Below, piece after piece: positions 1 through 37,657 of a stretch of 37,657 bases of DNA. The position numbers and the translations under genes are program-made. Positions within the stretch are counted from its first letter, which is position 1. Each line of letters begins with the position of its first letter. Source of the DNA: a bacterium (GTDB taxonomy: Bacteria; Fidelibacterota; Marinisomatia; Marinisomatales; UBA1611); the NCBI GenBank assembly GCA_038127595.1, contig JAYPIC010000015.1, positions 1-37,657 of the forward strand, written 5' to 3'. The notes beneath the pieces were generated by a model, which was given only the letters and a program-made list of their open reading frames with translations, had not been told where the DNA came from and made no database searches.

Positions 1-1094
1 GCTCTAGTTGAGTACCTTTCATATAATGGGTTAGCCTCCTTAGGGTAATATGACATTGCCATGACAGTCCGGTCTCCTAATTTGACACCCATTGCATCCC
101 AGATAAATTTTCTGGAACTAGTAAAAGCAAAATCTCTAACGTTCTTGGCTTTGTAACGCCATGTCTTAACTTTTTTACTTCTAGATTTTTCATTTATGAT
201 TGCTTCATCCTGCGATATGATAATCATAGGACTACTTGCAGATCTTGATTTTTTATATCTATCGATCTGTTGTTTTGTTAGCACTTCCATCATGTTTTGC
301 AGTTCGCCTGTTGATGCAACTATATGATCTGCTGGAACGGTTATCCGAACATCATAATCGCCGAAATCCAATGTGAATTCTCCCCTGCCTAAAAATTGTT
401 TGTTCTGCCAACCATATACATCATTGTACATTGCCATTCTTGGAAACCACTGACAAATCGTATATAAATAATTGCTATCAGTTTCAAAAAACTCATATCC
501 AGACCTACCACCCATAAAGATCCTATCTTGCACTTTATAGTTCCAACGTATGGAAATCGAAGTTTTTGATTTTGACCTTAATGGTTTGTCAAGGTCGATT
601 CTCATCATTGTTTTGTTTATTGTATAATTAAGTTTTCTTCCATCTATTGTGACAACTTCTTCAATGTTGAACCCACCGTCGAAGTCGTTTAAGATATCAA
701 ATGCATCTTTATCACCATATATATATCCAGGCTTCATAGAAGAAAAATCTAGTTTGCTTCTCATTTTCCCAGTAGAGATTTTATACGAGTCGGAATCCTT
801 TGCTCGAACATTTTGATCAAGTTGCACCCATAAATAATTAAGATCATCTGGTGAGTTATTTGTATATGTTATTGTTTCAAATCCATTTATAGTTTGATTT
901 TCATCATCTAGTTTTACATCAATAGTATAATCAGCCCTATTTTGCCAATATTCATGTCCAGGATAGCCTGCTGCAGTTCTATATGAATTAGGTGTAGCTA
1001 TCTCTTGATCTAATTGTTTGAATTTATCTTCAATTTGAGCAAATGCTGTTGCAGTTATAATTGTAAAAAATATTTTTAGATAATAATTATACAT
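1..1094 (-). CDS. M1-family aminopeptidase/metallopeptidase, N-terminal part (runs off the left edge)
   Basis: Not in the ORF track. Manual translation from the ATG at 1094 (minus strand) gives MYNYYLKIFFTIITATAFAQIEDKFKQLDQEIATPNSYRTAAGYPGHEYWQNRADYTID..., a signal peptide followed by the TPNxYRTAxGxPGHxYWQxRADY N-terminus typical of Bacteroidota-type M1 peptidases. Later segments include YTNNSPDDLNYLWVQLDQN, QWFPRMAMYNDVYGWQNKQFLGRGEFTLDFGDY and AKNVRDFAF. The HEXXH motif lies outside the window. Confidence 0.85.
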   Translation of the reverse strand, partial: MYNYYLKIFFTIITATAFAQIEDKFKQLDQEIATPNSYRTAAGYPGHEYWQNRADYTIDVKLDDENQTINGFETITYTNNSPDDLNYLWVQLDQNVRAKDSDSYKISTGKMRSKLDFSSMKPGYIYGDKDAFDILNDFDGGFNIEEVVTIDGRKLNYTINKTMMRIDLDKPLRSKSKTSISIRWNYKVQDRIFMGGRSGYEFFETDSNYLYTICQWFPRMAMYNDVYGWQNKQFLGRGEFTLDFGDYDVRITVPADHIVASTGELQNMMEVLTKQQIDRYKKSRSASSPMIIISQDEAIINEKSRSKKVKTWRYKAKNVRDFAFTSSRKFIWDAMGVKLGDRTVMAMSYYPKEANPLYERYSTR

Positions 1095-1124
1095 TTACGA
1101 ACATGATTTTTAAAAAAATATTGA

Positions 1125-1661
1125 ATGTCTTTTTTTTTGGATAATTTAAAATTAATAATGAATGATAAAATTAAACATTTAGTAGTATATGGCATCCTCG
1201 TTTTTGGTTGTTTATTCGCTCATCCATTTCATTCTTCGATAGCTTCTCTAAAGTTTAATGATAATTCGAGGTCTATTGAAATAACTTTGAGAGTTTTCGC
1301 GAATGACTTAGAAAAAACAATAAATCAAATTAATGACTCAAATATCATCATTGATAATGATGATAATAAGAAGGATATAGATAGTTTAATTTTTAATTAC
1401 ATTAATAAAACGATTTTTTTATCTATAAATGAAAAAGAGTGTGATTTAAGTTGGATTGGTAAAGAATTTGAAACTGATATCGTCTGGCTTTATTTAGAAA
1501 TTTTAGATGTAGATAAAAAAATAAAAAAAATTATTTCTGAAAATAGGTTTTTATTTTCATCTTTTGAGGATCAATTAAACATTATGAATTTTAACATTCA
1601 TGGTAAACAGAAAACTGTTATGTCTCATAAAGATAAACCAGTTGACATTCTTTCCTTTTAA
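1125..1661 (+). CDS. DUF6702-like exported protein (start may be the ATG at 1158)
   Basis: Signal peptide followed by HPFHSSIA...SIEITLRVFANDLE, W.G.E...D.VWLYLE and N.FLF..FEDQ.NI. This family is commonly found next to M1 peptidases. Confidence 0.7.
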   Translation: MSFFLDNLKLIMNDKIKHLVVYGILVFGCLFAHPFHSSIASLKFNDNSRSIEITLRVFANDLEKTINQINDSNIIIDNDDNKKDIDSLIFNYINKTIFLSINEKECDLSWIGKEFETDIVWLYLEILDVDKKIKKIISENRFLFSSFEDQLNIMNFNIHGKQKTVMSHKDKPVDILSF

Positions 1662-1700
1662 ATTTGATTTGTTTATTCAGTTCATGAACCGTCGTTTATA

Positions 1701-2396
1701 ATGCTGCCTTATACATTTGAAGTTTTTAGTTTAGACCATATCGTTTCGATAATAGTCATTCTTTTTCTTTTTATTATATTTTTGGGATATAATGATAAAA
1801 TTGGAATAGAAGATGATAGCAAAACTTTTTTAATTGTTCTATCTGTTCTAATGATATTTTTGGATCTATCCGAAGATTTGGTCAGAATTTTTACCGGTTA
1901 TTATTCTATAACTAAAGATCTCCCTCTACAACTTTGTAGCATTGGAGTTTATTTAGCGGCTTTTAATTTGATTTATCGAAATCAAACTATATTTAATTTG
2001 ATTTTTTATTGGGGTTTTGTGGGAGCTACAAACGCTATTCTGACACCTGATGGTGACTTATTTGAGCTTAGAATATTTTTCTTTTATAGTCAGGGATATC
2101 ACGCTGCTTTAATATTTGCTGTTTTATGGATGATGATTAAATACGATATGCGAATGGATTACAGATCAATCTTGCAAGTAGTGATCTATACAAATATTAT
2201 CGTTGGGTTAATAACAATAGTCAATTATGTACTAGATAGTAATTATATGTTTTTAAGAGTTATGCCAAACTCAATTAGCCCATTTCTAATGGGTGAATGG
2301 CCAACATATATAATAATGGTGCAAGTTTTTTCAGTAGTTTTAGTTGTTCTATTTATTTCTATTCAAAATCATTTACTAAAACCAGTAAAAATATAA
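1701..2396 (+). CDS. YwaF/TIGR02206-type (TMEM164-like) integral membrane protein
   Basis: Multiple hydrophobic helices, with motifs FSLDH, LPLQLCSI, AILTPD, NYMFL and GEWPTY. Confidence 0.75.
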   Translation: MLPYTFEVFSLDHIVSIIVILFLFIIFLGYNDKIGIEDDSKTFLIVLSVLMIFLDLSEDLVRIFTGYYSITKDLPLQLCSIGVYLAAFNLIYRNQTIFNLIFYWGFVGATNAILTPDGDLFELRIFFFYSQGYHAALIFAVLWMMIKYDMRMDYRSILQVVIYTNIIVGLITIVNYVLDSNYMFLRVMPNSISPFLMGEWPTYIIMVQVFSVVLVVLFISIQNHLLKPVKI

Positions 2397-2416
2397 TTTT
2401 ATACAAAAGCACAGAC

Positions 2417-4027
2417 TTAATCAGTGGGAATATATTTCGGTGATTTCCTATGATTTGTTTGTTGTTCATAAGCATAGGCGATTTCGATTAATGTAGGCTC
2501 GCTCCATTTAGTCCCAAAAAATGATACCCCAACTGGAACATTATCAATAAAGCCCATAGGAACATTAATATTTGGATATCCAGACAGGGCAGCAAATACA
2601 GTGGTTGAAATATAGTATTTGTCTCCATTAATCAGGTCAGTTTTCCAAGCTGGACTTCCTGTTGGTGATACAAACGCATCTAGGTTATGTTTTGTCATAA
2701 CTCTATCTATACCAAGTTCGCCGGTAAGTGTTTTCATATGCTTTACTGCTTCTTGATAGGATGTTGATTCTATTAAACTTTCTTTTGATTGCGCATTTTT
2801 CATTCTATCAAGATTAAAATACATCATTTCGATGCTATCTAATAAAGTTTGATTTATTGCATCTTCTAGATCTTTTACATGCTTATCGACACCTGAGGTA
2901 GTAAAATATTTTTTCAGGCCATCTTTAAATTCATGAGCCATTATTTCAACAGCATATTCTTGAGGTGACTTTTTGCTGTCAATTTTTTGAAAAATATTAT
3001 TTATTTCAATTATTTCAGCTCCACCTTTTTCAAGGTCTTTGATTGTGTTCTCCATTAATAGGTCTAATCTATGATTTTTGCCATTCATAGTTTTAACATA
3101 TCCAATTCTTTTACCTTGCAGACCTTCTTTTTTTAAAAATTGGGTATAGTCTTTAAAAGAATTATTTTTACTTTCTTTTGTTTTATCATCGTTATCATCA
3201 ACTCCAGTAAGTGCACCTAGAATTACAGCAGCGTCCTCAACATTTCTAGACATGGGACCTGCAGTGTCTTGTGTGTAGCTTATTGGGATAATCCCAGCCC
3301 TGCTCCATAAACCCACAGTTGGTTTTATACCTACAATACCATTTGCATTTGAGGGGCACATTATTGATCCCCAAGTCTCAGTTCCGATTGCAATAGCACA
3401 TAAATTTGCTGAAACAGCAACTGCTGAGCCTGAGCTTGATCCACATGGGTTACGATCTAGAACATAAGGATTTTTTGTTTGTCCTCCTAAACCGCTCCAG
3501 CCACTGCTAGAGTATGAGGCCCTATAGTTTGCCCACTCACTTAAATTACTTTTCCCAATTATAACAGCCCCTGCTTCTCTTAATTTTTTGGCTACCCAAC
3601 TATCTTTTATAGGGAAAGCGTTTTTGAGTATTCTGCTACCAGCAGTTGTAGGCATTTTATCATGTGTGTCTATGTTATCTTTAAGTAATACTGGGATACC
3701 AAAAAGTGGACTTTTAACTATTTTTTTATTTTGAAGAATCTTATCTAACGAATCTGCAATTGTTAATGCATCAGGATTAATAGTTAAGACTGAATTAAGA
3801 TTAGGACCTGATTGATCTATTGAATTTATTCTGTCAATATAAGCTGATACTATATCGTTAACTGTATAACTATTATTTTGATATCCGCTTTGGATTTCTT
3901 TTATTGAAATCTCTTCTAAAAAAGATGTTTCATTCGAAATATAACTTTTATTTGTAGTGCACGAATGATTAGAAATGACAAAGAAGCTTATAAAAGTACA
4001 ATTAAGTATTAATTTATATGTATTCAT
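2417..4027 (-). CDS. Amidase-signature family enzyme, probably exported or a lipoprotein
   Basis: GIPVLLKDNI (catalytic Lys), GKSNLSEWAN, PCGSSSGSAVAVSAN, GTETWGSIMCPS and GIKPTVG. The N-terminus is hydrophobic and ends in Cys. Confidence 0.92.
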   Translation of the reverse strand: MNTYKLILNCTFISFFVISNHSCTTNKSYISNETSFLEEISIKEIQSGYQNNSYTVNDIVSAYIDRINSIDQSGPNLNSVLTINPDALTIADSLDKILQNKKIVKSPLFGIPVLLKDNIDTHDKMPTTAGSRILKNAFPIKDSWVAKKLREAGAVIIGKSNLSEWANYRASYSSSGWSGLGGQTKNPYVLDRNPCGSSSGSAVAVSANLCAIAIGTETWGSIMCPSNANGIVGIKPTVGLWSRAGIIPISYTQDTAGPMSRNVEDAAVILGALTGVDDNDDKTKESKNNSFKDYTQFLKKEGLQGKRIGYVKTMNGKNHRLDLLMENTIKDLEKGGAEIIEINNIFQKIDSKKSPQEYAVEIMAHEFKDGLKKYFTTSGVDKHVKDLEDAINQTLLDSIEMMYFNLDRMKNAQSKESLIESTSYQEAVKHMKTLTGELGIDRVMTKHNLDAFVSPTGSPAWKTDLINGDKYYISTTVFAALSGYPNINVPMGFIDNVPVGVSFFGTKWSEPTLIEIAYAYEQQTNHRKSPKYIPTD

Positions 4028-4110
4028 AATTTTTACTTTGCTTAGTTATATATAAGTTAATATAATATTAAAAATATGAGCTATTTTGATTTAAAGAGGA
4101 AGAGTATTCA

Positions 4111-5358
4111 TTGAATAAAATATTATTTATTATTATAATTTTTTTAAGCTGTTCAGGAAATAAAAAGGAATTTTCTCTTACAAGCATTAATTACACTATG
4201 TGGAAAGACTTTATTAAACCTACTGAAAAAGAGCTTGCATGGGCTCAAATTCCTTGGAGGACTACTTTCTATGATGGACTTATTGATGCAGATAAATTTA
4301 ATAAACCACTTCTTTTATGGGTTATGAATGGGCATCCATTAGGGTGCACATGAAATAACGGAGCAGCGGGCCGGAGGTCTGTTTGGTCAGATTCGAGAGT
4401 AATTGATATAGCAAAAAATTTTGTGGCTTCAACAGACGAAGTTTGGCGTTTACAAGGCGCAAATGATGAAGATGCTTTAATGTTTCAGTCTATCGCAAAC
4501 AAGGGGCACTATCGAAAAAAAGGTGGTTCTAGGCAAGGCATATATGTTCTAAGTCCCAGTGGTCAACTATTAAGTTCAGTTAATTCACTTAATCCGGATG
4601 TTGTTTTGGAGATTATCAAAGAGGGTTTAAAGAAATGGAATATGCTTCCTGCAACTCAAAAATCGCTTCCCGAGGATTTTACTAAAAAAATTAAGCATCG
4701 TTGGGAAGATAGCTACCCCATTGATGGTTTGATATTACAAGGAGCAAAGTCTGATTTGTTATCAGATCCTCCAAGTTTTGATAATAGAGGTGATCGGTGG
4801 AATATGGATCACATATGGTTTAATAAAGAGGAAGCTTTACTTTGGGTTCCAAAGGACCAAATTGTTGGTAGTATTCAGGAGTGTCCAGAATTAATAAAAG
4901 AGAGGTTATTTAGGTTTCATTTTGTAGATAATGTTAGAGGGCAAACTTTACCTTTTGCTCCTGAAGAAATTAAGCTCTCAAAATTAAGTTTAGAGGTGAC
5001 AAGTTCTACAGAATCCATCCTATCTTTTAGCATTAGTGGACGTGCCAACGCTGTAGCAAAAGGAGAATGGTTGCTTGGTGAGAATGATTGGACTCCAAAC
5101 CATAAGTTAGATCATGGAATAAAAACCCAAGTTCTAGGAAGTGCAACATTTGATAAAACGGTTAATCAATTCATAGAGTTTGAATTAGTCATCTTAGGGA
5201 AGTGGTTTGGTAAGACTCAAAATAATGGCAGGAAATTAGGGCCTGATAAAGGGAATATTGGCATTTTTTATACAATTTCAAATAATACAGAAACTAGTAT
5301 TATAGCTCCTGCATTTGTCGATATGTATAATGCTGATTGGATAAAAAAACCTTCATAA
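4111..5358 (+). CDS. Putative selenoprotein: 415-aa lipoprotein with a thioredoxin-like domain (CTU motif, Sec81) and an unknown C-terminal domain; joins track ORFs 4111-4353 and 4423-5358
   Basis: Both ORFs are in the same frame. The only interruption is the TGA at 4351-4353, and the frame stays open after it: ...NKPLLLWVMNGHPLGCT-U-NNGAAGRRSVWSDSRVIDIAKNFVASTDEV. A GC-rich hairpin follows the TGA. TTG start with AGAGG upstream; lipobox-like FLSC. Confidence 0.8.
4364..4385 (+). promoter_or_regulatory. Bacterial SECIS-like hairpin 1
   Basis: Stem AGCGGGCC (4365-4372) pairs with GGUCUGUU (4376-4383), with G-U pairs. The GGA loop starts 19 nt after the UGA. The stretch is a local GC island in AT-rich DNA. 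Confidence 0.65.
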
Positions 5359-5374
5359 GCTGAAGGAACTTTTT
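5350..5374 (+). terminator. Possible intrinsic terminator overlapping the stop codon of the selenoprotein gene
   Basis: CCTTCA-taagc-TGAAGG hairpin followed by aacTTTTT. Confidence 0.4.
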
Positions 5375-5392
5375 CCCAATCTTACTGTTTAA
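5366..5392 (+). promoter_or_regulatory. Candidate ECF (sigmaE-like) promoter for the TolC/ABC exporter operon
   Basis: GAACTT-N16-TTTAA (G-TTTAA), compared with the RpoE consensus GAACTT-N16-TCTAA/TCAAA. Confidence 0.4.
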
Positions 5393-5437
5393 ATTTTTTA
5401 ATCAAAGTAATTTATTTTATTAAAGAGTAAAATTGAG

Positions 5438-5454
5438 CTCAGTAAAATACTGAG
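5438..5454. repeat. Perfect inverted repeat upstream of the tolC-like gene (operator or leader hairpin)
   Basis: CTCAGTA-aaa-TACTGAG, followed by a T-rich tract, 33 nt before the ATG at 5488. Confidence 0.5.
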
Positions 5455-5487
5455 ACTTTTATTTTTCATAATTTATTCAATTGCTAA

Positions 5488-6831
5488 ATGAAAAAATACT
5501 TTATCACATTTCAGCTCATTATATGCTTTTTTTCTATTTGTAATGCTCAAATTTATGATCTTCCGGAATGCATTGAGATTGCATTAGAGAGAAAAAGAAC
5601 TTTGGTTTCAGCTGATCTTGATGTGCAGTCTGCAACCAAACAGGTAATTAGTTCTTATAGCGGTGTGCTGCCTTCAGTTAGTTTTTCTACAAATGGTGGT
5701 AAAACAAAATATCCAAATCAAGAAAGTATTGTCCCTGATCTTGTTAATCTTGAGATCGATACAATAAGTAGCGGTGAATCAAGTTATATGTCTGCTGGAG
5801 TATCAATTAATAAATCTATATATAATGGAGGACAATCTGTTAATGCAATTAAGCAAGCAAAAATAAACTTAGAGATTTCAAAACTTCGAGAAAGAAATAC
5901 AAAGATTTCGGTTATTCAAAATGTTACAAGAGCATACTATTCCCTTTTGAAATCCCAAGAGTTATTAGATGTGGCAAAAGAAAATTTAATTTTATCGCAA
6001 AAACAAATCGATTTAGTCCAAAAACAGTTCGAGCTTGGTTCGGTTAGTAAAACAGATTTTTTGAAAGCCAAAGTCTCTGTTGGGCAAGCAAGAGTTGAAC
6101 TTCTTAATAGAGAAACTTCGCTAGAGGCATCTAGAAGACAATTATTTAACGATATGGGGATGATAGATTTTGGACAGTCCATACAAGCTAGATCGAAAGA
6201 ATGGTCTCCAACATCTATACCAACTAGTGCAGAAGCACTAACATTGTTAAAAGAACAAAATCCTAATATATTAATTCAGCAATCACGAATTCAGTTAAAT
6301 AAACTTCAAGTAAAAATCGCTAAAGGTATGAGATCGCCTTCTATATTTGCATCTTTAGATTATTCAGCAAACGGTGATAATAGCGAAGAGTTAAAAGAAG
6401 CGTTTAAAGATGATTGGCGTTTAGGAGTAAATATGGGGGTTACTCTTCCGTTATACTCTGGGAACTCACTTTCATCTGCACAACAAAGAGCTAAAATAGA
6501 GCAACAAAAATCTGAAAATGATTATATAACTAATATAAATGACCTAAGAGTACAAATTGAACTAATTAGAAAATCAATTTTAAACTATGCTGAAATAATC
6601 CCAATTAATCAGGAAGTTGTTTTGTCTGCAGAGGAGGATTTAAAACTTGTGCAAGAAAAATACAGTGTTGGTTCAGCAACGATACTCGAGGTATTAGATG
6701 CACAAGTTTCTTTGATCCGATCAAATTCTAGCTTAATCAATATTATCCATGATGCTAGGGTGGAGGAGATGAACCTTAAGGCAATTCTTGGTGTCTTAGA
6801 TTTAGAATATCAAAATAAAGAAGAGCAATAA
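5488..6831 (+). CDS. TolC-family outer membrane efflux protein
   Basis: Signal peptide and two OEP repeats (FELGSVSKTDFLKA; YSVGSATILEVLDAQ). Confidence 0.92.
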   Translation: MKKYFITFQLIICFFSICNAQIYDLPECIEIALERKRTLVSADLDVQSATKQVISSYSGVLPSVSFSTNGGKTKYPNQESIVPDLVNLEIDTISSGESSYMSAGVSINKSIYNGGQSVNAIKQAKINLEISKLRERNTKISVIQNVTRAYYSLLKSQELLDVAKENLILSQKQIDLVQKQFELGSVSKTDFLKAKVSVGQARVELLNRETSLEASRRQLFNDMGMIDFGQSIQARSKEWSPTSIPTSAEALTLLKEQNPNILIQQSRIQLNKLQVKIAKGMRSPSIFASLDYSANGDNSEELKEAFKDDWRLGVNMGVTLPLYSGNSLSSAQQRAKIEQQKSENDYITNINDLRVQIELIRKSILNYAEIIPINQEVVLSAEEDLKLVQEKYSVGSATILEVLDAQVSLIRSNSSLINIIHDARVEEMNLKAILGVLDLEYQNKEEQ

Positions 6832-8078
6832 TGATAGAAATGATAAAGAAGAAAAAGTTTTGGATTACAATGATAATCATTTGTTTAGTTATCATTGGTG
6901 GTTATACAAAATTTTTTAAAGAAGATGACAATCTTTTTGTCACGGCTGAAGAGGTTGTAAAAAGAGATGTTATTCATAAAGTTAACGCAAGCGGTATCAT
7001 TCAGCCAGAAGAGGAAGTCCAAATTACTTCAATGGTCTCTGGTTGGATAACTGAGATAACTGTAATCGAGGGTGACACTGTAAAACCAGGTCAGCATCTT
7101 ATCAGCATAGATAAAAAACAATATCAAGCAGCTTATGATCAAGCTCTTTCACAGGTAAAATCTTCTAAAGCGAATTTGAAAAATGTTACTTCACAGCTTG
7201 AAAGGACAAAACAATTATTTGAGCAAAAACTTATTTCAAAGCAAGAGATTGAGCAGATTGAAGCGTCCTATGAATTAGCCTTAAGTCAGGTTGATCAGGC
7301 TAATGCAGCTTTATTATCAAGAGAAGATGAACTATCAAAAACAAAGTTAGTTGCACCTAAGTATGGTATTGTAACAAGTCTTACAAAAGAAGAAGGAGAA
7401 ATGGCATTAGGTGGGATGTTTAATCCTGGAGTTTTAATGACAATTGCTGATTTAAACCATATGGAAGTTTTGGTTGATGTAAATGAGAACGATGTCGTAA
7501 CAATCGATGTCGGAGATACAACTGAAATTGAAATTGATGCATTCCCTGACACACTTTTTTACGGATTAGTTAGCGAGATAGCTCATACTGCCCAAAATCT
7601 GAACATGGGTAGTCAACAGCAAGTTACAAATTTTAAAGTGAAGATAAAGATTCTTAACCCTCCTCATAAAATACGCCCAGGAATGAGTAGTACTGTTAAT
7701 ATCATTTCAGAAACAATAAAAAATACTTTATCGATCCCTATACAATCTCTTGTCTCTAGGCCTAAAAATTTTGAAGAGTTGACCGAAGAAGATAAGAAGA
7801 ATGATGATGATAGTGAGAGTAATTATTCAAATGCTAAAGAAGGTATCGATGTTGTGTTCATTCTAGTTGATAATTTTAATGGAAAAGAAACAGCTGAAGG
7901 TGAGAAGTATGCTATTGTAAAACCTGTAGATACTGGATTATCTAGTGAAAATTATTATGCTGTAAACACAGGCGTAGGTGAAGGCGACATCATTGTTACT
8001 GGAAGATATCGCGTTTTAAGTAAAGAGCTACAACATGGTATGAAAGTTTCTTTTAAAATAGAATCCAATTCATATTAA
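6831..8078 (+). CDS. Periplasmic adaptor (membrane fusion protein, MacA-like)
   Basis: N-terminal TM helix, lipoyl halves (SGWITEITVIEGDTVKPGQ; APKYGIV), coiled coil, IRPGMS. Shares a TAATG overlap with the tolC-like gene. Confidence 0.92.
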   Translation: MIEMIKKKKFWITMIIICLVIIGGYTKFFKEDDNLFVTAEEVVKRDVIHKVNASGIIQPEEEVQITSMVSGWITEITVIEGDTVKPGQHLISIDKKQYQAAYDQALSQVKSSKANLKNVTSQLERTKQLFEQKLISKQEIEQIEASYELALSQVDQANAALLSREDELSKTKLVAPKYGIVTSLTKEEGEMALGGMFNPGVLMTIADLNHMEVLVDVNENDVVTIDVGDTTEIEIDAFPDTLFYGLVSEIAHTAQNLNMGSQQQVTNFKVKIKILNPPHKIRPGMSSTVNIISETIKNTLSIPIQSLVSRPKNFEELTEEDKKNDDDSESNYSNAKEGIDVVFILVDNFNGKETAEGEKYAIVKPVDTGLSSENYYAVNTGVGEGDIIVTGRYRVLSKELQHGMKVSFKIESNSY

Positions 8079-8113
8079 TGAATTTGTTTACAGATAAAAA
8101 ATTTTAATCTACA

Positions 8114-8800
8114 TTGGAATTAATTAGTTTAAAGAGCATCTACAAAATTTACAATGTAGGTGGAGAGGAAGTGCGAGCTCTTGATGGAGTTGACCTTTCT
8201 ATAAATAATAATGAATACCTCTCAATCATGGGCCCCTCCGGCTCTGGAAAATCAACCATGATGAATATGATAGGATGTTTAGACAGCCCATCATCTGGAT
8301 TGTATGAATTTGAAGGTGAGAAAGTTCATATAATGGATGATAGCCAACTTGCCTCAATAAGAAATAGAAAAATTGGATTTGTTTTTCAAACATTTAACTT
8401 ATTACCAAAAGCAAGCGCACTACATAATGTTGAAATCCCCTTAGTGTATGCAAATATTAAGAAAGAGAAACGGCTTGAAATGGCATCGAATGCTCTTATT
8501 AGTGTTGGACTTGAAGATAGAATGCATCATCGCCCTAATGAATTGTCTGGAGGACAAAGGCAGCGGGTTGCAATAGCTCGTGCTTTAGTAAACGAGCCTT
8601 CAATAATACTAGCAGATGAACCAACCGGGAATCTCGATTCAAAAAGTGGACATGAAATAATGAAAATTTTTGATGAATTACATAGGTCAGGAAATACAAT
8701 AATTCTTGTTACTCACGAAGATGATATTGCTAAATACTCTAATCGTATAGTACGATTATTAGATGGTAAGGTAGTTTCTGATGAACCAGTTAAAAAGTAA
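8114..8800 (+). CDS. ABC transporter ATP-binding protein (MacB/LolD-like)
   Basis: Walker A GPSGSGKS, signature [28 protein letters not shown]. Confidence 0.95.
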
Positions 8801-10011
8801 TGTTCTCCCTTTTTTTTGAAAATTTAAAAATTTCTTTAATTGCGGTTTTTGCAAATAAAGTTAAATCGCTACTTACTGCTCTGGGAATTGTTATAGGGGT
8901 TTTTTCGGTTACGCTAATGGGCACACTTATTTCTGGATTAGATCGTTCCTTTGAAAGCAGTATGTCCTGGTTGGGTAAAGATATATTGTATGTCAGCAGG
9001 TACGAGTGGTTTAGTGATATGGAATGGTGGGAGGTAAAAAATAGACCTAGAATGAGGTCAGAGTATGTTAATCAGATTAAAAATCTATCTAAATATGCTC
9101 TAGCTGTCTCGCCAGTAATGCAGAGAGGTGCATCTCTTTCTTTTGATGACAAAGAGACACGGACTGAAATATTTGGGACAAATGAAGAGTATATGGAAAC
9201 TATCAGCACAGATATTCAGCAAGGAAGATTTTTCTCACAAAGTGAAGACAGGAATGGTTCGAGAGTCACGGTTATTGGCGATGGTATAAAAGAAGCATTT
9301 TTTGGATTTGAAGACCCTATTGGTAAGTATATTAAAATTGATAATGTAAAGTTTAGAGTAATTGGGGTATTAGAAAAGCAGGGCAAATTCTTAGGTCTTT
9401 TTAGTGTTGATAATCAGGCAATATTACCTTTGGGCGCTTATAAAAGAATTTTTTCTAAAAGAGGTTGGATGCGTTTAAGTGTGAAAGTTTCAGAAGATAA
9501 AGTTGAAGAAGGCTTAGATGAAATTTCAGGTGTAATGCGGCAGATAAGAGGTTTAAAACCAAGTCAAAAAAATGATTTTGCGATAAATCAGACAAAAGCA
9601 TTTGAATCGCAATATAACAAATTAAAACTAGCAATAGGCGGAACTGGTTATTTCATCACCTTGCTTTCTCTTATAGTAGGCGGTATTGGTATTATGAACA
9701 TAATGTTTGTAACTGTTAAAGAAAGGACAAGAGAGATTGGCGTTAGAAAAGCTATTGGAGCGACCAACGGTATGATACTTGGGCAATTTCTGATGGAAGC
9801 TGTAACGATATGCTTTTTTGCTGGTATTGTAGGCTTGGGGTCTGCATATGCTGTTAGCCTAGTGATAAATCAATTTTTCCCTTCTACTCTTCCTTTAGCA
9901 CTTTCAGTGTTCTCTATATTTATCAGTATGTTCGTTGGAGTTCTATCCGGTTTTATACCTGCGTACAAAGCATCAAAACTTGACCCAATTGATTCACTTC
10001 GGTATGAATGA
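8800..10011 (+). CDS. ABC transporter permease (MacB/FtsX family)
   Basis: SLLTALGIVIGV, periplasmic domain, GGIGIMNIMFVTVKERTREIGVRKAIGA, PAYKASKLDPIDSLRYE. Confidence 0.93.
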   Translation: MFSLFFENLKISLIAVFANKVKSLLTALGIVIGVFSVTLMGTLISGLDRSFESSMSWLGKDILYVSRYEWFSDMEWWEVKNRPRMRSEYVNQIKNLSKYALAVSPVMQRGASLSFDDKETRTEIFGTNEEYMETISTDIQQGRFFSQSEDRNGSRVTVIGDGIKEAFFGFEDPIGKYIKIDNVKFRVIGVLEKQGKFLGLFSVDNQAILPLGAYKRIFSKRGWMRLSVKVSEDKVEEGLDEISGVMRQIRGLKPSQKNDFAINQTKAFESQYNKLKLAIGGTGYFITLLSLIVGGIGIMNIMFVTVKERTREIGVRKAIGATNGMILGQFLMEAVTICFFAGIVGLGSAYAVSLVINQFFPSTLPLALSVFSIFISMFVGVLSGFIPAYKASKLDPIDSLRYE

Positions 10012-11261
10012 AAATGCTTTCTAGAAATTTAAAAAATATTCTTAAAGAAAGTTTCCACATGGCAATTGATGCCATTCGGCAAAATAAGCTTAGATCATCT
10101 TTAACGCTGCTTGGAATAAGTATAGGTGTATTTTCTGTAATAGGTGTAATGACAGCAATTAGGACTTTGGAATCATCTGTGGCCTCGGGGCTGAACGTTT
10201 TTGCCGCAAATACATTTGTGATTCAAAAGTATCCTGAAATACAAATTGGTAGGCGTGATAAAAAATATAGAAATAGAAAGAATATTGATTACAGTCAATA
10301 TAAAAAGTTAAAAGAAAGAGCAAAGCTTCCTGCTCTTGTTAGTGTGAGTGAGGGAAGCTCAATCAGAGATGTAAAGTATAAGGATAAAAAAGTAAATAGC
10401 TATGTTGAGCTTTTTGGAGGGGATGAAGGTAGTATAAGAATTTTTAAAACCTTTATAGCAGATGGTAGAAACATTGCTCCAGATGATGTTAGATATTCCA
10501 GGAATGTATGTGTTCTAGGAATGGACGTGGTTGATAGGCTTTTCCCTTTTGAAAACCCTCTATCAAAAAAGATACAGCTCAATGGATTAGACTACATTGT
10601 AATCGGTATAGCTGAAAAAAAGGGTGAGGCATTTGGGCAAAGCCAAGATAATTACATTGCAATTCCAATTACGAATTTTTTAAAAAAATTTTCTAATAAG
10701 TGGACATCATTAAGTATAAATATAGAGGCATCATCAGAGTTGGAATATGAAAAAACTAGGCAAGAAGCAATTGGCGTAATGAGGTCAATACGGAAAGTAG
10801 GACCTGGAGAAGAAAATGATTTTGAGATCGTTACTAGCGGTGGAATGATTGAAACGTTGTCGGGGTTTACAAGTGGAATAAAAGTATTTGCACTTTTAGT
10901 TAGTGTAATTGCTTTAGTTGTTGCAGGTATCGGAATTATGAATATAATGCTAGTTTCTGTTACCGAAAGAATAAAAGAGATAGGTATCAGAAAAGCTATT
11001 GGTGCGACAAAGCAAGATATTTTAACTCAATTTTTGATGGAAGCAGTATTTTTAAGTGAGTTTGGTGGTATTGCAGGCATAGTTTTTGGCGTAGGCGCGG
11101 GGAACATTGTTTCTTTTATATTTAATATACCGGCGGTCATCCCAATAGATTGGGCAATAATTGGTTTAGTAGTTTGCTCTGTGATTGGAATTGGTTTTGG
11201 TATCTACCCAGCTTGGAAAGCAGCGCAGCTAGATCCAATCGAATCTCTTCGCTTTGAATAG
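10008..11261 (+). CDS. ABC transporter permease (MacB/FtsX family), second paralog
   Basis: RSSLTLLGISIGV, AGIGIMNIMLVSVTERIKEIGIRKAIGA, PAWKAAQLDPIESLRFE. Confidence 0.93.
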   Translation: MKMLSRNLKNILKESFHMAIDAIRQNKLRSSLTLLGISIGVFSVIGVMTAIRTLESSVASGLNVFAANTFVIQKYPEIQIGRRDKKYRNRKNIDYSQYKKLKERAKLPALVSVSEGSSIRDVKYKDKKVNSYVELFGGDEGSIRIFKTFIADGRNIAPDDVRYSRNVCVLGMDVVDRLFPFENPLSKKIQLNGLDYIVIGIAEKKGEAFGQSQDNYIAIPITNFLKKFSNKWTSLSINIEASSELEYEKTRQEAIGVMRSIRKVGPGEENDFEIVTSGGMIETLSGFTSGIKVFALLVSVIALVVAGIGIMNIMLVSVTERIKEIGIRKAIGATKQDILTQFLMEAVFLSEFGGIAGIVFGVGAGNIVSFIFNIPAVIPIDWAIIGLVVCSVIGIGFGIYPAWKAAQLDPIESLRFE

Positions 11262-11405
11262 ATTTTCTTTAATTAAAACTAAAGTTAAATTTTCAAACAA
11301 AAACCATGCCTAAATCATTATATATAAAGATTGTTAACAATTATATTTTGAATCAAATGATAACACATAATTTGAAGTTTAATTTTTTTAAAAGAAGATA
11401 ACAGA

Positions 11406-12128
11406 ATGATTGTAGGCATAATTCCAGCTAGGATAGGTTCAAAGAGATTCCCTAAAAAGATATTAGCCGACATTGATGGTAAGCCAATGGTTGTACATGT
11501 TGCCGAAAGGGCAATGCAATCAAAACTTTTAGAAAAAGTGATTCTAGCAATTGATTCCAATGAAGCAAAACAAGTTTTGTCTGATTTCGATTTAGAAATA
11601 GTAATGACTAGTAAAGACCATGTAAGTGGGACAGATAGAGTGACTGAAGTAGTAAAAGGGCTTGATTCTGCTGAGCTGATCATTAACATTCAAGGTGATG
11701 AACCTTTACTAGAGCCTAAAGTCATTGATGGATTAATAAAGATTTTTGATGATAGCACAGTAAGTATGGGTACTGTCGTTAGTCGTAAAATAGGTATAAG
11801 AGATTATTTAGATAGGAATGTAGTAAAAGCCTTTTTAGATGAAAATCAAAATGCTTACGATTTTAAACGTGATATTTATGATTCTGATATAGGCGGAGTA
11901 TTTAGACACATTGGATTCTATGGCTTTGATAGGGATACATTGCTGCAATTTTCTTCATTACCTGCTTCTAAAAATGAGATAAAATATTCACTAGAACAGT
12001 TCAGAGCACTAGATAATGGTATTAAAATAAAAGCATTCATTTCTAATGCGCAGCAGCAAGCTGTTGATAGCCCTGAAGATCTTGACCGTGTCTTATCACA
12101 ATTAAATAAAATAAAGGACCCAGATTAA
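11406..12128 (+). CDS. kdsB: 3-deoxy-manno-octulosonate cytidylyltransferase
   Basis: IIPARIGSKRFPKK, SGTDR, INIQGDEP, RHIGFY, LEQFRAL, VDSPED. Confidence 0.93.
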   Translation: MIVGIIPARIGSKRFPKKILADIDGKPMVVHVAERAMQSKLLEKVILAIDSNEAKQVLSDFDLEIVMTSKDHVSGTDRVTEVVKGLDSAELIINIQGDEPLLEPKVIDGLIKIFDDSTVSMGTVVSRKIGIRDYLDRNVVKAFLDENQNAYDFKRDIYDSDIGGVFRHIGFYGFDRDTLLQFSSLPASKNEIKYSLEQFRALDNGIKIKAFISNAQQQAVDSPEDLDRVLSQLNKIKDPD

Positions 12129-12131
12129 AAT

Positions 12132-13760
12132 ATGAGTATTAAATCAAAAAATACTAAGTACATATTTGTTTTAGGAGGTGTTATGTCCGGATTGGGTAAA
12201 GGCATTGCAGCTTCTTCTATAGGATATATTTTAAAAAATTCTGGGTTGAAAGTTACCATATTAAAGTTAGATCCATATTTAAATGTTGACCCAGGGACGA
12301 TGAATCCTTACCAACATGGTGAGGTTTTCGTTTTAGATGATGGTTCTGAAACTGATTTAGATTTGGGCCATTATGAACGTTTTATTGATGTCAGCATGAC
12401 AAGGAACAATAATGCAACTGCAGGACAAATATATAGTACAGTATTAGAAAAAGAAAGAAAGGGTGAATATTTAGGCCAAACTGTTCAAGTTATTCCACAC
12501 GTAACAGATGAAATTATCAAAAGAATTAAAAGTGTAAATAAACCTAAAAAATATGACGTTGTGATTTGTGAAGTAGGTGGAACGGTCGGAGACATTGAAA
12601 GCTTGCCATTTATGGAGGCTATTCGTCAGCTTTCTCTTAATGTTGGTCCTCAAAATCATCTAATAATGCATGTGACTCTGTTGCCGTATGTTGATGCGAG
12701 CGGAGAACTTAAATCAAAGCCCACTCAGCATTCAGTAATGAAACTTAGAGAAATAGGATTATCTCCTGATATGATTTTATGTAGATCTCAACATCATATT
12801 GATAAATCTGTAAGAGAAAAAATCGCTTTGTTTTGTAATGTTCGCTCAGACCATGTTTTTGAAGGAAGAGATGTTCAAAGTATATATGAGGTCCCATTGC
12901 TATTACATGAACAAAATATGGGGCATTTAGTTAATGAGAGGTTACAATTAAATAAAGAGCCAGATTTATCTAAGTTAAAAAACTTTGTTCATAATTATAA
13001 AAATCCTCAGGTGGAGCTAACAATTGCAATGTGTGGTAAATATACCGAACTAATTGATTCATATAAAAGTGTGCTGGAATCATTTGTACATGCAGGAGTA
13101 GAAAATAGTGCAAGAGTAAATATTAAATGGGTAAAAACAGATAAGATTACCAATGATAAATCTGCTAGTAAGCAATTTAAAGATGTAGATGGAATTTTGA
13201 TTTTGCCAGGTTTTGGTTCTCGCGGCAGTGAAGGGAAAATTTTATCTTCAAAATATGCTCGTGAAAACAACATCCCATTTTTGGGGATATGTTTAGGGAT
13301 GCAATGCGCAATTATAGATTTTGCAAGGCATGTATGTGGATTGAAGGGGGCAAACTCTACTGAATTTAATAAGCGAACAAAACATCCTGTAATTGACCTC
13401 ATGGAATCTCAAAAAGCAATTAAAATAAAAGGCGGCACCATGAGATTAGGAGCTTATGATTGTACTATAAAAGCAGGAACAAAAACCTATTCAGCATACA
13501 GATCAAAAAAGATTTCTGAACGTCATAGGCATCGTTACGAAGTAAATAACAGATATAAAAATAGGCTCGAAAAAGCCGGGATGGTTATCTCAGGTGTTAA
13601 TGATTCATTAGGGGTGGTGGAAACAATTGAAATAAGTGGTCATCCTTGGTTTGTTGCAGGGCAGTTTCATCCTGAATTAAAAAGTAGAGTGAACAAAGCA
13701 CATCCTTTGTTCAGGGAGTTTATAAAAGCTTCAAAGAAATATAGCAAGAAAAGGAGTTGA
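12132..13760 (+). CDS. pyrG: CTP synthase
   Basis: GGVMSGLGKG, DPYLNVDPGTM, GICLGMQ, ERHRHRYE, QFHPE. Confidence 0.98.
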   Translation: MSIKSKNTKYIFVLGGVMSGLGKGIAASSIGYILKNSGLKVTILKLDPYLNVDPGTMNPYQHGEVFVLDDGSETDLDLGHYERFIDVSMTRNNNATAGQIYSTVLEKERKGEYLGQTVQVIPHVTDEIIKRIKSVNKPKKYDVVICEVGGTVGDIESLPFMEAIRQLSLNVGPQNHLIMHVTLLPYVDASGELKSKPTQHSVMKLREIGLSPDMILCRSQHHIDKSVREKIALFCNVRSDHVFEGRDVQSIYEVPLLLHEQNMGHLVNERLQLNKEPDLSKLKNFVHNYKNPQVELTIAMCGKYTELIDSYKSVLESFVHAGVENSARVNIKWVKTDKITNDKSASKQFKDVDGILILPGFGSRGSEGKILSSKYARENNIPFLGICLGMQCAIIDFARHVCGLKGANSTEFNKRTKHPVIDLMESQKAIKIKGGTMRLGAYDCTIKAGTKTYSAYRSKKISERHRHRYEVNNRYKNRLEKAGMVISGVNDSLGVVETIEISGHPWFVAGQFHPELKSRVNKAHPLFREFIKASKKYSKKRS

Positions 13761-13763
13761 TCG

Positions 13764-14576
13764 TTGAGGGATATTAAAGTCGGGAATGTTATTTTTGGAA
13801 AGGATAATCTAGGTATAATTGCAGGGCCTTGCGTTATTGAAAACCGCGACCATTCTTTAGAAATGTCTTATGCTATAAAAGAAGTTTCTGAGGATGTAGG
13901 CATTCCAATTATTTTTAAAAGTTCATTTGATAAGGCCAATAGAACTTCAATAAAATCTTTCCGAGGTCCTGGAATTCAGGAAGGCATGAGAATTTTAAGT
14001 GATGTAAAAACTGAAACAGGGCTGAAAGTGTTAACAGACATACATTCCCCAGATCAGGCAGGTCTAGTTTCAGATGTAGTGGATATCATTCAAATTCCAG
14101 CATTTCTGAGTAGGCAAACAGATCTTTTAATTGCTGCTGCAAAAACGGGAAAACCAATCAATATAAAAAAAGGACAATTTCTTGCTCCTTGGGATGTTGA
14201 ACATATCGTAAAAAAAGTTGAGGAATCTGGATCTCAAAATATATTGCTAACGGATAGAGGTACTCAATTTGGTTACAATAATTTGGTTGCAGATATGCGT
14301 GCTATACCTTTGATGAAACAATTTGGTTACCCTGTCATTTTTGATGCAACACATAGTGCTCAACTTCCTGGAGGTAGCGGTGGGCATTCTTCTGGTATGA
14401 GAGATATGATACCTACATTAGCACGAGCTGCTGTTGCAGCAGGGTGTAATGGTGTTTTTATGGAAGTTCACAATAATGTTGATAAGGCTAAGTCAGACGC
14501 CGCTACTCAGTGGCCGTTAGATAAACTAGCTACACTTTTAATTGAATTAAAAAAAATACACAATTCACTAAGGTAA
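13764..14576 (+). CDS. kdsA: KDO 8-phosphate synthase
   Basis: AGPCVIE, KSSFDKANRTS, QIPAFLSRQTD, KKGQF, FDATHS. The Cys suggests the metal-dependent class. Confidence 0.96.
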   Translation: MRDIKVGNVIFGKDNLGIIAGPCVIENRDHSLEMSYAIKEVSEDVGIPIIFKSSFDKANRTSIKSFRGPGIQEGMRILSDVKTETGLKVLTDIHSPDQAGLVSDVVDIIQIPAFLSRQTDLLIAAAKTGKPINIKKGQFLAPWDVEHIVKKVEESGSQNILLTDRGTQFGYNNLVADMRAIPLMKQFGYPVIFDATHSAQLPGGSGGHSSGMRDMIPTLARAAVAAGCNGVFMEVHNNVDKAKSDAATQWPLDKLATLLIELKKIHNSLR

Positions 14577-14579
14577 AAG

Positions 14580-15107
14580 ATGGAAGATTATAATAAAATT
14601 AAAATTATTATTTCGGATATTGATGGTGTTTGGACAGATGGCTCAGTGTATAAAGGCACTGATAATATGGAGTTTAAAAAATTTTCTGTATTTGATGGTG
14701 TGGGTGTGGCTTATGCAAGAGCTGCAGATTTGAAAATTGCAATTATCTCTGCTAGGTATTCTCCTGCTACTGAGTATAGAGCGAAAGAGTTAAATATTGA
14801 GGACTGTTATAATGGAGGTCTAAATAAACTTCATGCATATAACGAAATAAAACAAAAATATTCACTTTCGGATGATATGATTGCTTATTTGGGCGACGAT
14901 ATGGTCGATCTACCTGTCATGGAATTAGTTGGGTTACCTATTGCTGTAGCAAATTCAACTCCTGAAATCTTAAAGGTAGCGAAGCACATAACAAAAGTAA
15001 AAGGCGGTGAAGGTGCGTTTAGAGAAGCCGTTGAGTATATAATAAAAATGCAGGGTAGAACAAAAGAAGTCACAAAGAAGATGGTTGAAAGGGTTTTAAA
15101 TAGTTGA
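14580..15107 (+). CDS. kdsC: KDO 8-phosphate phosphatase (HAD family)
   Basis: DIDGVWTDG, YLGDDMVD, GGEGAFRE. Confidence 0.92.
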   Translation: MEDYNKIKIIISDIDGVWTDGSVYKGTDNMEFKKFSVFDGVGVAYARAADLKIAIISARYSPATEYRAKELNIEDCYNGGLNKLHAYNEIKQKYSLSDDMIAYLGDDMVDLPVMELVGLPIAVANSTPEILKVAKHITKVKGGEGAFREAVEYIIKMQGRTKEVTKKMVERVLNS

Positions 15108-15637
15108 GCTATAATAATCTAATATGTGCAATTATTTCTTTCTTATTAATAAATGGGTGTTCTAAAGAATCACCAAATGAAGAATTAAGTAAAGGAGTAG
15201 ATTTCCCTGACCAAGAAAGTTGGGGTGTTACAATTATATTGACAGATTCCTCTATTGAAAGAGCACGGGTCAAATCTGGTCATTTAGAAAAATATAATCA
15301 GAAGCAGCATATTTTATTAGATGAAAATGTAGAAGTAGATTTTTTTGATAAGAAGCAAAAACATGTCGCGGTACTTAATAGTTTTAAAGCAGAGGTTGAT
15401 CAGAAAACGAATAACATGAAAGCCGTTGGTAATGTAATTGCTATTTCTGATAGTGGGATTACTCTATATACTGATACACTTTATTGGGATGCAAAAAATG
15501 AAAAAATGAGCACAGAAGACTCTGTAATGATAACAACGTTAGAAAAAGATACATTATATGGTATTGGATTTGAATCAGACTCTGATCTTGAAAATTGGAA
15601 AATACTAAACCCATCAGGTGTGACCGAGAGGAATTGA
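15104..15637 (+). CDS. lptC: LPS export periplasmic protein LptC
   Basis: Lipoprotein-like N-terminus (LINGC), beta-jellyroll pattern (GNVIA, LYTDTLYWD, LYGIGFESD), and position between kdsC and lptB. Confidence 0.85.
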   Translation: MSYNNLICAIISFLLINGCSKESPNEELSKGVDFPDQESWGVTIILTDSSIERARVKSGHLEKYNQKQHILLDENVEVDFFDKKQKHVAVLNSFKAEVDQKTNNMKAVGNVIAISDSGITLYTDTLYWDAKNEKMSTEDSVMITTLEKDTLYGIGFESDSDLENWKILNPSGVTERN

Positions 15638-15638
15638 T

Positions 15639-16382
15639 TTGAGTGTAAAAAATAAAAAATCGTTGTCTGCAAAAGGATTACATAAACAATATGGTTCAAG
15701 AATGGTTGTAAACGATGTTGATATTTCTGTAAATCAAAAAGAAGTTGTTGGCCTACTGGGTCCCAACGGAGCAGGAAAAACCACTACATTTTATATGATA
15801 ACTGGAATGGTTAAACCCACAAAAGGAAATATTTATTTAGACGATGATGATATCACAAATGACCCGATGTATAGACGAGCTCGTAAAGGAGTTGGTTATC
15901 TAGCACAAGAACCATCAATTTTTTCAAAGCTAACTGTTGAGAATAATCTTAAGCTTGTTCTTGAGATGAGAAAAGATCTATCAAAAGATGAGCAAAATGA
16001 AAAACTAGATTCGCTTTTAGATGATTTTTCAGTTACATCACTTAGAAAAAGTAAAGGGGGGACACTTTCAGGAGGTGAGAGAAGGAGGGTTGAGATTGCT
16101 AGAACCCTTTGTATGGATCCTGATTTTGTATTGCTTGATGAGCCTTTTGCTGGCGTAGATCCAATTGCAGTTGAAGAGATACAGTCAATAGTGAATTCAC
16201 TTAAAGAAAGAAATATCGGCGTATTAATAACAGATCACAATGTTAGGGAGACTCTATCTATAACTGACCGCTCTTATCTGCTTTTTAACGGGCAAATTTT
16301 AAAATCGGGGACTTCTGAATTTTTAGCTAATGATAAAGAAGCAAAGAGACTTTATCTTGGAGAAAAATTTAGACTAGATTAA
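15639..16382 (+). CDS. lptB: LPS export ABC ATPase
   Basis: GLLGPNGAGKTTTFYM, YLAQEPSIF, LSGGERRRVEIAR, DEPFAGVDP, ITDHNVRETL. Confidence 0.96.
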   Translation: MSVKNKKSLSAKGLHKQYGSRMVVNDVDISVNQKEVVGLLGPNGAGKTTTFYMITGMVKPTKGNIYLDDDDITNDPMYRRARKGVGYLAQEPSIFSKLTVENNLKLVLEMRKDLSKDEQNEKLDSLLDDFSVTSLRKSKGGTLSGGERRRVEIARTLCMDPDFVLLDEPFAGVDPIAVEEIQSIVNSLKERNIGVLITDHNVRETLSITDRSYLLFNGQILKSGTSEFLANDKEAKRLYLGEKFRLD

Positions 16383-16385
16383 TTA

Positions 16386-17726
16386 ATGCCTCGTTTATCC
16401 CAGAAACTTGAACAAAAACAAAAACTTGCACCGAGGCAAGTTCTTCAAGCTCGACTTCTTCAACTAAACACATTAAACCTTGAGCAGGCTATACTAAAAG
16501 AGCTTGAGTTAAATCCTATTTTAGAGCAGGTTGAGCCAGAAGATTTTGAAGAAAAATCGATGGCAGAAGAAATATTAGAAGATATGGATGCTCCGATTGA
16601 AGATGTATATACCGATGAAAGCTCCTATTATATAGAACAAGAGAAAAGCGATCTGCCATTACCAGACAGAACGACTTTCATAGAAAAAATAATTGAACAA
16701 TTAAAAGACCTCGGTCTATCAGATCTGGAGAGAGAAATTGCGGAAGATATTCTTTGGAATATAAATGAGAGGGGTTATTTAGATACGGATTTGATTTTAA
16801 TAGCAGATAATTTTGAATTAGAAGAACAAGACATTGAACCAATTTTATTTTCTATTCAAAGGATGGAGCCAAAGGGGCTTGGCGCAAGAGATTTGAAAGA
16901 ATGTCTAAGTGTACAAATTGAGGAAGATAAAGAATCACATGCTTATATCATTTTATCAAAATATTTTGATGATTTTATGCATAAAAGGTATGAAAAAATT
17001 AAAACCAAACTTAAATGCACCAGTGAAGAACTTCATGATGCTGTTGAAATAATTTCTAAACTAAATCCTCGTCCTGGTGAAGGCTATGCTGATAATTTTC
17101 AAGTAATCATACCTGATGTAATTGTAAGAGAAGATGGAGAGGATTGGTTAATAACAACTAACGACGGTGGTATTCCGGAATTGAGAATTAGTAAAACATA
17201 TGAAGATGGTGTTGAAAATGGGGAGTATAGTGGTAAGGCGAAATCATTCATACGTGAAAAAATGGACTCTGCTAATTGGTTCATTGAGGCTGTAAAGCAG
17301 AGGCGAGTTACGATGGTCAATGTTATGAGGGCCATAATTAAATACCAGCCAGAATGGTTTGGAGGAGATATGAATCATCTTAGGCCATTAAAATTGCAAG
17401 ATATCGCAGAAGAAATTAATATGGACATTTCTACGATAAGTAGGTCAACTCGTGGTAAGTTTGTAGATACTCCTTATGGTGTTTTTGAATTAAAACATTA
17501 TTTTACTGATGCAATAGATCTTGGCAATGGACAAGTTCTTGGAACATTTGTAATAAAAAAAGAGTTACAAAACATAATTAATTCGGAAGATAAAACAAGC
17601 CCATTTAATGATGATACATTAGTACAATTATTAGATGATAAAGGATATAAGTTGGCAAGGAGAACTGTTGCTAAATATAGAGATCAATTAGGTCTCCCAG
17701 TTGCGAGACTTAGAAAAGAAATTTAA
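16386..17726 (+). CDS. rpoN: RNA polymerase sigma-54 factor
   Basis: Q/L-rich region I, ELNPILE, STISR helix-turn-helix, RpoN box ARRTVAKYR. Confidence 0.96.
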   Translation: MPRLSQKLEQKQKLAPRQVLQARLLQLNTLNLEQAILKELELNPILEQVEPEDFEEKSMAEEILEDMDAPIEDVYTDESSYYIEQEKSDLPLPDRTTFIEKIIEQLKDLGLSDLEREIAEDILWNINERGYLDTDLILIADNFELEEQDIEPILFSIQRMEPKGLGARDLKECLSVQIEEDKESHAYIILSKYFDDFMHKRYEKIKTKLKCTSEELHDAVEIISKLNPRPGEGYADNFQVIIPDVIVREDGEDWLITTNDGGIPELRISKTYEDGVENGEYSGKAKSFIREKMDSANWFIEAVKQRRVTMVNVMRAIIKYQPEWFGGDMNHLRPLKLQDIAEEINMDISTISRSTRGKFVDTPYGVFELKHYFTDAIDLGNGQVLGTFVIKKELQNIINSEDKTSPFNDDTLVQLLDDKGYKLARRTVAKYRDQLGLPVARLRKEI

Positions 17727-17743
17727 AAAAAGAAGAGGTTATT

Positions 17744-18718
17744 ATGGCAAGGAAAATAATAGTTGGGGATCAAGAATTCATTGTCCCTGATAAATTCCCG
17801 AAAAGTGGGTTTACCATTGGATTAATCTTAGTTTTGCTTTTAGCAATATGGAGCTCTATTTATAGAGTTGAGCTTGAAGAGGAAGGTGTTTTAATGACTT
17901 TGGGTGAGTACTCTGGTTTAGTTCAATCAGGCATCCATGTTAAATGGCCTGCGCCAATTCAAACGGTAATTAAGATTCCAACAAAAAGAGAATTAGAAAT
18001 GGAATTTGGTCAAGTTGCTGGTTCAGATTCTAGGAGGAGATCAAACCGTTCTGAATTGCAGGAGGAAGCGTTAATGCTTACAGGGGACCTCAATGTTGCA
18101 GTTGTACCTTGGAAGACTCAGTATAGAATAGCAGAGCCTGATAAGTTTTTATTTAAAGTTAAGGATCCTGTTGGCACGTTCAGAGATATGAATGAAGCAG
18201 TAATGAGAGAAGTAATTGGAGATAGAAGTGTAAATGAGGTATTGACGACAGGGCGCCAAGAAATTGCTGCTCAAATGGAAATAAAGCTCCAAGAAATGTG
18301 TGACCAATATGAGAATGGGATTAAGATCAATCGTATTTTGCTACAGAAAGTTTTACCTCCTAAACAGGTACAAGATGCATTTAATGAAGTAAATACAGCT
18401 GAGCAAGAAAAAGAAAAAATGATAAACCAAGCTTTGGGTGATTACAACCGTATAATTCCAAGAGCTAGGGGTGAAGCAGAACAAACCGTACAGCAAGCTG
18501 AAGGGTATGCAACTGATAGAGTAAATAGAGCGAAGGGTGATGCATCATTATACACAGACCTATTAAAAGCGTATAAGAAAGCGCCAGAGGTCACCAAGAA
18601 TCGTATATATCTTGAGACAATGGCGGATATTTATCCAAAGATAAAACAAAAAATAATTTTAGATAAGGATCTAGAAGGCATTCTGCCATTATTGCCTCTA
18701 GGAAAGGAGTCAAAATAA
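17744..18718 (+). CDS. hflK: FtsH modulator HflK
   Basis: SPFH domain, MLTGDLN, VQDAFNEV, IIPRARGEA, APEVTKNRIYLETM. Confidence 0.93.
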   Translation: MARKIIVGDQEFIVPDKFPKSGFTIGLILVLLLAIWSSIYRVELEEEGVLMTLGEYSGLVQSGIHVKWPAPIQTVIKIPTKRELEMEFGQVAGSDSRRRSNRSELQEEALMLTGDLNVAVVPWKTQYRIAEPDKFLFKVKDPVGTFRDMNEAVMREVIGDRSVNEVLTTGRQEIAAQMEIKLQEMCDQYENGIKINRILLQKVLPPKQVQDAFNEVNTAEQEKEKMINQALGDYNRIIPRARGEAEQTVQQAEGYATDRVNRAKGDASLYTDLLKAYKKAPEVTKNRIYLETMADIYPKIKQKIILDKDLEGILPLLPLGKESK

Positions 18719-19653
18719 TGGGGAAATTCATAAGCGCAATCGTTGTCATAGGGATCATTGCAGCAGTTCTCATATTTGGAGGAGCATTTTATATTGTAGA
18801 TGAATCAGAGCAGGTTGTAATTACTCAATTTGGTAAACCAGTAGGTAAGCCTATTACCACTCCTGGGCTAAAAATAAAAAAACCATTTTTAGAAACAGCA
18901 AATTATTTTGATAAAAGGTTTCTAGCTTGGGATGGAGAGCCAAAACAAGTCTCAACTAGAGATAAGCGTTTTATTAACATAAACACATATGCACGCTGGC
19001 GTATATCTGATCCTCTACAATATGCAAAAAGACTTTTTGATGAGTCAAAAGCACTAACCCGATTAGGATCAGTATTAGAGGGAGCTACTCAAAATGCGAT
19101 TGCAAATCACGATCTTATAGAACTTGTTAGAAGTACGAATAGAGATTATGTAATTGACTCTGTTGATAATGATCAAACTCAAAAAGAAAGAGCAATAATA
19201 AAAAGTGGAAGAGATGAGCTTACAAAAGAAATATTAGAGTTGGCAAAAGAGAGTACAAATGATCTTGGTATTGAAATATTAGACTTTCAGTTTAAAAGAA
19301 TAAACTACGTTCCTGAAGTGCGAAAGAAAGTATATGAGCGTATGATCTCAGAGAGAAAAAGGATTGCAGAAGAATTTAGGTCGCAAGGTGCAGGTGAATC
19401 TGCTAGGATAAGTGGACAAAAAGATAGAGATCTTAAAGAAATTACTTCTGATGCATATAGGCGCTCTCAGGAGATTAAAGGTAAAGCAGATGCTGAAGCT
19501 GCTAACATCTACGCTGCTGCTTATAATAAAGATGCTGATTTTTATCGTTTCATGAGAACAATGGAAATTTATAAAGAAACCTTAGATAAAGAGACAGTTT
19601 TAGTATTGAGTACAGATGGTGAGTTTTTAAAATATCTAGGTTCTGCAAAATAA
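18718..19653 (+). CDS. hflC: FtsH modulator HflC
   Basis: VVITQFGKP, WRISDPL, VYERMISERKRIAEEFRSQG, FYRFMRTME. Confidence 0.94.
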   Translation: MGKFISAIVVIGIIAAVLIFGGAFYIVDESEQVVITQFGKPVGKPITTPGLKIKKPFLETANYFDKRFLAWDGEPKQVSTRDKRFININTYARWRISDPLQYAKRLFDESKALTRLGSVLEGATQNAIANHDLIELVRSTNRDYVIDSVDNDQTQKERAIIKSGRDELTKEILELAKESTNDLGIEILDFQFKRINYVPEVRKKVYERMISERKRIAEEFRSQGAGESARISGQKDRDLKEITSDAYRRSQEIKGKADAEAANIYAAAYNKDADFYRFMRTMEIYKETLDKETVLVLSTDGEFLKYLGSAK

Positions 19654-19654
19654 A

Positions 19655-20206
19655 ATGAAAAACAAAAAGATTAATATTCGATCTACTACAATTCTAGGCG
19701 TACGTTTAAAAGGAAAAGTTGCTGTTGCTGGAGATGGCCAAGTAACCCTTGGTGATATGGCGATGAAGCAAAAAGCAGTAAAAGTTCGAAAGTTTGAAAG
19801 CTCTAAAGGCGGAGTCGTAGGTGGCTTTGCAGGTGCTGCAGCTGATGCTCTTACGCTATTTGAAAAGTTTGAACAAAAGCTAGATGAATATGAAGGAGAT
19901 TTAAAAAGGTCAGTTGTCGAAATGGCAAAGGATTGGAGAATGGATAAAATGCTTCGTCATCTGGAGGCATTACTTTTGGTAATGGATAAAAAAAATAGTT
20001 TTATCATTGCAGGAGATGGCAATGTAATAGAACCAGATGGACCTGTACTTTCTATAGGCTCTGGTGGTGGCTTTGCTCAAGCAGCTGCTCTAGCTTTTCA
20101 TCAGTCCGGGAAATACTCAGCGAAACAAGTTGCTGAAAAATCATTAAAGATCGCAGCGGATCTTTGTATATACACAAATGATTCAATTACAGTTTTAGAA
20201 ATCTAA
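19655..20206 (+). CDS. hslV: ATP-dependent protease subunit HslV
   Basis: STTIL...AGDGQVTLG, GFAGAAADA, IGSGG, AADLCIYTN. Confidence 0.96.
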   Translation: MKNKKINIRSTTILGVRLKGKVAVAGDGQVTLGDMAMKQKAVKVRKFESSKGGVVGGFAGAAADALTLFEKFEQKLDEYEGDLKRSVVEMAKDWRMDKMLRHLEALLLVMDKKNSFIIAGDGNVIEPDGPVLSIGSGGGFAQAAALAFHQSGKYSAKQVAEKSLKIAADLCIYTNDSITVLEI

Positions 20207-21546
20207 TGAAAGAATTAACACCTAAGCAGATCGTTAAAGAACTTGATAAATATATTATAGGGCAATCAAAAGCAAAAAAAGCTGTTGCAATTGCAATGAG
20301 AAACAGATGGAGGAGACAACAGGTTTCTGGTTATATGCGTGATGAAATAATGCCAAATAATATTATTATGATAGGTTCAACAGGAGTAGGAAAAACTGAA
20401 ATTTCAAGAAGATTAGCAGCGTTAACAAGTGCTCCTTTTGTTAAAGTTGAGGCCAGTAAATTTACCGAGGTCGGTTATGTAGGAAGAGACGTTGAGTCCA
20501 TGATAAGAGATTTGATGGATACATCCTTTAATATGGTACAAAGAGAGAAAGAAGAAGAAGTAATTGAGTTAGCTGAAAGTCTAGCCAATGAAAGAATTAT
20601 AGATATTCTTTTTCCAGAAAATAAAAAAAATGATTCTTCGTTATCTGAAGAGTCAAAAGAGAGAAGTTCGAGAACAAGAAGTAAATTAAGGAAAAAATTA
20701 GAAAATGGAGATTTTGAGGATACGATAATTGAAATTGAGATTGAGCAAGAAACATTTTCAGGTATGCAAGTATTAGGTCCCATAGGAATGGATGATCTTG
20801 GTATGAATATTAAAGATATGTTAAGTAACGCTATACCTAAATCAAAAAAACCGAGAAAAATGCCAGTATCAGAGGCTCGAGAAGTCCTCATTGATGCTGA
20901 AGCTCAAAAATTAATTGATAATGATGAGGTAATTAGGATAGCTAAAGATAGAGCTGAAAATAATGGGATAATATTCATAGACGAGATTGATAAAGTTGTA
21001 AATGGAAGTGCAGGGCAAGGTCCTGATGTAAGCAGAGAAGGAGTGCAAAGAGACTTATTACCAATTGTTGAAGGCAGTAATGTAAATACTAAATATGGAG
21101 TGGTGTCTACAGACCATATTCTTTTCATTGCGGCTGGAGCCTTTCATATAAGTACGCCATCTGAAATGATTCCTGAGCTTCAAGGACGTTTCCCAATTCG
21201 AGTCGAATTAGATAAATTAAAAACCAAAGATTTTATTAAAATATTAACCCATCCTAAATCAGCATTAATTAAACAATATGTTGCTTTGCTTGAAGCTGAG
21301 GGAGTCTCTCTAGAGTTCGACCCATCATCCATCAAAGCCATTTCAGAACTAGCGACTGAGGTCAATACTAAGACTGAGAATATCGGTGCGAGAAGGTTAC
21401 ATACAATTATGACGACTTTGCTGGAACAACCATTATTTGAACATCCAAAAAAAGGTCAAAAAAAATTAAAGATTACTGCAAAGTATGTTAAGGAAGCTCT
21501 CGGGGATATTGTTTTTGATGAAGATTTAAGCAGGTATATTTTATAA
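20206..21546 (+). CDS. hslU: ATP-dependent protease ATPase HslU
   Basis: LTPKQIVKELD, GSTGVGKTE, KVEASKFTEVGYVGRDVESM, FIDEIDK, ELQGRFPIRVEL, C-terminal DLSRYIL. Confidence 0.97.
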   Translation: MKELTPKQIVKELDKYIIGQSKAKKAVAIAMRNRWRRQQVSGYMRDEIMPNNIIMIGSTGVGKTEISRRLAALTSAPFVKVEASKFTEVGYVGRDVESMIRDLMDTSFNMVQREKEEEVIELAESLANERIIDILFPENKKNDSSLSEESKERSSRTRSKLRKKLENGDFEDTIIEIEIEQETFSGMQVLGPIGMDDLGMNIKDMLSNAIPKSKKPRKMPVSEAREVLIDAEAQKLIDNDEVIRIAKDRAENNGIIFIDEIDKVVNGSAGQGPDVSREGVQRDLLPIVEGSNVNTKYGVVSTDHILFIAAGAFHISTPSEMIPELQGRFPIRVELDKLKTKDFIKILTHPKSALIKQYVALLEAEGVSLEFDPSSIKAISELATEVNTKTENIGARRLHTIMTTLLEQPLFEHPKKGQKKLKITAKYVKEALGDIVFDEDLSRYIL

Positions 21547-22473
<927 letters not shown>

Positions 22474-22498
22474 TTTTTTAGAAATAAATGGGTGTTGA

Positions 22499-25045
22499 TC
22501 AATAATCCATATCCATTCCACCGCCACTTCTTCCACCACCAAAGTTACGTCGATTCCATTTCTTCTTCTGTTGTTTGCCAAAGTTATAATTAATGTTTAT
22601 CGACATATAACGTTGACTTCGACGTCTTTCAGCATCCATTAATTGAATATATGTTTCCTGAGAGATTGGGTTTGTTATTACATTTTCAGTATTGATGACA
22701 AATTTCTTGCTGTCAAAGATATCATCAAATTTTAACGTTATAGATAGTTTATTATTTAAAAATGATTTCTGCAGTCCCAGATCAGCACTAAAATTTCCTG
22801 GGCTACCACCTGTAGTAAACTTCATATCCCCTCTACCACCCATTGATAATTCCATCCTAGCAATTCGAGGTAAGTTTAATGTGATCATACTTCTGTAATA
22901 GGCACCATTTGAATCGCCATTAAGGTCAGACTCGCCATTTCCATAGGTCCTATTATTCCAAGACCACCTTGAAAGCATTAGGCTTACAAGAGGAATCGGT
23001 CTGTAGACAATTACTAAGCTACTACCAATGCTTTCCGAGTTTTCAGAGTTATCTGCTGTTAAAATTTCATAGACATCTCCCTGAAATTCAACCATATCTC
23101 TGTCCCACCACATGATATTATCTTTAATAAGTTTATATGATAGTCCGGCGTTAAAATTTAATTTTCTTGTATTACTAGAATATTTTAGTTCTGCCACATC
23201 GCTGTATTCCGGGTCTAAATATGGATTGCCATTTCTTATTCTGGTTATATCGTACGTATTTCTAGGAAAAGGGCTTATTGTTCTTCTCCCTGGTCTATTA
23301 ACTTTTTGTGAATAACCAAATTGAATAGTCTGCATTGGAGATACCTTATAAATCAAAAAGAGGCTTGGGTAGATTTTTGAATATGGTTTTTCATAAGGGG
23401 ATAGCTCAACAGCATTATCAATAATAGTAGAAATTATGTTTATGCTATCGGGAGCTGTGTTTGAAGAACTGGGCTCAAGAGATGCATTTGTCTCAACTTG
23501 TTCATAACGTGCTCCGGCTTTGATACCAAATTGATCTGTAATATCATAAGTGGTACTAATGTATCCTGCATATATATCTTCGCTATAATCATTAATATAA
23601 AGCTGATTTAAGTATGTATAATCTGTAGAAAATGATTTCAATGTTGTCTTGAAACCCGTTTCAATTGATAGTTTATCGCTTAATCCATCTTCATAATCAA
23701 GTCTAAAAGTTTGACTGTTATTTTTTTCTTTAAAATCTGTATCAGTGCTTCCAGAATTATAATCATCTATTATTGAGCTGTTTTCAATATTGTACTGCGT
23801 AACGTCATCTTCTTCAAAATTAATATCAATCCCTGCAGATAATTTTCTATCCTTGGTACCAAAGTTGTTCTCGTATGAGAATGAATGATCATGATGGTTG
23901 CCTAAATCTTCAGATTTTGATTTTGAAAGTCTAGAAAATGGTTCATAAAATTCTAATTCTTCTTTTGTTGTTTCTGTGTGATCATTGAAACTGTAAGTAT
24001 AAGAAAAAGTACTACTTTTGCTGGGATAATAATCTCCCCCCATCCTTAATCCAACATTAGCAGGATTTTTTGTCCTCATAGTATTTTGCTTTAATGATGC
24101 ACTACTATCACTATAATTGTAGGTAAAATTCCTGTATCCTTTTCCTATGTTATTTCCAGATTGAGAGCTTGCGCCTGCAAATACATTCCACTTATTTTGT
24201 CTGTAATTTACATTCCCATTTAAATTTCTCTTTTCATATTCCCCAGCCATACCAGATACACTACCATTAAGACCATCAAAAGAGCCTCTTTTCATTACAA
24301 TGTTTATAATACCTCCTACACCATCTGGATCATATTTTGCTGATGGGTTTGTTATTACTTCAACTTTTTCTACCATGCTAACCTGGATATTGTCAACGAC
24401 TCCCCGTCTATTTGAGCCAGTAAGTCCAGAGCGTTTTCCATCAATTAAAATAGTAACATTAGCATCTCCCGCAATTGATACTTCACCATCAATATTTACA
24501 TCAACTGTTGGAACTTTTCTTAAAAGGTCAAACCCAGTCCCTCCAGCAGCAGTCAGGTTTTTACCCACTTTAAATACTTGTTTATCGACAGTCTGTATGA
24601 ATTGACTTTCATCTCCCACAACTTCTATAGCATCAAGATTAACACTGGAAACTTTCAAAGGGATTTCGCCTAAAAAATGTTTAATTTTTCCTTTACCTCC
24701 AGTCATTTGACCTGGGAAAATATTTATAGGGCCAATTTCTTTTTTGGAATAACCAATGAATTCTATAACCACTATGTATTCCCCTAAGGGTATTTCAGAT
24801 ATGTTGAAACTTCCATTTTTATCTGAAAGGCCGCCAGTGACAACATCTCCATCATGGTTATCAATCATAGAAATAGATGCATATTCGATAGGAGCGCCAG
24901 AGGTAGAATCTGTTACAGAACCTTGCACTACTCCTATGGCAGGCATCTTTGGTTTTTTATCATGACCCTCATGCCCAAATAGGTTCTGTATCAGAAAAAT
25001 AGTATATACTGATAGAAATATCAGTCTCTTAAAGCTTTTTACCAT
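22499..25045 (-). CDS. TonB-dependent receptor-like outer membrane beta-barrel protein with an N-terminal carboxypeptidase-regulatory-like domain
   Basis: Signal peptide, GSVTDSTSGAPIEYASI, plug (LLRKVPTV, VEVITNPSAKYDPDGVGGIINIV), barrel (GNPYLDPEY, YNFG). Confidence 0.88.
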   Translation of the reverse strand: MVKSFKRLIFLSVYTIFLIQNLFGHEGHDKKPKMPAIGVVQGSVTDSTSGAPIEYASISMIDNHDGDVVTGGLSDKNGSFNISEIPLGEYIVVIEFIGYSKKEIGPINIFPGQMTGGKGKIKHFLGEIPLKVSSVNLDAIEVVGDESQFIQTVDKQVFKVGKNLTAAGGTGFDLLRKVPTVDVNIDGEVSIAGDANVTILIDGKRSGLTGSNRRGVVDNIQVSMVEKVEVITNPSAKYDPDGVGGIINIVMKRGSFDGLNGSVSGMAGEYEKRNLNGNVNYRQNKWNVFAGASSQSGNNIGKGYRNFTYNYSDSSASLKQNTMRTKNPANVGLRMGGDYYPSKSSTFSYTYSFNDHTETTKEELEFYEPFSRLSKSKSEDLGNHHDHSFSYENNFGTKDRKLSAGIDINFEEDDVTQYNIENSSIIDDYNSGSTDTDFKEKNNSQTFRLDYEDGLSDKLSIETGFKTTLKSFSTDYTYLNQLYINDYSEDIYAGYISTTYDITDQFGIKAGARYEQVETNASLEPSSSNTAPDSINIISTIIDNAVELSPYEKPYSKIYPSLFLIYKVSPMQTIQFGYSQKVNRPGRRTISPFPRNTYDITRIRNGNPYLDPEYSDVAELKYSSNTRKLNFNAGLSYKLIKDNIMWWDRDMVEFQGDVYEILTADNSENSESIGSSLVIVYRPIPLVSLMLSRWSWNNRTYGNGESDLNGDSNGAYYRSMITLNLPRIARMELSMGGRGDMKFTTGGSPGNFSADLGLQKSFLNNKLSITLKFDDIFDSKKFVINTENVITNPISQETYIQLMDAERRRSQRYMSININYNFGKQQKKKWNRRNFGGGRSGGGMDMDY

Positions 25046-25070
25046 AATGGTTTCCTGTATAATGTTATGA

Positions 25071-25097
25071 TTAGACTCAAAAAACGAGCGAAAGTTA
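25071..25097 (-). promoter_or_regulatory. Candidate ECF (sigmaE-like) promoter for the TonB-dependent receptor
   Basis: The minus strand reads TAACTT-N16-TCTAA (GTCTAA), 25 nt upstream of the ATG. An AGGA RBS follows. Confidence 0.5.
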
Positions 25098-25103
25098 AAT
25101 ATT

Positions 25104-26189
25104 TTATTCAGTAGTATTCCAATGAATATCCATTGTGTGGTATTGGACTTTTCTACGGTTTTTGATTTTCACTGGGAAGTTGTATGTTGCTGTTTGACCT
25201 GGTTCAAGAGCAGTATCTGCAATTACGCCAGAATCATACATTATTCTGGACCCTTTTACAAAAACAGAATCTTGCCCAGCAGGTTTTGTTGTTTGGGTAA
25301 ATAAGTTAGATACTACTCTAACAAAGTCGGCTCTTTTTTGTCCAACATTTTTTATCCTGCCTGAAAATTCATGCCTATCAGGGTAGATATTTACAAAAGG
25401 GTCTCCAAGAAAAATTACTTTTGGCTCTGGCTCTACATGTTTATTACGCCTGATTACCATTTCTTTTTTTAGTACTAATTGTCCAATTTGAGTTTTTAAA
25501 ACTAGAGATGAATCTGTCTCACTAAGTATATCACCCATAACAACTGTGCCATTCTTTAATTCTATTCTGTATTGAAACTCAGGAACTTTTATCAGGTCTA
25601 AAATTTCTTTGCTTATATTTGGCATGGTTTGTTTTTTTTCGAAAGCAGTTACAATACTTTTAAGGGAGTCAATTTGATTTTTAAGTTCTCTTAAGTTGGA
25701 TTCATACTCGAAGAATTGGTCCTCAAATTCTAATCTATCTACTTGATCATATGGTCTCAATTGAGGCAAAAGGTCATTTTTATTTTCAGTTTTTAGTGGA
25801 GTATTTAATGTTTGCAAGTTAGGTTCATCTAAAATTTCAGTCTCTTGTGATAACTGTTCTTGGGGCTCTTCTACGCTTTTTATTGTGATTATAAAATCCT
25901 CAACATCATCATCCATAACTGATATAGGTTTTGATTCAATATTATCCCCGGTGAAGTTAATGATATATTTGCCGCTGCTAATTTTCTTAAGTTTAAATTT
26001 TCCTTTCCTACTTACTTTTGTTTTGTCAACTTCTTCTCCGTTTGACTCTTTTACTAAAGTGATTAACCCTTTTTTTATTGGATCCCCATCTTCACTTTGT
26101 ACAGCGCCCGAAATAGTGTAATTAGCAAATATAATATTGCATAATGACATATAAACCACTGACAAAGATATAATGAGTTTTTTATTCAT
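25104..26189 (-). CDS. Exported multidomain hypothetical protein (carboxypeptidase-regulatory-like, coiled coil, small beta domain, FxLYD-like Ig domain)
   Basis: Signal peptide; ISGAVQSEDGDPI...GKFKL..I..GKY; LRELKNQIDSLK; IELKNGTVVMGDIL; FSGRIKNVG...LEPGQTATY. Confidence 0.65.
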   Translation of the reverse strand: MNKKLIISLSVVYMSLCNIIFANYTISGAVQSEDGDPIKKGLITLVKESNGEEVDKTKVSRKGKFKLKKISSGKYIINFTGDNIESKPISVMDDDVEDFIITIKSVEEPQEQLSQETEILDEPNLQTLNTPLKTENKNDLLPQLRPYDQVDRLEFEDQFFEYESNLRELKNQIDSLKSIVTAFEKKQTMPNISKEILDLIKVPEFQYRIELKNGTVVMGDILSETDSSLVLKTQIGQLVLKKEMVIRRNKHVEPEPKVIFLGDPFVNIYPDRHEFSGRIKNVGQKRADFVRVVSNLFTQTTKPAGQDSVFVKGSRIMYDSGVIADTALEPGQTATYNFPVKIKNRRKVQYHTMDIHWNTTE

Positions 26190-27318
26190 GCTCCCTCTTG
26201 CTAAAGCTTGCCTTATGTGCCATTCTTCTAACTTGTTCCGCCCATATTTTTTCTTCCCCCAGCATATAGACCATATCTAAAATATTATCATAGTAAACAT
26301 AATTTTCTCTTTTTTCAAGAATTGGTAATATTTTAGGGATTACACGTGGGTCTTTAAACGCACCTAGATTATCAATCGCTTTCTTTCTAATGTCTATAGG
26401 ATAATCTTCACTACTAGCTATTTCAACAACTGCAAGTTTTACTTCAGGCTCGTTAAACTCTCCTAGAGCAGAGAGCATTGTATTAAGTAGGGTATAATAT
26501 TGGCTTTTGCCTGTGTTGTAAGTATTTAATAGTGCAAGAATTAAGTTTTCCTGTTTTACTCCGGCCATTGTATTTATGGCAAACTCACGAACTTCTAAAT
26601 TTGTATTTGGATCACCTAATAGTTCCGCAAAAGCAGTGGCAACATCTTCAGGACTTTTCTTTCCTAAAATTTGTACTGCTTTATTTCTTATCCCTAACCT
26701 GACATTGGGGTCTTTAGCAATTGCTGTTAATACAGGAATAACTTGATCGCTGCCAAGTGCCCCTAATTGTTTTGTTAGCATTCCCTCGGTTCTGCTCATA
26801 TTTGTCTTTGCAATTTCATAAAGGTCCAATAATCCAAGTACTTGGTCTTTTGTTCTAACCTTATGAAGATTTTCTGTAATTGTTAGATGAAGGTTGTTTG
26901 TCCTGTCTTCAAGAATGTGTGCGCTTTCAAGTAAAGCTGAACTTGCTTTGGGGTTTTCTCTAAAAAGAGCTAACATCTCTATTGATGCTTTTAGAAGAGA
27001 AAAATCAACAGCACTCGTTGTTTCAACCATCTCTGCAATGGCATTTAATGCCATGGGATGTTGAGTATTTGCTAACATTCTTCCTGCTTCTATTCTTGCT
27101 TTTATATGCTGATTTTCATCAGTGTAAATTTGTATCATTTCCTCTAGAGCTTGTATATCTCCATCTTGATATGCACTTCGAAGTTTTTGAATATTATTGA
27201 GAAAGTTTGGGTCATCAGGGTCAATAATGGATTTTCCTCCAAAAAAATTTTTGACTGTAGCACAACCTTGAAATAAAGTTAGATAGCAAAGTATGATTAA
27301 TAAGTTTTTACGCATCAT
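26182..27318 (-). CDS. HEAT-repeat lipoprotein
   Basis: Lipobox LFQGC, and repeated HEAT-like units (IRNKAVQILG, VREFAINTMA, IRKKAIDNLG). Confidence 0.75.
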   Translation of the reverse strand: MMRKNLLIILCYLTLFQGCATVKNFFGGKSIIDPDDPNFLNNIQKLRSAYQDGDIQALEEMIQIYTDENQHIKARIEAGRMLANTQHPMALNAIAEMVETTSAVDFSLLKASIEMLALFRENPKASSALLESAHILEDRTNNLHLTITENLHKVRTKDQVLGLLDLYEIAKTNMSRTEGMLTKQLGALGSDQVIPVLTAIAKDPNVRLGIRNKAVQILGKKSPEDVATAFAELLGDPNTNLEVREFAINTMAGVKQENLILALLNTYNTGKSQYYTLLNTMLSALGEFNEPEVKLAVVEIASSEDYPIDIRKKAIDNLGAFKDPRVIPKILPILEKRENYVYYDNILDMVYMLGEEKIWAEQVRRMAHKASFSKREHE

Positions 27319-28048
27319 TTTCCCATTGATGTAGTGTTAATTCTTTCCCATCAAAAACTGCATATGAAGGATCATCTTGCCAGTCACCTAAAACAGCTAG
27401 TTTACCTTTTTCTACATCAATTATTTCATTTAAATGATAATGACCGCAGACCATGTAATCAAATCCTTTTTGGAAATGAGTTAATGCGTATTTTTTTAAT
27501 TCATTCCTGATTTTTTCTCTAACTTCCTCTGGCAGTTCAGGATGATTCTCTGTTCTTGATACTTTTCGAGCTATCTTATAAGCAAGCGTAGGGTGTAATA
27601 ATCGGAAACACCATATGAAAAAAGGGGAGCGGATTATTTTCTTTAAAATTCTGTATCCATAGTCCCAACTTAAAACTCCATCGCCATGAGTAATGTAAAA
27701 ATTTTTCCCTCTTAATGAAAAGGTTGTATCATCGAAATAAGTATGGTTCATTAATTTTTTTTTCATGAAATCCAGAACCCAATAATCGTGATTGCCAGCG
27801 ATAAATCTCAAGTCAACTCCTGCTTTTTTAAGTTGAAAAGCCTTATTGTAAAAATCAAAATATGATTTAGGTATAACATCAGGGTATTCAAAATAAAAAT
27901 CAAACAAATCACCTACAAAAAAAAGTGTGCCCCTTGTAGTCCTTACAAAATTTAAAAATCGATATAAAGACTCTCTTTTAGCACTTTCATCTGAAGACTC
28001 ATCTAACATCAGGTGGATATCTGAAATGAAATATATTGGCAATTGCAT
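27308..28048 (-). CDS. lpxH: UDP-2,3-diacylglucosamine hydrolase-like metallophosphoesterase
   Basis: FISDIHL, GDLFD, GNHD, THGD, GHYH, LGDW. Confidence 0.8.
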   Translation of the reverse strand: MQLPIYFISDIHLMLDESSDESAKRESLYRFLNFVRTTRGTLFFVGDLFDFYFEYPDVIPKSYFDFYNKAFQLKKAGVDLRFIAGNHDYWVLDFMKKKLMNHTYFDDTTFSLRGKNFYITHGDGVLSWDYGYRILKKIIRSPFFIWCFRLLHPTLAYKIARKVSRTENHPELPEEVREKIRNELKKYALTHFQKGFDYMVCGHYHLNEIIDVEKGKLAVLGDWQDDPSYAVFDGKELTLHQWENDA

Positions 28049-28125
28049 GGTTTTAAAATATCTTTTTAAGTATACTAATTATAAGAGTAGTAAATTTAAC
28101 AATAAAATATACTTTTCAGGACATA

Positions 28126-28155
28126 TTGACAATATCTTGAGTTTTTTGTTAAAGT
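28126..28155 (+). promoter_or_regulatory. Candidate sigma70 promoter for the Omp85-fusion gene
   Basis: TTGACA (28126-28131), N18, TAAAGT (28150-28155), with an extended -10 TG at 28147-28148. Confidence 0.45.
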
Positions 28156-28192
28156 AAGAAACATTGCTTTCATTTATTTCGTTATAAAGAAG

Positions 28193-31100
28193 ATGATTAT
28201 ATCTAAATACATACTTTTTGCTATTGCAATTCTATCTAGTTCCTTTGGACAATCCTTTGGAAAAAACAAGGTGCAATATAGGGATTTTGATTGGTCTTAT
28301 ATCCAGACTCCCAATTTTGATATATATTTTTATGGCGATAATCAAGACCTTGCAGAATTCACTTCAAAAGTATCTGAGGAAGCATACAAACAGATATCTA
28401 CTCATCTTGCATGGGATTTAAAAAACAGGGTATCAATTCTAGTATATAATTCTCACAATGAATTCCAACAAACAAATGTTGTGGGTGTATACATGTCAGA
28501 GGGAATAGGTGGAGTAACCGAGCTATTTAAAAATAGAGTGGTTTTCCCATTTGACGGAGATTTTGAACAATTTAGACACGTTATTCATCATGAGCTTGTT
28601 CATGCAATGCTTAATGATATGGTTTACGGAGGTACTGCTCAAAACATGGTTGCTAGTCGAACTCGTGTGAGAATTCCCTTATGGGCAAATGAGGGTCTGG
28701 CAGAATTTTTAAGCTCAAACTGGGATACAAAGGCAGATATGATTTTGCGTGACATAGCAGTTCATGAAAGAATTCCTACCGTTAATGAGTTGAATTATTT
28801 CATGGCATACAAAGGAGGGCAATCGCTTTGGAGATTCATTGCAGGAAAATATGGAAGAGAAAAAGTCGGTGAGGTTTTTCGCTCGATGAAAAAAACTCAA
28901 AGTGCTGAAAAAGGGTATCAGCTGGCTCTTGGCATGAAATGGGATGAATTATCTGATCAATGGCATAAATACTTAAAAAAAGAATATTGGCCAGATATTG
29001 CAAATAGAGATCCTTTGGAAGATATGTCTGAACAGTTAACTGATCACAAAAAAAATAGGAATTTTTATAATGTGTCCCCATCACTGTCTCCAGATGGTAG
29101 CACAGTAGCTTTATTATCAGATAGATCTGGTTATTTCGATGTTTATCTTTTGGATGCTGCGACAGGTAAGAAAAAAGCTACTTTAGTGCAAGGTAGTCGC
29201 TCTGTTAATTTTGAGGAACTTAAATGGTTACAGCCTGGGTTATCTTGGTCCCCAGATGGAGAAAAAATTGTGCTAGCAACAAAAGCCGGTTCTTCTGATG
29301 CACTTCAAATAATTGATGTAAAAACTAAAAAAGCAAAAAAAATTCCTATAGCTTTGGATGGAGTATTTTCTGCAGCTTGGAGCCCTAATGGTAATGATAT
29401 CGCTTTTGCTGGCAATCACAATGGCTCCAGTGATATATACATTTATAATTTTAAATCAGAGAACTTTAAAAAGATAACTAATGATATTTTTTCTGATTCA
29501 TATCCGTCATGGAATGGCAATAGCGAGGAGATCGCATTTGTTTCTGATCGTGGCAAACATGTTGATGGTAAGTATGATGGTAGAATTGAAGATCATAACT
29601 ATAGTCAGACAGATATTTATGTAGTAAATATTAAAAGTGGCAAAATCAAAAGAGTCACTGACACGCCTGATAATGAGAGCTATCCAATTTGGGCAAATTC
29701 TGAAAGAACATTATTTTATACTTCAGACTATAATGGTGTTTTCAACCTCTATAAACATGCTTTGGTTGAAGACCAAAATTCTGATTCTAAATTTGTAAAT
29801 AATTCATATGCTGTAACAAATGTTTTGACAGGTCTGCAACAGCCAACAATTTCTAAAGATGATAACTCGATAATTTTTGCGGGATATTCGGGCATTGGTT
29901 GGGACCTATATAGCTTAAATAATCCACTTGGCATTGCTGCCAAGCAAATTGCCCCAACACAGTTTATTAAAACTAGAGATAGTGAAGATATGTCTGTAGC
30001 AGACATTCGAGACACTGATAAAATTGAAAGAATAGATTTGAATACAAATTCATCATATTCTAAATGGGTATTTGCTCAGGGATATGATAATTATAATTAT
30101 TCTATGGATACCAAAGGCTCGAAACAAGAGAAGGTTGTTAAGGACACGTTAGTTAATGGAGTTCACGTTCCAAAACCCTACAAAACGCGATTCACATTAG
30201 ATATGGTAAGTGGGAATTTGCAGATTAGCAATGTGTTTGGAGCAACCGGAATGACTTATTTTGCATTTAGTGACATTCTAGGAAATCACCAGATTCAATT
30301 TGGAACAGAAATGGTTCTAACTCTAGAAGATAGCGATTATTTTTTATCATACGGTTATCTAAAAAACAAGACTGATTATTATTTTGTAGGTTTTCAAAAT
30401 GCAGATTTTTTTCAGGCTGGATATTATTCTCTTGGGCGCTTAAGACATTATGGGTTACAATCTTACATTTCTCATCCTTTTAGCAGATTTCAAAGGGTTG
30501 ATTTTGGGCTTACTTGGCATAATATTAGTTATGATATTCTTGATAGGATGATAAATACATTTGGGCAGGAAGAGCTGGTTAAAAGACCTGGTTCATCCAC
30601 AAAATTCACTACAATATTACCTAGAGCTAGCTGGATATATGACAATTCAATTTTCGGTTTCACTGGACCAATCGATGGGTATCGCCAGAATGTTTCTATC
30701 ACTGCTAGTCCTGGTTGGAATACAGATTTCAAGTTTCAAACAGTAAAATTAGATGCTAGAAAATATTGGAGATTTGGTCGCGACTACACGCTCGCTGTAA
30801 GAGGGTTTTTCGGGAGTAGCCAGGGTAAAAATGCTCAGAAATTTTTTCTGGGGGGCATACCATACTTGCTTACAGACTTTCAAAGTGGTACAACAAATGG
30901 AGTTAGTGATCCTTCGGCGTATAGAAGTGTAATTACAGATACATCTAACTCAAATTTAATTACGGATGTATATTTTACAGAATATGCGTTCCCAATGAGG
31001 GGTGCTCGATTTGCAGAACGAATAGGTACATATGCTTCATTATTTAATTTTGAAGTTAGATTTCCATTCATTAATTATCTTGCACTAGGCTTTCCTTTAA

Positions 31101-31366
31101 AAGTTGTTTTTGGAAACATCAGAGGCCATGCTTTTGTTGATGTTGGAGCTGCCTGGGACTCTGCAGATGAATTTTCTTCAAATAGTTGGCCAGAGAAATA
31201 CGGTTCTAATGACACTGCTAAATTTTCTCCTTGGGTTGTGACATCCGGTTTAGGTGTGAAGATCAACCTTGGATATTTCTTATTACGAGTAGAGTCAGCT
31301 TGGGATAAAAATCCAGGCGGATACTCAAAACCGCAGTGGTACTTATCTCTAGGGCCTGATTGGTAA
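28193..31366 (+). CDS. Peptidase-MA-like zincin + TolB-like (PD40) beta-propeller + Omp85/BamA-type barrel fusion protein
   Basis: FGKNKVQY N-terminus; HELVH...WANEGLAE; SPDG/WSP repeats; barrel with DARKYW, FFLGG, MRG, NFEVRFPF, FVDVGAAW; aromatic C-terminus. Confidence 0.85.
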   Translation: MIISKYILFAIAILSSSFGQSFGKNKVQYRDFDWSYIQTPNFDIYFYGDNQDLAEFTSKVSEEAYKQISTHLAWDLKNRVSILVYNSHNEFQQTNVVGVYMSEGIGGVTELFKNRVVFPFDGDFEQFRHVIHHELVHAMLNDMVYGGTAQNMVASRTRVRIPLWANEGLAEFLSSNWDTKADMILRDIAVHERIPTVNELNYFMAYKGGQSLWRFIAGKYGREKVGEVFRSMKKTQSAEKGYQLALGMKWDELSDQWHKYLKKEYWPDIANRDPLEDMSEQLTDHKKNRNFYNVSPSLSPDGSTVALLSDRSGYFDVYLLDAATGKKKATLVQGSRSVNFEELKWLQPGLSWSPDGEKIVLATKAGSSDALQIIDVKTKKAKKIPIALDGVFSAAWSPNGNDIAFAGNHNGSSDIYIYNFKSENFKKITNDIFSDSYPSWNGNSEEIAFVSDRGKHVDGKYDGRIEDHNYSQTDIYVVNIKSGKIKRVTDTPDNESYPIWANSERTLFYTSDYNGVFNLYKHALVEDQNSDSKFVNNSYAVTNVLTGLQQPTISKDDNSIIFAGYSGIGWDLYSLNNPLGIAAKQIAPTQFIKTRDSEDMSVADIRDTDKIERIDLNTNSSYSKWVFAQGYDNYNYSMDTKGSKQEKVVKDTLVNGVHVPKPYKTRFTLDMVSGNLQISNVFGATGMTYFAFSDILGNHQIQFGTEMVLTLEDSDYFLSYGYLKNKTDYYFVGFQNADFFQAGYYSLGRLRHYGLQSYISHPFSRFQRVDFGLTWHNISYDILDRMINTFGQEELVKRPGSSTKFTTILPRASWIYDNSIFGFTGPIDGYRQNVSITASPGWNTDFKFQTVKLDARKYWRFGRDYTLAVRGFFGSSQGKNAQKFFLGGIPYLLTDFQSGTTNGVSDPSAYRSVITDTSNSNLITDVYFTEYAFPMRGARFAERIGTYASLFNFEVRFPFINYLALGFPLKVVFGNIRGHAFVDVGAAWDSADEFSSNSWPEKYGSNDTAKFSPWVVTSGLGVKINLGYFLLRVESAWDKNPGGYSKPQWYLSLGPDW

Positions 31367-31416
31367 AATATCGGCCTTGATTACATCATACATAGAAGGC
31401 AATTTTGCATACTTCT

Positions 31417-32772
31417 ATGGCTAATAAAAAAAATAAAGTAAACTTTTTATGTTCTGCATGTGGTGATGATTTCCCGAAGTGGCATGGACAATGTCCAAGC
31501 TGTAAAGAGTGGGGCACCTTATCAGAGTTTAAAGTATTAGGGAATAAAAACATAAAAAGGTCTAAACTTGATTATAGAGATTATAAACCACTAAATGATA
31601 TACTTGATTCTGATCCTGGCGAAAGAATTACAACAAATATTACGGAGGCTGATAGGGTATTAGGAGGAGGACTTTTACCTGGTTCACTATTATTGTTAGG
31701 AGGGAGTCCAGGTGTAGGAAAATCTACATTAGCTCTACATATATGTTCTGGGGTTAATAAATCTATTTTATACGTTTCTGCTGAAGAAAGTGAAGAACAA
31801 GTTGCAATTAGAGCTAAAAGGATAAACGTTAAATCAGATAACTTACATTTATCTAGTGAAAATGATCTTAATGGCATTCTAACTCACATTGATAGAATTT
31901 CCCCTGCGCTAGTTATCATTGACTCAATTCAAACAATTATAAATTCTGATTTAGACTCTTTGCCTGGATCTCCTAGTCAAATTAGAGATTGTGGCCAAAA
32001 GTTTTTAGAAGTCAGTAAACATAAGAATGTTATAATTATTATCGTTGGTCATGTTACAAAGGAAGGGACCATTGCAGGTCCAAAAATGTTGGAACACATG
32101 GTGGACACAGTTCTTTATCTAGAAGGAGATGATAGATATGAGCATAGAATTTTAAGGTCTGCAAAGAACCGATTTGGAGCTACAAATGAGGTTGGAATTT
32201 TTCATATGAATGAAGATGGATTAAACGAGGTTTCAAATCCTTCTGAAATGTTTTTATCCGAACGAAGTAGAAATATACCAGGGACTTGTATTTATCCTTC
32301 CTTAGAAGGCACTCGTCCTATTTTAATTGAAGTTCAAGCGCTTGTGTCCACCGCAAATTTTGGAACGCCGCAAAGGAATGTAAACGGATTTGACCTTCGA
32401 AGGCTTGCCATGCTTCTAGCAGTTCTTGAGAAGAGGATGGAATTAGTCATGGGCATTAAGGATGTATTTATAAATTTAGTTGGTGGTTTAAAAGTCGATG
32501 ATCCTGCTGCTGATTTATCTATTTTATGTGCAATTGCATCAAGTTTTATGGATAAGCCAATAGATGAGACTATTGTTTTTATTGGTGAAATAGGTTTAGC
32601 AGGTGAAATTAGATCAATAAGTAGATTGGGTCATCGTTTAGCTGAAGTGGAAGCTTTGGGTTTTAATGGTGCAGTTGTTCCTAAAGCTAGTATGAATAGC
32701 AAACTTAAGAAAAATAAACTCAAGATTTACCCCGTTGAGTCAGTTAAGCAAGCATTTGATATATTATTTTGA
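31417..32772 (+). CDS. radA: DNA repair protein RadA/Sms
   Basis: C4 zinc finger CSAC...CPSC, GGSPGVGKST, KNRFG, Lon-like C-terminal domain. I prefer the ATG at 31417 over the TTG at 31405. Confidence 0.96.
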   Translation: MANKKNKVNFLCSACGDDFPKWHGQCPSCKEWGTLSEFKVLGNKNIKRSKLDYRDYKPLNDILDSDPGERITTNITEADRVLGGGLLPGSLLLLGGSPGVGKSTLALHICSGVNKSILYVSAEESEEQVAIRAKRINVKSDNLHLSSENDLNGILTHIDRISPALVIIDSIQTIINSDLDSLPGSPSQIRDCGQKFLEVSKHKNVIIIIVGHVTKEGTIAGPKMLEHMVDTVLYLEGDDRYEHRILRSAKNRFGATNEVGIFHMNEDGLNEVSNPSEMFLSERSRNIPGTCIYPSLEGTRPILIEVQALVSTANFGTPQRNVNGFDLRRLAMLLAVLEKRMELVMGIKDVFINLVGGLKVDDPAADLSILCAIASSFMDKPIDETIVFIGEIGLAGEIRSISRLGHRLAEVEALGFNGAVVPKASMNSKLKKNKLKIYPVESVKQAFDILF

Positions 32773-33902
32773 ATTTTTCAATTACCACGCAAGATAAAAA
32801 GACCTCTGCCAGAACTGGAGTAATAAAAACAGAACATGGAGATATTCAAACTCCAGTATTTATGCCTGTCGGGACCATTGGTGCTGTAAAAACATTTTCT
32901 CCACATGAGCTAGAAGGACTTGGGGCAGATATAATTTTAGGCAATACATATCATCTTTATTTAAGGCCAGGGACAGAAGTAATAAATCATGCAGGCGGTC
33001 TTCATAAATTTTCAAATTGGACAAGACCTATTTTAACAGATAGTGGAGGGTTTCAAGTATTTTCTTTGGCAAATTTAAATAAGATTAATGATGATGGTGT
33101 GGAGTTTCAATCTCACTTAGATGGGAGTTATCATACTATAACGCCTGAAATATCGATGCAAATTCAGCGCGCTTTGGGGTCAGATATTATTATGGCATTT
33201 GATCATTGTCCTCCTGGTAAATCAGAATTAAATGAAGTTACCAGAGCTGTTAAAAGAACTAATGAATGGTTTATAAGGTGTAAAAACTATCTAAAAGATA
33301 ATCCCCGTCTTTATAAACATAGCCAAACGTTATTTCCAATTATTCAAGGTGGTATTAATCATAAAATGAGAGAAATGAGTATCGAAGGATTAGTCCCACA
33401 GGCAGATTTCGGGATAGCGATTGGGGGCCTTGCAGTTGGAGAAGAGAAAAACGCTATGTTTGATACTATAGAATTCTGTGATTCTTTACTACCAAAAGAT
33501 AGACCTAGATATCTGATGGGGGTTGGAAGACCTACTGACATAGTAAAAGCAATACGGCGTGGAGTTGATATGTTTGATTGTGTTATGCCAACCAGAAATG
33601 GTAGAAACGGTCAGATTTTTACCTCTAATGGGACGATAAATATTACAAATGAGAAATATAAGGATGATCACTCCTTTATAGATGAGAGTAGCAATCATGC
33701 CTTTGGACGTATGTTCACTAAATCGTATATAAGACATCTTTTTAGTGTTAAGGAAATACTTGGTTTGCGAATTGCATCAACATTGAACTTATCATTTTAC
33801 ATTTCTTTAATTAAAAAAATACAAGAGGTGATTCACCTTGGTGAGTTTGATAGTTGGTCTAGGAGTTGGTTAAATGAAATGAAGCATTATAAGGGCATGT
33901 AA
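32769..33902 (+). CDS. tgt: tRNA-guanine transglycosylase (bacterial preQ1 type)
   Basis: TPVFMPVGT, NTYHL, TDSGGFQ, DHCP, GGLAVGE, YLMGVG, DMFDCVMPTR. Confidence 0.96.
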   Translation: MNFSITTQDKKTSARTGVIKTEHGDIQTPVFMPVGTIGAVKTFSPHELEGLGADIILGNTYHLYLRPGTEVINHAGGLHKFSNWTRPILTDSGGFQVFSLANLNKINDDGVEFQSHLDGSYHTITPEISMQIQRALGSDIIMAFDHCPPGKSELNEVTRAVKRTNEWFIRCKNYLKDNPRLYKHSQTLFPIIQGGINHKMREMSIEGLVPQADFGIAIGGLAVGEEKNAMFDTIEFCDSLLPKDRPRYLMGVGRPTDIVKAIRRGVDMFDCVMPTRNGRNGQIFTSNGTINITNEKYKDDHSFIDESSNHAFGRMFTKSYIRHLFSVKEILGLRIASTLNLSFYISLIKKIQEVIHLGEFDSWSRSWLNEMKHYKGM

Positions 33903-34378
33903 TGACAAAAATGAAGGTGCGAGTTATAGATGCTTATGTCTATAAAAAAACAATGGAAGGAATTGAGTTTCTTATATTGAAACGGGCAAAAACCAAAATA
34001 TATGAGCACCTTTGGCAAGGGGTTGCAGGAAAAATTGAAGAGGGAGAAAAAGCTTGGGAAGCAGCAATCAGGGAACTAAGAGAAGAAACTAGCTTAAGGC
34101 CACTGAAAGTATTTATAGCTGATCATGTTAGTAGTTTTTATGAAAAGCATGGTGATAGATTAAATCTTGTTCCAGTTTTTGGAATTGAAGTTGATTCCCA
34201 AGAAGTAGTTTTATCAAAAGAACATTGTGATTTTAAATGGGTTAAGTTGGATGTCGCTTTATCTCATTTAGTTTGGAATGGGCAAAGGAGAGGAATTCAG
34301 GTTGTTCATGATATGGTAACATCTAATGATGATAGGATGAAATGGTCTCAGATTAAAATTCCAGATAAATTACCTTGA
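33902..34378 (+). CDS. Nudix hydrolase (NudB/dihydroneopterin triphosphate diphosphatase-like)
   Basis: WQGVAGKIEEGEKAWEAAIRELREETSL Nudix box; LSKEH..FKW. Confidence 0.8.
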   Translation: MTKMKVRVIDAYVYKKTMEGIEFLILKRAKTKIYEHLWQGVAGKIEEGEKAWEAAIRELREETSLRPLKVFIADHVSSFYEKHGDRLNLVPVFGIEVDSQEVVLSKEHCDFKWVKLDVALSHLVWNGQRRGIQVVHDMVTSNDDRMKWSQIKIPDKLP

Positions 34379-36366
34379 TAAATTTTTTAAATATATCAAG
34401 AAGGTTGAAGTACCTATTTGGTACTATAGCTTTGTCTTGGGTTCTATTTTTTTTATTACGAGTAGCATTTTTCCTCATTTTTTATGAATCATCAAGTTTA
34501 ATAGATATTTTAAAAAGTATTTGGGTTGGATTAAGATTTGACCTTCGCTTATCCATATTAACAGCGTTACCTAGTTTATTACTTTGTGTTATTGCCTCTA
34601 TTAAATATTGGAAATTTTCTTATTCAATATCTTTGATAAAATGGATTTATCCTTCAATTCTGTCACTTATAGTTTTATTCTACACTTTTGATTTTGCTAC
34701 ATATAGTTACACTCAACAACGTATTGATATAACGGTTTTTACTTTATTAGAAAATTTTGCGATTTCTGCAGGCATGATGTGGGAGTCTTATCCTATTGTA
34801 TGGTTGTTTTTACTTGTATTATCAATATGCAGTGGTTGCATTTTTATACATAGCTATTTAATTAAGGTTACATTAAAACGTAACAAATTGTTTCAAACAA
34901 AATATCAAAAATCCTTTCAAGTTTTATTTTGCTTTTTGATTTATCTTTTTGGATTTTGGGGTACTTTTTCTCAATACATGCTTTTATGGAGTGATGCTTT
35001 TTTCAGTCGAAGTTCCTTTGTTTCTGCTCTTGCGCTAAACCCGGTTTTATATTTTTATGATACAAAAACATTTAAAGAGGCTGATTTTGAAATTAAAAAA
35101 GTAAAGGATCATTACTACACAATATCAGATTATCTTGGTATAGATAGCTTAGATATTAATAACTTGAATTATACAAGGAAAATTCGTCCTAAAATAAATA
35201 AAAATAGTCATCCCAACGTTGTGATAATTTTTATGGAATCAGTTGGTTTAAATAGAATGGGATTAGTTGGCAATCCATTAAACCCTACTCCTTTCTTAGA
35301 TAGTCTTGCTTCAAATGGGTTGTTTTTTTCAAAATTTTACATTCCATGGGTTAGTACTTCCAGGTCTGTTTTTACAATGTTGACTGGCATACCGGATGTA
35401 GCTAGGAGGACATCCTCTAGAAATCCTATTGTTAGAGATCAATATAGTATTTTATCTGATTTTACAGATTATGAAAAATATTATATGATTGGTGGTAGTG
35501 CTAGCTGGGCGAATATTCGCAGTTTAGTTACCTACAATATAAAAAATATGAAGCTCATTGAGATGGAAGACATTGATCGACCCAGGGTTGATGTTTGGGG
35601 GGTATCGGATTTAGATCTCTTCAAAGAGGCTGATAAAATTCTTAAGAACAAAAAATACCCTGAAAGTCCAAGTTTCATTATTATACAAACAGCGGGGAAT
35701 CACCGTCCATATACTATACCTGATGATAATGAAGGCTTTGTCAAAAAGACTCATAGGAGAGATGATTTAAATAAATCGGGTTTTAAATCCATTGAGCAGT
35801 ATAATGCTATGAGATTGTTAGATCATTCTATTAATAGGTTTTTTGAATTAGCAAAAAAGTCTTCATATTATGATAACACTGTTTTTGTATTGTTTGGAGA
35901 CCATGGAACAGCTGACCCTAAAGCAGAACACATGGGTGAGGAAGACTACAGCCTTAAGCTGAGATCATATAATGTTCCACTGATAATCTATTCTCCAAAA
36001 ATAATTCAACAATCTAAAGAAATAAAACAAGCATCAGGTCTGTCTGATCTAATGCCAACAATTGCAGGAATATGTGATATCCCATACACAAATAAAACGA
36101 TGGGTAATGATATATTAAAAACGAGCAACGACATTGCTTTTTTGGTTAATAAAAAAATGAGTCCTTCGAGCTATGGAGTAATAAATAGTGAATTTTATTT
36201 AAGAGTATTTGGTGATGGTTCTGGATCTGAATTACATAAGCTTTCTGGAGATGATCCAGCAAGTGATATCAAAGGCTCTTTTTTTAAGGAGGCCGATTCC
36301 TTAAAAAAAATAGCTGATGCAATTTATCAAACCTCAAAGTATATGCTACATCACAATAAAAATTAA
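34375..36366 (+). CDS. LTA-synthase/sulfatase-family membrane protein (phosphoglycerol-transferase-like)
   Basis: Five N-terminal TM helices (GLRFD), NVVIIFMES, TPFLDSL, STSRS, NHRPY, FGDHG. Confidence 0.85.
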   Translation: MINFLNISRRLKYLFGTIALSWVLFFLLRVAFFLIFYESSSLIDILKSIWVGLRFDLRLSILTALPSLLLCVIASIKYWKFSYSISLIKWIYPSILSLIVLFYTFDFATYSYTQQRIDITVFTLLENFAISAGMMWESYPIVWLFLLVLSICSGCIFIHSYLIKVTLKRNKLFQTKYQKSFQVLFCFLIYLFGFWGTFSQYMLLWSDAFFSRSSFVSALALNPVLYFYDTKTFKEADFEIKKVKDHYYTISDYLGIDSLDINNLNYTRKIRPKINKNSHPNVVIIFMESVGLNRMGLVGNPLNPTPFLDSLASNGLFFSKFYIPWVSTSRSVFTMLTGIPDVARRTSSRNPIVRDQYSILSDFTDYEKYYMIGGSASWANIRSLVTYNIKNMKLIEMEDIDRPRVDVWGVSDLDLFKEADKILKNKKYPESPSFIIIQTAGNHRPYTIPDDNEGFVKKTHRRDDLNKSGFKSIEQYNAMRLLDHSINRFFELAKKSSYYDNTVFVLFGDHGTADPKAEHMGEEDYSLKLRSYNVPLIIYSPKIIQQSKEIKQASGLSDLMPTIAGICDIPYTNKTMGNDILKTSNDIAFLVNKKMSPSSYGVINSEFYLRVFGDGSGSELHKLSGDDPASDIKGSFFKEADSLKKIADAIYQTSKYMLHHNKN

Positions 36367-36419
36367 TTGATATATTCTAATACATAATTATATCAAAAAT
36401 ATAAGTTAGGGAAAAAATC

Positions 36420-36875
36420 ATGTTATCAATCGGATCAATCGCCCCTGAATTTCAATTAAGTGATCAGGATGGTAATTCAGTAAATATTAAAGATTTTGAG
36501 GGCCAAAAAGTTCTTCTATGGTTTTATCCTAGAGCAAGCACGCCTGGCTGAACAACGCAAGGTCAAGGACTCCGGGATGAGTTTAAAAATTTTAAAAAAT
36601 ATAATACAGTAGTTTTAGGCATGAGTGCTGATTCAGTAAAGGCTCAAAAGAACTTTTGTTCAAAACAAGAGTTTCCATTCCAATTACTTTCAGACCCTGA
36701 AAAAGAAACGATTAGAGCCTATGAAGCTATTGGCTTAAAGAAAATGTATGGTAGAGAATATGAGGGTATCTTGAGAGTAGCATATTTGATAGATGAAAAT
36801 GGTAAAATTGAAAGAGCATACGAGAAGGTTAGCCCAAAAACCCATGCTGATGAAGTCTTAAAGGATTTAACATAA
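36420..36875 (+). CDS. bcp: Selenocysteine-containing BCP/PrxQ peroxiredoxin (151 aa, Sec44); the track reports only the 3' part
   Basis: The ATG at 36420 gives MLSIGSIAPEFQLSDQDGNSVNIKDFEGQKVLLWFYPRASTPG-U(TGA 36549-36551)-TTQGQGLRDEF..., in frame with 36621-36875. The TGA occupies the peroxidatic Cys of the PxxxTxxC motif. The conserved Arg is in GILRVAYLID. Confidence 0.9.
36567..36584 (+). promoter_or_regulatory. Bacterial SECIS-like hairpin 2
   Basis: Stem GGACUC (36567-36572) pairs with GAGUUU (36579-36584). The CGGGAU loop starts 21 nt after the UGA. Confidence 0.6.
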
Positions 36876-36878
36876 AAC

Positions 36879-37657
36879 TTATTCTTTTTTTATAATTAAA
36901 TAATCATCTTTAAAAATCATTTTATCTTCTTCCAAGTACCCATTCATTAAAGAATGACCTTTGAGCCATAATTTATCTTCAATGATTTTATAGTCAGTTA
37001 AATGAATAGGATTATTGTCCAAGGCGAAGACTGCGCTGTTTTCTTTGCATAGCGCTAATTCATTTTTTTCATAATTATCAATGTTTACCCAATCTTCTCT
37101 TAATTTAAAACCATCTTTAATATCAATATCATCATAGGTTAAAAGAATTGATGGTCTTTTTGAAGTAAATGTAGCCATTGCATAAATGGGTAGAATAGCA
37201 CAAATAACAACCCAGAAACTGGTTTTAGGTTTTATATCGCAAAAAAAACTCTGTTGCTGTTTGAGGTCTAATAATTTTTGCAAACCATTCGCATTAACCA
37301 ATAAACCATAATGTGATAGGAAAACTGTTTTATCATTTGACACTACTACAACTGCATCGTCATTTAGAAGTGGTTTATATTTTGGTATAAAATGTGAAGA
37401 ATGAGATTCTGTTATTTTTATTAAATCGCCTGAATAGTCTAAATACTTTACATTTAATTTTTTTTTAGAAGAGAGGTTTTCTTTCTCTGAAAACACAGCA
37501 ACAGCTCCTATATGCCATAAACCATATAAAAGTAAAATAGAGTTCAAGAAAGAATTGTCATCTATGACAACCTTATCTTTTGGGACTACGCCTTGGTCAT
37601 TTAGCCAGTTTGACATTCTCTGAATACTATTGAAAAATTCAATATTTGTTAAACCGT
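36879..37657 (-). CDS. Degenerate AMP-binding (acyl-CoA synthetase-like) protein, 5' end outside the window
   Basis: The frame is open from the right edge (GLTNIEFFNSIQR-MSNWL...). It shows ANL-like segments: SNWL..QGV...DKV, GLWHIGAVAV, DDAV...LSHYGLL, LWLKGHSLMNGY. Confidence 0.6.
   Translation of the reverse strand, partial: GLTNIEFFNSIQRMSNWLNDQGVVPKDKVVIDDNSFLNSILLLYGLWHIGAVAVFSEKENLSSKKKLNVKYLDYSGDLIKITESHSSHFIPKYKPLLNDDAVVVVSNDKTVFLSHYGLLVNANGLQKLLDLKQQQSFFCDIKPKTSFWVVICAILPIYAMATFTSKRPSILLTYDDIDIKDGFKLREDWVNIDNYEKNELALCKENSAVFALDNNPIHLTDYKIIEDKLWLKGHSLMNGYLEEDKMIFKDDYLIIKKE

Follow-up and report, generated by a model that had tools for sequence, protein, structure and literature searches.

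A predicted exported selenoprotein of Marinisomatota with a thioredoxin-fold domain and a beta-rich C-terminal domain

Introduction

Does the TGA codon that separates two open reading frames near the start of a contig from a bacterium of the order Marinisomatales (GCA_038127595.1, contig JAYPIC010000015.1) end a short gene, or does it encode a residue within a longer one? The window analyzed here is the whole stretch of 37,657 nucleotides of this contig, belonging to a genome of 2.0 Mb with 33% GC and 95.8% completeness. In bacteria, selenocysteine (Sec) is inserted at a UGA codon that is accompanied by a SECIS element adjacent on the 3' side. A preliminary description of the locus, made from the sequence alone, proposed a single exported selenoprotein with a thioredoxin fold and a C-terminal domain that could not be named. 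This core proposal was supported in all computational tests that were run, and nothing that had been named beforehand as evidence against it was found across the family.

Results

Reading frame

Positions 4111-5358 constitute one frame of 415 codons, and the only interruption is the TGA at 4351-4353 (Table 1). Translation of this frame with TGA as Sec gives 415 residues with one recoded step, U81, and contains the elements that had been read from the letters, namely F-L-S-C14, C79-T80-U81 (local sequence G-H-P-L-G-C79-T80-U81-N-N-G) and the downstream segment GIYVLSPSGQLL. Under table 11, the same region is called as two ORFs of one frame, 4111-4353 (80 aa) and 4423-5358 (311 aa), with 69 nt free of stops in between; retranslation thus agrees with the initial reading of two frames parted only by the TGA and joined by 69 stop-free nucleotides. 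The forecast that gene callers would split the gene proved correct as well, the public entries being truncated hypothetical proteins (287-292 aa in NCBI). The named close homologs come from metagenome-assembled genomes of Candidatus Marinimicrobia/Neomarinimicrobiota; two records at 95% identity are labelled otherwise, as 'bacterium MED-G177' and 'Saprospirales'.

Table 1. Features of the locus, in window coordinates
Feature	Position	Strand	Description	Basis
Full CDS	4111..5358	+	415 aa, TTG start, TAA stop, UGA81 as selenocysteine	TGA=U translation, loci comparison
Purine-rich stretch resembling a ribosome-binding site	4095..4104	+	ahead of TTG start; putative function	seen in sequence
Lipoprotein signal peptide (predicted)	4111..4152	+	ends in lipobox F-L-S-C14	pattern only
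Thioredoxin-fold domain	4237..4653	+	residues 43-181; DsbD-gamma / Thioredoxin_7 / ERp18-AGR type	AlphaFold, Foldseek, VIA
Cys79-Thr80-Sec81	4345..4353	+	Sec codon TGA 4351-4353; helix after strand 1 begins directly downstream	
Bacterial SECIS-type hairpin, within CDS	4361..4388	+	apical loop 4373-4375 starts with G, 19 nt past UGA	
Beta-rich C-terminal domain	4678..5355	+	residues 190-415; no confident fold assignment	AlphaFold, VIA, Foldseek
Terminator-like hairpin	5350..5366	+	overlaps stop codon	consensus scan
Second terminator-like hairpin	5438-5454			consensus scan

The TGA at 4351-4353 is not a sequencing error, because independent contigs cross the codon unaltered: a contig from DNA run X4 covers 4285-4605 with 0 differences, one from RNA-library run X16 covers 4147-4384 with 0 differences, and one from RNA-library run X15 covers 4070-4431 with 5 differences, none of them at the codon. 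RNA-library contigs lie over the gene in three runs and are uninformative on transcription, strand and level. The scan for terminator consensus returned 4 sites versus 0.7 expected, which is a count of patterns and not functional evidence.

Conservation of the UGA codon

The gene is present in 32 of the 401 genomes of the phylum, all within one order, and a profile search recovered the same 32 carriers. Among the 33 matches in these genomes, 31 cross the site, each with one TGA, and the other two are C-terminal pieces. The TGA occupies the identical codon in all 30 Marinisomatota loci that were fetched. A metagenome scan with distant alignment confirmed 187 relatives, of which 80 were kept and 79 parsed; using a single peptide pattern, by which divergent Cys forms may be missed, it found TGA at the same codon in 79/79 loci (72 distinct, GC 31-77%). 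The 80th locus has a stop at the same place, with the codon not printed. Neither TGG nor TAA or TAG, the last two of which the preliminary description had named as counter-evidence, occurs at the site in these 30 + 79 loci, and coding homology extends to both sides of the TGA in 30/30 and 79/79 of them. Of the 120 N-terminal fragments listed from protein databases, 119 stop exactly ahead of the Sec codon, and among the matches listed the upstream motif was found in 0/120 longer homologs, the searches for short and for longer homologs both being limited by length.

Homologs with Cys in place of Sec, which the preliminary description had suggested searching for, were found. Among 14 full-length homologs spanning the site, picked from 150 listed representatives, six have Cys at the Sec column (P0164, P0165, P0176, P0200, P0232 and P0256), two of these six being devoid of Cys79; one has Trp, and the remaining seven have some other residue at position 81, neither Cys nor one produced by read-through, which indicates that non-redox forms exist. 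Judged from these comparisons of sequences, the product of 4111-5358 is very nearly certain to be a selenoprotein with the UGA encoding Sec81.

Several members of the family deviate in other respects. One locus (L036, genome G308) has an additional TAA in the C-terminal domain, and one genome (G399) has two copies of the gene, with 52% and 61% identity to the query. Seven members (P0143, P0165, P0127, P0182, P0188, P0218 and P0245) are fused to a kinase/kelch part, a SecDF head or one of several other long extensions that were identified by eye only. No paralog of the selenoprotein was found in its own genome, and a plasmid search with the protein gave no match.

SECIS-type hairpin

The hairpin that had been noted just after the TGA is present at 4361-4388, with the loop GGA 19 nt past the UGA and a folding energy of -12 kcal/mol; however, taken alone it is no stabler than shuffled sequences (z -0.97; 41 of 200 shuffles fold as stably), and its significance comes from the comparison with relatives. 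Third-position entropy at codons +5 to +12 is 0.70 bits, compared to 1.65 +/- 0.25 at 107 other sites, and these codons are the windows of lowest synonymous variation in the gene (30 loci). The codon of Gly+6 is GGC in 30/30 loci, whereas the other 21 conserved Gly codons vary. The bacterial SECIS rule is satisfied by 93 of the 95 distinct downstream segments, as compared to 28/291 (10%) low-GC and 220/568 (39%) high-GC control windows of the same genes; it should be noted that the rule was applied in our own implementation, which allows structures up to 2 kcal/mol above the minimum, and not in bSECISearch. The hairpin in the window conforms to the rule as given in PMC13188914. Folding all 95 segments jointly yields no consensus structure, because the register of the hairpin differs between the low-GC and high-GC groups. 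A SECIS-type constraint acting on the sequence that follows the UGA is shown by computation, and no covariation is claimed.

Selenocysteine machinery and the meaning of UGA

The sel genes, which the preliminary description had suggested searching for, are present in the genome with one reservation: selA, selD and tRNA-Sec (selC) were found, the selD itself holding a TGA, but selB contains in this assembly one TAA at codon 268 (G000:C71, near 6073; L003), where the sister species has TCA. Past this TAA, selB has accumulated 9 derived changes versus 7 in the sister, and the lack of an excess suggests an assembly error or a recent nonsense allele. The selB gene is intact in all ten other carriers tested. 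Of the 32 carriers, selA is complete in 26 and matched in part in 3, and no selA was found in the other 3, which are incomplete genomes; among carriers that are at least 90% complete, selA is found in 13/13. In one family (f26), both selA and the gene are absent (0/33). Since selA is widespread (297 of the 401 phylum genomes, with many selA-positive families that do not have the gene), its co-occurrence lends weak support. UGA is an ordinary stop in this genome, closing 7 of the 32 open reading frames of the window, including those of CTP synthase and radA; RF2 is present, and the sole tRNA with the TCA anticodon that was found is tRNA-Sec.

Other in-frame TGA codons were observed in this and related genomes. 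A second split selenoprotein gene, for a Bcp/PrxQ peroxiredoxin with the known TxxU motif, lies at 36420-36875 (+) of the window with its TGA at 36549-36551; table 11 calls just the 84-aa tail at 36621, and the hairpin downstream of this TGA is weak (-4.4 kcal/mol). Four further candidates with SECIS-like hairpins are located at G000:C5:26042 (-), C27:17554 (-), C11:1102 (+) and C23:9640 (+). By their motifs, we take the first two to be a TlpA-like UxxC protein extended by a long C-terminal part and an UshA-like CGU protein; the others are an unassigned protein of 750 codons and SelD. Deiodinase-like genes with an in-frame TGA were seen in five Marinisomatota genomes (L125-L129), one of which (G118) belongs to family f26, where selA was found in 0/33 genomes; this gene is on a short contig that may be misbinned.

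Thioredoxin-fold domain and active site

The AlphaFold model of the selenoprotein has a pLDDT of 95.7 and a pTM of 0.92, and the TGA split falls within one folded domain of it. Residues 43-181 match 3f9u (Foldseek E 5e-5; VIA Z 13.1, rmsd 2.6, 122 residues aligned), and the fold matches extend over DsbD-gamma-like thioredoxins, ERp18, AGR2/3 and DsbH (Z 10-13), in agreement with the thioredoxin fold with a redox site after the first strand that had been deduced from the sequence. When the protein was aligned by hhalign with the C-terminal domain of the genome's own DsbD (E 0.0026, probability only 11%, best of 501 against shuffles), Sec81 was paired with the first Cys of CxxC, G84 with the second and Q142 with the cis-Pro; an insertion of five residues with an invariant N-G-H-P lies ahead of Sec. 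Gly84 and Gln142 occupy these positions in 100% of 93 sequences, across which D109, E110 and P76 are invariant as well. Thr80 is conserved in 95%. Cys79 is found in 82/93 sequences, the residue elsewhere being mostly Gln, and is missing from 12 of the 70 distinct metagenome members; in three metagenome members, Cys is lacking from both nearby positions. Residue 122 is a distal Cys in 43/93 sequences and not in the protein described here.

The motif Cys79-Thr80-Sec81 is therefore present as originally read, but Cys79 is optional and CxU does not define the family; with Cys79 variable and Sec81 in the position of the first Cys, the defining feature is Sec. The lack of a second Cys (Gly84) and of cis-Pro, along with the optional Cys79, argues against a classical enzyme of dithiol exchange and in favor of a lone selenolate as the nucleophile. 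We consider it likely that Sec81 is the redox nucleophile.

C-terminal domain, export and neighborhood

Residues 190-415 modelled alone gave a pLDDT of 95.9 and long antiparallel strands, and the domain contains nine invariant polar residues (D215, N231, D233, E241, R265, D273, Q278, N372 and R374; 93 sequences). Foldseek found no match to it in PDB and BFVD at E<=0.001, and the best VIA match had Z 6.6, with generic beta-sheet matches only. An outer-membrane barrel was considered and rejected (rmsd 4-5, no C-terminal aromatic strand). The statement that this domain could not be named thus held: on the predicted model, its 226 residues have no confident fold match and the fold is unassigned, which does not demonstrate that the fold is new.

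The N-terminus consists of a basic N-region, a hydrophobic stretch and a lipobox Cys, as judged by pattern only, so that the protein would be exported and acylated at Cys14. The original assignment as a lipoprotein applies to Marinisomatota, where 25 of 28 loci have the lipobox pattern, but not to the high-GC members, where it was found in 4 of 57 loci and most have a hydrophobic N-terminus without a lipobox; lipid anchoring appears to be mostly Marinisomatota-specific.

The gene is solitary, flanked by a divergent amidase and a TolC/MacAB-type exporter. No conserved gene neighborhood was found, the neighbors following genus only, and 46 high-GC loci had no neighbors in common beyond close kin; hence, the wording 'redox system' used in the preliminary description is not supported. 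A cluster of 19 neighbors turned out to be an artefact of a common C-terminal sorting domain. At eleven loci (L010, L011, L015 and L017-L024), the convergent downstream neighbor on the opposite strand is a cysteine-rich protein with a C-terminal sorting domain, which occurs in several genera of the same family and presumably resembles peptide-N-glycosidase F. The window continues with ordinary housekeeping genes, i.e., the exporter with two permeases (5488-11261), followed by kdsB-pyrG-kdsA-kdsC-lptC-lptB-rpoN (11406-17726).

Discussion

Comparison with known families

The protein has no match in NCBIfam (June 2026, 18,950 models) at E<=1, and nothing relevant was found there among the 124 alignment members, in Pfam for the protein or these members, or among PDB sequences. 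The closest relatives by fold are DsbD-gamma / Thioredoxin_7 proteins (PF13899: 3f9u, DsbH 2ju5, ERp18 1sen, AGR2/3), which have the fold of residues 43-181 in common with it; unlike them, the present protein has UxxG in place of CxxC, Gln in place of cis-Pro, the five-residue insertion ahead of Sec and an extra domain of 226 residues. Three members matched PF13899 weakly (E 0.007-0.12), the best at 16.9 bits versus a curated cut-off of 27 bits. The thioredoxin-fold selenoproteins catalogued in Table 1 of PMC13188914 (Trx UxxC, DsbA-like, DsbG-like NF041057, Trx7/PDZ NF041199, SaoT and HUIPC) likewise have an in-frame UGA with SECIS, Sec at the active site and Cys homologs, whereas the present family differs in motif and architecture. 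None of the 119 families in that list corresponds by name, and none of its CxU entries (rhodanese form 3, UshA-like, ferredoxin-thioredoxin reductase and Brachyspira Sec.1) corresponds. Sec.1 shares CxU and a thioredoxin domain with the present protein, but according to PMC5330540 it is a small PF13192 protein from a three-gene cluster with Sec in an N-terminal extension ahead of the domain; identity was rejected, given that the architecture differs and PF13192 gave no match. TsoC (NF045708, motif NEPxGxxU) has the same P-x-G-x-x-U spacing, and was rejected because its model of 87 positions had no match in the genome at E<=10.

The initial impression of a mismatch with the classic families was correct in that no family matched, but both CxU motifs and exported bacterial selenoproteins had been described before, the latter in bioRxiv 10.1101/2022.07.06.499078, and so neither feature is new in itself. 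Motif searches gave no sequence in the GOS and Sargasso supplements (PMC2398784, 4 files; PMC1088965, 1 file) or the deep-Sep supplements (PMC12013277, 4 files), as far as these files extend, and none in the searched part of the BSepDB supplement, which does not include the family table; that database is described in the same source as built from previously known families (PMC13326102). No description of the family was found in the literature searched; Haft and Tolstoy 2025 and the groundwater candidates of Deng et al. 2026 could list it. The families of Haft and Tolstoy 2025 named in the review table of PMC13188914 bear NCBIfam accessions, and NCBIfam gave no match. These comparisons suggest that the protein, which is almost certainly a selenoprotein, represents a new family; the kind of protein is well known, the active site unusual.

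Proposed mechanism

SelB and tRNA-Sec would read the UGA with the help of the hairpin, yielding from a single gene an exported two-domain selenoenzyme that would be lipid-anchored in Marinisomatota. The Sec81 selenolate would attack a substrate in its oxidised form, most probably a small molecule, which may be held by the invariant H75, D109, E110, H133, R141 and Q142 together with residues of the C-terminal domain. Oxidised Sec81 may then be resolved by Cys79 to a selenenylsulfide, by analogy to human DIO1, the closest precedent for such a mechanism that was found, in which Cys124 resolves oxidised Sec126 in this way and is needed only for recycling, DIO2 having Ala at the Cys124 position (PMC9141512). 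In members without Cys79, an outside thiol would resolve the oxidised Sec directly. Re-reduction could be performed by envelope electron carriers such as DsbD/TlpA, and carriers of these types are encoded in the genome. We thus favor, at a probability of about 0.45, a small-molecule reductase or peroxidase over another role; its place in the periplasm or at the cell surface, acting as a reductase of a small oxidised substrate, is possible at a similar level of tentativeness. The substrate and the reductant are inferred, as is the role of the second domain. The mode of action may resemble that of a deiodinase or a one-Cys peroxidase, the protein being a member of neither family.

Alternative explanations

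It is very improbable that the locus encodes no selenoprotein at all, with UGA read as Trp, serving as a true stop between two genes or marking a pseudogene. One database fragment (P0157) does have Trp at the site, and selB is interrupted in the assembly. However, the Trp of P0157 is probably the product of a gene call under another code, UGA terminates ordinary genes of a genome in which only tRNA-Sec was found to have the matching anticodon, no TGG, TAA or TAG replaces the codon in the loci compared, and a split would cut one folded domain for which full-length Cys homologs exist. A monothiol selenoprotein similar to DsbG/DsbC, repairing or isomerising protein thiols of the envelope, with clients bound by the beta-rich domain, would be consistent with the export of the protein, with Sec in the attacking position and with the nearest folds, which are protein thiol-disulfide oxidoreductases (DsbD-gamma, DsbH, ERp18, AGR). 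Protein-disulfide oxidoreductases bind substrate strands via cis-Pro, and here this residue is replaced by invariant Gln142; the insertion with N-G-H-P ahead of Sec and the many invariant polar residues, which would resemble a small-molecule pocket, also argue against protein substrates, and we regard this explanation as rather unlikely. Binding or trafficking of a metal or metalloid (Hg, Cu, As), with Cys79/Sec81 and His75 or His133 as soft ligands, is suggested by the CxU next to an invariant His and by the existence of exported selenoproteins with proposed binding roles (SaoB and SaoX). Yet Cys79 is absent from some metagenome members, three of which have no nearby Cys at all, and no metal-handling neighbors recur; such a role is improbable.

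Slightly more doubtful is a deiodinase-like reductive dehalogenase of iodinated or brominated organic compounds. Similarly to DIO1/DIO3 and bacterial deiodinase-like proteins (PF00837), the present family has C-T-U after strand 1 (Cys124-Thr125-Sec126 in DIO1), an optional proximal Cys, as in DIO2, a Thr80 conserved in nearly all members, and an invariant Glu at Sec+29, compared to +30 in DIO1 and the bacterial proteins. Conversely, thioredoxin folds commonly have an acidic residue after strand 2. No homology to deiodinases is detectable: hhalign gave a probability of 0.15% against five bacterial deiodinase-like proteins (a shallow alignment), and PF00837 matched 0/124 alignment members at E<=0.01. 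The best 50 rows of each fold search contained no deiodinase crystal structure. The family has neither the U-P-P-F nor the E-A-H motif and carries a large extra domain, and many members are on high-GC contigs of unverified habitat. It would be a long shot to propose a new extracytoplasmic selenoenzyme class that combines a thioredoxin domain, remodelled around a deiodinase-like C-T-U site, with a domain whose fold has not been described, and that reductively dehalogenates or otherwise reduces small organics at the surface of uncultured bacteria; if true, this would be a convergent bacterial counterpart of deiodinases.

Significance

The family appears to be broad, including Marinisomatota and high-GC members. 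Protein databases at 90% clustering contain 401 N-terminal fragments and 378 C-terminal or longer matches, and a profile-free search returned 651 clusters at 50% identity (E<=1e-10), so this may be a large uncatalogued bacterial selenoprotein family that public annotation stores as two truncated halves, each a hypothetical protein. Reports of new bacterial selenoprotein families appear regularly, and the function proposed for the present one is conjectural. Its close members are mostly Sec-coded, with few Cys forms, and discovery methods based on Cys fail on such families; the natural Cys homologs ease the start of biochemistry. The interest of the family lies in the unusual active site, with Sec first and neither a second Cys nor cis-Pro, combined with a domain whose model is confident and matches no fold, and in the use of selenium that it would imply in the envelope of the abundant marine Marinisomatota.
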